From Podarcis muralis (lineage: Eukaryota): 64,000 nt of DNA. The DNA is taken from positions 3,224,001-3,288,000 of the forward strand of contig NC_135658.1 in the NCBI RefSeq assembly GCF_964188315.1. Direction: 5' to 3'. The position numbers were made by a program, and so were the translations under genes. Position 1 is the stretch's first letter; the number at the start of each line of letters is the position of its first letter. The notes beneath the pieces are model-generated. The model did no database searches. It worked only from the letters and a program-made list of their open reading frames with translations, and was not told where the DNA came from. Of this stretch, positions 1-64,000 are shown one piece after another.

Positions 1-1516
1 GTTTTTCCTCTGGAGGACCTGGCCCCCCTTTACTTCCTGTCCTCTTTAACCCTTGCAAAGCAGAGTCCACCCTGCTCAGTCCTCTCTGCCTTTTCTCTCC
101 TGCATTGCACAATCCCAGAGATGCTCCTTTTGAGGGGACGCTCTTGGTTGGTCTCTGATCCGCTCCCTTCCTTGGCCAGAAACTGGAGGAAGAGGTTGCA
201 GGGAAAAGGGGTTTGCAGGAAGCAAGGAACCTCATCCTAGAATGGGAGGGAGCCCTAAGGGTCATCTATTCCAGCCCCCCTGCAAGGCAGGAATCCAACC
301 TCTGCTTAAAAACCTCCAAGGAAGGAGAGTCCGCCATCTCCCAAGGGATTCTGCTGCTCTTCCCGTTTCTTCCTGCTGTTTAGGCAGCAGAAACAGCTTT
401 CTGGTCCTCTGGGTCCCTTCTTCTGGGTGCTCCCCTCTAGGGCAGGAGAAAACAAGCTGGCTCCCTCTTCCATGGGTCAGCCCCCCAGATATTGAGAGGT
501 GGCTCCCATGTCTTCCATCCATCCTGTTACGGAGATTACAGGGTGGGGGGCACATCTTTAACGTTGTTAACTGTTACAAATATTATGCCTAAAGGTATCC
601 TTTCAACTTGATAGCTCAGGCAAATTACCTAGCTTTAAAAATAATATAAAATCAACTCCTTTGCCAGTTTCCTCCATTTCAACACTACTGTATTTTGCCC
701 TTGGAAAAACGACTCTTTTCCCTGCCACCTCCCCAAGCGTGGAGACATGTATACACACCTCCTACCCCAGGAAGTGCCCAGAGGTGACAATTGCTGAGCT
801 GATTGTTGGCCAAGGGAAGCCTCATCCCATCCCCAGACTTGCCTAGGGGTCCAGACATGCAAAGGAAGTTCTATTGTGCTTTGGGTGGTGGGACTTCACA
901 GGTCTTTGCCTAGGCTCATCTTATACCTGAGTCTTGCCCTGCCATTTCTGCTTATGCTAATCTTGTACCAAGGCCTTGTCTGGACATCTTTGCCAAGGTT
1001 AAACTAGTGCAACCCCTGTCTACCCCTCCCCTTTTGGGACATATCAGTGATGTAGCAGTGATGTAGCAATGAAGCTGTACGAACTGTATTCTGGGATATG
1101 GTGGGAAAGTTTTAAAAGTCCTTGTCACCCCATCCTTGGGGTTCAAAATTCCTCTTCGAACCTGTTGCGCAATAAACTTTGGTCTACAGCTATTTGCTCC
1201 GGTTGGTGGCTGGATTCCTTCCTTTATTCCGCAGGGACCCATGGTCTCTGCCCGACCAGCTGGGGGACTGAGCAGCCTCGCACCCAGATTTTTTCTATAA
1301 CAAGCCAGATCTCAGCTGAGGGAGGAATAAGAAGACATGCTGTTCCTGCCTCTCCTGGGAATGGAGGCCCCACATCCCCCCCAATAAATATTCCTGCGGG
1401 TTTTTAGCTGCCTTTCAGTTCCTTACACCTCTTAGTCCAGGACAACTTGGCCACAATAAGGAAATTTTGCCTATGGTACGACTATTTTCCACTCACCCAT
1501 TTCCACTTATGGTGAC

Positions 1517-1814
1517 TGTTATGTACTGAGTTGAACAGGATCCAAAATGCAGCAGTCTGATTGGTCCTAGAACAATAGAATTCAGAATGCAGCAGTCTGA
1601 TTGGTCCACAGGAGCCACCCAATCCATCTCCAGGTGGAAGTGAATCCACAACCTGATTGGCCTACAGGAGAATCCCGGAATTAGCCAATCACGTGGGGCC
1701 CATTGTGTAAATAATGTATATAAAACAGACATTCTGGGGGAACTTCCATTCCTCCTCACCACTATGAGCTGAATAAAGAGCATGAAATCCACTCTCGACT
1801 CCAAGTATATTTCA
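1517..1814 (+). mobile_element. Solo LTR (298 bp, CCAAT-rich family)
   Basis: Starts TGTT and ends TTCA. 5-bp TSD GTGAC at 1512-1516 and 1815-1819. Repeated CTGATTGG/GCCAATC boxes, TATATAAAA at 1717-1725, AATAAA at 1772-1777. Confidence 0.9.
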
Positions 1815-2605
1815 GTGACCAAGTGTCCAGCTTGGCAGTGGACAGTCCTCTGTTTGAAGGGCTATCCCAGGCATGGCCAATCTAATGATAAAGAACCACC
1901 GGGAAGGAGAACATCAGGGACCTTGAAGATGCCCATCCACAGCTGCACTGGGACAGTAGACCGAGCAGAGAAGCACACTGGTCACCTAGTCTCTCCCACT
2001 ATGGGGAGAAAATGTACAGTATTTCTACTTAAGTTACCATTCTCATTTCCAAATTTGCACCTTGCTCTTTACCTTTTACCTTTTTGCATCCTAAGTGCTG
2101 CAAGCATCTAGAAACCATTTTTGTTAGAAAGCAAGGGGAGAAAGAACCAGGGGTCTCCTTGGACCACATCATAAAAAGTGAGCAAATATGAGTTTGAAGA
2201 ATCTCTGCTTGTACAGATTCTAGGCATGCAGTCTAATTTGCCTGTCCCCATTGCAATCCAAGCACAGCCCTTCATATGTCGAATGAGGAGGTTCACTCCA
2301 AATTGTGGAACTACTCAAAGTCCAATCCCATCCCTAATTTGTTGCGATGTGTGTGCCTTCAAAACTTTTAGAGGTAGACCCCCCCCCCCGAGTTGGACGG
2401 TTCAATCTTCCCTCAATTTCTCATGGCATAGATGGCTTCCATTCAAGCCAGCTCCCCCGCCCGCCCACCTTCACTCCACCCTCTTTTGTTCTTCCTCCCA
2501 CCCCCCACAAAACTAGCCAAACATTTGTAATAAGGTCTAAAACTTGAGGCTCCCCAAGATCCTCCTGCTCCTCTCCTGCTCTTCCTGCAGTTCCCCCTTG
2601 GGAGT

Positions 2606-3565
2606 CTAGGAGGCACTCTTCCTCAGCCCCAGTGCACTCAGCACCCGCTCACGGATCTCCTTGGTCTTGGCACCATAAACAATGGGGTTGAGCATGGCTG
2701 GAACCATGAGATAGATGTTTGCCAGGAAGATGTGGACGTGGTGAGGGATGTTGTGTCCAAAGCGGTGGGTGAGGAAAGAAAAGAGGCCCGGTGTGTAGAG
2801 GATGATGATGACCCCAACGTGGGCCCCACAGGTACCCAGGGCCTTGTGCCTGGCCTCCAGTGAGGGCAGCTGGAAAACAGCATGTAGGATCAGTCCATAG
2901 GAGACGAAGATAAAGCCAAGGTCAGCACCGACAATGACAAGGGATAGTATCAACCCATAGAGGTTGTTGGGTGTGGTGTCCCCACATGCGAGCTTCACTA
3001 CTGCCATATGTTCACAGTAGGAATGGGATATAAGGTGGGAGTGGCAGAACGGCAGTCTCTTCACCAGGAAAGGAAAGGGCAAGACAATGATGAAGGCCCG
3101 GACCCCGATAGCAGCACCAAACTTTGCCACAGTGTTTGTCGTCAGTAATGTTGTGTAGCTGAGTGGGGAGCAGATGGCCACGTAGCGGTCATAAGCCATG
3201 GCAGTGAGGGTCCCAGACTCCACCGCACAGAGGGCATGGATCATGAACATCTGCACCAGGCAGCCAGCAAAGGTGATCTCTTGGGTGCCAGCCCAGAAGA
3301 TGCCCAGCATCTTGGGAACGATGCAGGTGGGCATGGCTATATCTGTCAAAGCCAGCATGGAGAGGAAGAGGTACATGGGCTTGTGGAGGCTGGAATCAGT
3401 CTTGATGATCCAGAGCAGGGTGGCATTGCCAAAGACAGCCATGGCATAGATGAAGCAGAAGGGGATGGAGATCCAAACCTGTATGTTCTCCAGACCTGGG
3501 AGACCCAGGAGAAAGAAGGAGGAGGAGGAAGGGCCATGGCTGCTAATGTTGCCAGTGTCTGGCAT
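2606..3565 (-). CDS. Class I olfactory receptor, family 52 (OR52B/D-like), 319 aa
   Basis: Intact single-exon ORF with OR motifs LHKPMYLFLSML, MAYDRYVAICSPLSY, HSYCEHMAVVKLAC, KALGTCGAH, PAMLNPIVYG. N-terminal NIS sequon. Confidence 0.96.
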   Translation of the reverse strand: MPDTGNISSHGPSSSSFFLLGLPGLENIQVWISIPFCFIYAMAVFGNATLLWIIKTDSSLHKPMYLFLSMLALTDIAMPTCIVPKMLGIFWAGTQEITFAGCLVQMFMIHALCAVESGTLTAMAYDRYVAICSPLSYTTLLTTNTVAKFGAAIGVRAFIIVLPFPFLVKRLPFCHSHLISHSYCEHMAVVKLACGDTTPNNLYGLILSLVIVGADLGFIFVSYGLILHAVFQLPSLEARHKALGTCGAHVGVIIILYTPGLFSFLTHRFGHNIPHHVHIFLANIYLMVPAMLNPIVYGAKTKEIRERVLSALGLRKSAS

Positions 3566-4293
3566 GACAGATACTAGTGAATTGCATATACAGTATGCAG
3601 AGAGAGTAGAGCCACTTCCTTTGATTAAAGCTCCCCCATTGCAGTGAGATTGTTCATGTTAAATTGAGCAAAGACCTGACCCTGCGGCTTATCTGTCTGA
3701 ATTTCTCCCTTTGTGACACAGGTGCTCCTAACTTTACATGGATGTGTTTAGACTGCTCCTTGCAAAATCGTAAAAGGTGGCTTCCTCTAGATTTTCCTGT
3801 AGTTGCATATACTGGCTTCCAGAGACATTGCCCAGTGGGAGACTGCTGACCTCAGGGTATTTCTTGCTGCTACGAATGGTCTCTGTTCTTCAAAGGTTGG
3901 TCCTCTTTATATGCTCCACCAAAAAGCGAGCAGATAGAAAATGAATTTGATGCTTCTCAATGAGGAGGCTTGAGAGAGAGGTGGGCTTTTGCTGCTTGGT
4001 TTAAATTGTGGAATCAGACAATTCAGGGGTGCTCTATAGATTCTCCTAGGATCCCCCCATCAATTACTCATCAAGAAGCCCCCTTTTTGGAAAAGTTGCT
4101 TTTGTTTACCCCCATTCTTCAGCTCTTCTGAGCTGGTCTTTGAGGGTGATAATTTTTTAGAAATATATTTTTGACTTAATTTATATCTTTGAAAGGAAAA
4201 AATGAAGTTCAAGAAGAGAACAACTAGTGCCAGAACAACATCCTCAGGAGTCCAATTCTGGAGTAAAGCACCTGCACGGAAAGAAAGGAGAGC

Positions 4294-4294
<1 letters not shown>

Positions 4295-4334
<40 letters not shown>

Positions 4335-4447
4335 TTATTATTATTTATACCCCGCCCATCTGGCTGGGATTTCCCAGCCATTCTGGGTGGCTTCCAACAG
4401 AACACTAAAATACAATAACCTATTAAACATTAAAAGCTTCCCTAAAC
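4295..4447 (-). mobile_element. L2 LINE 3' tail with (AAT)n microsatellite
   Basis: Same terminal sequence (ccgcccatctggctggg...acattaaaagcttccctaaaca) as the L2 ends at 6.4 kb and 10.3 kb. Confidence 0.8.
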
Positions 4448-4904
4448 ATGAGGATGGATCCAGGCCATGTCACAACTGCAGATAAATGCAGGGTTAGGGT
4501 CAGGGAGCATAAGTGCTTTCAGAAGACATTGACACATGGAGTGGCTCTCTTCTGGGTTCCAGTCAACTGTTCCAGCACAAGGCACCCATCTCCCTCCCTC
4601 ATGTGCACCCAGCATTAAAAACACAAGAAGAGCCCTGTAGCTTGATCAGGCAGAAAGAGCCCTGTAGCTTGATCAGGTCCAGTATCCTGCTTTGCCAGAT
4701 GTCCCAATGGGAAGCCTAAAAGCAGAACAGCTACAAGCAGCTATCCTATACTGAGTGCGATCTTTGCTCCATCCAGCTCACAATTGACTTCACTGACTAA
4801 TGTTATCAACTAGCCTATGTTCAAAACCTTCAGCCCAGCCATGACCCACCAATGGCCACTCTGTGCAGACCATTCTACCATCCTCCAGCGAAGAAAGTGC
4901 CGCT

Positions 4905-5172
4905 GGAGAGCCAGTGTGGTGTAGTGGTTAAGAGCGGGAGACTCGTAATCTGGTGAACCGGGTTCGCTTCCCTGCTCCTCCACCTGCAGCTGCTGGGTGA
5001 CCTTGGACTAGTCACACTTCTCTGAAGTCTCTCGGCCCCACTCACCTGACAGAGTGTTTGTTGTAGGGGAGGAAGGGAAAGGAGAATGTGAGCCGCTTTA
5101 AGACTCCTTAGGTTAGTGATAATGCGGGATATCAATCCAAACACTTCTCCTCCTCCTCCTCCTCTTCTTCTG
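4905..5172 (+). mobile_element. tRNA-derived SINE (Squam3-type), full length
   Basis: A-box head GGAGAGCCAGTGTGGTGTAGTGG, B-box GGGTTCG, (TCC/TTC)n tail. Near-identical copies at 12.8, 31.4, 36.0 and 44.1 kb. Confidence 0.85.
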
Positions 5173-5179
5173 CTTCCAT

Positions 5180-5870
5180 GGTTTTGTTAGCAACACACTT
5201 TTGTTCCCTTTTTAACTGTAGAGCATATACCAGCCTTTTTTTGCAACACATGCAGTAGGTGATTAATCAGAAATGGTACACGGACACACACCTGTTACTT
5301 TACATCAGTTTTTAATGTCTGTATCAGCTGGCGAGGTGCATGGAGCTCTCCAGGGTCCTTGAAGTCCTTGCTCCAGAAACAGCTTGGATCCATAGCTCAT
5401 GTGTGCCCAGCACAGGCACATCTGCAAGGTGGGCGGATTCAGTGCCTTCATTTTATAGGCTTTGGAACGGCTAGGTTGAGACAATGGCAGGGGATTTTTA
5501 GTGACTTCAGAGTCCCTCAGGTGCTGCATCCGTGGGAGATGGAGCACAGGTGAGAAATCCCTTGGTGATTCTGGATGGGTAAGGTGCAAGGGGTTCTATG
5601 AAGCCCACTTGGCTACTGCCTAGAGATGGTTGCTAGGGAGCAGGCCAGGCCAGCTTGACGCAGCTGGGATGGAATGTGTTCTGTCCAGGGAGATTCTTGC
5701 TGAAAATCACCAAGGCTGCATACACACACACACACAGACACACAGACACAGACACAATAAAAAAAGAGAATCTTGTGAGCTGTAGTTTGATAAAAGTGCT
5801 GGGAAGGGTAGCTCACTTGGGGGCAGGTGCTTTGAAGGTGCTTTTGATGTATGCTACATTCAGAACTCTA
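5180..5870 (-). promoter_or_regulatory. Conserved upstream block 1 (putative OR52 promoter/non-coding exon region)
   Basis: Co-linear similarity to 10585-11225. Contains TGATTAATCA (homeodomain-like) and TCCCTCAGG/TCCCTTGGTGA (O/E-like). Lies 1.6-2.3 kb 5' of the OR ATG. Confidence 0.5.
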
Positions 5871-6077
5871 GTTTTGGAGCAGTTAAATGCTCCTCCATCA
5901 AGGAGTCAGTGATGGCCACCAGCTTGGGAGACTTCAAATGGTGATTAGACAAATTCATGGAGGAGAGAGATACTGGGGGCTTCTTGACAGTTTTATTTCC
6001 TTCAGCTTGAAATTGAAGGTGTTTGGGACACACAGACTTTAGTGGGGAGTGTTAAGTTGTGGGCGAACATGTCAGAC

Positions 6078-6157
6078 GAACGTCACTTTTCGATCCTTCA
6101 TTTGCATACAAAACTATCCAATCACTGAACGTCACTTTTCGATCCTTCATTTGCATA
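6078..6157. repeat. 31-bp perfect direct repeat, each copy with an octamer ATTTGCAT
   Basis: GAACGTCACTTTTCGATCCTTCATTTGCATA at 6078-6108 and 6127-6157. Confidence 0.9.
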
Positions 6158-6388
6158 ACTATCTACAGTATTCCCCTGCTGGCCCAGGGTGAGAACTTCA
6201 GTACATAACAGGGAGGACATACAGTATATATTTGCAGTGCTCTTTTTCTGAGAAAGAATGTTTAAGGGTACTCTCATTTTCCCACTCATATTGAAATATT
6301 GCCCCTCAATGAGGCCAAACTTAGATTCACAAAATGTTTATGGGTATGTGTACCCCTGCAGCCCCAGAAAAAGCACAGTATATTTGTA

Positions 6389-7135
6389 TAATAATAATAC
6401 TAATAATACTAATACTACTAATAATAATTTATTATTTATACGCCGCCCATCTGGCTGGGTTTCCTCAGCCACTCTGGGTGGCTTCCAACAAAATATTAAA
6501 ATACAATAGTCTGTTATACATTAAAAGCTTCCCTAAACAGGGCTGCCTTCAGATGTCTTCTAAAAGTCTGGTAGTTGTTTTCCTCTTTGACATTTGGTGG
6601 GAGGGCGTTCCACAGGGAGGGCGCCACTACTGAGAAGGCCCTCTGCCTGGTTCCCTGTAACTTGGCTTCTCGCAGCGAGGGAACCGCCAGAAGGCAATGG
6701 TCGATTGTATCAAAAGCCACTGAGAGATCCAGCAGAACTAGGAAACAGTTCTCACCTTTGTCCCTAGCCTGCTGGAGATCATCGACCAGCATGACCAAGG
6801 CAGTTTCAGTCCCATGGTGAGGCCTGAATCCTGACTGGAAGGGATCCAAATGGTCTGCTTCTTCCAGGCGTTCCTGGAGTTGTTCAGCAACCACTCGCTT
6901 AATCACCTTGCCCAAGAATGGAAGATTTGAGACTGGGCGATAGTTGGCCATATTAGCTGCATCTAAAGATGGTTTTTTAAGAAGCGGTTTGATGGCAGGG
7001 ACCCTGTGAGGAGCCTCGCTGCAGCATTCAGTGCCTGCTGGAGTTTCTGGGACAGTTTCAAGGGCAGCCCCGCGTAGAATGAATTACAGTAGCCAAGCCT
7101 GGAGGTGACCGTCGCATGGATCACTGTGGCCAGAT
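6389..7135 (-). mobile_element. Rearranged, internally deleted L2 LINE remnant
   Basis: ORF 6514-6951 has RT N-terminal motifs (NYRPVSNLPFLGK, QSGFRPHHGTETAL, LLDLSVAFDTIDH) joined directly to the C-terminus (RAFSVVAPSLWNALP), plus an (AAT)n tail. 7010-7135 is a further C-terminal piece. Confidence 0.88.
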
Positions 7136-7421
7136 TGGGGTGGGAAAAGTTGAGTGGATGTTACACACAAGCCAGAACCAATTCTCTATCTCCCTCTTTC
7201 CCTCCTACTCTTCTGTAAACCATCTCTCAACTACCCCAAAACTCCCTAAGAAATGGCTCCATTTATTTTCCCTCCCCTCACATGGACACTCTCTCCTTCT
7301 GTGATTTCCACCAAGTGGGATTTGTCTAATCCTCCTTTAAAGCCGTTGAGCATCCAACCAAGTTTGTAACAGAACCACCCATGGGTATGATAATCGTTGG
7401 CTTCCCATGCCGGATTGCCCT

Positions 7422-8369
7422 TCAAAAGCTTTTCCGGTGGAAGAGGAGGAGAGCTCTGTCCCGTATCTGTTTGGTCTTCACCCCATAGATGATGGGGTTC
7501 ATCATGGGTGGGAAGAGGAGGTAGAAGTTGGCCAGCAGGATATGTATGTAGGGAGCAACATGGTGACCGAATCTATGGATGACTGAGGAGAGGACCACAG
7601 GCATGTAGAAAACCAATATGGCACACAGGTGAGAGATGCAAGTGCTGAAGGCTTTGAGCTGCTCTTCCTTTGAAGCCAGACTGAGGACAGTTTGTAGGAT
7701 CTTGGTGTAAGAAAGACCAATAAAGGTCAAATCAAGTACTACAACAAAGAGAGCAACTATGATCCCGTAGATGTTATTGAACCGAGTGTGGGCACATGCC
7801 AATCTCACCAGCGCCATGTGTTCACAGTAGCAGTGGGCGATGACGTGGGAGCGGCAATAGGGCAATCTCCTAAGCAGGAAGGGCAATGGGAGCATCAGGA
7901 CCGCAGCCCGCACCAAAGCCACCAGCCCAATTTTGGCTACCAAGGAATTGGTGAGGATGGTGGTGTACCTCAGAGGGTGGCAGATGGCCACGTAGCGATC
8001 AAAGGCCATGGCCAAGAGCACAGCAGACTCCATGATGGAAAAGGTGTGGAGGAGAAACATCTGGACAAGGCAGGCGGTCAGACTTATTTCCCTGGCCCTG
8101 AACCAGAAGATGCTCAGTGTTTTGGGCATGGTAGTGAGGGACAAGGTCAGGTCAATGGAGGCCAGCATGGAGAGGAAGAAGAACATGGGTTTGTGGAGGC
8201 TCTCATCAGTCTTGATCACGTACAGCAGGGTGCTGTTGCCCAGCAGGGAGGTGGCGAAGACAGAGCAGAAAAGTATGGAGATCCAACCGTGGGAGCTTTC
8301 CAGTCCAGGAATACCAGACAGGAAGAACATTGAGGGGTCAGAGAAGGTGTGGTTGGGAGCCGTGTTCAT
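7422..8369 (-). CDS. Class I olfactory receptor, family 52 (OR52K-like), 315 aa
   Basis: Intact ORF with LHKPMFFFLSML, MAFDRYVAICHPLRY, HCYCEHMALVRLAC, KAFSTC and LLANFYLLFPPMMNPIIYGVKTKQIR. The last motif closely resembles mammalian OR52K as recalled. Confidence 0.96.
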   Translation of the reverse strand: MNTAPNHTFSDPSMFFLSGIPGLESSHGWISILFCSVFATSLLGNSTLLYVIKTDESLHKPMFFFLSMLASIDLTLSLTTMPKTLSIFWFRAREISLTACLVQMFLLHTFSIMESAVLLAMAFDRYVAICHPLRYTTILTNSLVAKIGLVALVRAAVLMLPLPFLLRRLPYCRSHVIAHCYCEHMALVRLACAHTRFNNIYGIIVALFVVVLDLTFIGLSYTKILQTVLSLASKEEQLKAFSTCISHLCAILVFYMPVVLSSVIHRFGHHVAPYIHILLANFYLLFPPMMNPIIYGVKTKQIRDRALLLFHRKSF

Positions 8370-9039
8370 GTCGATATCTGCATCAAATAGTCTTTCCCTT
8401 CACAGGCAAGGCATACCAGATGGGACCATAAGCTCTTTTTGAGCTATAACTCTGTGATGCTACAACTGGGGAGTTCCTTATGACATCAGAGACACAAATT
8501 CTGTTGGCAAAAAAGGGGAGAAGATAAGAACACTAGCCACTGCTTTGATAGATCAGGCAAGGGTCCAACTAGTCAAGCACTCTGCATCCCCCCCTCCTCC
8601 CTCTGTTTGATGCTTCCATCTGGAATTCAGAGACATATTACCTCAATCGGTTCCTTTCATCCATGATGACCAACAAACAGACTCATCCTTCTTGCATTTG
8701 TCCATATGAGTACAGGAAGTTGCCTCAGTATGCTGACTGACAGGCTATGGAACCACCTGGTTCAGTATTGGCTACAGGGGTTTTCCCCAGCCTTACCTGT
8801 ATCTGCCACTGGAGACCGAACCCTGGACCTTCCCCAGGCAAAGGAAGTGTTACAGCATGATGCTGTGGCCATTCGCCTTCGCAGTGGGCTACAAAAATGG
8901 CTATAAACTAGCAACTCCCCTCAATGTAAGGGGGAGTAAAAGGAAGGTAATTGATAAGAGGTGACGCCGTCACACACTGTTGTTCAGCCCTGTGACAAAG
9001 CCTGTTGGGTAGAATGGCTCTTGCCATCAGAAAGTTCTT

Positions 9040-9715
9040 CCTAATCCTTCGTCAGAATCTCATTCCTTGTCATCTGAACCCGCTGGTTCAGGCCCTAATC
9101 TCTGGAGCAGGAGAAACCCAGCTTGTTCCATCGTCCACATGACAGCCTTTCAAATATTGGGAGATGATTATCCTCAAATCTCCTCCCTTCCAGGCTGAAC
9201 ATAGCTGACTCCCTCAACCATTCCGCATAAGGCTTGGTTTCCAGACCCAAGAATACCTGGGTCACCCTCCTCTGCACATAGTCCTTCTCTATGACCACTA
9301 TTATCACCACCAACCTGCCCCATAAACTCACCTCTTTCCACATAGTACAGTACTGCTCCAAAGTGGAAAATGTTCCATTGAAAACTGTAGTTTCATAGAA
9401 TCATAGAATTGTAGAGTTTGAAGGGACCCCAAGCACCATCTACTCCAACCACTGCAATGCAGGAATCACACACATTTGAAACTAGAACTCAAGCCAATGG
9501 CTCAAGGACAGTAGGACTTGAACCAATGGCTTCACGTTACAGGAAAGGAGATTCCGACTAAAAAGCAGAAAGAACTTTCTGACAGTAAGAGCTGTTAGAC
9601 AGTGGATGGATGGCCATCTGTCATGGAAGCGTTAGTTGAGATTCCTGCATGGCAGGAGGTTGGACTAGCTGACCCCTGGGATCCCTTCCAACTCTACACT
9701 TCCATGATTCTATGA
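9040..9715. mobile_element. CR1 LINE 3' fragments in both orientations
   Basis: (ATAGAATC)n / (ATTCTATG) tails and the CR1 C-terminal coding remnant MFSLEGRR. Boundaries approximate. Confidence 0.75.
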
Positions 9716-9929
9716 CAGCTTTGCTCCATGAACTGTCAGTCTCAGATCATGCACAGACCACCTTAGTTTCCCACCCCTCCCCCCAGCTGTTCTCCAGATT
9801 TTCTTTTGCTTCCTAGGCTGGGAAACCAGTATCTCCCACGAAGCCCAGAAGCAAGGCATGAAGGCAATAGATTTTCCCTCTTCACTGTCCCTAGGATTCC
9901 ATAGGAGTGGTCGCCAAGACCACACATAA

Positions 9930-10334
9930 CACTGGTCCTGAAAGACCTTCATTGGCTCCCAGTACGTTTCCGAACACAATTCAAAGTGTTGGTGCTGACC
10001 TTTAAAGTCCTAAACGGCCTCGGCCCAGTAGACCTGAAGGAGCGTCTCCACCCCTATCGTTCAGCCCAGACATTGAGATCGAGCACCAAGGCCTTCTGGG
10101 GGTTCCCTCCCTGTGAGAAGGAAGGTTACAGGGAACCAGGCAGAGGGCCTTCTTATTTGTGGCACCCGCCCTGTGGAACGCCCTCCCGTCAGATGTCAAA
10201 GAAATTGACAACTATCTGACTTTTAGAAGACATCTGAAGGCAGCCCTGTTTAGGGAAGCTTTAAATATCTGATGAATTATTGTATTTTAATATTTTGCTG
10301 GAAGCCATCCGGAGTGGCTGGGGAAACCCAGCCA
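9930..10334 (+). mobile_element. L2 LINE 3' fragment running into the assembly gap
   Basis: Encodes LVLTFKVLNGLGP and RRHLKAALFREA, followed by the L2 3' UTR. Confidence 0.85.
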
Positions 10335-10495
10335 NNNNNNNNNNNNNNNNNNNNNNNNNNNNNNNNNNNNNNNNNNNNNNNNNNNNNNNNNNNNNNNNNN
10401 NNNNNNNNNNNNNNNNNNNNNNNNNNNNNNNNNNNNNNNNNNNNNNNNNNNNNNNNNNNNNNNNNNNNNNNNNNNNNNNNNNNNNNNNNNNNNNN
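10335..10495. other. Assembly gap (161 N)
   Basis: Run of N located where the L2 (AAT)n tail is expected. Confidence 0.99.
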
Positions 10496-10584
10496 TACAG
10501 GTCCCCATATTAGCTATCCTCTTGTCCACTTATTTGTGCTTTGAAGCCCCTCCACCCAGCCCTTTATAATAATGGACCTTTCCA

Positions 10585-11225
10585 TTATTTTGCTAGCAAC
10601 ACCCTTGTATTCCCTCTTCAGTTGCAGAGCAGATACCAGACTTTTTGCAACCCACCCTGTGAGTAATTAATCAGAAACGCTTCACCGACACAGACCTGCC
10701 ACGGTAGATCAGCTTTTAACATCTTTTCTGCTGGTGAGGAGCTTGGAGTCCTCCAAAGCTGTTGCAGTCCTGGGTCTAGAAATGGCTTGGATTCAGGGCT
10801 CAAATGTGCACAGGAACATCTGCGAGGTGGGCAGATTCAGTGCCTTCATTTTATAGACTTTTGAATGGCTAGGTCGAGATAATGGCCAGGGACCTCAGAG
10901 TCCCTCAGGTGCTGCATCAGTGGGAGATGGAGCACAGGTGAGACATCCCTTGGTGATTCTGGGTGGGTAAGGTGCAAGGGGTTCTATGAAGCTCACTTGG
11001 CTACTGCCTAGAAACCTCTGCCTGGGAGCACCCCAGACAAGCCCTACCTGAGTGAGGTGGAATGTCTTGTTCTGTCAATGGAGAATCTAGCAGTCCGTCA
11101 CACAAAACATTTTAAACACACACATTCTGATAAAAAGAGTGCTGGGAGCTGTCGTTTGTTAAAGGTGTTGGGAATGGCAGCCCATTTTGGGGGGCAGCTG
11201 CTTTTAATGTGCTTTTAATGTAAAT
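10585..11225 (-). promoter_or_regulatory. Conserved upstream block 2 (paralogue of 5180-5870)
   Basis: Shares long near-identical stretches such as gattcagtgccttcattttata and ggtaaggtgcaaggggttctatgaagc. Contains TAATTAATCA. Lies 2.2-2.9 kb 5' of the second OR. Confidence 0.5.
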
Positions 11226-11699
11226 CACTATTAGAAGCAGTATTCTTGTTATTATTATTTTTATGCTGGTAAAGGGGCAGACGGAGCTCAATGGAGGATT
11301 TGTTGAGAAGCCGCAGTCATGAAGCATCTCAAAGGAATCGGCCACAGAGGGCTCTGTGCCAATGGCGACGAGAAGTGACTTCTGCTCAGATAGTCAACTT
11401 CAGCCACCACCAAGAGGGCATCTTTGAGGAACAATTGTGGGGAAACTGCTGCCGGCAAGGCTCAGAAGAACACCACTTTGGACCCCTTGTTTGCAAGAGG
11501 AATTGCAAAGTTGTAAAGTTGGGAGGGGGGCCCAAAGTGTCACCTGGTCCAATCCTTTGGAATGCAGGTATCAGAGCTAATGATTCCCTGAGAGGAGAGA
11601 GCAGAGTTGGGATCTGGCGGCTGACATATCACCTCTCTCCATGTGCTGTAATCACAGGCCATGCTGCTTTACTGCAGTGCAGCTCATTAATCCAAAATA

Positions 11700-12285
11700 C
11701 CATATTTTTCACTCTATAGGATGCACTTTTCCTCCTCCAAAAACGAAGGGGAAATGTGTGTGCGTCCTATGGAGCAAATGCAGGCTTTCGCTGAAGCCTG
11801 GAGAGCGAGAGGGGTCGGTGCGCACTGACCCCTCTCGCTCCCTGGGCTTCAGGCAGCTATCCGCAAGCCTTTGGAGCGAGGCAGGAGTTCCCGCCGGGCT
11901 CCGAAGGCTTGCGGATAGCAGCCTGCAGCCTGAAGCCCGGGGAGCGCAGCGCCAACTCCCCGGGCTTCAGGTAGCTCCCGGACCTGTTCTGGGGGCTGGG
12001 GTCAGGGGAAGCTCGGGCTTCACTGGCCCCAGCCCTGCGGCTAAAAATGAAGCCAAGACAGCCAGTGGGATCCATCCTGCTGGCTGTCTTGGCTTCTGCC
12101 AAAGCCGCGCGCAGCCTCTCCCGGCTGGAGAGGTTGCACGTGGCTAAAGTGGATGGATCCCGCTGGCTGTCTTGGCTTCTTTGCTCTTTGGGGCTGGGGG
12201 GGAATAATTTTTTTTCTTTATCCCCCCCCCCTAAAAACTAGGTGCGCCCTGTGGTCCGGTGCGCCCTATGGAGCAAAAAATACGG
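11700..12285. mobile_element. Non-autonomous Tc1/mariner-superfamily (Tc2-like) DNA transposon
   Basis: Termini CCATATTTTT and AAAAAATACGG flanked by TA. GC-rich interior with internal hairpins. Confidence 0.75.
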
Positions 12286-12835
12286 TAACTCTGGGCATAG
12301 TCATGCTTAGAGTTTCATTAGAATGACGCCGTCATTTAGTGTTTGCTCACAAAACACACACAAAAATCCTGAAGGGGCAAAATAATAACAATGGAAAGTT
12401 TCACCATAAGTCAAAGGCCAAATGAATTGGTGAGCGAAGTGGTCCTTTACTGGTGACCAGGGCAGGCTCCATGCCACAGAATCATAGAACTGTAGAGTTG
12501 GAAGGGACCCCAGGGTCATCTATGTTGAATGGTTTCTTTAAATGTAAAGGTTCCTCATTGTTCCACCCGATGTGTATGTCTTTAAGGGGCCAGAGCAAGA
12601 TAACAAGACCCAGCTTTACAGCTGTGAAACATAGCAGGTGCTGCTGAGTTGTATTGATTAAGCTGTGTAGTATATAAGGAGCAGCACCTAGCTCTCCCAT
12701 TACCCTGGAGGATGGGTTGGTGGTTGGGTCTGGTTTGTTGTTGATGTATTTAGTGTAAAAGGAGTTTTTGCTTTTGTTATTAAAACCTTGTTTAAGTTAT
12801 TTTTGAGTCCCTTTTTAATGCATGGTCTCCCCAGC

Positions 12836-13107
12836 AAGAAGAAGAAGAAGAAGAAGAAGAAGAAGAAGAGTTTGGATTTGATATCCCGCCTTTCACTCCC
12901 CTTCAGGAGTCTCAAAGCGGCTAACATTCTCCTTTCCCTTCCTCCCCCACAACAAACACTCTGTGAGGTGAGTGGGGCTGAGAGACTTCAGAGAAGTGTG
13001 ACTGGCCCAAGGTCACCCAGCAGCTGCATGTGGAGGAGCGGAGACGCAAACCCGGTTACCCAGATTACGTGACTACCGCTCTTAACCACTACACCACACT
13101 GGCTCTC
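12836..13107 (-). mobile_element. tRNA-derived SINE (Squam3-type)
   Basis: Reverse complement of the 4905-5172 family, with a long (AAG)n tail. Confidence 0.88.
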
Positions 13108-14462
13108 AGCGCTACCATACTGCAAATAGCCAACAATCTAAACCCTGCAGGAATCTCAATGAAAGCATCCATGATGATGACCACCCAACACCTGCTTAAA
13201 AGCCTCCAATGTCTCTTCTTCACTTCTTAGAACACCTAGTGTTATTAATTTTTATTGTTGAAAAATACTTTATTATATTTTGCTTAGGTTCATGGAGGGA
13301 GATGGACCCTGTGGAGATGCTGTTCATCCACAGTCTGACATTTCTGACACTGGCTCTCCCCGCTGTCCTTCTCTCTGAGGCTTGCAATCTTCCCTCTCCA
13401 CTTTCTCCTTCCTCTTTGCCTCCACCCTGAGGTCTCCCTTCTGCTTCTTCTTCATGGCTCTCCTCTGCTAACTCACCCTTCCTCCAGCCTCCCTACTCTT
13501 CTTACTGCTCCTTGCCTTCATATTCACTGGCTCAGTATTCTGTGGCATCACAGGAGCAGGCATTGCACTCATAACTTAAGAGGTACCTCAAGATAAAACG
13601 GAGACATTGATTTGAAGTGCGCACACATCACACGTACCTTTTACCTGCACAAATTCCTTTATGAGAGCTTGGCTGCAGCAGCCAGAGCCAGCCTTCCAGG
13701 TGACGGTTGTAGTGGAGGAGAAGAAGAGAATAAGGCATGAGGGAGGCAGGAGGCAGGCAGAGGGAGAAGGAACCCTGGTGCCCTAGGCTACAAAATGAGT
13801 GAGGAAATGGAGGTTGATGGAGGAAGAAGAAACTCCAACTGTGGAAGGGAGGAGAGAGGCTGACAGAGAGATGCAGGCGGAAGAAAAACGCTGGAATCGT
13901 GCTGCAGGTTCCACTTGCCTCTCTCTCTGTCTGCTTTCCCCCTCTCTTCCACAGCCAAGGAATCCAGGTTTCTTCGTCCTGGGATTTCCTCTGTTTCTTC
14001 TTCCTCTGGCAGTGGAGAAAAAGGTTCCTGCCCTTCCATCAGACAGCTTTCAGCTATGCATGATTTTGTGTATCCATGGTGCCTCTGGACGGGAACTCTC
14101 ACATGAGCAATGATCACACAGTACTGAGAAACAGACCCTGGTCAATGGAGAGAGATGGGGAAAGCACATGCCTCACAATTGCAAAAGCTGACTTCAACTA
14201 TGGCTATCATGCCCACATTTATATGAAGACAAAGGGAATCTGCAGGTAACCCAAAATGGGCCTTAGGATCTGTCGAAGGCGAAATCACTGCCAGAGACAT
14301 GGAGGTGGGTGTCTGGAAAGTCAGCCCTGAATAAGATGGTAGTCAGGACCAGAACAATGTTCAAGTAAAAGTGGGGTTGGGAGGCAAAGTAGAATGAACC
14401 TCAGTGTTCATGGCTCAGGGCAGCAAGGCATGACTGGAGAAGAGTATGGCATTGTATCTGGG

Positions 14463-15425
14463 TCAATGAGGGCCTCCCTCCCTCCCTATCCTCATTATCC
14501 TCAATGCCCTTTCTCGTATCTCCTTGGTCCTGGCTCCATAGACAATGGGGTTGAGCACTGGAGGCACCAAGAGGTAGACGTTGCCCATTGTGACATGAAC
14601 CAGCACAGGAAGGTCTCTCCCAAACCTGTGCACCACAGACAGCCCAATCAGGGGCACGTAGAAGGACAAGACAACACACACATGGGCCACACAGGTCCCA
14701 GAAGCCCGGAGGCGCTCCTCCTTTGACTTCAGCTGCAGGACGGTCTTAATGATCATCACGTAGGAGACAGAGATGAGCAGAGAATCAAGACCCATCACCA
14801 GGAGAATGGCAGCCAAGCCATATACAACGTTGGGCAGCTTGTCATTACAAGCAAGGTGCATCACGTCTTGGTGAACACAATAGGAATGTGTGAGGACAGT
14901 GGAGCCGCAGAGGTCCAGGCGGATGATCAGCAATGGAAAAGGGAGGAAGAAGATGACCCCTCTCACCAGGGCCACGAAGCCCACTTTAGCCGTCACTGCA
15001 TTGGTGTGGATGGCAGCATGCCTCAGAGGGTGGCAGATGGCCACATAGCGATCCACAGCCATGGCCAAGAGGATGGTGGACTCAATGCCTGATAGCGCGT
15101 GGATGAAGAACATCTGGAGAAGGCAACTCCCATAGCTGATCTCATTGGCATCAAACCAAAAGAAGGCGAGGAGTTTGGGCATGGTAGAGGTGGAGAGTGC
15201 CAGGTCCACAGCAGCCAGCATGCAGAGGAAGAAGTACATGGGTGTGTGGAGGGCTGGCTCTGTCTTCACAACAAGCACCACCATGCAGTTGCCCACCACG
15301 GCCACAAGGTACATGGCGCAGAGAGGGAAGGCCAGCCAGAATTGGGCACCTTCCAGGCCAGGTAGGCCCATCAAGATGAACGAGAAAGAGTCGCCATGAG
15401 TTCTGTTAGTGGCTGACAACGACAT
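14463..15425 (-). CDS. OR51E2-like: OR51E2-like class I olfactory receptor, copy A, 320 aa
   Basis: HSYCVHQDVM, PNVVYGLAAILLVMG and FYVPLIGLSVVHRFG match human OR51E2 as recalled. Splice acceptor ttccctttcAG about 35 nt upstream of the ATG. Confidence 0.95.
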   Translation of the reverse strand: MSLSATNRTHGDSFSFILMGLPGLEGAQFWLAFPLCAMYLVAVVGNCMVVLVVKTEPALHTPMYFFLCMLAAVDLALSTSTMPKLLAFFWFDANEISYGSCLLQMFFIHALSGIESTILLAMAVDRYVAICHPLRHAAIHTNAVTAKVGFVALVRGVIFFLPFPLLIIRLDLCGSTVLTHSYCVHQDVMHLACNDKLPNVVYGLAAILLVMGLDSLLISVSYVMIIKTVLQLKSKEERLRASGTCVAHVCVVLSFYVPLIGLSVVHRFGRDLPVLVHVTMGNVYLLVPPVLNPIVYGARTKEIRERALRIMRIGREGGPH

Positions 15426-16059
15426 GTCCGGTGTGATGCCCTTATGTTGTTCTACGCAGCTGAAAGGGAAGGAGATGGTAGTTTAACAGTGTCAAACTGG
15501 GTTTGATTCCATGGAACCAAAATGTTCTCTCCATAAGAGCAAGGCACAAGGCAGCATCTGTTTCTTACTCATTTCATCACTCACTCACTCTCTTTCTCTC
15601 CCCCCTCCCATTGTTGCCTTCTTTACTGATTACATACTGCATGATTAACCAGCAGGACTCATTGTCCAGGCCTGATGTGTTGGGCAGTAGGACAAGAGCG
15701 CTTAAGAAACCATTTGTGCTCTTTGATGGATGCATCCCATAACTCCAGGAGCAGTATCCTGTTCTCAAGGCGGCCAAACAAATGCCTGTGGTAAACTAGG
15801 GAGCAGAACATGAGCACAAGAGCAGCCCTCTCCCGTCCTGAGGGCAACTGATATAATATAAATATATTTAAGGCAAATAAAATGCCCAATTTCAGACTCA
15901 GCAGGAGGGGGTTCCAGGTCTCAGGGGGAATGTTAGTCTATCAGAAACTAGAAGTCTGCCTTAATCCCAAGAAAAACTCCCCACTCCATACCTTTGAGGG
16001 ACCGCTCTCCAGCGCCAGTCGCTGTTTGGACCTCACACAGCCAACACAACTGAGAGAAG

Positions 16060-16110
16060 GAAAGAGATTTATAGAAAGCAAAGCCGCTAGGGGCCAATTT
16101 GTTACCTCTA
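16060..16110 (-). promoter_or_regulatory. Putative promoter of OR51E2-like copy A
   Basis: Minus-strand TATAAA (tttata at 16068-16073) in a block conserved with 23220-23270. Confidence 0.35.
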
Positions 16111-16765
16111 AGGAACCTGCTGAAGGGTGTGCCACAATGCAATGTATCTAGACATTTCTTTTATGCTGAGGCTGTTTGGCATATAGAATCATAGAACTGT
16201 AGTGCTGGAAGGGAACTCAAAGAGGCATCCCAAATCTGCAATGCTGGGAATCTCAGCTAAAGCACCCAAGACCACCCAAGGCCACCCAACCTCTGCTTCA
16301 AAACCTCCAAGGAAGGAGAGCCCACCACCTTCAGAAGGAGTCCATTCCACTGTCGAACTGCTCTTCCCATCAAAAAACTCTTCCTAATGTTTAGTCAGAA
16401 TTGTTAAGCATAATTGTGTCATGTACATTGAAACAGAAAATATATCTATAATGTGCCTGTATTGTAATGTGAGGCATGGCAGGAAATTTCCATTGGAGCT
16501 AAAGAAGAGCCTAACAGGTTTATCATTAATGGGGCTGCATCATGGGACTGTATGTCTTCTAGCTTAGTCACATGAAATGGATTGTGTTACAGGTTTATGC
16601 ATATGCTAATCTGCAGGCATCCACCTTTGGTGGGGTGCTTTCTTTGTTCCAAGCTGCTGAAGAGAATGGACTGTGAGTCTCTGCCTCCAGCAAACAGCCT
16701 GGGGCTAATGGAGGCTGCAGTGGAGAAGAGAGTGAACTTTGATTTTTAGCTCAGGATGCAATATA

Positions 16766-16991
16766 CAGTGGTACCTCAGGTTAAGAACTTAATTCGTTCT
16801 GGAGGTCCGTTCTTAGCGTGAAACTGTTCTTAACCTGAGGTACCACTTTAGCTAATGGGGCCTCCAGCTGCCGCTGCGCCGCCACCACACGATTTCTGTT
16901 CTCATCCTGAAGCAAAGTTCTTAACCCAAGGTACTATTTCTGGGTTAGCGGAGACTGTAACCTGAAGCGTCTGTAACCCAAGATACCACTA
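16766..16991. mobile_element. Tigger/pogo-like MITE
   Basis: TA|CAGTGGTACCTC start with a degenerate inverted end. Same family at 42767-43007 and 46465-46689. Confidence 0.82.
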
Positions 16992-17552
16992 TATTTGTAA
17001 TCTAAGATAGGCCTTAGGCTGGGATCAGTATAAATAATTATGCATCTAATGGAATGTAACTTTATTTGCTTTAAGTTGTTTGGAGTTAAGTTCTGAGTAA
17101 GTAAAACTTTTGGGACATATTTTTGGACTGAATAATTTTCATTTCAATACAAGAGTCAGTTTTTGTTCACCCAACGGCTTCCATATGCACCATATTTCCC
17201 CCACTGGTACCAAATAGATCTTTCTGGCCCTCTTCTTCCACCTGCCTTCTCCTCTGCACCCACCAAAAGATGCTTTAGGCTTTAAAAAAGAAAAAGAAAA
17301 GAAAACAAAAAACAACAGGCCAACAACCCATGGAGGAAAGAATCAGAGACATTTCCATAATGTGTGGCTTGACTCATGAGAAGGTGCAGCTCCTGCCAAC
17401 TTGTTTAGAGGTGACAACATTAAGAACATGAGAAGGTCAGTCCAATGGTCCCTCTAATCCAGCACCCTGCTCTTGCCGGCCAGCCAGATGTCCCAATGGG
17501 AAGCTTGTTAGAAGGACAGGAGCAACACAACACTGGGGTGACTGGGGGCAGC

Positions 17553-17818
17553 CACTGAGACCATATAACACCTGTCCTGAAAGACCTACATTGGCTCCCA
17601 GTATGTTTCCGAGCACAATTCAAAGTGTTGGTGCTGACCTTGAAAGCCCTAAACGGCCTCGATCCAGTAGACCTGAAGGAGCGTCTCCACCCCCATAGTT
17701 CTACCTGGACACTGAGGTCCAGCTCCGAGGGCCTTCTGGTGGTTCCCTCCCTGCAAGAAGTGAGGTTAAAGGGAACCAGGCAGAGGGCCTTCTCAGTGGT
17801 GGCGCCCGCCCTGTGGAA
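17553..17818 (+). mobile_element. L2 LINE fragment
   Basis: Encodes LVLTLKALNGL and RAFSVVAPALW. Similar to 9930-10334. Confidence 0.82.
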
Positions 17819-18390
17819 AGAGTCCAGTGGTGGAGATGGAAGGTAGCCATTGCAGCTAAGAGCCATTGATAGCCTCCTCCTTAATGAAGTTGTTTAATCC
17901 TTGTTTAAAGCTGCCCCAGTTGGTGGCCATCACTGCAGCTTTCCTCGATAGGCTTCCCTATGTGGGGATTCAAGTCTCCTAAAGAGGCAACGCAGGCAGA
18001 CACAATAAGCTCAAGGGTAGCTTTTATCCACCTTGTGACAGGTTTCCAGAAAGAGGGGAACAAATCTGCACACCGTATTTCCAGGGGCCAAAAGTAAATT
18101 ACACCTGGGTCTGTTTTAAATTATGGAGGAAACCCATCGTGCGTTTTTCAAAACAATATCCACAGTATGTGGGAAATGGCGGAGAAATGAGGATGAGGAT
18201 AATGAGAATGAGAATTTATTCCAGCAAAAGATTAAAAATATACATTAAAACATCAGTATTAAAAACTTCCCTGAACAGGGCTGCCTTCAGATGTCTTCTA
18301 AGGGAGATAGTCTTCTGAGGGACCCTTTTCTGCCATCGAGAGGGAGAGTCCTTCTCCATCTTGCCTTTCTTGGAGCATGAAACTTTCTCT

Positions 18391-18692
18391 TTCGGATATT
18401 TTTTATTAGTTATCAATTACAACAATCCAATAAAAGCCTCATTATAACAATACCAAATTATAATAGAATTGCTAATACCAATCATTCAGATGCCAAATTA
18501 TACCATTTAGGTGCTAGAATTGATCTTTTGATGATTTACTTTATTTCTGCATTCCAAAATGTTACTGATTTCCAGTCAACGAACAATCCCTTATACAGCA
18601 ACTGCAATTTTAATGACTTCCCTTCGTATTGACACATTAAGCGATTTATAGAGCTACAGGTGAAGCATTCAGACTATATCCTTGTTCTTCCT
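18391..18692 (-). mobile_element. L1-like LINE 3' end
   Basis: 18-bp TSD GAGCATGAAACTTTCTCT at 18373-18390 and 18693-18710. The empty site is visible in the paralogous unit near 23840. Confidence 0.78.
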
Positions 18693-20172
18693 GAGCATGA
18701 AACTTTCTCTACCCTGCCTCACAAACAAAGATGAGTAAGGGCGAGTTCAGGAGAGATACAAATAGATTTCCTGTTTTGTGTAGTGAATTCTGTATCATTT
18801 ATCACCAACACAGTGGCTGATAACCCTTTTCCCAGACATCCCTGTATAACACTGAGGTTGGTTCCTAAGAAACTCCCTTTGGCGGGTACTGCTGTTACTG
18901 TATTTATTTGTTATATTATTTATCTGCCTTTCTCCCAGAACTGGGACTCATGGCAGCTTACAAAAATTAAAGCAAGCTCGGCTCAAACACAAACGCTCTA
19001 AAAACAAATATAGTATAATAGTTAAATAGGAATTCATAATGGAATTTAAACAATGCAAAAAAACTAATCGATTGAAATGCAGATAGCGAAAAAACTAAAA
19101 ACCTAATCCATTTGCTTCTACAATGAGACCTACTTGGGACCACTTTGTTGACCCATTTTTTGTGGGGCATCTGCACAATATTGTGATCACAGCGTTCCCT
19201 CCTCAATGCTTTCTTTCCCTGTTTAACTTTCTCCCCAACCACCCTGAGCTCAGAAAATCTAACAGAATGGAATAGCCACACAATTTCCCCAGGTGGAGAT
19301 GACCCAAAACTCAGAGGGGCAAAATGCTTGTCAACACACACACAGAGAAGAAAATATGGTCATTTTTGTCAGGAAGTGACATTTTTTCTTATGATTCTTT
19401 GCCTCTTCAGGAGCTGGCCTAAAAACAATAGCAAAAAACACCTTAAACATTATGCAGCGCCCCTCCACCCGAAAGGGAGGAAATTCCTACCCAATGTATG
19501 TTGTGTTTTGGGATGTCTTGACACCGGAGTGATGTAACACAGCGGTGGGGGTGCAGCCTGAGTGCAGCGTGGATGTGGTACTAATTTTGTTTAATTTATT
19601 TATTAAATCTATATTGCAACCTTCCTCCCAAAGGAGCTCAGGGTGGCATACAACAAGAGAACAATAACATACGGTAATATTTAAAAGAATTCCAATACAG
19701 ATGCAGATTTAAAATGCTTGATGGAAGAGGAAGGTCTTAACAGAGATGGTGCCTGCCTCATATATAGGGCAGGGATGTCCAAAGGCGTCACCACACTAAA
19801 GGTCCGATTCCTTCAATGTGTGGGGTGGACCTCTTGATAAGATGGTTTCTGCAGGAGGCCCTCACCCGCAAAGCACAGTAATTGGTTGGGTGTATGAGCG
19901 CTGAGATGTTCTATCAGGTGCGAGCTTCAGTCTCCAGGAAATGGTAAGGCAACCACACAGGAAAGATGGCTACCAGGGTCTTGCAGATCCTGAGAGCCGC
20001 CTGGAAGGACGCATGGCTATTGACTTATGGGAGGCTTAGAGATACAGCAGATCAGTGCACAGTTTGTCTAATGAGAACCATGATCTTAAAGGTTGACCAA
20101 GAACATCTGTCTAGATACACTGCTAAGTGGAATATTCTAGGATAATCTGTTCTAAATATATATATATCTGGG

Positions 20173-21135
20173 TCAATGAGAACCTCCCTCCCTCCCTATC
20201 CTCATTATCCTCAATGCCCTTTCTCGTATCTCCTTGGTCCTGGCTCCATAGACAATGGGGTTGAGAACTGGAGGCACCAAGAGGTAGACGTTGCCCATTG
20301 TGACATGAACCAGCACAGGAAGGTCTCTCCCAAACCTGTGCACCACAGACAGCCCAATCAGGGGCACGTAGAAGGACAAGACAACACACACATGGGCCAC
20401 ACAGGTCCCCGAAGCCCGGAGGCGCTCTTCCTTTGATCTCAGCTGCAGGACGGTCTTAATGATCATCAAGTAGGAGATAAAGATGAGCAAAGAATCAAGG
20501 CCCATCACCAGGAGAATAGCAGTCAAGCCATATACAATGTTGGGCATTCTGTCCCCACAAGCCAGGTGCATCACATCTTGGTGAACACAATAGGAATGTG
20601 TGAGGACAGTGGAGCCGCAGAAGTACAGGCGAATGATCAGCAATGGAGGAGGGAGGAAGAAGACGACTCCTCTCACCACGGCCACCAAGCCCACTTTAGC
20701 CGTCACTGCGTTGGTGAGGATGGAGGAGTGCTGCAGAGGGTGGCAGATGGCCACATAGCGATCCACAGCCATGGCCAAGAGGATGGTGGACTCAATGCCT
20801 GAAAGAGTGTGGATGAAGAACATCTGGAGAAGGCAACTCCCATAGCTGATCTCATTGGCATCAAACCAAAAGAAGGCGAGGAGTTTGGGCATGGTGCAGG
20901 TGGAGAGAACTAGGTCCACGGCAGCCAGCATGCAGAGGAAGAAGTACATGGGCGTGTGGAGGGCTGGCTCTGTCTTCACGACAAGCACCACCGTGCAGTT
21001 GCCCACCACGGCCACAAGGTACATGGCGCAGAGAGGGAAGGCCAGCCAGAATTGGGCACCTTCCAGGCCAGGTAAGCCCATCAAGATGAACGAGAAGGAG
21101 TCGCCATGAGTTCTGTTGGTGGCGGACAATGACAT
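20173..21135 (-). CDS. OR51E2-like: OR51E2-like class I olfactory receptor, copy B, 320 aa
   Basis: Intact ORF with the same OR51E2 signature motifs. TM4 reads FFLPPP. Confidence 0.95.
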   Translation of the reverse strand: MSLSATNRTHGDSFSFILMGLPGLEGAQFWLAFPLCAMYLVAVVGNCTVVLVVKTEPALHTPMYFFLCMLAAVDLVLSTCTMPKLLAFFWFDANEISYGSCLLQMFFIHTLSGIESTILLAMAVDRYVAICHPLQHSSILTNAVTAKVGLVAVVRGVVFFLPPPLLIIRLYFCGSTVLTHSYCVHQDVMHLACGDRMPNIVYGLTAILLVMGLDSLLIFISYLMIIKTVLQLRSKEERLRASGTCVAHVCVVLSFYVPLIGLSVVHRFGRDLPVLVHVTMGNVYLLVPPVLNPIVYGARTKEIRERALRIMRIGREGGSH

Positions 21136-21409
21136 GATTGGCCTGAAGCCCTGTGAGTGCTACTCACCTGAAAGAGAAGGAGAGGGTAGATTCACAATGC
21201 CAAATAGGGTTTGATTCCATGAAACCAAAATGCCCTCCTGTCTCTAATTGTAAGCCATGAGGCAGCATCTGTCTCTCTCTTTCTCTATCATCCCCCCCCC
21301 CATTGTAGCCTTCTTTACTGATCACATAATGCATCTTGACCAGCAGGACTCATTGTTCAGGCCTGATGTGTTGGGCATTAGGGCAAGACAGTTTGAGAAA
21401 CGATTTGTG

Positions 21410-21742
21410 ACTTTTTAATAATTTTTATTAAATTTTCAGTTTTACAATTTCAAATACTCATTTTACATCCTTAAGATATGAATGACTTCCCTTCTTCTCT
21501 TTCATGGTTCATTTTACATGTCTTAAACCCCTGCATATTTTACAAAAACTATTCCAATCAGTTTTCCATAATTGCATCCATCAAAACCTATTTACACTAT
21601 TGAATTGATCTTAATGCTGCCAACGTTTTCAGCTGTATACAATTATTCCCCATATATTCAATAAAGGTTTTCCAATCTTCTCTAAACATATGTTCTTCTT
21701 GTTCTCTTATTCTATATGCTAAGTCTGCAAGTTGTGCAGATT
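21410..21742 (-). mobile_element. L1-like LINE 3' end
   Basis: 14-bp TSD AGAAACGATTTGTG at 21396-21409 and 21743-21756. A-rich tail with AATAAA on the minus strand. Absent from the paralogous region upstream of copy A. Confidence 0.8.
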
Positions 21743-22494
21743 AGAAACGATTTGTGTCTTCAGGTAGATACACCCCACAACTCCAGGAGCAGCTGCTGAG
21801 GAGCAACATGGCCACAGACCATGGACAGTGGTCACTGCTGCACATAAAGGTTGAGTGAGCTTGGGACACTGTGCGTCCACCAGCGGTTGTCTTGGATTGT
21901 ACCTGCCGGTCCACTCCCTGCCCCACCTGGTGCATAAGGGGCCTTGTGAGGATGAAAAAGACCTTTTCCTCCTTGGGGTCTTGAGAACCCACCAAATGGA
22001 ATCCGAGTAAAGAACCATTCTAAGGCTCTTGAGGGCTCATTCAGGGTCTTATTGGGAACAAGAAACGCGGCGGAGCATTTTTGTTGGTTTTGTTAAAAAG
22101 AGGCAAGCTTGGCCATTGGCAACAGGAGCCTGCAATAGCCATTCCCAGAAGCACCGAACCAGCTCTTCTGCTTGATGAACTTTCCCTCAGTGCCTGAAAT
22201 CTAATGGAACGAGTTTTATAATGGCTTGTCAAAAGAAGTCTATTGTGGTCAGCAACAGTGCTATTCAACATTTCCCACAGGTCTTCAAATTAGAAGAGCC
22301 TGGCTGCTGGATCAGGGCAATGATCCATCTGGTATAGCATCCTCTTCTCCCAGTGGCCAGCCAGATGCCTGTGAGAAACCAGCAAGCAAGATTCGAGCAC
22401 AGGAGCCCTCCTCTGGTTCCCAGCAACTGATATAATATAAATATATTTAATACAAATAAAATGCCCATCTTCGGACTAAGCAGGAGAGGGTTCC

Positions 22495-23104
22495 AGCTGG
22501 GGTTGGATGGATCAGTTGGTTAAAGTCTGGTGCTGATAACACCAAGGTTGCAGGTTTGATCCCCACGGTCAGGGGAAAAACAATGCTGTCCAGGGTTGTA
22601 AAGACTGCGGAGAGAATCATTGGGTGCACTCTTCCCACCTTGGATCAAATCTACGCTTCCAGGTGCCACAAGAAAGCTGCAGAGATAGCGCAGGATAGTG
22701 CGCACCCTGGAAATGATCTCTTTCAGCTTCTGCCTTCTGGAAGAAGCTACAGGGTTATAAAGACTAGGACTAGCCAACTGAGAAACCGTTTCTATTCAAA
22801 TGTGATTTTGGTTTTAAACGCAGTGTAAGGTAGTCTCTATGGGAGTATATTGTATTTAATTATGGGGTATCAGAGTTTTTAGGGGGCTAACCAGGCTGGG
22901 ATAGCAGGCTTGTCGGTTTTTGAATGTCTGGTGTATATTTTTTCAATTTCGTTGTTCTGTATGGGACAATGACAATAAAGACTATAGCATCATATCGTAT
23001 CGTATTGAACAGCTGCCTATTCCTGCACTGCAAGAGGTTGGACGGCATGATCCTCAGGGTCCCTTCCAACTCTTTGACTCTATGATCCTATACTTCTATG
23101 ATTC
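22495..23104 (+). mobile_element. tRNA-Ile-derived SINE with CR1-type tail, split by a nested LINE
   Basis: Head TCAGTTGGTTAAAGTCTGGTGCTGATAACACCAAGGTTGCAGGTTTGATCCCC resembles tRNA-Ile. The tail resumes near 23006 and ends in a CR1-like CTATGATTCTA. Confidence 0.65.
22565..23005 (+). mobile_element. Rex1/Babar-type LINE 3' fragment
   Basis: Encodes RVVKTAERIIGCTLP and LLPSGRSYRVIKTRTSQLRNRFY. Ends GACAATAAAG plus (TATCG)n. Second copy at 41082-41675. Confidence 0.7.
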
Positions 23105-23219
23105 TAGTACCAAGAAGAAACCCCCCCTCAACATACCTTCGAGAGAACGCTCTGCAGCAGCAGTCGCTGTGTGGACCCTGCCTGCACAACCTCACACAGC
23201 CAACACAGCTGTGCAAAGG

Positions 23220-23270
23220 AGATGCATTTATAGACAGCCCAGTCCCTGGGGGCCAATTTGTTACCTCTGA
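23220..23270 (-). promoter_or_regulatory. Putative promoter of OR51E2-like copy B
   Basis: Minus-strand TATAAA (23227-23232) next to an O/E-like TCCCTGGGGG (23243-23252). Conserved with copy A. Confidence 0.4.
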
Positions 23271-24346
23271 GAAACCAGCTACGGATTCCAAACTGAAGGA
23301 TCTGCCCTAATCTAATACATACAGACATTTCTTTTATGCCGAGGCTGTTTTGCACATGGAATCAAGGGACTGTAGAGTCCAACCCTTTACAATGTAATGT
23401 CATTGAAAGCCTCCTCCACAAATTTGTCTAATCCTTGTTTGAAGCTACCCCCGTTGGTGACCATCACTACAGCTTTCCCCAATAGGCTTCTTCTGAAGTG
23501 TATGTGGGGATTCAAGTCTCCTAAAGAGGCAATGCAGATAGATGTAATCTAAAAGGTAGTTTTTATTCACCACACAACAAGTTTCCAGAAAGGTAGGAAC
23601 AAATGTGCATACAATATTTCCAGAGGCCCAATTCAGTTTGCCAAAAGTTAATTATACTTCGGTTTGTTTAAAATTATGGAATAAACCCATCATGCATTTT
23701 TCAATTTATTATCAACAGTCTGAGGAAAGTGGGAGAGAGATAGAGAGAGGGGGGGAGGGAGGGAGGGCGGGAGGGTCTCTCAAGGGACCCTTTTCTGTCA
23801 CCTACAGGGAGAGTCCTCCTCCACCTTGCCTTTCCTGGAGCATGAAGCTCTCTCTAGCCACCTCACAAGCAACAATGAGTATAAGTGGGTTTAGGAGACT
23901 TCCTATTCTGCACAATAAATTCCATAGCATTTATCACCTACATAGTGGTGGACAAGCCTTTTGTTTCACATCCCTGAATAATACCGAGGTAGGTCACTAA
24001 GAAACACCTTTTCGGGGGCCTCTTTCTGCAGGAGGCCCTTGTCCACGGAGCTCAGTGATCAGTTGGGTAGAGGACAGATCCTTCAGGTATGAGCTTCAGT
24101 CTCCAGAAAATGGTGTGGCAACTACAGAAGAAGCATGGCTACTAGGGTCTTGCAGCTACTGAGAGCTGCCTGGAAGGACACATGGCCATTGACTTACAGT
24201 GGCTTGGAGATGCAGCAGTGCACAGCTTTGTTCTGCCTGATTTGTCTAACAAGGACTGTGATCTTAAAGGTTGACCAAGCACAGCTGTACAGATGAGCTG
24301 TTGGTGAAATAACTCTAGGATAATCTGTTCTAAAGAAAATTCTGGG

Positions 24347-25312
24347 TCAATGAGAACCTCCCTCACTCCCTATCCTCATTATCCTCAATGCCCGTTTCCG
24401 AATCTCCTTGGTCCTGGCTCCATAGACAATGGGGTTGAGCACTGGAGGCACCAAGAGGTAGACATTGCCCATTGTGATTTGAATCAGCACAGGAAGGTCT
24501 CTCCCAAACCTGTGCACCACAGACAGCCCAATCAGGGGCACGTAGAAGGACAAGACAACACACACATGGGCCACACAGGTCCCAGAAGCCCGGAGGCGCT
24601 CCTCCTTTGACTTCAGCTGCAAGACAGTCTTAATGATCATCACGTAGGAGACAAAGATGAGCAGAGAATCGAGACCCATCACCAGGAGAATGGCAGCCAA
24701 GCCATACACAACATTGGGTGTGGTGCTGTTGCTCGAAGCCAGGTGCATCACGTCTTGGTGGAGGCAGTAGGAATGGGTGAGGTTGGTGGAGCCACGGAAG
24801 TGCAGGCGGCTGATCAGAAAGGGCAGAGGAAGGAAGAAGACGACACCTCTCACCACGGCCACCAAGCCCACTTTCACTGTCACTGCATTGGTGAGGATGG
24901 AGGAATGCTGCAGAGGGTGGCAGATGGCCACATAGCGATCCACTGCCATGGCCAGAAGGATGGTGGACTCCACTCCGGACAGAGAGTGGATGAAGAACAT
25001 CTGGAGGAGGCAGGTCCTGTAGCCAATTTCCTTGGCATCAAACCAGAAGAGGGACAGGAGTTTGGGCATGGTGCAGGTGGAGAGGGCCAGGTCCACGGCA
25101 GCCAGCATGCAGAGGAAGAAGTACATGGGCGTGTGGAGGGCTGGCTCCGTCTTCACGACAAGCACCACGGTGCAGTTGCCCACCACGGCCACAAGGTACA
25201 TGGCGCAGAGGGGGAAGGCCAGCCAGAAGTGGGCACCTTCCAGGCCAGGCAGGCCCATCAAGATGAACGAGAAGGTGTCGCTATGAGTTCTGTTGGTGGC
25301 TGACAATGACAT
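24347..25312 (-). CDS. OR51E2-like: OR51E2-like class I olfactory receptor, copy C, 321 aa
   Basis: The true ATG is at 25312 (MSLSATNRT as in A and B); the ORF-track start at 25375 is a TTG upstream of the splice acceptor at about 25347. All OR motifs are present except the ECL2 Cys pair. Confidence 0.94.
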   Translation of the reverse strand: MSLSATNRTHSDTFSFILMGLPGLEGAHFWLAFPLCAMYLVAVVGNCTVVLVVKTEPALHTPMYFFLCMLAAVDLALSTCTMPKLLSLFWFDAKEIGYRTCLLQMFFIHSLSGVESTILLAMAVDRYVAICHPLQHSSILTNAVTVKVGLVAVVRGVVFFLPLPFLISRLHFRGSTNLTHSYCLHQDVMHLASSNSTTPNVVYGLAAILLVMGLDSLLIFVSYVMIIKTVLQLKSKEERLRASGTCVAHVCVVLSFYVPLIGLSVVHRFGRDLPVLIQITMGNVYLLVPPVLNPIVYGARTKEIRKRALRIMRIGSEGGSH

Positions 25313-25619
25313 GTCTGGTGCGATGCCCTTGTGTTGTTCTACACAGCTGAAAGGGAAGGAGAGAGAAGGAGTCAAGTGGGTTTGAGCCCATGAAACCAGA
25401 ATGGCAGCTCCCCATTCCTATGTGGCCAAGCAGAGGGAGTCAATTCCAAGGGGTAATAGGATGAACATTAGCTAGGAGGGGTTGAAGGAACAATGAGGGT
25501 AATGCCCAGGCCTGCCAGTTGACTTATTTCTAGTCCAGTTTTAAGCCAGTCAGTAAAACCCCAAAGCAGAGCAGAATTAAAAATGAACAGCTCATGTTCT
25601 TCAAACCAAGGATCAGGAA

Positions 25620-26003
25620 ACCAAATTTTACGAGGAACGCTTAGGGGTTATGTTTTGCCTGGGGAAGAGAATACAGAGAGGTCACACGATAGCCATCTTC
25701 AAATAGCTGAAGGGATGTCACATGGAAGATGGAGTAAGCATCTCTTCTGCTGCTCCAAATGGTAGGACCTGAACCAATGGTTTCAAGTTACAAGAAAGGA
25801 GATTCCGACTACATCTCAGGAGTAAGAGCCTTTTGACACTGGAACAGACTCCCATGAGAGGTGGTGGACTCTCCTTGCTTGTAGGTTTTGAAGCAGAGGT
25901 TGGGTGGCCATCTGTTGGGGAGTCTGTAGTTGTAGATTCCTGCATTGCAGGGGGTTGGACTAGATTACCCTTGGGGTCCCACTCAACTCTACAATTCCAT
26001 GAC
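25620..26003 (+). mobile_element. CR1 LINE 3' fragment
   Basis: CR1 C-terminal and 3' UTR sequence ending CCAACTCTACAATTCCATGA. Confidence 0.75.
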
Positions 26004-26198
26004 TAGGAACATAGGAAGCTGCCTTATACTGAGTCAGAACATTTGTCTATTTAGCTTAGGATTTCCCACACTGACTGGCAGTGGCTCTCTCAGATTTCAG
26101 GCAGGAGTCTCTCCCACGTCTACTAGGAGATGCCAGGGATTGAACCCAGGAACTTCTGCTTCCAGACAAATGCTCTACCACTGAGCTATGGACCTTCC
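26003..26198 (-). mobile_element. tRNA-derived SINE (probably Squam2-type)
   Basis: Minus strand reads ATAGCTCAGTGGTAGAGCA...GGTTCAATCCC and ends TTCCTATGTTCC. Related copy at 47430-47605. Confidence 0.75.
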
Positions 26199-26368
26199 CA
26201 TTTTTAACAACAACAACAACAACATCAGAGGACAGGATAAAATCAGTAACTGCCATAAAAGCAGTAGTTATTAATGACCACAAGTCAAATTAAAATGCAA
26301 CCTCCATGCTTGGTTGTGGTGAACTTCTCTGACTAGCAAATACTGGCGACTAAGAGCAGAACATTGAA

Positions 26369-26709
26369 GGGATGCGGGTGGCTCTGTGGTTTAGACTTGC
26401 TAATCAGAAGGTTGCGGTTCTAATCCCCGCAACGGGGTGAGCTCCCGTTCCTTGGTCCCTGCTCCTGCCAACCCAGCAGTTTGAAAGCACGTCAAAGTGC
26501 TAGTAGATAAATAGGTACCGCTCCGGCGGGAAGGTAAATGGCATTTCCGTGCGATGCTCCGGTTTGCCAGAAGCGGCTTAGTCATGCTGGCCACATGACC
26601 CGGAAGCTGTACGCCTGCTCCCTTGGCCAATAAAGCGAGATGAGCGCTGCAACCCCAGAGTCGGCCACGACTGGACCTAATGGTCAGGGGTCCCTTTACC
26701 TTTACCTTT
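26369..26709 (+). mobile_element. Sauria SINE (Squam1)
   Basis: GGGATGCGGGTGG head, (ACCTTT)n tail, 15-bp TSD TAAGAGCAGAACATT. Confidence 0.92.
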
Positions 26710-29700
26710 AAGAGCAGAACATTAGATTCGCGACACATTCAGTGCTGCTGCTGCTGCATTATGTGCAAAAGGCGCCATGTGTGTGGTCAGCCTGCCTGCC
26801 AGCCTCTCTTCTCCAATGACCCAGTTGCTGTGGCCACACCCTTTCTCAGTCCTTTTTTTCGGGGGGGGGGGGATGCATACCCCTAAACATTTTGTGAATC
26901 TTTGTACCTTTGTCCATTTTGCTGTATTTATTTTCCCCGATTTGGATTTTCTTGAGTCAAAACGAGAGTATCCCTAAACATTTTTTAGAAAGGAAAAAAG
27001 CACTGCTCTTTCCTACCTTTGACTGCAAAGACATCAGAACAGCAGCCTAACACATCCTACTCAGAGGTTAGCGGGTTAGCAGGTCAACCTTTGCCAACCT
27101 GATATCTCCAGATGTTTTGGACTACAGCTTCCATCTCTTTCAGCAGCCAGCATGGGCAATGGTCTGGGACGAAAACATCTGGAAGGCACCAGAATCACAA
27201 AGGCTCATCTAAGCACCAGGGTTGCCTGTCTTGAGTTCAAAACATGGAGCTGGAAAGCAGTGCCATGCAGGAAGTTGGACTCAGCGAGCCTTGGGGTATC
27301 TTAGCAATGCTACAATGCTTCTGCGGCTCAAAGTTTGCACATTTTCATGGCGCTTTCTCCCTGAGTTATGGAAAGGGTGAGAGGGGGAAATATTATGTAG
27401 CCCTGCCTCCCCAGCACTTCTTCCATTCATACAGAGCAGAATATTGTCATAGGTCTTGGGTACCAGAGTCTGTCAGTGAATGGTAGAAATCAATACATGG
27501 CAGCATTTAGATAATACCTGGAATATGAAGGGAAAATACAATCTGCAGAACTGTGACATATGCAAATTTCCTAGGTTGGCTTTGGACTTAAGCTTTCTGA
27601 AGGGGGGCAATGAGGGACACTCTAGGGGCATAATGTTCTGCAACACCCCCCCCCCCCATTGAAAACCTCCGGCGTAAATATATTCCAAATAAACCAACCG
27701 CATTGGCCAGTATATCAGCCACACATTTATTCCAATTTCCGACCATGAAAAGTTAAAGTGCGGCTTAAATTCGCGACCTTACAAAAATTGGCTTTTACGA
27801 TATCACTGCTGAAACAGACGTACGGTAAAACAGAACAAAAAAAATGTTTTCTTGCCAATTTGCGAGCTTGAATGCCTGCGGAATTGCAGCAACTGAATAG
27901 CGATTTGCAACTTTAGCAATTGTATGTTAACTTTTGCGGGCTTGCAAGATCGAAGGCTTAAATTGGCTAGGAGTTACAATTCTACTAACCACAGTGGTTT
28001 TCAGCCTGTAACCCAATTTTAAGGGAGCGGCTTATATTCGGGTATTGTCTTTTTTCCTCTCCCCCCTCCCCTTTGAATTTTAAAGGTGCGGCTTATATTC
28101 GGGCCAACACACTATTTCTTAGAGAAACTCTAGCCTTCACAGTGCCTCGATTTTCCCAGTGGAAACACAATCCTGGGTGAGCTTCTGGACCCCCCTGGAA
28201 TCTTGCTATTGCTCTGCAGAGATTAGGGCATGGAATGCAACCTTCGTGACAATACTTTGAGTGGAACACTAGGATACGTGGGAGGTTGCTGTGGTTTTTA
28301 TAGAGGGCAGGCAGTGTACACACCATAACTTTAGCACATTTGGAGCATGTTCTGTCCCTTAAATAATTCTCTTGTTCACCTTGCACAGTTACAGTTCCCA
28401 GAAACCCTTTGATCGTAAGAGCAGCCTGTGTCACCAGGCCAATGGCCCGTCTAGTCCAGAATCCTGTTCTCACAGTGGCAAAAAGATGCTTGTTATGGGA
28501 ACACCACAAGCCAGGATCCGAGCGCAAGAGCATCTTCCCCTCCTGTGGTTTCCACCAATGCAGGCGCAAACTGCACTGCCCATAATTCTGTGAGGGGGAA
28601 AATAAGAAGAGCCTTCAAATGTCCTTCAAAATATGCTTCAAAAATGTGTTTTAAGGGTACAGTGGTTTGCACAGCCCATGAGACTGTGCAGACAAGCAAA
28701 TTGACTCTTGGGAAACCTCTGCGTAAAAGAAGCCTGCAAACCAGCCCCAGGAAGTTATTCTCCCAGCCTCTCCTTGATATCATCTTGGTAAAAAGCCCCA
28801 TACAAGTGTCTGGCCTCATACAAACATCCCACCTCCCTGTTTCTGCTCCGGTGCCTTTTATCGCGAGCAGGCGCCTCGAGACAGGACGAAAGGATTCTCA
28901 ACTTTTTTTGTGGGGGGGGGGGGAATACACAAAGCCCAGGTTCGCAACGCACCTAAGATTCAAGAGGCAAGCATCCCCTACCTGTCCCGTACCTTTGTCA
29001 CTCTGGGAGGGGGCTCATCCTCCAGCACCAGAGGCCAGGTGGACCCTTCCTTGCAACGAAAGCCACTAGCAGCACTGAACAGGCGGGAGGAGGCTGGAAT
29101 TATAGCACACTCTCAAGCCCGGCCCCTTGGGGACAGTTTGTCATTGCCACGGGGGGGGGGGGGCGCTGCAAGAAGCTCAACTGTTGAACTGAAGCTGCCT
29201 TATATAGCTAGCTCACCGAGCTGAGTGTGGCATGCTCTGACATACAGCAGCAGTAGCTCTTCAGACGGAGTTATTTTCCCAGCCTGAGGATCCCTTTCCG
29301 ATGAAAGAGGAGGATGAAGACTGAACCAGGGACCTTATTTGGCTGGGGAGGGAGGGATATAAATAAAATTTTATTTTTATTTTTATTTTTATTCATGCAC
29401 AGGATGTGCTCTGTGACACTACTTGAAAAGAGACTCCTTAGGGTAGTGAAAAAGTGGGATATTAAATCCAAACTCCTCCTCCTCCTCCTCCTCCTCCTCC
29501 TCCTCCTCCTCCTCTTCTTCTTCTTCGCCTTGGTGAAGACTTGACGTTTTTATCCCCCAAAAAGTTTTTGATTGAGTTTCCACTGAATTGAGGCTGTGTT
29601 TTAATGTTTCAATGTTGTATTTTAATCTTGTTTTTTCAGCAGTATTTCAATCAATTGTTTTTATATTTGGTGTTAGCCGCCCTGAGCCCGGTCTTGGCTG

Positions 29701-30784
29701 GGGAGGGCGGGGTATAAATAAAATATTATTATTGTTGTTGTTGTTGTTGTTATTATTATTATTATTCTACTGCAGCCCCTTCCAAGAGCACGCAGGCAGA
29801 CAAGGGCTTCAGTATGCCTCTGCCCCAGTTCTCTGTTGCTGATGATCACGTCAGGTTGCACCATGTTGTTGACAAACAGATAACTCAGGCGCTGAGGAGG
29901 AAGGATCCGTGGCCCAGGGAGGTCTCTGGTCAAACTGAACTGGAAGAAGAGCAGGGGAAACGGGGTCATGAACAGAGTGTTTCCGAATTCCATCAGTTTC
30001 CGATGATGAGCATAAAAAGCGTTCAGTAAATTACATTTGCTGTGGTCCCTGAATGACCCTCTGGCTTTCTTCCAGCTCAACCAGTTGCATTCTGTGAAAC
30101 TTCCTCCTCTGTGTAAATGCACACAGGTTTGCAGCCAAAGGCGGCTGGCTGAGGCTGCAGTCTGAAAATGTGTGCTTTCTTGTAACCTGAACCAATGGGT
30201 TCAAATGACAAGAAAGGAAATTCCGACTAAATATTAGGAAGAACTTTCTGAGGATGGGAGCTGTATGGCAGTGGAACAGACTTCCTTGGAATCTGGTGGA
30301 CTCCCCTTCACTGGAGGCTTCCCCCCCCCAACAGGAAGCCATAGATCTGTAGAGGTGGAGGGGACCCCGAGGGTCATCTAGTCCAACCCCAGCAATGCTG
30401 GAATCTCTGCTAAAGCATCCAAGACAGGAAACTGGAGGTTTATAAGCGAAGGTTGGCTGGCCATCTGCCAGGGCTTCTCTAGTTGTGATTTCTGCATATC
30501 AGAGCGTTGGACTAGATTACCCCTGGGGTCCTTCCCATAATTCTATGAATAGGAAAGGGTTGTGGTTTATTGAAATCAGCAGGACTTAGTTCCAAGAAGA
30601 CATTATTTGGATATGTGCATAGGGATGTGACAGGAATCAGTTCAGTTTGCCTTCAGAGCTGAATTTTATCAAATTCGTGATTCCAGAAACGAAATGAGAA
30701 CGGAAATGCAGACAACCTCCAGATTTCATGACTCATGCACCCACTGTGAAGTGGGTGACCCAATGATGTTCATAATCAGCATTA

Positions 30785-31044
30785 CAGTGGTACCTCTGAT
30801 TGCGAATGGGATCCGTTCCGAAGGTTCGCTCGCAACATGAAAAGAGCACAGCCCACAGTGGCGCATCTGCGCACGCACAGGTTGTGACTCGCTGCTTCTG
30901 TGCATGCGTGTGACGTCATTTTGTGTGTCTGCACATGCGCGAGCGGCGAAACCCGGAAGTAACCCTTTCCGGTAATTCTGGGTAGCCGCGGGACATATCC
31001 TGAAAGAACGTAACATGGAGCAGACGTAACATGAGGTATGACTG
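30785..31044. mobile_element. Tigger/pogo-like MITE, CpG-rich
   Basis: TA|CAGTGGTACCTC ... GAGGTATGACTG|TA. Confidence 0.78.
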
Positions 31045-31173
31045 TAATAAGTTTTAATAGAACACACCACACTTGGCGCTTTCTGCAGCTGGTGAAGCGA
31101 ATAAAAGAGAGTGTGGAAAACTGCCTTCCACCAACTCAGGCCATAGGTTCTTTTGTCTCAGTACTGTCTAGAC

Positions 31174-31349
31174 CTGGGGTAGTCAACCTGGTCCCTACTG
31201 CCCACTAGTGGGCATTTCAGGATTCCAGGCAGGTGGTAGGGGGTTCTACACCACATGTTACTGCAGCACTGGTGGGTGGTAAGGAAATTTTACCATCGAG
31301 AAAAAAATGCATTAGTGGGCGGTAGGTATAAGAAGGTTGACTACCCCTG
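31174..31349. mobile_element. hAT (Charlie-like) MITE
   Basis: TIR C(T/A)GGGGTAGTCAACCT. 8-bp TSD GTCTAGAC/GTCTAGAT matches the NTCTAGAN target. Confidence 0.88.
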
Positions 31350-31390
31350 GTCTAGATTAACTGGCTGTGGCTCATCAAGGTGTCAGGTAG

Positions 31391-31642
31391 GAAGAAGAAG
31401 AAGAGAAGAAGCGTTTGGATTTGATATCCCGCTTTATCACTACCCAAAGGAGTCTCAAAGCGGCTCACAATCTCCTTTCCCTTCCTCCCCCACAACAAAC
31501 ACTCTGTGAGGCGAGTGGGGCTGCGAGACTTCAGAGAAGTGTGACTGGCCCAAGGTCACCCTGCAGGAGGAGCAGGGAAGTGAACCCAGTTCACCAGATT
31601 ACGAGTCTACCACTCTTAACCACTACACCACGCTGGCTCTCC
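31391..31642 (-). mobile_element. tRNA-derived SINE (Squam3-type)
   Basis: Family match to 4905-5172. Confidence 0.85.
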
Positions 31643-32435
31643 CAGGCATGCATTGCAGGGGGTTGGGCTAGATGACCTTCAGGGTGCCTTCCAACTCTAA
31701 GATTCTGTGATTCAGGTGGAACCTGAGACCTTCTGCATGGACGGCAGATGTTCCACCACCCAGCTGCAGCCGTTCCCCATAAAGTGCAGCCCACAAAAGG
31801 CTTCTGGCACAAAAAAATGTGTTGGTATATAAGGTGCCACCAGACTCTTTTATTAGCATTGCGATGGAAACTGTTATAAGGAAAATACTGCTCCTTTTCC
31901 CTTCTGGGGTATCCAAGAGCCCATATAGAGTCCTTAAGCTCTTAAGTCCCTATCAGAAGGAGAAAATAAGAGAGGCCAACCTGAGTACATTGAGAAGCAA
32001 GGCAGCTAGTGAGCCTGATCCTTATTAACTGTTGCCTCCTGCGTGTGGTGAGTGGCGACCCTGTTGCAACAGTTAATAAACTCAGCTTACTGGTCTGGAC
32101 TCTCATCCTCCAAAAGGAAACCAATAAACATATATAATCCAGTGCTGTCCCAAGTATTAATTCCTTTCCAAAACAGGGACTGTGTTTTTTTTTAAAAAAA
32201 GACATTGTAAAATCAACAAAAAAGAGCAGCAGCTGAGCTTTGTCTGTCTGTTTCTCTCTGTGTGAGGCTATTCTGAGAGTCTCATGTCAAGAGACGTCAG
32301 TAAATCCGTTTCTGCTGAAAACCAGGAGCCAGTAATGGTGGGGCTTAGACAGCCATAGAAGTGTAGAGGTGGAGGGGACCCCTGAGGGTCATCTAGTCCA
32401 GCTCCCTGCAATGCAGGAATCTCAGCTAAAGTATC

Positions 32436-33241
32436 TGTCAGGGGCTCAGGGACTGAGCCACAGGAGAAGGAGGAGATGGAGAGCGAAGGGGAACAATCGG
32501 AGGGGAGCGCAGGAGGGTGTGACAGTGACCAGGGAGATTCCCTGAGTCTCTCCAGCGAATCAGAAGATTCCCAGAAGGAGGCCCCCAGGGTCAGGGCAAG
32601 GGGGGCCAGTGGGGAGTCGCCAAGCGGCAGCTGGAAATCAGGGGTAGCTTCCCCACCAGAGCGCGGGGGGGGGGGGAGAATCCCACAGATTAGAACAAAA
32701 GCCTCCTCCTGCAGGAGGAGGGAGTGAGGCAGGACTGACCACGCCTCCGTCAGAGAGTGGAGGGGCGGAGGAGAGAGCAGGGCCGTCCAGCCTCCCGGAA
32801 GGAGAAAGCAGTGAAGGGAGCAGTGTAGCCGTTAGGAGGAAAGTGGGCGGCTGGGCGGGCGCGCCAAGTTCAAATGTAGAGGCGCGAGGGACAGCAGAAA
32901 ATCCGGATTGGGAGCCAGGTCCCAAAGCCCGCCGGAGACAGGGGGAGGAGTCAGAAGAATCCGCCTCCGAAGAGTCCAGGAGGGTTGGAACCCCAGAGGG
33001 CAGGAGGACCCGGAGGAGAAAGGAGCAGAGGGAGGAAAGGAAGAGGTGGAGCAAAGCTCGGGTATTGAACTGGTGTAAAGGAGGGGCGGATTCAGACGGG
33101 ACTTCGTCGGTCTAAGGACTCAGACGTAGCGCTGCGCGCCACTGATGTCAAACCAACAATGAACCACAATAAAGACTTTTGTTTATAAAGAGCAACTGGC
33201 GTTGGTCCTTTGTGAGCTGGGACCTGAGGCAGCCGCTGACA
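32436..33241 (+). mobile_element. Solo LTR (806 bp) carrying a long acidic/Arg-rich ORF
   Basis: TGTCAG...CTGACA termini, 5-bp TSD GTATC at 32431-32435 and 33242-33246, AATAAA near 33170. Inserted in a CR1 tail. Confidence 0.9.
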
Positions 33242-33478
33242 GTATCCATGGCAGATGGCCACCCAACCTCCACAACCTCCCAAGGGAGATTGTTCCACCG
33301 TCAAACAGCTCTTACCCTCAGAAAACTCTTCCTAACATTGAGTCAGAATCTCCTTCCCTGTAATTGTAATTTTGTGGGGTGTGTATACCTTGTTTTAAGT
33401 TTCCTTGGAAGGAAGGTCACTGAAGGCTGCAGCCTTTTCTGTGATATTAAGTTCATTGAATACACATACTGTATACAA

Positions 33479-33825
33479 GGGACGCGGGTGGCGCTGTGGG
33501 TTAAACCACAGAGCCTAGGGCTTGCCGATCAGAAGGTCGGTGGTTCGAATCCCCGTGACGGGGTGAGCTCCCGTTGCTCGGTCCCTGCTCCTGCCAACCT
33601 AGCAGTTCGAAAACACGTCAAAGTGCAAGTAGATAAATAGGTATCACTCCGGCAGGAAGGTAAATGGCGTCTCCGTGCGCTGTTCTGGTTCGCCAGAAGC
33701 GGCTTAGTCATGCTGGCCACATGACCTGGAAGCTGTACGCTGGCTCCCTTGGCCAATGAAGCGAGATGAATGCCACAACCCCAGAGTTGTCCGCTACTGG
33801 ACCTAATGGTCAGGGGTCCCTTTAC
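33479..33825 (+). mobile_element. Sauria SINE (Squam1)
   Basis: Full head-to-tail match, TSD TACTGTAT(A/T)CAA. Confidence 0.92.
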
Positions 33826-36017
33826 TGTATTCAAGTTGAGTATAATTTAGAGCATTCACCTTCCAGCAGATCCTGCTACCCCATTAGGTTTTTGGCGGTG
33901 GGGTAGGGTCCTGGAAGGCATCACTTGGATTCTAGCTGAGGACAAATAAGGCTCCTCTCTTTTCCCCAGGGTCATATCTCAAACTGACTGGCTATTGTCC
34001 TCCCTCTCTCACGCACAGACCTTGTGGATTTCACCTCCAGCCACAGGAGGGATGGGACCCCCTCAGCTCACTTTCCAGAAATACATCTCCAGCTTTTTAG
34101 GTTCTAGCGAAGCATCACGGCCCAAACTTACATAACAAAGCAGACCTGTTAAATTGCCTCTCCCAATTTTGTAGGGTTTTGACACTGACCCCAGTAAGCT
34201 CCCGTTTGGACCAGCACTGCACTGAACACGGAGAGGCCTGGAAACTTCAGTCAGCTTGCAAAATAACAGTAATATGAAATAGAAGTCCACACCTTGATTT
34301 CTTGACTCTCTCCTGAGAGATCTATGCCACAGATCTAATAAGACGCACAGAAGCCGGAAAACAAGAAGCAAACCATGAGATTCAAATCTATGGGTTAAGC
34401 AAAGACACTCCAAATTACCCCTCTTTTCCTTCAAAGCACATTATCTTGCATGCCCTCAAGCCAGGCTGTTTTCCTTCCGAGTTACATTTCTCCCCAGATG
34501 GAAACATCTCAAAGAAAGGATGTGGTCTGTTTATCCCACTGTGTTGGGTCCGTCGTCCGCCGCCGCCCCCCCCTTCCAGAAAGCAATTTTTGTTCCCAGA
34601 GTCAAAAATAAGTCTGCTGAATGCTCCCTCCCTCCTTCCACCCCCATTTTTCTCCAGATCAGAGCTGCTGCTTCCTCCAGGGCAGGGCAAGTGGTGTGGA
34701 AGATTGAGGGGACCAGGTGGGGCTGGGGAACTGGGGAACTGGCCATGCAGTGGAAGAGCTGGGGGGGGGGTTCTAACTTGGTACAAAAGGAGAAGGGGGC
34801 TCTGGCCAGCCGAATGGCACAGCTCTCATGCATGCACATGTCCAGGAAGCTCCGGGTGGAGTGGGGAGTGTTCTTCCAGTTTGCATGACCCAGTTAATCC
34901 CCAGTAGTTTATTTAGATATTTATTTACAGATTTCTCAAATGTTGGCTCTAGGTGGGTGTCCTCACGTGATTTCCATGAAGGAATTGTCCTGGAAATAAA
35001 TTCGCTGGTGTCAAGCGATGTGGCTCTCTGCTGTCTCTCCTCTGCCAGGGGCGACCCCTTTGGAGACACCAGCCTTAAGAAAAGGCCAGCGCAATCCAGA
35101 TTACACCTCACAGACACACACACCCTGTTTCCTACATTTCCTGGGGGAGGAATGCTGAACTCAACCAGCAAGTCACACAAGAGACTCAGATCTACAGCTG
35201 CAAATAGAATGTTTTAAGTGCAATATGAAGACAGGAGTGCCTGGCATGCTCTGGTCCATGGGGTCACGAAGAGTCGGACTCGACTAAACAACAACAAAGT
35301 GCAACATACAATGTGACACTAGATGGCGATGGTGAGCCTTATGGAAAATTCAATGTATTTTTTAAAAACTCTTTTTTAAAAAAAGCATTTTCAGAACTTT
35401 GTTATTTGTGTAGATTCCACCAGTGAAGGACAATCCTGGTAAGAAACGAGAGACAGGACTATTGAAATATCTGAAGGGATGTCAGATGGAAGGTGAAGCA
35501 GGCCTGTTTTCTGCTGCTCCAGAGGAGAGGACACAGATTCAAATGGCCAGAAAGAAGATTTGGACTAAGCCTTAGGAAGAACTTTCTGAGAGTAAGAGCT
35601 GTTTGACAGCGGAACAACTCTCTCAGAAGGTGGTAGACTCTCCTCCCTTGGAGGCTTTTCAGCCGTGGTCAGGCCGCCAACTGTCAGGGATGCTTTAGTT
35701 GTGATTGCTGCATTGCAGGGGGTTGGGCTTCCAATCTACTATTCTATGATTCTATGAACCTCCCTGCTTTTTCCTAGGGCCAGCCAAGGATGTGGATTGG
35801 AGCTCAAGGACTGTCAGCGTAATAATTCCTGGAGCTCTAAAAAGCACAGGTTGCCACAGTGTTGGTCCCTACAAAAAGGCCCTCTCCTCTTTTCTATCGG
35901 CCCACCCTCCCATCCAAGGTCCAGCTAAAATAGTGTGGTGGGTCGGTGGGGGTCAGTCTGGATGATGCCCTGAGTCCTCCCAGTTCTTGCGGTCCAGTAA
36001 TCAGGGAGGAAACTAAC

Positions 36018-36243
36018 AGAAGAAGAAGCGTTTGGATTTGATATCCCGCTTTATCACTAACAATCTCCTTTCCCTTCCTCCCCCACAACAAACACTCTGT
36101 GAGGTGAGTGTGGCTGAGAGACTTCAGAGAAGTGTGACTGGCCCAAGGTCACCCAGCAGCTGCATGTGGAGGAGCAGGGAAGCGAACCCGGTTCCCCAGA
36201 TTACGAGACTACCGCTCTTAACCACTACACCACACTGGCCCTC
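36018..36243 (-). mobile_element. tRNA-derived SINE (Squam3-type) with an internal deletion
   Basis: Family match, lacking about 25 bp relative to the other copies. Confidence 0.82.
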
Positions 36244-36600
36244 TGGTTTAGAGTTTGCTGAACTGGTCAGACGAGTTTCCTTGGAAGAGAATGACCTTAG
36301 TTGGTCACTTCAGTGTCCTCACCAGCATCCCCAAAGAATGAACTAGCTTGCAAGAGCTACAAATAAGTGATGGTGCCGTTCTGGCTAATGAATGGACCTT
36401 TCCTCCGTGCCCTCACCTAACTGCTAGGGAGGACAAGAGCTGCAGGAATTGTGTGTGAAGAAGCTGGAAGCAGGCTGGAAGCTGGAGACACAGAGACCTG
36501 CTTGCTCCATGCTGGAGCCAAAGCTGTGACCAATGGAGAAGCAAGACCTGTTGGGGTGTTGATGCTGTGAGCCCCTCCACCTTAGACTCAGGTTATATAG

Positions 36601-36954
36601 GTAAAGGTACCCCTGCCCGTACGGGCCAGTCTTGACAGACTCTAGGGTTGTGCGCTCATCTCACTCTAGAGGCCGGGGGCCAGCACTGTCCGCAGACACT
36701 TCCGGGTCACGTGGCCAGCGTGACAAAGCTGCATCTGGTGAGCCAGAGCCGCACACGGAAACGCCGTTTACTTCCCCGCCAGTAAGCGGTCCCTATTTAT
36801 CTACTTGCACCCGGGGGTGCTTTCGAACTGCTAGGTTGGCAGGCGCTGGGACCGAACGACGGGAGCGCACCCCGCCGCGGGGATTCGAACCACCGACCAT
36901 GCGATCGGCAAGTCCTAGGCGCTGAGGTTTTACCCACAGCGCCACCCGCGTCCC
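36601..36954 (-). mobile_element. Sauria SINE, divergent subfamily
   Basis: Same architecture as the other three copies with many diagnostic differences. 13-bp TSD TCAGGTTATATAG at 36588-36600 and 36958-36970. Confidence 0.88.
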
Positions 36955-37554
36955 TTTTCAGGTTATATAGATATATGCAAATAAAACCATAAATCCCAAA
37001 GACACCACAGTCTCTGCTGACCTTCATTCCAAGGAAACTGAAACCTGGAATGCCAGAATTATCTCGCCGTTTGGAGATTGTGCTGGGTTGTAACAACAGG
37101 TTTCCTTCGAAGCGCCTCTGCAAATACAGGCAGCCTTGAGACCCCTTTCTTTTAACACAGGCAACCTTCTCCATTGGTTCCAGCCAGCAGACCCTCATGA
37201 TCTGACATGGGTCACTTCCAAGCACGTTGGTTGTCCTTTTTAGAAAATAAAATAAACAGGCTGTCAGCAACGTGTTCTAAACATCTTCAGGAAGTGTGTT
37301 TAATTGCCAAGTGGAGCTGCTTGCATTCTGCGCTGCCAAAAAGAGAGATGAGAAATAGGGTTTGGGAGAGGAATTTTTCAAAGGGAAGCAGAACAGAATG
37401 TAAACTTCCTGACGTCCTGGCCAGGTAGAGTCAGTAAAGGCAAGCAAGCAGGGGCGTAGGAAGGGGGGGCGGGGGCAGGTTGACCCAGGTTCCATCATGG
37501 AGGGGGGTGACAAATTATCAAGGAACAATTACTGCCCTACTAGGGTGGTTCATA

Positions 37555-37904
37555 GGGACGCGGGTGGCGCTGTGGTCTAAACCACAGAGCCTAGGACTTG
37601 CCAATCAGAAGGTCGGCAGTTCGAATCCCCGTGACGGGGTGAGCTCCCGTTGCTCAGTCCCAGCTCCTGCCAACCTAGCAGTTCAGAAGCATGTCAAAGT
37701 ACAAGTAGATAAATAGGTACTGCTCCGGCGGGAAGTTAAACGGCATTTCCGTGCGCTGCTCTGGTTCGCCAGAAGCGGCTTAGTCATGCTGGCCACATGA
37801 CCCGGAAGCTGTACGCTGGCTCCCTCGGTCAATAAAGCGAGATGAGCACCGCAACCCCAGAGTTGGTCACGACTGGACGTAATGGTCAGGGGTCCCTTTA
37901 CCTT
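37555..37904 (+). mobile_element. Sauria SINE (Squam1)
   Basis: Full match, TSD TAGGG(T/C)GGTTCAT. Confidence 0.92.
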
Positions 37905-38574
37905 AGGGCGGTTCATTAAAAACTTTTTTTTGAAAAATGCCTGCTCCAAAGGTCTAATCTTACTACACTAGGGATTATATAGCTATATATGAAATTTCAT
38001 GCATATCAGTTAATATGTTGACCCTCCTCCACAAAAATAGCTGTTTACTTGGCCGTTTTCCTATGTCGCGAAGGCTAAAATTTCAATTCAGTGGAGCACT
38101 TACTGTTCCCAACCCTAATCCTGAGGAAAGCCATTTAATTAGACTTTAATTTGATTTTGACATGTTTTTAGGAGGTAATTTAATTATTGTTTGATTTTAT
38201 ATCAATGTTATGTATCTGATGTTAGCCGCCCTGGGCCCAACTTCGACCGGGGAGGGCGGGATATAAATAAAAGTTTATTATTATTACTTATTATTATTCC
38301 TTTGTAAGGAAATATGAAATAACGTAAAACCATTTTTGCAGGCAAAAAAAAAAAAATCAATGTGGGGGGGGGGGTGACAAGAAATCTTCCACACCGGGTA
38401 CCACCTGACCTTGCTACACCTCTACAAGCAAGGCAAAGTTGCACAGAAAAGGGATTTGAGGGAGAACACACATTGCAGTTCTCACTCACGGAGGACCCAC
38501 AGAGCAGAAGCAAATTTGGGAAATGAGGCTTCATTAGGAAAGGAACTGAGAAGAAAACTGCCAATATCATAATG

Positions 38575-38854
38575 TTGTTGTTGTTGTTGTTTAGTCATTT
38601 AGTCGTGTCCGACTCTTCGTGACCCCATGGACCAGAGCACGCCAGGCACCTCTGTCCTCCACTACCTCCCGCAGTTTGGTCAATCTCATGCTGGTAACCT
38701 CGAAAACACTGTCCAACCATCTCGTCCTCTGTCGCCCCCTTCTCCTTGTGCCCTCCATCTTTCCCAGCATCAGTGTCTTCTCCAGGGAGTCTTCTCTTCT
38801 CATGAGGTGGCCAAAGTACTGGAGCCTCAGCTTCACGATCTGTCCTTCCAGTGA
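38575..38854 (-). mobile_element. RTE-BovB LINE 3' fragment
   Basis: Encodes KLRLQYFGHLMRREDSLEKTLMLGK. (CAA)n tail and 15-bp TSD GCCAATATCATAATG. Confidence 0.92.
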
Positions 38855-38865
38855 GCCAATATCAT

Positions 38866-39290
38866 AATGCCGTTATGCAAATCTATGGTGCAACCACATA
38901 CGGAACACTTTGTACCGTTCTGGTTGCCTCGCCTCTGAAAAGGTATTGTAGAGCTGGAAAAGGTTCAGCAAAGGGCCCCAAATGATCAAGGGGCTGGAGT
39001 GAAAGAAGGAAGGACGCAGTGTTTGGGACTTTTTAGTTTGAAACAAGAAAGAGGTGGCATGATAGAGGTTTATAAAATTACACAAGGCATGGAGAAATTG
39101 CATGGAGGGGAGTTTTTCTCACATCCCGCTAGGATTCATGGAGCTCCGGTGAAGCTGAATGTTGGGAGTTTCAGGACACATAAAAGAAAGCCTTTCTTCA
39201 TGGAAACTATGGGGGCAGGGATGGCCACCAAACTGGATGGCTTTAAAAGAGTATTGGAGAAATTCATGGCGAAGAGGGGTCACTGATGAA
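38866..39290 (+). mobile_element. CR1 LINE C-terminal fragment
   Basis: Encodes LGLFSLKQ..GGMIEVYKI. Degenerate; boundaries approximate. Confidence 0.75.
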
Positions 39291-39533
39291 TATCGTCACT
39301 GGAAATCACAGGAGGAGAGCATACCCTCCAACTGTCCTGAAAATGCTGGGATCATCCCCAAAACTGTCTAGCAACCACAGCTTGTTACAGTGCCATGGGA
39401 AGTCCCAAGTTAGAGTGGTCCAACATGTGGCCTTTGCTAAGTTCCAAAGGAGCATCCGCTGTGGCCATTGCTAAGGGCGGCCACACATTCGCCTTAACCC
39501 GTCATGCCAACCCACTGGACTTCCCTTGCCACG

Positions 39534-40230
39534 TGTAACAGAGGGTAGCCAGTGGTGGCAAGCTACCCCAACTCCCATTCGTGTGTTTGTGCGCACACGA
39601 AGTAACATCCAGACAAAGCTCGTTAAACCAATGACAGGACAAATAGACAGTTATCCCCACAACAGGATTGGGTAATCAATCTGGGCATTGGGCGAGGGCT
39701 ATCCAATAGGCTGTCTCTGGAGGTGGGATTTATTCGCTCCCACTGCTCCCTGACACCCGCCAGCATCAAGGTTGGGCAGCCTGGCCTGAGACGTGATTGG
39801 TGCCAGGGGTCACAGCCTTCAGAATTGGCGACCGGTCACTGACATCGCAGGGCAGTTTCTACTGGGGGGGAAGCGGAGGTTCTGCTTGGCTTGGTGCAGC
39901 CTGTCAGTCATAAGCTGGAGGCTGATGAGTTGGTGGCAGGTGGGAGGGAATGAGGAGAGGAGAGCTGAGGTGGAGAGGGCTGGGGGGCGGTTGGGTTTGT
40001 TGCCCCCCAAGATGCAGTTTCTGTTGGGCAACCTTTTCTGCGCCCAGTGGGGCAGAGCCACAGTTAGAGGGTATGAAGGTGACAGGCTCAGCAGCTGTGG
40101 GCCCCATTTTGATCTTTTGGCCATGGATCTGAGATTGAGAGATTGATATAGTTAGAACTACAGTATATGAGCTAAAATCAATACATCGCTGTCTCCTGGG
40201 GGCTGCTTCATGGGTTGTGATGTGTCTACA
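39534..40230 (+). mobile_element. Probable solo LTR (about 700 bp)
   Basis: TGTA...TACA termini with imperfect 5-bp flanks CCACG/CCAAG. Confidence 0.55.
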
Positions 40231-40573
40231 CCAAGCCATACTGTCCTCCCTCAGCTGTCCCTATTCTCTGGCCTGAGTCCCACCCCTGTGCTTATTTTCT
40301 TCCTGTGTTCTCATTTCCAGGATGCCTTACCAAAAATGTTATTTGTGTGAGTTTGTTTGTTTTATTTGAAATATTTACCAGCCATCTTTTAGGGCAACCT
40401 CCCTCTCGGCAGCTTCTGTATGGTACTGAAATAATTTTAAAAACCAGCACTCTAACCTCTTAGGAAATCATCAAACGATTCCAAAAAATGAAACCATAAA
40501 ACTACCCTTCAGAGCGTACCTAATCAAACCAACATAATACTGTTGAAAAGCAGCAAAGCCTTTAAAATCCTCC

Positions 40574-40711
40574 CAGCGGCTCTCAACCTGTGGGTCCCCA
40601 GATGTTGTTGGACTACAACTCCCATCATCCCTGAGCTCTGGCCTTGCTAGCTAGGGCTGATGGGAGTTGTAGTTCAACAACATCTGGGGACCCACAGGTT
40701 GAGAAAGGCTG
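40574..40711. mobile_element. Palindromic hAT-like MITE (138 bp)
   Basis: Near-perfect fold-back: CTCAACCTGTGGGTCCCCAGATGTTGTTG ... CAACAACATCTGGGGACCCACAGGTTGAG. Confidence 0.8.
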
Positions 40712-41081
40712 CTTAGCCCATTAAAACCCCAGATATCTGGAGTTGTCACTATTGATGTTTTGTTTGTTTCTTAGGTTTACATGGAAACTTTTCTCAAGGG
40801 AGCTCAAGGTGGTGATCTTTACGGTTCAGTGGGAATGCGAACTCTGAATTCCAGGTTCAACACTCTAATTGGCTCTCTTTTATGAATCATGATCCAGTCC
40901 CCTTCCCTGGGCTAGAAAAGCTGGTGGGAAGATGCATCTTGTGCTCATCCATATAAATCAATGTGCATGAACAGAAAAGGGAGCCCTTTTGTGCACAGCC
41001 TGTCATTACACACCCTGAAGCCACCGGCAGTTGTTCGAACTGCTGATAGCAGTTGTTCTTGTTGTTCTAGTATATCTGCAA

Positions 41082-41675
41082 CCTGATAAAGAGAGCACAG
41101 CAGAGGTTATATTTTCTGAGACTCCTCCGGAAAAGCAATCTCTCAAAGGACCTGTTGATGGCATTTTACCATTGTACTGTGGAGAGTGTATTAACTTATG
41201 GTCTCTGTGTGTGGTTTGGGAGCTGCACGGTCAGGGGAAAAACAATGCTGTCCAGGGTTGCAAATACTGCGGAGAGAATAATTGGGTGCACTCTTCCCAC
41301 CTTGGATCAAATCTATGCTTCCAGGTGTCATAAGAAAGCTGCAGAGATAGCGCAGGATAGTGCGCACCCCAGAAATGATCTCTTTCCACTTCTGCCTTCT
41401 GGAAGAAAGGTACAGGGTTATAAAGACTAGGACTAGCCGCCTGAGAAACAGTTTCTATCCAAAGGATATTTTGGTTTTAAACGCAGTGTAAGGTAGTCTC
41501 TGTGGGAGTACAGTATATTGTATTTTAAAAATGGGGTATCAGAGTATTAAGGGGGCTAACCAGGCTGGGACAGCTGGGATAGCAGGCCTGTGGGTTTTTG
41601 AATGTCTGATGTAGATTTTCAATTTCGTTGTTCTGTGTGGGACAATGACAATAAAGATTATCGTATTGTATCGTA
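41082..41675 (+). mobile_element. Rex1/Babar-type LINE 3' fragment
   Basis: Encodes KRAQQRLYFLRLLRK, AFYHCTVESVLTY and LLPSGR. GACAATAAAG(TATCG)n tail. Very similar to 22565-23005. Confidence 0.72.
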
Positions 41676-41727
41676 AGGAGCACCGAATCCTTGGTATCCC
41701 ACAGGGCTGGTCATATCATTATTAGGC

Positions 41728-42235
41728 AGAGACAGCATCTTAAAAAGCAGAGACATCACCTTGCCAACAAAGGTCCGTATAGTTTAAGCTCTGGTTTCCC
41801 GGCAGTGATGTATGGAAGGGAAAGCTGGACCATCAAGAAGGCTGATCGCAGAAGAATTGATGCTTTTGAATTATGGTGCTGGAGGAGACTCTTGAGAGTC
41901 CCATGGACTGCAAGAAGATCAAACCTCTCCATTCTGAAGGAAATCAGCCCTGAGTGCTCACTGAAAGGACAGATCCTGAAGCTGAGGCTCCAAGACTTTG
42001 GCCACCTCATGAGAAGAGAAGACTCCTTGGACAAGACCCTGATGTTGGGAAAGATGGAAGGCACAAGCAGAAGGGGACAACAGAGGATGAGATGGTGGGA
42101 CAGTGTTCTCGAAGCTACCAGCATGAGTTTGACCAAACTGTGGGAGGCAGTGGAAGACAGGAGTGCCTGGCGTGCTCTGGTCCATGGGGCCACAAAGAGT
42201 CGGGCACAACTAAATGACTAAACAACAACAACAAA
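41728..42235 (+). mobile_element. RTE-BovB LINE 3' fragment
   Basis: Encodes ESWTIKKADRRRIDAFELWCWRRLLRVPWTAR. (CAA)n tail. Confidence 0.92.
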
Positions 42236-42314
42236 GCGACCACCTCAGGCAGCAAATGCTGGGGGTTGGGCGAGTGGCAATGAGCTTGGCAGGACAGGGC
42301 TGTCCTGTCCTGTA

Positions 42315-43181
42315 CAGTGGGACCTTGGCTCTCAAACTTAATCCGTTCCGGAAGTCGGTTCCAGACCAAAGCATTCCGAAACCAAGGTGCGCTTTCCCAT
42401 AGAACGTACAGTTGTACCTCTGGATACGTATCCCTCTGGATACGTAATCTTTGGGTTACGGCCACTCAATCACACTGCCTCTGTTTACGTAATTTTCGGG
42501 GTGTGAACGGACCCTTGGAACGAATTAAGTTTGTATCCGGAGGGTCCACTGTAATGCAAAATGGATTAATCCATTCCAGACTTTTAAAAACAACCCCTAA
42601 AATAGCAATTTAACATGGATTTTACTATCTCTAACGAGACCCTTGATCCAGAAAATGAAAGCAATAAACAATGCACTGCAGTCACACAAGCAATCAATCA
42701 GTAGCTGAACTGGGTTCCACACAGTCACAAAAACAAACCAAAAAAGAGCCACAAAAACGCAAAATACAGTGGTACCTCGGGTTAAGTACTTAATTTGTTC
42801 CGGAGGTCCGTTCTTAACCTGAAACTGTTCTTAACCTGAAGCACCACTTTACCTAATGGGGCCTCCAGCTGCTGCCGCGCCGCTGCTGCGCAATTTCTGT
42901 TCTCATCCTGAAGCAAAGTTCTTAACCTGAAGCACTATTTCTGGGTTAGCAGAGTCTGTAACCTGAAGCGTATGTAACCTGAAGCGTCTGTAACCTGAGG
43001 TACCACGTTAAATAGCAAAAAAAGACAGACCTCAGGGTGGCACTCAAATAGTAATTGTAACACTCAAAATGGAGTACAGCTTCCGAAAAAAGTTCCCAAA
43101 AAAGTTCTCAAAAAACCCAGAACAGTGTTTGAGTTCTAAGTTGTTTGAGTAACAAGGCATCTGAGAACCAAGCTACCAGTG
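42315..43181. mobile_element. Tigger/pogo-like MITE with two MITEs nested at TA sites (42409-42551 and 42767-43007)
   Basis: Three sets of TA|CAG... termini. The host sequence is continuous across each TA. Confidence 0.78.
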
Positions 43182-44104
43182 TATTAATTCATTCTTAGTA
43201 GCTGTTTACAACTCTTAGTAACTGTTTGCGACCCACAATGCAACATTGAACTTTGATTGGTGCAAATCTGTTCAGCTCTTAACAACCCAAGTAATTGGCT
43301 GCTTTATAACTTTGCAGTTGAAAATGACGGTTGTGTGTGTGTGTGTTTAAAAAAGTGGCTTTTAATTAAATAACTTTGGGCTGTGGTGCCCTTGGGTGGG
43401 GGTGGGGGGGTGGCAGGGCCAGCTTCCCTTTAATCCCCCAGTGTCCTCTTGGTGTTTGTCCTCCGAGCCCATTCTCACCATAAAGTTGTTTGTCTTCCCA
43501 GAGCACGGCTGGCTCATTTGGTAATAAATCTGGGCTGTTGGCTGGGAGATTGGGGGGGTGCTGATGATGATAAACAGCTTGCCCAGAAGACCCAGAGAGG
43601 AAAAGCAGCCTTTGCCAAGACAGCAGCAGCAGCAGCAGCGTCATCAGTGGGGAAAGATGTGATTTACTGCCCAGAGCATCCTCTATCCTCGTGGGCCTTT
43701 GCACTGAAGTGGAGGCGGCCCCTGATTGGTTGGGCAGCCGCAACAGCTGGGCTCTTTTTCAGGATGCCAAATAAAAGGCATCGCCCCCCAACCCACCTCC
43801 AGCCTGGGAAAACAACCCTTCTGGATCGCAAGCAGGATTCAATGCTTTTTCTAACGTGGGACGAGGCTCTGGCTATGGACTCTAACCCGACGGTCATGCA
43901 AGCTCAGTAAGTAGATAGGATAGCAAGCGCTATTCCTTCCTTGTATCATCTCCTCCCTTGCAGGTTTCTAAGCAGGGCTTGGGTGGCCCTCTGTAGGGGG
44001 CTCTTCAGCTGTGATTACTGCCTTGCAGGGGGGTTGGACTTGATGGCCCTTGTGGGTGTCCCTTCCCCAGTGGGGTCCCTTCTACGCACAAATCAGCTTT
44101 CAAT

Positions 44105-44325
44105 GAAGAAGAAGAAGAGTTTGGATTTGATATCCCGCTTTGCCACTACCCTAAGGAGTCTCAAAGCGGCTCAGAGTCTCCTTTCCCTTCCTTTCCCACA
44201 ACAAACACTCTGTGAGGTGAGTGGGGCTGAGAGACTTCAGAGAAGTGTGACCCAAGGTCACCCAGCAGCTGCATGTGGAGGAGCGGGGAAGCGAACCCGG
44301 TTCCCCAGATTACAAGTCCACTGCT
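44105..44325 (-). mobile_element. tRNA-derived SINE (Squam3-type), 5'-truncated
   Basis: Family match with a (GAA)n tail. Confidence 0.82.
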
Positions 44326-44989
44326 CGGGTGCTGATGAGAGTTGAAGGGCACCCAGTTGGCAAAGGCTGGCACAGATGATCCAAGTGCCTTCAGGGGTAA
44401 TGTGCTTTGTGTGTGGGGGTGCAGGAATGGAGCAGAGCAAGGTCCAAGTTGAGCCCACCAGTATCACTTGCAGTGTAGTAGAAGATGCTGAGCCCCACTG
44501 GACTTGACTGTGGGGCACAAAGTGTCTTGGGCTGGGGCAGTGCTAACTCCCCCCCCCCCCCAGGTGAAATGCGGGAAGGCACCGGTCTGAGGACTGTTGC
44601 CTGGCAGCCCTCACCACTGACTTTCCCCTATTGTATGAGCTGTGGGTTCACTCTGACCCTCTGCTTCCTGCCCTTTAACCCCAGTAATCCGTAAAGGGAC
44701 CTGTATGCTCAAGACCGAACTGCACACCAGATCTTTTGGGTGATCTGTGATCCAGCTATTCTTTTTAACAGAAACAGAGAGGAGGGGGCTGCAAATATAA
44801 TGGGGCCAGCATATCTGTGCTGGGGGGAATGGAAACGTAACCCCTTGCCCCCTCCCCAGGTATTTCTTACTCACAAGGAAAGAAATGCAGGAATCCTAAC
44901 TCCTCTTTTAAAGCCACCTACATCACAGCCTCCTGTGGAAGGGAAATTCATAGTTTAACTCTGCAATTCATGAAGAAGGACTTCCTCTT

Positions 44990-45345
44990 GATCCAGGGTC
45001 TGAAAACCAAGCCTGATGAGGAGCGGTTGAAGGAGCTTGGTATGTTTAGCCTGGGAAAGAGGAGACTGAGAGGAGACAGGAGAGCCATCTCCAAATATCT
45101 TAAGGTCTGTCACATGGAAGAGGGAACAAGCTTGTTTTCTCCTGCTCTGGAGGGTAGGACTCGAACCCATGGCTTCAAGTTACAAGAAAGGAGATTCCGA
45201 CTAAACATATGGGAAAACTTTTTGACAGTATGAGCTGTTCAACAGTGGAATGGGCTTCCTTGGATGGGCATCCGTCCTGGATGCTTTAGCTGAGATTCCT
45301 GCCTTGCAGGGGGTTGGACTAGATGATCCTTGAGGTCCCTTCCAT
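44990..45345 (+). mobile_element. CR1 LINE 3' fragment
   Basis: Encodes EERLKELGMFSLGKRRLRGD and GFKLQERRFRLNI. Confidence 0.88.
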
Positions 45346-46149
45346 TCTCTCATTTGCCCCTTCTTTTTCACTTTTATCATTTACTTCCCATCCCCATTCC
45401 CAATTCTAAATCCCCTGGCAGTGGTCATCAATGCTTTGTTTCAAAGGCAACTTACAATCCAGCACCGCTCCAGCCTGCCTCTCGTGTGTTGTTAGATGAA
45501 TGGAAACAGAAACATGGGTGCGCTTTGCATTTAAAGTTAGCCATGCAAATGAGCAGCTCGTCTGCTGCCATAATTAGTGCCCAAAGGAAAGCCGGTGCGA
45601 GTTTGTTAAATGCAGGGTTCCCAGAGAAGGAAGCCCAAAACGCCACAGGGATCAGTTCCAGTGATTTATTAGAGGGAAGCCTGTAAAGTAAACAGCAAGC
45701 ATTCGTCGTGACTGCCGCACCCGGGCAAGCATGTCATACAGAGGCAGATTTAGGGGAGTGAGACCAATTTGCCCGCACAGGGGGCTGAGATGAGAGGCTT
45801 GGAAGTACAAAATTTGGGCATCACAGGGGGCGCCACTGAAATTTTAAAGCCCCCAAACTGCCACTGATGTTATGCATTATCAAGATTAAAACAGCGAAAC
45901 GAATTGGACTCCTTGGCAGGTTTTGAATAAACATAACACAAATTTATTTGTTAACATAATAGATGGATAGTTCAGAAATCTTCACATTTTTACAATATGC
46001 AGAGAAGAATATGTGTTGATAAATCAGAGAGATGAGCTGAGGGAAGTTGTAGGGGAGGGAGGGGTAGTTGTGGGGGGTGGGAAATGGGGGGGAAATATAA
46101 TTGTTAAAATAATTTGTTATGTGAAAATAATAAAAATTCTAAAAAATAA

Positions 46150-46204
<55 letters not shown>

Positions 46205-46213
46205 TGCATTATA

Positions 46214-46689
46214 CAGCCATATCTTGGATCCCGAACACCTTGCGAGTCAAACGTTTTGGCTCCCGAATGTCACAAACCCAGAAATGATTCTTCCAGTTTG
46301 TGAATGTTCTTTGGAACCTGAACATCCAACATGACATCCACACTTCCAATTGGCTGCAGGAGCTTCCTGCAGCCAATCGGAAGCCGCGCCTTAGTTTCTG
46401 AACATTTTGGCAGTCGAACAGACTTCCGGAATGGATTCCATTCGACTTCTGCGGTCCGACTGTACAGTGGTACCTCTGGTTAAGAACTTAATTCGTTCCG
46501 GAGGTACGTTCTTAACCTGAAACTGTTCTGAACCTGAAGCACCACTTTAGCTAATGGGGCTCCTGCTGCCGCCGCACCGCCATAGCACGATTTCTGTTCT
46601 CATCCTGAAGCAAAGTTCTTAACCTGAAGCACTATTTCTGGGTTAGTGGAGTCTGTAACCTGAAGCGTATGTAACCGAAGGTACCACTG
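46214..46689. mobile_element. Two abutting Tigger/pogo-like MITEs (46214-46462 and 46465-46689) sharing one TA
   Basis: ...CGACTG|TA|CAGTGGTACC... junction. Preceded by an (AAT)n microsatellite at 46148-46200. Confidence 0.78.
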
Positions 46690-47429
46690 TATACAGAAAG
46701 GGTCATATATCAGTTGGGCCAGAAACTTCAAGCGTCCCATAGTCACAGAAGCAAAGCATCGAAACAAGCCAATTAGCCAATTAGTGTTGTTTTGACTGCC
46801 ACTTTGGAGTTTACAAGCCTTTTGGAACATTTTCCCTGTTGAGTTTTTCCCATGTTGTCAAGCCCCATCTGCCCCTCACTTCCCTCTATGTGCAGAAACC
46901 ACCTTCTTGAGTGTCAGGACCCACGAATGGTCTTGTCCGGTCCATCTCCCAGAGCCTGTCTTTGCAGGCAGGGGAGGCCCCTAACTCACAGAGGGCATGA
47001 GACCCATTCGGCTCCCCTCACCTGGTTTTGCCAGCCAGTCAAGGCCATTCCTGGGATTGCGGCCGCTGTCGCATGCTGACCTCTTCTAGGAACCCACAGG
47101 AACAGTTCCTCCCATATACAGTACCAGAAAGCCAAACACGGTGATGGCTGCCCTTTTCTTGTGTTTGCAACCAGATTTCCAATTAACCTGTGTCAGAGAA
47201 AGCAATGTCAATAAATCCCTGGAGGCAGATGTCAATTTATGGAAAGTGGGGAGTGTGCGCCACAAAACAGCAACTTCCTCTTCATATCCTGTCTCTTATC
47301 TTTCTTCCTGCGGCACCCATGACATAATCCGTACTAAAAGCTTATTATCACATGAATCCGGAACCAAGCAACTGCCGGCAACGTTCTGCACATAAAGAGG
47401 ACTTCTTGGCCTGTTCATTGGGGCAAAGG

Positions 47430-47605
47430 AGGGCCATAGCTCAGTGGCAGAGGAACTGCCTTGCCTGCAGAAGTTCCCAAGGTAAATTTCTGGTGCCTCT
47501 AGGTAGGTCTGGGAGAGACTCTAAAATCTTGCAGTCTTTGCTGCCAGTCAATGCTGGGTTAGATGGACCAGTGGTTTATTCAGTATAAAGTAGCTCCTAT
47601 GTCCT
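47430..47605 (+). mobile_element. tRNA-derived SINE (probably Squam2-type), degenerate
   Basis: GGGCCATAGCTCAGTGGCAGAG head and CTCCTATGTCC tail. Confidence 0.7.
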
Positions 47606-47704
47606 TCCTGTGTGGCCCATTAGCCAGTGTTTGATTTGGTGCATTCCAGCCTTGCAAGGGGGTTGGACTAGATGACCCGTGGTGTCCCTTCCAACTCTAC
47701 AATT

Positions 47705-48490
47705 CAATGTTTTTTCAGATTTATTTTTTTATTTTGCCAAAGTAATAATAATAAATAAATAAGAGTAAAAATGTGCACCCCACCTCCGAGAGCCTTCCGT
47801 TGTAACTGTCCAGCTTCCCAAAACTTCAACGCCTCTTGCGATGGTTTGACCCTTTTCCGTTTTAACTGTACAAATTCTACAAACACCCTCCATATCTCCT
47901 CAAAATCATTTCTTCTGCATATTCCCCATCTTACATTAATAGAACATGTTAATTTATCATGAATAGCTATATCCCACACCTCTTTGTACCATTCTTCCAT
48001 TTTATAGTCACTTTGCCCCTTCCACTTCCTAGCTATAATAACTCGTGCAGCTGTCAATAAATTTGTGAGCAAGACCTTCATAGCCTGTGAACCTTCCACC
48101 CCATCACAATTTTTTTAATGCTTTATTAATTTTTGCAAAAACAAAATTGACAAAAGAATCCAAAATCAATACATATTACAAAAAGGAGGGGAAATAGATT
48201 CATACATAACAGATTCCATTATGACTTCCAATCATCCCAACATGTTTACTGGGTTGCATTTTCAACTGCACACTTTCCATTGTCTCAATTGTTTTGATTT
48301 TGTAAATTTCCACCCCATCGTAAATTGATAATAATGGTACCTCTGGACTTACAGTTAGCTTTAACCCCATGATTTCTGTTATCTCCTTGAACACTCTTTG
48401 CCCCCAAAAATTATACATATATGCACCTCCACCATATGTGAATGTAAGTCCCGGTTTCCTGGCATCCCCTCCAGCATAACACCAAATATT
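47705..48490 (-). mobile_element. L1/Tx1-like LINE 3' fragment with a second L1 tail nested at 48106-48307
   Basis: ORF2 C-terminus FWGQRVFKEI..LLSIYDGVE|GSQAMKVLLTNLLTAAR..EEWYKEVW is split by an insert with 12-bp TSD TTCCACCCCATC (48094-48105 and 48308-48319). Confidence 0.82.
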
Positions 48491-48653
48491 CATTGTTTAT
48501 TTGATTTAATCTGACTGGTGTTAAATACCATGTCCAAACTAACTCCTAATAATTTTCTGATAATTCTATGCTTCTACAATTCCTGGAGATCACACAGTAA
48601 TATGAGGCTGGTTTCCTTTCCATTCCAGATCATGACGCAGCGCCCAAGGCAGG

Positions 48654-49751
48654 ATGGAACCTCCCCAGCCAGACGCTCCCAACGCCTCCTTCTACCAGCC
48701 TTCCGTGCTCCTCCTGATGGGCATCCCTGGAATGGGCAGGAGCCACCATAGACTCATCTCCATCCCCTTCTGCTTGCTTTACTTTGTGGCCCTCTTGGGG
48801 AACTGCATCATCCTGTTCATCATTGGCAGAACGACCAGTCTCCATGAGCCCATGTATTACTTCCTCTCCATGTTGGCCCTCATGGACCTGGGCCTGGTGC
48901 TGTGCACCCTCCCGACCACGCTAGGCATCTTCTGGTTCGACGCCAGGGCGATTGGCTTTGATGCCTGCCTCACCCAGATGTATTTCATCCATGTCGTCTC
49001 CATGCTGGAATCCTCAGTGCTGCTGGCCATGGCCTTTGACCGCTTTGTGGCCATCTCACGCCCCCTGAGGTACAAAGCCATCTTGACCAAGCCAACCATT
49101 CTCAAGATAGGCCTGGCCATGTTGGTGAGGGCGGCCGTCGCCCTGCTCCCGATCCCTTTTCTGCTCAGGAGGCTGACGTACTGCAGCAACAACAGCCTCT
49201 CCCACTCCTTTTGCTTGCATCCTGACATCATGAAGCTGGCCTGCAAAGACGTTGACATCAGCGTCAATGTTCTGTATGGTTTAATCATCATTCTTTCAAC
49301 AGCTGGCATAGATTCGCTCCTCATTGTGCTGTCTTATTTCCTGATCATCAGGACTGTCATCAAGGTGGGTCCCAAGGGGAAGTGCCTGAAGGCTTTGAAT
49401 ACCTGTGTCTCTCACATCTGCGCGGTCCTCATTTTTTTCATCCCCATGATTGGCCTATCCATCATCCATCGATTTGGCAACGGTGTGGACCCGCTTGTAA
49501 AAGCCATGGTCGCCTACGTCTACCTGATCGTGCCCCCCGCTTTGAACCCTATCATTTACAGTATTAAATCCAAGCAGATCCGGAAAGCCATCTGGAAGCT
49601 GTTGCTTTGGAAGATGGAGCGGAGAGGTGAAGCAGTAACTGTTTCAGTTCAGTTCAGCCGTTGTGAAACTAGCCATGATGCGGTTCCCTGGACAGTTTTG
49701 TACCCTGTGGAGCTGCCTGCACAGATTTTGCAAAGGAAACCAGCACAATGA
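48654..49751 (+). CDS. Class I olfactory receptor, family 51, 365 aa with an extended C-terminus
   Basis: LHEPMYYFLSML, MAFDRFVAISRPLRY, HSFCLHPDIMKLAC, KALNTCVSH, PPALNPIIYSIKSKQIR. Splice acceptor ttccattccAG at 48628. Confidence 0.93.
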   Translation: MEPPQPDAPNASFYQPSVLLLMGIPGMGRSHHRLISIPFCLLYFVALLGNCIILFIIGRTTSLHEPMYYFLSMLALMDLGLVLCTLPTTLGIFWFDARAIGFDACLTQMYFIHVVSMLESSVLLAMAFDRFVAISRPLRYKAILTKPTILKIGLAMLVRAAVALLPIPFLLRRLTYCSNNSLSHSFCLHPDIMKLACKDVDISVNVLYGLIIILSTAGIDSLLIVLSYFLIIRTVIKVGPKGKCLKALNTCVSHICAVLIFFIPMIGLSIIHRFGNGVDPLVKAMVAYVYLIVPPALNPIIYSIKSKQIRKAIWKLLLWKMERRGEAVTVSVQFSRCETSHDAVPWTVLYPVELPAQILQRKPAQ

Positions 49752-49844
49752 TTGACAACTCCACCGAATTGCAAAAAGAGCTGAAGCAAATTGGGAGATC
49801 AGAACGTGTCACTGTGAAGCTGGCACTGTCTTCCACCTGAAGGG

Positions 49845-50157
49845 CTCTCACTGGGAATATGGAGCAAGCTTGTTTTCTGTTGCTCCACAGGCGAGGACAA
49901 GAACCCACAGGTCCAAATGACAAGAAAGACTCCGACTAAACACTAGGAAGAACTTTCTGATGCTAAGAGCCATTCAACAGTGGAACAGACTCCCTGGTGG
50001 ACAGATGGTGGACTCTCGTTCCTTGGAGGTTTTGAAGCAGAGTTTGGAGGGTTGTCTGTCGTGGATGCTCTAGCTGTGATTCCTGCATTGCAGGGGGCTG
50101 GACTAGATGACCCCTGGGGTCCATTCCAACTCTGCAATTCTACGATTCCATGATTCT
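49845..50157 (+). mobile_element. CR1 LINE 3' fragment
   Basis: Ends CCAACTCTGCAATTCTACGATTCCATGATTCTGTG. Confidence 0.82.
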
Positions 50158-51129
50158 GTGAAGCATACCTTCAATTCAACACCAAACTGTAGCAGTCGCA
50201 ATGCTTCTCACTTAGGTGCATCAAGGCAGTTTTTCTGTTTTGTATTTAGGTTCTGATTTATGTCTTGAGAAGTGAAAAATGTGCCAAACTTTGTATTTTG
50301 GGTAGATTAAACCAATTAATCTTTGGCTGTGTCTCACACAATGCTTTGGAACACACTTTTACTGTACTGCCATGGCCAAGGTTTTCAAAGGGGTCTTTGA
50401 ACATTTCTCTGGAGCCAACCCAATCCAGAGATAAGGGAACAAATCACAGAAGGGAGAGAAAACACAGTGTCAGTGAAATCTGCTTCCGGGTGCATAAAGC
50501 AAGGTGTCTCTGGGTCAGATTATCACACACCTGCATAGACAAGTGAAGTCTGGCTCACATAAGAGGCGACATGCCTCACAGCCCACAACTGGCCACGTCA
50601 CTGCTATTTCCTGTGTTGTCATCAGTAGGTCAAGTGCCACCTTTACCTGTTGCCTAGAATGGACATCCAGGGGAACGTGGCTCCAAACAGGGAGGATTTC
50701 TTGCAGTACCTGTTGGGAGCAACCTCCTTCTGACTATGACCAGGTCGATGGGCGTGACCCTACCTGGTGCAAATAAAAGGGCCGGGCACATGGCTATCTC
50801 CCTCTTACCTGCTTCTCCCTTTCATCCTTCTGGATCTCCACTGCTCCTGGCTCTTAGCCAGCGCATGGCTCATCCTTTACAAAGGACGGAGCCCACAAGT
50901 AGCAAGTCTGAGATTTAGCACAGACTTCATTTTCTCTACAGATGAAACTGTATGAAGCCTGCCTTCAGATTACGGCTTGTTGTTTTCAAGAAGTCTGTGT
51001 TGTGTTATTCTCATTTTAAGAGGGGGGGGGGAGGGGAAAATTTACCAGGAAGTTTACCACTTTGCACAAGGCAGACTGGATTGCTTAATTAAAAGATTCT
51101 AATGAGTCATCAACTGCTTCCAACAAGTT

Positions 51130-51458
51130 TGAAATATACTCAGAGTCCTGTAGTGATTTCATGCTCTTTATTGCAGCTTGTAAAACAGTGATTGAATTGC
51201 CCCCCCCCAACCTCAGGTTTTTTATACATTATTTACCCAATGAGTCCTGTCTGATTGGCTGATTCTGCTTCCCTCCTGGAGCCTGATTGGTGTTTTCCTG
51301 CAGGCCAATCAGTTGTTGCATTCTAGGATCCTACCAGCCTAATAGGCTGGTTAACTTCTTCCTGCAGCCTGATTGGTCTTCTCCTGCAAGCCAATCAGTT
51401 GTTGCATTCTAGGATCCTACCAGCCCATTGTTCTAGGATCCAAGGTTAGTACATTACA
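51130..51458 (-). mobile_element. Solo LTR (329 bp), same family as 1517-1814
   Basis: TGTAATGTAC...TATATTTCA on the minus strand, 5-bp TSD AAGTT on both sides, multiple CCAAT boxes, and the shared AATAAAGAGCATGAAAT. Confidence 0.9.
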
Positions 51459-51769
51459 AAGTTGCAAGGGAATGTTGCAAGGGAACTAGCATGAGTGAGG
51501 AGGGATCATATCAAAACAATAAACCCTCTCCTACCTTCCTAAACCTTCCCACACAATGAGCCAGTGGGATTGCTTCCTCTTGCCTTGGATGGAAGAGGCT
51601 GGGACCCCTGAAGACCCCTGAGTATCTTGGAGTGAGCCCTGAATGTGTGGGGGTCCACTGGAGAACTCTCCTCATCCACGTTTATATAACCAGGGAAAGG
51701 GTCTGGGTCGTGCATAACAGAGAGCCTGTGTGGGGCCATGGTGAGAGTATTGACCCTGGGAAATCAGGC

Positions 51770-52176
51770 CAGGGGTCTGCAACCTTTAAGACAAAAAGAG
51801 CCACTTGGACCCGTTTCCGAAGAAAAAAACAACCTGGGAGCCGCAAAACCATTGCGACATGTATGTTTAATGTATGTAGAGTTTGGTGTCAGCGTTGCTT
51901 GTGTTGTTCACTTGTGTTCCTTTGGTTGTTAAAACAAATATATCTCCGGAGCCGCGATCTGACAGCGGGCGGGAAGGTGACGTCGGGACGGTGCGTGACT
52001 AACGCACGCACCGCCCCCATGCGATGTCACAGCCAGTACAGCGCCCGCCACAGTGGGGAGTGTCGGGGCGCACAAAAGGAATGCGCCTCCTCCCCTCGCT
52101 AGTATCCGCCCCGGAGCCGCGGCAAAGGTGTAAAAGAGCCATATGCGGCTCCGGAGCCGCGGGTTGCAGACCCCTG
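51770..52176. mobile_element. hAT-like MITE, CpG-rich
   Basis: Perfect 15-bp TIR CAGGGGTCTGCAACC / GGTTGCAGACCCCTG. The 8-bp flanks match only in the last 4 nt. Confidence 0.85.
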
Positions 52177-52479
52177 CCCTAGGCCAACCCCAACCTCTCT
52201 CACCACCAAAGGAACACAAGTGAACAACACAAGCAACGCTGACACCAAACTCTACATACATTAAACATAATAGAAACACCGACACCACCCCTATCCATCT
52301 TCCCTCTCTCCACCCCCCCCTTTCTCTTTTCTTTTCTTTTCTTTTTCTTCTCCCCCTAATGCCTCAACAAATGAAACGGATTTGTAAAAATGTTACTTAA
52401 AAAAAAAAATACGAGGCACTACACTTCTGTAAAACAAGAAAATCCTTAATAAAATATTAAAAACAAAACAAAACAGGCG

Positions 52480-52886
52480 AAGGCGAGCATTGCAACCGTG
52501 AGAAAAGGAGCTCAGCTCTGTTTGCAGGAGAAGCCGGGACCCCCCGCTGAGAGCAGAGCGAAAGTGTCGATTCCAAGCGGATACAATGTATCTGGTCTTG
52601 GCCCAATGTTAGCCTATGGGGAAACTCCAGAAGGAAAGGAAAGCAGGAAGCGTCCCCCAAAAGCATCTCTGGAAGTGTGAAATGCGCGCAAGAGAGAAAA
52701 ACGCGGAGGGGGCAGCTGGGCACGCTGGGCTTTGCAAGGGTTAAAGAGAACTGAGCTGCCTTCCTAGAGAGGCCAGGAAGCAAGGGGGGGCAGATCCTCC
52801 AGAGCCAAGGCCCCTCCCTCCCCAGTCCTTTCCTGCTTCGGTGTCTCTCCTGCAAGGGCTGCCTCGCTCTCCCCTCCTGGGATCTG
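52480..52886 (+). promoter_or_regulatory. GC-rich promoter and probable non-coding exon 1 of the ZNF gene
   Basis: CpG-containing region with CCAAT, GGAAGT (ETS-like) and TGCGCGCA (NRF1-like). Consensus donor CTG|GTGAGT at 52886/52887. Confidence 0.5.
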
Positions 52887-53955
52887 GTGAGTCTCCTCTC
52901 TCTCCCCCCAGAGGGTGCAGTGGGGAGACGGTGGGGGGGTCCCAGGGCTGCAGCAGGGGAGGGTGCATGGGGGGGGGGCCGGATCTGCTCCTGCAGGGGG
53001 GGGGGACCCCAAGTCAGGGAGGAGAGGGTCCTGCCAGGGAGGGGCCAGCTCTGCAACGCTCTCCTTCCTGCAGATCAGAGGATCCCAAACTCATTTGGCT
53101 TTTCAGAAAAAAACTGACTCCCCCGAAATCTCCCTTCTTTAAACAAAGGAGTCGTTAGGACTTTAACTCGCTCAGCATCATTGACACAAACGAGAGAACA
53201 TGTGCAAATGGCTTTCCAAAGCTGGATGAGGAGGTGGACTAGCGCCCCACCCCACCCCCCCAAAAAACCCCACGGGGAGGAAGGAAGGAAAGGTGGGAGA
53301 GGAAGGCCAGGAATAAAGAGAGGGATCCCAGCCCAGAGTCTGGCTGCTGCATTGGGGACCAGTTTCCCAGTGTCTCCCAGGGCAGCTCCCCACAGAGGCC
53401 ACTGCAGCAATCCCCTCGCACCCAGAGCATGGCATCCCAGGACCACATCCTCTCTGTCCCAAAGGGATTGTTGCTGGAAAACCAGCCAAGCCGGAAATGG
53501 GCGCTGCTACTCACTGAGCCTCCAGGGACCTGGGCATCAGTGGCTGTGTGTGTGTTGAGCTATCTAATAGAATAATAGTAATAAATTAGCTGCCTAAATT
53601 TCAAGGGAGGTGTCTTTGGCCACGTCCACTTCTCCCTCAGTGGGTTAATCAGATGCATACCTGGCCCTCAGAGCAAAGGATAAGGGACCCCACCCAGGAG
53701 TCTGTCTTGAGAGCGGCAGAGAGTCCAAGTGCAAGAAAAGGAGACAGAAGCAGGGGGGTGGGGGTGGGGGAAGAAACTCCTGTAGACCCACGGGTGAGGA
53801 CCCCCACTAGAGCCAAGCATCCATTTTTCAAATGACTCCCTTGCCAGTCAGTTCTGACTTCATGCATTGACTGGAAGGCAGGAGCAACCAGGCTTCTTCA
53901 TCTCCCAGAAATCCCTCCAGTTGCCTCCACATTTTGCATTGCAATCTTCCTTCTA

Positions 53956-54099
53956 NNNNNNNNNNNNNNNNNNNNNNNNNNNNNNNNNNNNNNNNNNNNN
54001 NNNNNNNNNNNNNNNNNNNNNNNNNNNNNNNNNNNNNNNNNNNNNNNNNNNNNNNNNNNNNNNNNNNNNNNNNNNNNNNNNNNNNNNNNNNNNNNNNNN
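53956..54099. other. Assembly gap (144 N)
   Basis: Run of N upstream of the SCAN exon. Confidence 0.99.
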
Positions 54100-54312
54100 A
54101 TGGTTTGGGCTGTAGTGCAGTTCAGCCCTTGTTCCTAGCAAGAAGCATCCATGCTTGCTCAGGGAACCATTTCCCCCCTGTCCTACAAATTCTGTAACAG
54201 AACAATGTATTTGCTTTGTAGGATTTGATAGAGCTTCTCATTAAGACGGACAGAACTTGGCAGAAGATCAAGGGGTTCCTTCTCATCTCTCAGAGGCTTC
54301 CTAAGAGCATAG

Positions 54313-54705
54313 ATGGATGACGAAGACTCAGTTGGCCCTGAAGCAGAAAGAGGCCAAACTGGGAGCAGTGGGAGATTCTGGGAAAACTCTGTGCAGAAGA
54401 TCTTGGGTGAGGAGGACACCCTCCACTCAGAGGTGCAGAGCCAGCAGGTGAGGCAGTTCTGCTGCCAGGAGGCCAAAGGACCCCGAGAGGTTTGCAGCCG
54501 ACTCTACCACCTTGACCGTCAGTGGCTGAAGCCAGAAAGGCACACGAAAGCTGAGATGCTGGACCTGGTGATCTTGGAGCAGTTCCTCGCTGTCCTTCCC
54601 CTGGAGATGGAGAGCTGGGTGAGGGACTGTGGAGCGGAGACCAGTTCCCAGGCGGTGGCCCTGGCCGAAGGTTTCCTCCTGAGTCAGGCAGAGGAGAGAA
54701 AGCAG
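54313..54705 (+). CDS. SCAN-KRAB-C2H2 zinc-finger gene, coding exon 1 (SCAN domain). Full CDS join(54313..54705,54912..54993,59290..59372,60604..60730,61291..62459) = 617 aa
   Basis: [46 protein letters not shown]. Acceptor at 54221, donor CAG|GTGAG. The exon lengths sum to 1854 nt with all phases compatible. Confidence 0.92.
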
Positions 54706-54911
54706 GTGAGAGAGACTTTCCTCTGGATACTCCCAAGGGGCTCCAAACAGGATGGAGAACATCCCATAATGCTCTACTGTTGGCCCATTCTTTTTCTGGG
54801 AAGCCATCCATGGAATGAGATCTAACACCCTTAAAGCTTCTGTCTTTGTCATTCTCTTTCTAACATTTCTCGCCATTCATTCTCTGTTTTGAATCCTTGT
54901 TGCTCTTTCAG

Positions 54912-54993
54912 GGAAAGGATCATTTTGCAGAAATGGACCCGGATTCCTGTGAGGCAGAGAGGCCTCCGTTGGACACCAGAGAGAGGCCACTGG
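54912..54993 (+). CDS. ZNF coding exon 2 (linker GKDHFAEMDPDSCEAERPPLDTRERPL)
   Basis: tctttcAG acceptor and G|GTAAGG donor, phase 0 to 1. Typical squamate post-SCAN linker. Confidence 0.75.
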
Positions 54994-56330
54994 GTAAGGA
55001 GGAAGGAGTATTTTTCTGTTGGTTTTTCAACTAATCTGTGGATTCTTTTCATCTTGGTGTCTTTTGGGGCAGGGGACAGTGCTGCAGATATGTGGGATTG
55101 TTACATGTCACATGTCTATTTATATTCCAGCACTGATTATTGGGTCTTGTGAGCAGAAAGGGAGATACGCTGTTTCTGCTCTGTATTGCTTTTGCAGTTT
55201 TCTCTCCGAGGAAGAAAGACAGAGAGAGAAGCCATGTTTTTCTTTGTTCTGTTAGGTTTGTTTTTATGGGCAATAAATTAGGCTTAGATGTTACTCCTCA
55301 CGGCTAAGCTTCTGTTTGAACTCTGCTACTTGTGTGCTCATGTCCCTGGAGATGGGCCACATCAGCGTGACGGCAGACCGGAGTGATGGATCCGGGGCAA
55401 CGCTGCATTGCGGAGGAGGGAGCAGCCTCGGCATTATCACCCAACAGACAGTTGGGAACAGGAGTCCAGAGGAAGGGAGATGTCTTTTTGCCCAACTAAC
55501 TTATGAAATGGGCGCAAATGTCCAAATGCTTGGACTTCCGGGTTAGCGCAATCGGCTAATGGCGGATTCCCTCCGAGCTCCGGAGGGAATCTGCTCGACG
55601 GGGGCTGGGTCTTGCCGTGCCGGCGACACGGGGACCCTTAAAAACCATGGGCGCGAATGCCCGTGGACGTGGTCACTCGGCGGGCACCGTTAGCGCCCTC
55701 CCGACCCGCGAAGGAGCCTTTTTAAAGGCTATGGAACGGGTGACGGGGAGCGGCGTGGTGCTGTGAGTCCTCTGCTTCCCCTGCTGAGTGAAGCCGCATG
55801 CCATTTGTCGGAGAGCGCTGACTTCTTCCTTTTAAAATTCGGACTTAAAATCAAGAATAACAACCCGTGAGTAATTTGGAACTGAACTTAAATTATTTCG
55901 TTTATGGATTTGGTACGAGCGGGGGAGGTGAAAAGAGGAAGTCCATCTCCCCCCCATTGTAAACAGTTTAACAGCAAGGATCTGCCAACTAAGGTTGTGA
56001 GAAGAGCTATCTGTTACTTTTTGTGATTGGATAAAAGATACTAATTCCACGGATTTAAAAAGACTAAGTTATTGTGCTGGAGGGCAAGAGTTTATTTGTT
56101 TTGACCAAGTACCACTTTTCTCGAGACCGGGAGTAACCCGTGAAAAGAGCCTGTTGAGGATTTACAGGAAGCTTTTGACAGCTGTCAAATTAGCTGTCAA
56201 AGTCCGGAAAAACTGAAAGCTTTAATTTTAGCCGGTTATTTTGCTACAAAGTAATGAAAGTAAAGGAAGATTGATACAAACAAAATTGACTTTTGGGTCG
56301 GAAGTGAAAGGAATACTAAGTAACTAGAAT

Positions 56331-58113
56331 AATAATAAATAATAATAAATTTTATTTATATCCCGCCCTCCCCAGCCGAAGCTGGGCTCAGGGCGGCTAA
56401 CAACAATCAAAATAATCCGACATTCTAAAAACATTCATTATAAAATTAATTAAATCAAATTAAGATCAAATTAATGGCAACCATCAAGCAAAATTCTGTG
56501 CAGATTGCCGATTGCCAGAGGAGGGGGTCAGGCTGCGCCCTGACCAAAGGCCTGGTGGAACAGCTCTGTCTTGCAGGCCCTGCAGAAGGATGTCAGGTCC
56601 TGCAGGGCCCTGGTCTCTTGTGACAGAGCGTTCCACCAGATTGGAGCCGCGGCCGAGAAGGCCCTGGCTCTAGTTGAGGCCAGCCTAACCTCTCTGTGGC
56701 CCGGGATCTTTAGGATGTTTTTATTTGCAGACCGTAAATTTCTCTGTGGGACATACCAGGAGAGGCGGTCCCGTAGGTACGAGGGTCCTAGGCCGTATAG
56801 GGCTTTAAAGGTTAAAACCAGCACCTTAAACCTGATCCTGTACTCCATCGGGAGCCAGTGCAGCTGGAATAATACCGGATGGATATGATCTCGCAGTGAG
56901 GACCCCATAAGGAGTCTCGCTGCGGCATTCTGCACCTGCTGGAGTTTCTGGGTCAGTCTCAAGGGCAGCCCCATGTAGAGCGAGTTACAATAATCCAGTC
57001 TGGAGGTGACCGTCGCATGGATCACAGTGGCTAGGTCAGGGCGAGAGAGATAAGGAGCCAACTGCTTAGCTTGGCGGAGATGAAAAAATGCCGCCTTTGT
57101 TATAGCTGTAATCTGCGCCTCCATAGAGAGGGAGGTATCGAAGATTACACCCAAACTCTTAACGGACAATGCTGGCACTAATTGCACCCCCGCAAGAGAT
57201 GGGAGTTGCCCCCTCAATCCCATATCGCTCCGTCCCAGCCAGAGGACCTCTGTCTTCGAAGGATTTAACTTCAACCGGCTCCCACGTAACCATCCAGCCA
57301 CAGCTTCCAGACATCTGGTCAGTGTATCTGGGGCCGAGTCAGGATGGCCGTCCATCAACAGATAGAGTTGGGTGTCATCGGCATACTGATGGCAACCCAG
57401 CCCAAAACTCCGGACAAGCTGGGCGAGGGGGCGCATAAAGATGTTAAAAAGCATCGGGGAGAGAATCGCACCCTGAGGCACTCCACACACCAAGGAGTGG
57501 CGCGATGACAATTCCCCCCCACGCGCCACCCTCTGTCCCCGACCAGAGAGAAACGAGCGCAGCCATTGAAGGACTGTGCCCTGGATCCCCACGTCGGCAA
57601 GGCGGTGGTCCAGGAGTTCGTGATCGACCATGTCGAAGGCTGCTGACAGGTCTAGAAGAATCAGCAGCCCCGACCCGCCTCGATCCAGCTGCCTGCGGAG
57701 ATCATCTGTTAGGGCGACCAGAGCCGTCTCGGTCCCATGACCAGCGCGGAAGCCGGACTGGAATGGATCGAGAGCCGATGTTTCATCCAGAAACCTACCA
57801 AGCTGTTCAGCAACCGCTCTCTCAATCACCTTACCCAGGAACGGAAGATTCGAAACCGGGCGGTAATTGGATAGATCTAAAGGATCTAATGATGTTTTCT
57901 TTAAGAGCGGACGCACCACTGCCTCCTTCAGTTCCCCTGGGAATATCCCGGTGCCAAGGGACAAATTGATGATATCACCCAGGGGGGCCCGCACCTCGTC
58001 TGGACACGCTCTAATCAGCCAAGACGGGCACGGGTCAAGAGGACAGGTGGTGGGCTTTCCAGATTGGAGGAATCTGTCCACATCGGCTCTAGAGGGGATT
58101 CACGGACATTACA
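56331..58113 (-). mobile_element. Young 5'-truncated L2 LINE with an uninterrupted RT reading frame (56528-58081, 517 codons)
   Basis: Contains NYRPVSNLPFLGK, QSGFRAGHGTETAL, GVPQGAILSP, YADD and SRLDYCN with no stop or frameshift. (AAT)n tail and a possible AGAAT TSD. Confidence 0.93.
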
Positions 58114-58116
58114 AGA

Positions 58117-58629
58117 ATGGAAATAGGTCGGGAAATACGAGCTGAGTTGCAAGTGCTGGTCGTTCTCATGGGAAAGCTGCGAGAGATGTATGAGCAAGGT
58201 CATGTTTTGTCTACAAGCCCTACAAAGTCGAAATCAACAGAAAATATAGCTACTGAGATGGAAAAGGGCTTGATGTTTAAAACACGGGCAGCAGGACAAG
58301 AAAAGAAACCAAAGAAGGAAGAGGAGGAAAAGATACCTGCTAAACAAGGGGCGGCCGAAATGATACAGAAGACAAATGAGAGCCGAAGATCTATCAAGAC
58401 GATCTTAAACCCGATCAGAGTGAAAGTTGGACTAGTTGGGATGTATGAACTTAAGAAACAGAGCTGGAGCTTCACCTCTAAACAACTAGGTCTGGTTGAA
58501 AGAATCACTGCCAGTATTGAGAAAGTACCTTTTCGAGTTTGGATATTTAATATAAGAGATTTCCAAAGAAGCCGGCTGAGAGGGATTGAAAGGGACTTGA
58601 GAGCCTCGGACGTAAGGTCACCAGGCTAA
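58117..58629 (+). CDS. 170-aa Lys/Glu-rich ORF inside the non-autonomous element, function unknown
   Basis: ATG in strong context (AGAATGG) with an open frame to TAA. No motif recognised. Confidence 0.3.
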   Translation: MEIGREIRAELQVLVVLMGKLREMYEQGHVLSTSPTKSKSTENIATEMEKGLMFKTRAAGQEKKPKKEEEEKIPAKQGAAEMIQKTNESRRSIKTILNPIRVKVGLVGMYELKKQSWSFTSKQLGLVERITASIEKVPFRVWIFNIRDFQRSRLRGIERDLRASDVRSPG

Positions 58630-59289
58630 AAAGATAGACTAATGGCTTTTGGTCTGGGGCTGAAACCGGGGAGGGAAAAGGAGGGTTTGGGAGCCCAAAG
58701 AGGGCCTGATTCTCACTATGCAGTGTAAAATTTTTTACGTCATTTATTACTACTAAAATGGGGAATTCGTGGATGGGAACTAGGGACAACCTTAGGAAAA
58801 GTACTCTTTTTCTGTTTTCTTTTGCCCTTCTATCCCTTTTATATATGACTAAGGTATACAACTTAAATGTTATTGATTAAACTGAAGTAAATATAATAAT
58901 GAAATAATGGTTAAACTGATTATAAAGAAACGTATTAACAATATATGGTTAAGACACTAAGGTTAAAAACTTGCTGAACAAAATATTGGAAGTGGAATAC
59001 AAGAAGGGGAGGTGTGGGGAAGTCAAGAAAAGAAGCTACTGAAAAGGAGATTCAAAAGGTGGAATTTTCTTCTTTTTTTTTGGTTGTGTGTGTTTTCTAT
59101 GTTTTTTGTTTTATTCTTTGTACCTTTTAGAAATGATAATAAAGATTATTTTTTTAAAAAAAGCAAATGTCCAAATGCTCTCAGCAGGTGAGGCTTTCTC
59201 AAAGGCCCATCTGTAGTTAGAGATGCCCTGTTTCACCTGTGAGAGAAGCAGGCACTCCTGGCGTCTTGCTTACACTTTTTCTCTTGCAG

Positions 59290-59372
59290 GTGACAGAATG
59301 ATGCCGGCAAGACCTCCTGATCCGCCTTTTCATGGGGGCAGAAGGGAAGCAGCGGCTGTGGAACCAGATCAG
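59290..59372 (+). CDS. ZNF coding exon 3 (linker DRMMPARPPDPPFHGGRREAAAVEPDQ)
   Basis: ctcttgcAG acceptor and CAG|GTCAGG donor, phase 1 to 0. Confidence 0.78.
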
Positions 59373-59419
59373 GTCAGGGGAAGCTGCCTTGAGCGGACAG
59401 AGGCCGAGGGATGGAGTAA

Positions 59420-60050
59420 TGTCATGGACTGGTTGGGCACAGAGGAATGGTGGGAGGAAGCAGCCAGGAAACCAGGAAAGGAAGACGACTCAGAGCCCAA
59501 GGAGCGGAAGTGGAGGAAGGATGAGCGGTCAGAGGGAGAAGAGGAAGAAGCCTGGGAAGAGGAGGTGTCAGAAGCTGAAGAGGCAACAGGGCTTAGTGAG
59601 CTGGGAGACTCTGTGGCAGAATGCAGTCCACAATCGGAGGCAGAAGAGGAAGGAGGCGAGTGGGCAGAGGGAGGGCGAGAGGCAGAGGTGAGTCAGGAGA
59701 AGGAGGAGCCACCGGGGGCTCCCTCTCCTTCTGCCAGAAGCCACCCTCCCTGCTTGTCTCTCAGAGCCAGGAGACGTCTGACAATGGAGGAGCAAAGGCA
59801 GGCTGCACACTGGCACACTGTTCAATCGCTTGCCAGAAACCCGAGAGAGGAGGGGACTTGGAAAGCTGTGGGGAGCCGGGGGTCTTAACTCTCTGCAACT
59901 GCTTTTGTGGAGGAAGAGGCTCAGGGAATGAGCTGCTGTTCTCAGTAGGCCTGAAACTCAGCCAAGCCTGTGAATATCATGTTCTTGCTAATAAAGAGTA
60001 AACTCCAGCTGTGAACTGTGGGATTTCCTGACCATATGTCTCCGTGATAC
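59420..60050 (+). mobile_element. Probable solo LTR with a Glu-rich ORF, in ZNF intron 3
   Basis: Starts TGTCATGG with a purine-rich body and AATAAA at 59990-59995. The 3' end and TSD could not be resolved. Confidence 0.6.
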
Positions 60051-60603
60051 CACATTCTGAATTTTGCCAGTAGGATTCATCTGTAGTTGCAGTTTTCCTG
60101 GAATCCTAGGGTTGAAAGGGACCCAAAGGGTCATCAGGTCCAACCCCCTGCATTGCTAGATCACCCAAAACAGATGGCCATCCAAACTAGGCTTCTTTTA
60201 TTTCTATATTCATCATTGAATGCTAAAAAAAGGTTCCTAAGCAGTGGACAGACAATAACAAATAGTGTCCAGGATTCTCCTAGCTAGCCCCATCCTCTGC
60301 AAAATGGGGCCTGCCCCCCACTCCTCCCCCTCTCCATGCCCCCATGAACCCCTTGAATTTGGCTCTGGGGCATTGGGAGGGAACCTCCCCAGAACAACTC
60401 ATGAGGAGAGGAGAAAGTGGATCCTTCCATCTGGGAAACTGGAATTCTTGCATAAGCAGAATGACTTGAAAAACACAATGTGGAGTTACACCTATTTGCA
60501 CAAAGACAAATACCCATAGTTAAATACCCATACACAACTGAGATTTCTGTAGCAGATCATATTTCTGCTGTCTCAGAGGAGGACATTTCCCTTTTTCTTT
60601 TAG

Positions 60604-60730
60604 GTTCCAGTGTGCTTTGAAGATATTGCTGTTTGTTTCACGGACGAGGAGTGGGTGTTGCTGGATCCTGACCAGAGAGCTCTGCATAAGGATGTCATGG
60701 AGGAGAATCTTGGGATCGTGGCCTCTCTTT
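60604..60730 (+). CDS. ZNF coding exon 4 (KRAB-A box)
   Basis: [42 protein letters not shown]. Canonical 127-nt KRAB-A exon length, phase 0 to 1. Confidence 0.92.
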
Positions 60731-61290
60731 GTAAGGCTCCTTGTGGGATCGTAATATCTGTATTGAAATTCAAAACTTATCTCTCTGAGATGAACCTAAT
60801 ATATTTTCAGAGCTCAATATCTTCCCCTACAACACATGAGATTACAACATCCCCCAATAAACATCGAAGAGTAAATTACTCTTTTTCCTATGAATTTTCT
60901 TCCTCCAGTTGCAGCTTCTTAAACAATTACCAGGTAAAATGCCATGTAAAATTGCCATGTAAAATGTCAGCTTCAAGTTGTTAGGAAAGATAAGTAGCTT
61001 CTGTCAGGTTTTGTTTTTGCTCCTGTAAGTTTTTGGTTGACCAAAGAGATGACTGACTTTGGAGATGGAGGGGATGCCATGACTGGACCAAGCAAAATCC
61101 ATCCCAGAGAAGAGCCAGGCTTATCAAATTTCACATTCCCATAAGTGTGTTAGATAATGGCAGACAACAAAGGTTGACCTCACATCCAACTCCCTTCAGT
61201 TCTTCCATCGCAATCTTTAATTAGCATCATTACATAATTGGGGGCTCTATTTGTTCCTGAGGCTCCAATCCCTTTTTTTCTCCATTACAG

Positions 61291-62459
61291 ATTGTGATGA
61301 ATTGGAAATCAAGAACAAAGGTGACCACAACAAAATCCCCAGAAAGGAGAAGCCACATAAAAATTTGGAGTGTGGAGAGAGCTGCAGTCAGAGCTCCCAG
61401 CTCACTTCCCATGAAAGAACTCATACAGGGGAGAAACCTTATCAGTGTGGAAAATGCAGCCAGGGCTTTAGTAGAAGCGCAGATCTACATTCACACCAGA
61501 AAATTCACAGTGGGGAGAAACGATTTAAATGTGAAGAGTGTGGAAAGAGCTTCATTCGCAGATCCTCTCTCACTTCCCATCAAATAACTCATACAGGGGA
61601 GAAACCTTATGAGTGTGGAGAATGCAGGAAGGGCTTTGCTAGAAACACAGATTTACGTTTACATCAGAGAATTCACAGTGGGGAGAAACCATATCAGTGT
61701 GTGGAATGTGGAAAGAGCTTCAGTACCAGCTCCTATCTCACTTCCCATCAGAGAATTCACAGCGGGGCAAAACCATATCAGTGCGTGGAATGTGGAAAGA
61801 GTTTCACCTGGAAGAACACTCTCACTATCCATCAAATAATTCATACAGGGGAGGAACCCTATCACTGCTTGGAATGTGGGAAGAGCTTCAGTAAGAGCTC
61901 CTCTTTCACTTCACATCAAAGAATCCATACAGGAGAGAAACCTTATCAGTGTGTGGAATGTGGGAAGAGCTTCAATAAGAAGGACACTCTCACATCCCAT
62001 CAAAGAATTCATACAGGGGAGAAACCCTATCAGTGTGTGGAATGTGGAAAAAGCTTCAATACAAGCTCCTCTCTCACTTCACATCAGAAAATTCATACAG
62101 GGGAAAAACCCCATCAGTGTTTGGCATGTGGAAAGAGCTTTGGTCACAGAAGCTCTCTCACATCCCATCAAAGAGTTCATACGGGGGTGAAACCCTATCA
62201 GTGTGTGGAGTGTGGAAAAAGCTTCAGCACGAGCTCCTCTCTTACTTCCCATCACTTAATTCATACAGAGCAGAAGCCATATCAGTGCTTGGATTGTGGA
62301 AAGACCTTCAGTCAGAAAGGTAATCTCGCTTCCCATCAAAGAATTCACACAGGGGAGAAACCATATCATTGTGTGGAATGTGGAAAGAGCTTCAGCTGGA
62401 AGCAAAATCTCACTTCCCATCAAAGAACTCATATAGGGGAGAATCTGAGAATCCTTTAA
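61291..62459 (+). CDS. ZNF coding exon 5 (1 degenerate plus 12 intact C2H2 fingers)
   Basis: tccattacAG acceptor. C-x2-C-x3-F-x5-L-x2-H-x3-H repeats with TGEKP-type linkers; stop TAA at 62457-62459. Confidence 0.96.
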
Positions 62460-62640
62460 CTGTGGAGTTGGAGGTGACCCCTAATGTAATCTAGTCCAAC
62501 CTGCTGCAATGTAGAAATCACAACGAAAGCCTCCATGATGGAGAGCCATCTAATGTCCGCTGGCCTCCAATAAATGAGAGTTCACTACTTTAAAGGGAGT
62601 CCACTTCACTGTATAACAGCTCTTACCATTAAAAAGTTCT

Positions 62641-62817
62641 AGATACAGGTAGGTAGCCGTGTTGGTCTGCCATAGTCGAAACAAAATAAAAAAATTCCTT
62701 CCAGTAGCACCTTAGAGACCAACTAAGTTTGTTATTGGTATGAGCTTTGGTGTGCATGCACACTTCTTCAGAGAGGTATCTGAAGAAGTGAGCATGCACA
62801 TGAAAGCTCATACTATG
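62641..62817. mobile_element. Penelope-like element terminal-repeat fragment with an inverted arm
   Basis: 10-bp TSD AAAAAGTTCT at 62631-62640 and 62818-62827. Contains back-to-back hammerhead motifs. Confidence 0.72.
62775..62814 (+). ncRNA. Minimal type I hammerhead ribozyme motif
   Basis: GGUAU-CUGAAGA-A-GUGAGCAUGCACAU-GAAA-GCUC-AUACU: both core boxes, stem I, stem II and a palindromic AGCU stem III. Confidence 0.7.
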
Positions 62818-63194
62818 AAAAAGTTCTTCCTGATGTTTCATTAGAATCTCCTTTGTGGTAACTGGAAGACATTTCTTCAGGTCCTACTCTATGGAGCCAG
62901 AGAAAGCAAGCTTACTCCATCTTCTATGACACAAGTTATTCAAAGATGGCTCTCATGGCCCCTCTCAGTCTCCTCTTCTCCAGGCTAAACATACCCAACT
63001 CCCTCGGCTTTTCCACATAATGCTTGGTTTCCAGACCCTTGATTATCTTGGTAGCCCTCCTCTGCACGTGTTCCAGCTTGTCAATATCCTTCTTAGTAGT
63101 TATTCTTTATTTATTTAATTTATGTAGCACCCTTCATCCACATATTTCAAGGCGGTTCACATCATACAGGATAAAAGTATGGGTTTCTCAAAAA

Positions 63195-64000
63195 CAAGTC
63201 ATGCAAGACAAATCATTTTATGGAGTTACAAGCTTGGTGGATCAGGGGAATGCTGTGTGCATAGTGTATCTTGATTTCAGTAAGTCCCCCATGATATTCT
63301 TGCAAGAAAACTGTTGAAATGTGGTTCTAGATTCAGGTAGGTAGTCAGCCGTGTTGTTCTGACGCAATCAAAATATATATAAAAAATAAAGAAATTGTCC
63401 AGTAGCACCTTAGAGACCAATTAACTTTGTTCTTGGTATAAGCTTTCGTGTACTTATACCAAGAACAAACTTAGTTGGTCTCTAAGGTGCTACTGGACAA
63501 TTTCTTTATTTTTTTTATATATGTTGAAATGTGGGTTGAATGAGGTAACCATTAGGTGGATTTGTAGTTGGTTGACTGACAGAACCCAAAGAGTTCTCAT
63601 TAATGGTTCCTTGTCATCGTAGGAAAAATTGACAAGTTGGGTGTTGTTGTTCAATGTTTTTATAAACTATTTGCATGAAGGGGATTGAGGGGATGCTAAT
63701 CAAATTTGCAGGTGACACCAAACTGGGAGGGGTTGCTAATGCTGCAGAAGACACAATCGGGATTCAAAATGACCGTAACAGATTGGATAACTGGGCACAA
63801 GCTAACAATGATTTTCAGTAAAGACATATGTAAGGTTTTGCACTTAGGCAGGAAGAACCAGGTGCACAAATATAAGATGGGGGATATCTGGCTTACTAGC
63901 ATTACAGGTGAAAAGGAACTAGGAGTTGTGGTGGACTGCCTGCTTAACCTAAGTCAACAGTGTGATGCAGCAGCAAAAAAGCTAATTCTATTCTAGGCTA
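63195..64000 (+). mobile_element. CR1 LINE RT-domain fragment, degenerate
   Basis: VDQGNAVCIVYLDFSK, a FAGDTKLGG (FADD-equivalent) motif, and CKVLHLGRKN. Confidence 0.85.
63325..63521. mobile_element. Second Penelope-like fold-back insertion
   Basis: 13-bp TSD TGTTGAAATGTGG at 63312-63324 and 63522-63534. About 70-bp inverted arms around loop 63443-63452, with the same start (CAGGTAGGTAG) as 62641. Confidence 0.75.

What the first reader, a model, noticed from the sequence alone, without database searches (positions are those of the whole stretch)
62737..62814. Hammerhead ribozyme 316 nt downstream of the ZNF stop, back-to-back with a mutated antisense twin
Seen on the plus strand: stem I GGUAU/AUACU, core CUGAAGA, stem II GUGAGC-AU-GCACAU (one mismatch, one extra A after the core), GAAA, and palindromic AGCU with a predicted CUC cleavage after 62809. 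The inverted copy (62737-62772) has GAAA changed to CAAA. Established: Penelope-like elements carry minimal type I hammerheads that cleave as dimers. AATAAA sites at 62569 and 62685 lie upstream. Inference: the ribozyme sits in a long 3' UTR or in read-through RNA and could cut the ZNF transcript, while the fold-back may sequester it.
Basis: partly seen in the sequence, partly recalled or inferred. Interest (0 to 1): 0.75.

Follow-up and report, generated by a model that had tools for sequence, protein, structure and literature searches.

The report
Decayed Penelope retrotransposon fold-back with hammerhead
The hammerhead ribozyme motif is really there, but it is the worn-down end of a Penelope-like jumping-gene fragment that landed as a head-to-head double copy behind a lizard zinc-finger gene. 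This layout is a known habit of these elements and very probably does nothing to the gene.

Summary
A minimal type-I hammerhead descriptor matches once in the 64-kb window, at 62775-62814 (+), and in none of 300 simulated windows. The antisense twin at 62771..62737 (-) carries C at G12.

The two motifs are the inner ends of one retrotransposon insertion (62641-~62813) with a target-site duplication, sitting in an older repeat 3' of a KRAB-C2H2 gene (stop 62457-62459).
- The "twin" is the main body: hammerhead, an ATG in loop II, and about 117 nt of open frame ending just past an AC-rich stem.
- This matches the 3' module from which the Anolis Penelope-like element PAc starts reverse transcription.
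- The plus-strand hammerhead is a ~40-nt inverted 5'-truncated copy, a published hallmark of Penelope-like elements.
- Its last ~10 nt may be duplicated host DNA.

A second fold-back copy lies at 63325-63521, and four contigs from another sample carry the same family.

Several things argue against activity. The plus-strand motif has a G•U at 10.1-11.1 and an A•A mismatch in helix II. It has no sense partner for dimerisation. It is locked in a roughly -59 kcal/mol hairpin, and opening that hairpin costs about 40 kcal/mol.

No Rfam hammerhead model matches. Earlier notes of this scan record similar back-to-back hammerheads elsewhere in this genome.

The parts
62775..62814 (+). Minimal type-I hammerhead motif, forming the short inverted arm of the insertion. 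Predicted scissile bond is after C17 at 62809. 10.1-11.1 is G•U and helix II has one A•A mismatch.
   Evidence: It is the only descriptor hit in 64 kb, against 0/300 simulations.
62737..62771 (-). Hammerhead motif of the long arm. Core and helix II are intact, position 12 is C (CAAA), and there is no 5' strand for helix I.
62641..62772 (-). Long arm, the sense copy of the element's 3' module. It holds the hammerhead, an ATG in loop II at 62757-62755, and an open frame of 39 codons to the element's end at +117 (up to +121 with junction microhomology). The end lies just past a GUUGGUCU/AGACCAAC stem.
   Evidence: Layout compared with PAc in PMC11167929.
62773..62778 (.). 6-nt spacer (hairpin loop) between the two arms of the inverted repeat 62729-62772 / 62779-62822.
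   Evidence: (I3, 84% complementary)
62618..62640 (.). Upstream copy of the target-site duplication. It is certain for 62627-62640 and possible back to 62618.
   Evidence: (D3). Paralogues of the host repeat align once to both flank copies.
62805..62827 (.). Downstream copy of the target-site duplication. 62805-62813 (AGCTCATAC) is microhomology between the target and the 3' part of the hammerhead, so the last third of the plus-strand motif may be host DNA.
61251..62459 (+). Last exon ORF of a KRAB-C2H2 zinc-finger gene, with stop TAA at 62457-62459. The KRAB box exon is at 60610-60753.
62569..62690 (+). Poly(A) signal hexamers upstream of the plus-strand motif: AATAAA at 62569, ATTAAA at 62628, and AATAAA at 62685. 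The last one lies inside the element's A-rich stretch.
63325..63521 (.). Second insertion of the same family, again a fold-back. Arms are 63368-63442 / 63453-63527, 95% complementary. It sits in a CR1-like fragment and is flanked by the 13-nt duplication TGTTGAAATGTGG (63312-63324 and 63522-63534). The hammerhead core is lost by truncation.

Best explanation
The site is one old, neutral insertion of a Penelope-like element (PLE) family, or of a short derivative that such an element mobilises.

What was copied. Only the 3' module is present: the minimal hammerhead of the pseudo-LTR/ORF junction, with the ORF's ATG in loop II, plus about the first 117 nt of the ORF up to an AC-rich stem. In the Anolis element PAc this is the region where the PLE reverse transcriptase starts.

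How the double copy arose (inferred). The nicked plus strand at 62640 primed a cDNA that became the long arm, 62641-62772. The other target strand primed a second, short cDNA on the same kind of RNA. Its primer annealed by microhomology (AGCTC[A/T]TAC) to the 3' part of the hammerhead, and this produced the inverted ~40-nt arm at 62775-~62813. Joining the two gave a head-to-head repeat flanked by a 14-23-nt target-site duplication.

What happened since. Both arms have decayed. The hypermutable CpG formed by C11.1 and G12 has been hit on both arms. The plus-strand motif is a relic. Any RNA that spans the locus folds into a roughly 40-bp hairpin and does not self-cleave to a meaningful extent.

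Basis. Shown: the anatomy, the duplication, the family membership and the folding energies. Inferred: the priming order, the lack of activity, and neutrality for the ZNF gene.
For: The motif is a family trait.
- There are three further arms in the window.
- Four contigs from another sample (L001-L004) carry the same unit (alignment A1).
- L004's right arm meets every min-HHR feature. The other six copies each have 1-3 disruptive changes and no compensatory ones.

The insertion has defined boundaries.
- Five paralogues of the surrounding host repeat run straight across the site.
- They align to both 62618-62640 and 62805-62827.
- Copy 2 has a clean 13-nt duplication.

The arrangement fits PLEs.
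- High 5' truncation with an inverted 5'-truncated copy adjacent at the 5' end is described as typical for PLEs (PMC8557442).
- L001 and L004 show the same head-to-head layout.
- In L004 the inverted arm holds about 30 nt that the other arm lacks, so it cannot be a simple snap-back copy.

The layout parallels PAc (PMC11167929).
- In PAc the ATG lies inside the hammerhead and reverse transcription starts 111-118 nt into the ORF in an AC-rich stem-loop.
- PAc cleaves and extends both target strands.
- Here the 3' end is at +117 to +121, just past GACCAACAC. PAc has GACAACAC at the matching place.
- The frame from the ATG stays open to that point in the three copies that reach it, despite length differences.

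Inactivity is likely.
- The monomer hammerhead fold is -0.9 kcal/mol against an MFE of -6.7, with z = -0.14.
- The hairpin is -59.5 kcal/mol, and forcing helices I+II costs about 40 kcal/mol.
- There is no second sense copy on either strand.
- Divergence between the arms (4/35) is about the same as between the duplicated target copies (3/23). This gives no sign of constraint on the motif.
Against: - No full-length PLE with RT and GIY-YIG domains starting with this N-terminus was found. A phmmer search of 1.84 billion representatives gave only five short junk ORFs. The link to an autonomous PLE therefore rests on layout, on the literature, and on unchecked scan notes of intact PLEs in this genome.
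- PAc itself shares no sequence with this family beyond a short AC-rich motif.
- Transcription and cleavage were not measured. A G•U at 10.1-11.1 and one helix II mismatch need not abolish catalysis.
- The junction inside the microhomology cannot be placed to the base.
Confidence: 0.82

Rival explanations
1. The plus-strand hammerhead lies in a long 3' UTR or read-through RNA of the ZNF gene and cuts it. The antisense arm acts as a regulatory mask.
For: - The motif is on the gene's strand, 316 nt past the stop.
- The core, G12, A13, A14 and C17 are intact.
- In Xenopus, exon-overlapping retrozyme copies tend to lie in 3' UTRs (bioRxiv 10.64898/2026.07.22.740005).
Against: - The upstream arm is transcribed first and pairs with the whole motif. 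The hairpin is -59.5 kcal/mol, and forming helices I+II costs about 40 kcal/mol.
- Min-HHRs need a second sense copy to build helix III, and none is present.
- The motif has G•U at 10.1-11.1 and an A•A mismatch.
- Three poly(A) hexamers lie upstream.
- Min-HHRs show no monomer cleavage and poor dimer cleavage (PMC4209133). PAc needs its own protein, and no cleaved ends are seen in vivo (PMC11167929).
- Decay matches that of the flanking duplication.
Confidence: 0.04
2. The unit is not a truncated autonomous PLE. It is a monomer of a short non-autonomous element (animal non-LTR retrozyme or SINE-like) that borrows PLE enzymes.
For: - All eight arms seen are short, and none continues into an RT ORF.
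- No full-length protein with this N-terminus was found.
- Reptile retrozyme consensus lengths average 176 bp, and retrozymes are related to PLE pLTRs.
- In L002 and L003 the unit abuts the head of a tRNA-derived SINE.
Against: - No direct tandem repeats of the unit occur here or in L001-L004. Tandem repeats are the defining layout of retrozymes.
- L001 extends about 90 nt upstream of the hammerhead into pLTR-like sequence.
- The frame after the ATG is kept open in the three copies that reach the end.
- Heavy 5' truncation is normal for PLEs (PMC8557442).
Confidence: 0.1
3. The fold-back is a hairpin-RNA gene (a miRNA or siRNA precursor) or a dsRNA element in the ZNF 3' UTR.
For: - It forms a long, near-perfect hairpin with z about -11.7.
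- Several Rfam miRNA models match weakly.
Against: - All those matches are far below gathering scores (for example 49.7 against 90 bits) and hit both strands alike, as any palindrome would.
- The hairpin follows from the insertion mechanism.
- There are no RNA data.
Confidence: 0.03
4. The hammerhead-like letters arose by chance.
For: The monomer fold is no better than shuffles (z = -0.14). No Rfam hammerhead model matches.
Against: - 0 of 300 simulations give a descriptor hit.
- The motif recurs in a repeat family, with one fully canonical copy.
Confidence: 0.01

Closest known systems
Minimal hammerhead motifs (min-HHR) of Penelope-like elements (Cervera & de la Peña 2014, PMC4209133; Lünse, Weinberg & Breaker, RNA Biol, cited in PMC6765202)
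   Same: [quoted passage not shown]
- A 6-bp helix II that opens with G10.1-C11.1 in intact family copies.
- GAAA followed directly by a palindromic 15.2/16.2 (AGCU) with no loop 3, so helix III can form only between two copies.
- Such motifs are reported in turtles and snakes.
   Different: - This copy has G•U at 10.1-11.1 and an A•A mismatch. Its twin has C12.
- It has no tandem sense partner.
- Its 3' end may be host DNA.
- Cleavage was not tested.
Poseidon_Ac (PAc), the Penelope-like element of Anolis carolinensis (PMC11167929)
   Same: - The start codon lies inside the hammerhead.
- Insertions end about 111-118 nt into the ORF at an AC-rich stem-loop. Here the end is at +117 to +121, after GACCAACAC.
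- Both target strands are cleaved and extended, which explains head-to-head copies.
- The target is AT-rich.
   Different: - There is no sequence similarity in the hammerhead, the tail or the peptide.
- PAc's ATG is at the start of helix II and its cut is 26 nt after the ATG. Here the ATG is in loop II and the cut would be 13 nt after it.
- No RT/GIY-YIG ORF is present at this locus.
Inverted 5'-truncated copies at PLE insertions (Craig et al. 2021, PMC8557442; Evgen'ev & Arkhipova 2005, cited there)
   Same: A strongly 5'-truncated insert with an inverted 5'-truncated copy directly at its 5' end, forming an inverted repeat.
   Different: Here the whole insert is only about 170 nt, so the inverted repeat consists of little more than the ribozyme motif.
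Animal non-LTR retrozymes (Cervera & de la Peña 2020, PMC7229834; Li, Clavereau & Pollet 2026 preprint)
   Same: Short non-coding units with type-I hammerheads, related to PLE pLTRs. Monomers are dispersed, and some lie in 3' UTRs.
   Different: There is no direct tandem array and no evidence of circular RNA. The unit carries an ORF start.

Membership tests
Hammerhead ribozyme, minimal type I (PLE min-HHR) | Catalytic core C3 U4 G5 A6 N7 G8 A9 | tested here: met
   CUGAAGA is present on both arms.
Hammerhead ribozyme, minimal type I (PLE min-HHR) | G12 A13 A14, A15.1-U16.1, H17 | tested here: met
   The plus arm has GAAA..UC. The minus arm has C at position 12, so this feature is not met there.
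Hammerhead ribozyme, minimal type I (PLE min-HHR) | Conserved G10.1-C11.1 pair closing a 4-6-bp helix II | tested here: not met
   The plus arm has G•U and 5/6 pairs. The minus arm has G-C and 6/6 pairs.
Hammerhead ribozyme, minimal type I (PLE min-HHR) | [quoted passage not shown] | tested here: met
   There is an extra A, and the AGCU palindrome is present. The features are as listed in PMC4209133.
Hammerhead ribozyme, minimal type I (PLE min-HHR) | Helix I closing the motif | tested here: met
   The plus arm pairs 5/5 with one G•U, but the 3' strand may be duplicated host DNA. The minus arm pairs only 2/5.
Hammerhead ribozyme, minimal type I (PLE min-HHR) | A second sense copy nearby to form the active dimer | tested here: not met
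   There is only one copy per strand in 64 kb.
Hammerhead ribozyme, minimal type I (PLE min-HHR) | Mg2+-dependent self-cleavage at C17 | not testable with these tools
   This needs an in vitro assay. Read ends could not be examined.
Rfam hammerhead families (all hammerhead models in Rfam 15) | Covariance-model score at or near gathering | tested here: not met
   No hammerhead hit at gathering score, or at E<=10 on 1.1 kb and on 61 nt. I take this to follow from the absence of helix III/loop 3 in this motif.
Penelope-like element insertion | ORF with PLE reverse transcriptase and GIY-YIG endonuclease | tested here: not met
   Only 39 codons of ORF start are present. No full-length relative was found. 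This is expected for a 5'-truncated copy, so it does not decide the matter.
Penelope-like element insertion | Hammerhead at the pLTR/ORF junction | tested here: met
   The ATG lies in loop II and the frame is open downstream.
Penelope-like element insertion | 5' truncation with an adjacent inverted 5'-truncated copy | tested here: met
   Seen, and also in copy 2, L001 and L004. The feature is as stated in PMC8557442.
Penelope-like element insertion | Target-site duplication and an AT-rich target | tested here: met
   A 14-23-nt duplication around ATTAAAAAG, and a 13-nt duplication at copy 2.
Penelope-like element insertion | 3' end internal to the ORF at an AC-rich stem-loop (the 'tail' site) | tested here: inconclusive
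   The ends fall shortly 3' of the AC-rich strand of the stem, at +117 to +121 from the ATG for copy 1. This matches PAc's 111-118, but only by analogy, and stem covariation is weak (one G-C to U•G change).
Animal non-LTR retrozyme | Direct tandem repeats of a hammerhead-bearing unit | tested here: not met
   Only inverted copies occur, with no tandem copies.

The most novel reading that the evidence does not exclude
The head-to-head insertions here and in L004 may be genomic footprints of the two-strand priming seen for PAc only in vitro. In this reading the second target strand anneals by 7-12 nt of microhomology to the element RNA. At copy 1 it anneals to the hammerhead's own GAAAGCUCAUAC segment. 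Host DNA then completes helix I, and the ribozyme segment helps choose the junction. A weaker variant is that the resulting 40-bp hairpin in a ZNF read-through RNA is processed as dsRNA.
Probability: 0.3. Interest if true: 0.35.

Novelty: new member of a known kind. Interest (0 to 1): 0.13.

Why it matters
It matters little for ZNF biology. The result turns an apparent 3'-UTR ribozyme switch into ordinary transposon debris.

The locus has modest value as a worked example:
- It shows that "back-to-back hammerheads" in this lizard genome come from how Penelope-like elements insert, not from ribozyme regulation.
- It shows that the C11.1-G12 CpG is a decay hot spot of the motif.
- It shows that junction microhomology can be read off such copies, which bears on the still poorly understood PLE integration mechanism.

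Tried and rejected
- Rfam at gathering score on the whole window, and at E<=10 on 1.1 kb and on 61 nt. No hammerhead family matched. Only generic hairpin and miRNA models matched, well below threshold.
- RNA evidence. The look-up of sequencing runs listed bulk and single-cell RNA runs of the species. Transcription is therefore untested.
- The Pfam scan used 61251-61910 and 61950-62456. The window file as a whole was only read inside my own scripts, as the local BLAST subject and for a regex scan.
- Exact-pattern scans of viral contigs and metagenome contigs with a conserved 21-mer found nothing.
- The search of earlier findings by sequence was blank.
- phmmer with the 39-aa sense peptide gave no full-length PLE protein. 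It gave only short ORFs that read through other copies. P0005 has no contig on record.
- Motif search in the PAc supplement found no shared sequence. Reading the consensus showed a different family with the same layout.
- Covariation. Among 7 hammerhead copies all changes are disruptive. The tail stem has one double change in 5 sequences, which is too little to claim.
- A simple snap-back origin of the inverted arm is rejected for L004, whose inverted arm holds sequence that the other arm lacks. It is not excluded for copy 2.
- The search pattern typed was my guess of an undamaged form. L004 later showed that this sequence exists naturally.

Full report
**1. Observation**

On the plus strand, 62775-62814 reads:
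- helix I 5' strand GGUAU;
- core CUGAAGA (62780-62786);
- one extra A;
- helix II GUGAGC-AU-GCACAU;
- GAAA, then GC, then UC with C17 at 62809;
- helix I 3' strand AUACU.

On the minus strand, 62771..62737 carries the same motif with a perfect helix II. It has CAAA in place of GAAA, and nothing upstream that could pair as helix I.

The ZNF ORF is a C2H2 array with a KRAB box exon at 60610-60753. It ends with TAA at 62457-62459, which is 316 nt before the motif. AATAAA lies at 62569 and 62685, and ATTAAA at 62628.

To ask whether this is more than chance I wrote a descriptor after the published min-HHR. It requires:
- helix I of at least 4/5 pairs;
- CUGANGA;
- 0-1 extra nucleotide;
- helix II of 4-7 bp with at most one mismatch and a 2-8-nt loop;
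- GAAA, paired 15.2/16.2, U16.1 and H17.

It hits the window once on both strands, at exactly 62775-62814. It gives no hit in 300 first-order Markov simulations of the window.

Rfam's hammerhead models do not match. This holds at gathering score, at E<=10 on 62500-63600, and at E<=10 on 62765-62825. The motif has no helix III or loop 3, which I take to be the reason. By Rfam's models it is not a family member.

**2. What it is**

*A repeat family.* The two motifs are the inner ends of an inverted repeat, with arms 62729-62772 and 62779-62822 and a 6-nt spacer. The left arm continues leftwards to 62641. That longer unit recurs at 63325-63521, again as a fold-back with 75-nt arms that are 95% complementary.

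*The sense strand carries an ORF start.* Read on the strand where the hammerhead is sense, the long arm runs hammerhead, then an ATG in loop II (62757-62755), then 39 open codons to the end of the element.

*More copies from another sample.* A phmmer search of that peptide against 1.84 billion representatives returned five short ORFs. These are read-throughs of other copies of the same unit in short contigs of one ENA assembly (L001-L004). Aligning all arms (A1) and scoring each against the hammerhead features shows:
- L004's right arm meets every feature.
- The other six copies each have one to three disruptive substitutions.
- No copy has a compensatory change.
- Three copies are hit in the CpG formed by C11.1 and G12.

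This is the pattern of a master sequence with an intact min-HHR whose copies decay neutrally.

*Insertion boundaries.* The DNA around copy 1 is itself an older interspersed repeat, with at least five paralogues in the window. These run uninterrupted across the site. One stretch of each aligns to both 62618-62640 and 62805-62827. The insertion is therefore flanked by a target-site duplication.

The duplication is certain for 14 nt (62627-62640 and 62814-62827) and possible for up to 23 nt. The uncertain part, AGCTC[A/T]TAC, is shared by the target and by the 3' part of the hammerhead. The junction lies somewhere inside this microhomology.

The last third of the plus-strand hammerhead may therefore be duplicated host DNA.

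Copy 2 sits in a CR1-like fragment. It is flanked by a clean 13-nt duplication, 63312-63324 and 63522-63534.

**3. Comparison with Penelope-like elements**

*The hammerhead type.* Cervera & de la Peña (PMC4209133) define the min-HHR of PLEs by exactly the traits seen here. These are the extra nucleotide after A9, a large helix II opened by G10.1-C11.1, and palindromic 15.2-16.2 without loop 3. They report such motifs in turtles and snakes.

*The inverted copy.* Craig et al. (PMC8557442) state that PLE insertions are highly 5'-truncated.

*The Anolis element PAc* (PMC11167929) supplies several parallels:
- Its start codon lies inside its hammerhead.
- Its reverse transcriptase starts 111-118 nt into the ORF in an AC-rich stem-loop, not at the RNA's 3' end.
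- Its protein cleaves and extends both target strands.
- It prefers AT-rich targets.
- Its hammerhead cleaves only when the protein is present, and no RNA-seq reads begin or end at the cut site.

In copy 1 the element ends at +117 from the ATG, or up to +121 allowing for 4 nt of junction microhomology. This is just past the 3' strand (AGACCAAC) of a stem with GUUGGUCU. PAc has GACAACAC at the corresponding place.

The frame from the ATG stays open and in register to that point in the three copies that reach it, despite length differences in the T-rich middle.

PAc shares no other sequence with this family. This is a different PLE lineage, or a derivative of one, with the same layout.

*Earlier scan notes.* Notes of this scan say the genome is a lizard's. 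They record intact PLEs and many back-to-back hammerhead palindromes elsewhere in it. I treat these as leads only.

**4. How the double copy most likely arose (inferred)**

1. The plus strand, nicked after 62640, primed a cDNA on the element RNA. This gave 62641-62772.
2. The minus strand, nicked 14-23 nt away, annealed through AGCTC[A/T]TAC to the hammerhead's GAAAGCUCAUAC segment of an element RNA.
3. That strand primed a second cDNA running to about the 5' end of helix I. This gave 62775-~62813.
4. The two cDNAs were joined head to head.

Copy 2 shows a comparable partial match at the outer junction of its inverted arm. The element has TTTTGATTG where the target has TGTTGAAATG.

In L004 the inverted arm contains about 30 nt (core plus helix II) that the other arm lacks. 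A simple snap-back copy of the first cDNA cannot explain every case, although it remains possible for copy 2.

**5. Would it cleave the ZNF RNA?**

Very probably not, for these reasons:
- As a 40-nt monomer the hammerhead fold is worth -0.9 kcal/mol against an MFE of -6.7. The MFE is no better than shuffles, with z = -0.14.
- In any transcript that includes the upstream arm, a roughly 40-bp hairpin forms. It is -59.5 kcal/mol over 62725-62826, with z = -11.7.
- Forcing helices I and II costs about 40 kcal/mol in three different contexts.
- Helix III can form only with a second sense copy. There is none on the plus strand in the window.
- The motif has a G•U at the conserved 10.1-11.1 pair and an A•A mismatch in helix II.
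- Published min-HHRs show no monomer activity and low dimer activity (PMC4209133; review PMC6765202).
- Three poly(A) hexamers lie between the stop codon and the motif.
- The arms differ at 4 of 35 positions and the duplicated target copies at 3 of 23. The motif has decayed about as fast as the neutral flank.

I could not test transcription. 

**6. Verdict**

The interpretation as a ribozyme acting on the ZNF transcript is improbable, at about 4%.

The feature is a decayed, head-to-head, 5'-truncated insertion of a Penelope-like element family or a short derivative of one. I put this at about 82%, plus about 10% for a non-autonomous retrozyme-like unit. It is a new member of a well-described kind and of low interest. 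It does show junction microhomology that fits two-strand priming by PLEs.

Noticed in passing
63325-63521: Second fold-back insertion of the same family, inside a CR1-like RT fragment. It has a clean 13-nt target-site duplication (63312-63324 / 63522-63534). Its arms are 95% complementary, so it looks younger than copy 1. The left arm is truncated within helix II, and the right arm starts 3 nt before the would-be cleavage site.
   Followed up: partly
L003:1-535 and L002:100-225: In two contigs from another sample the hammerhead-tail unit abuts the 5' head of a tRNA-derived SINE. In L003 inverted copies of that SINE flank the unit on both sides. This could be a preferred junction, a composite element or an assembly artefact.
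   Followed up: no
A1, positions 11.1/12 of the hammerhead: C11.1 and G12 form a CpG in the DNA. Three of seven copies are mutated at one of these two positions (C to T twice, G to A once), and one more has G to C. This looks like a built-in decay hot spot of this family's ribozyme.
   Followed up: partly
L001:225-245: Just upstream of helix I the longer L001 copy reads ...GGTTTCAG|TGTATCTG, which resembles a 3' splice acceptor. In Drosophila virilis Penelope an intron is reported to end at the 5' end of helix I (PMC4209133).
   Followed up: no
62460-63090, with paralogues near 9510-9700, 9017-9277, 25604-25993, 44991-45324 and 49855-50132: The ZNF gene's 3' flank is an older interspersed repeat present at least five more times in the window.
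   Followed up: partly
56528-58081 (-): A 517-aa open frame with an RVT_1 reverse-transcriptase domain (E = 3.8e-37). It is a LINE-type element upstream of the ZNF gene, not a PLE.
   Followed up: partly
26127-26195 (-): The only Rfam gathering-level hit in the window: a tRNA-like sequence at 31 bits (threshold 29) with several non-canonical pairs. It may be SINE-derived.
   Followed up: no
62641-62741 (-) and A2: The element's tail folds into a stem, GUUGGUCU/AGACCAAC, that encloses the T-rich middle. One copy (L003) keeps a pair through changes on both sides (G-C to U•G). It may be the counterpart of PAc's AC-rich initiation stem-loop.
   Followed up: partly
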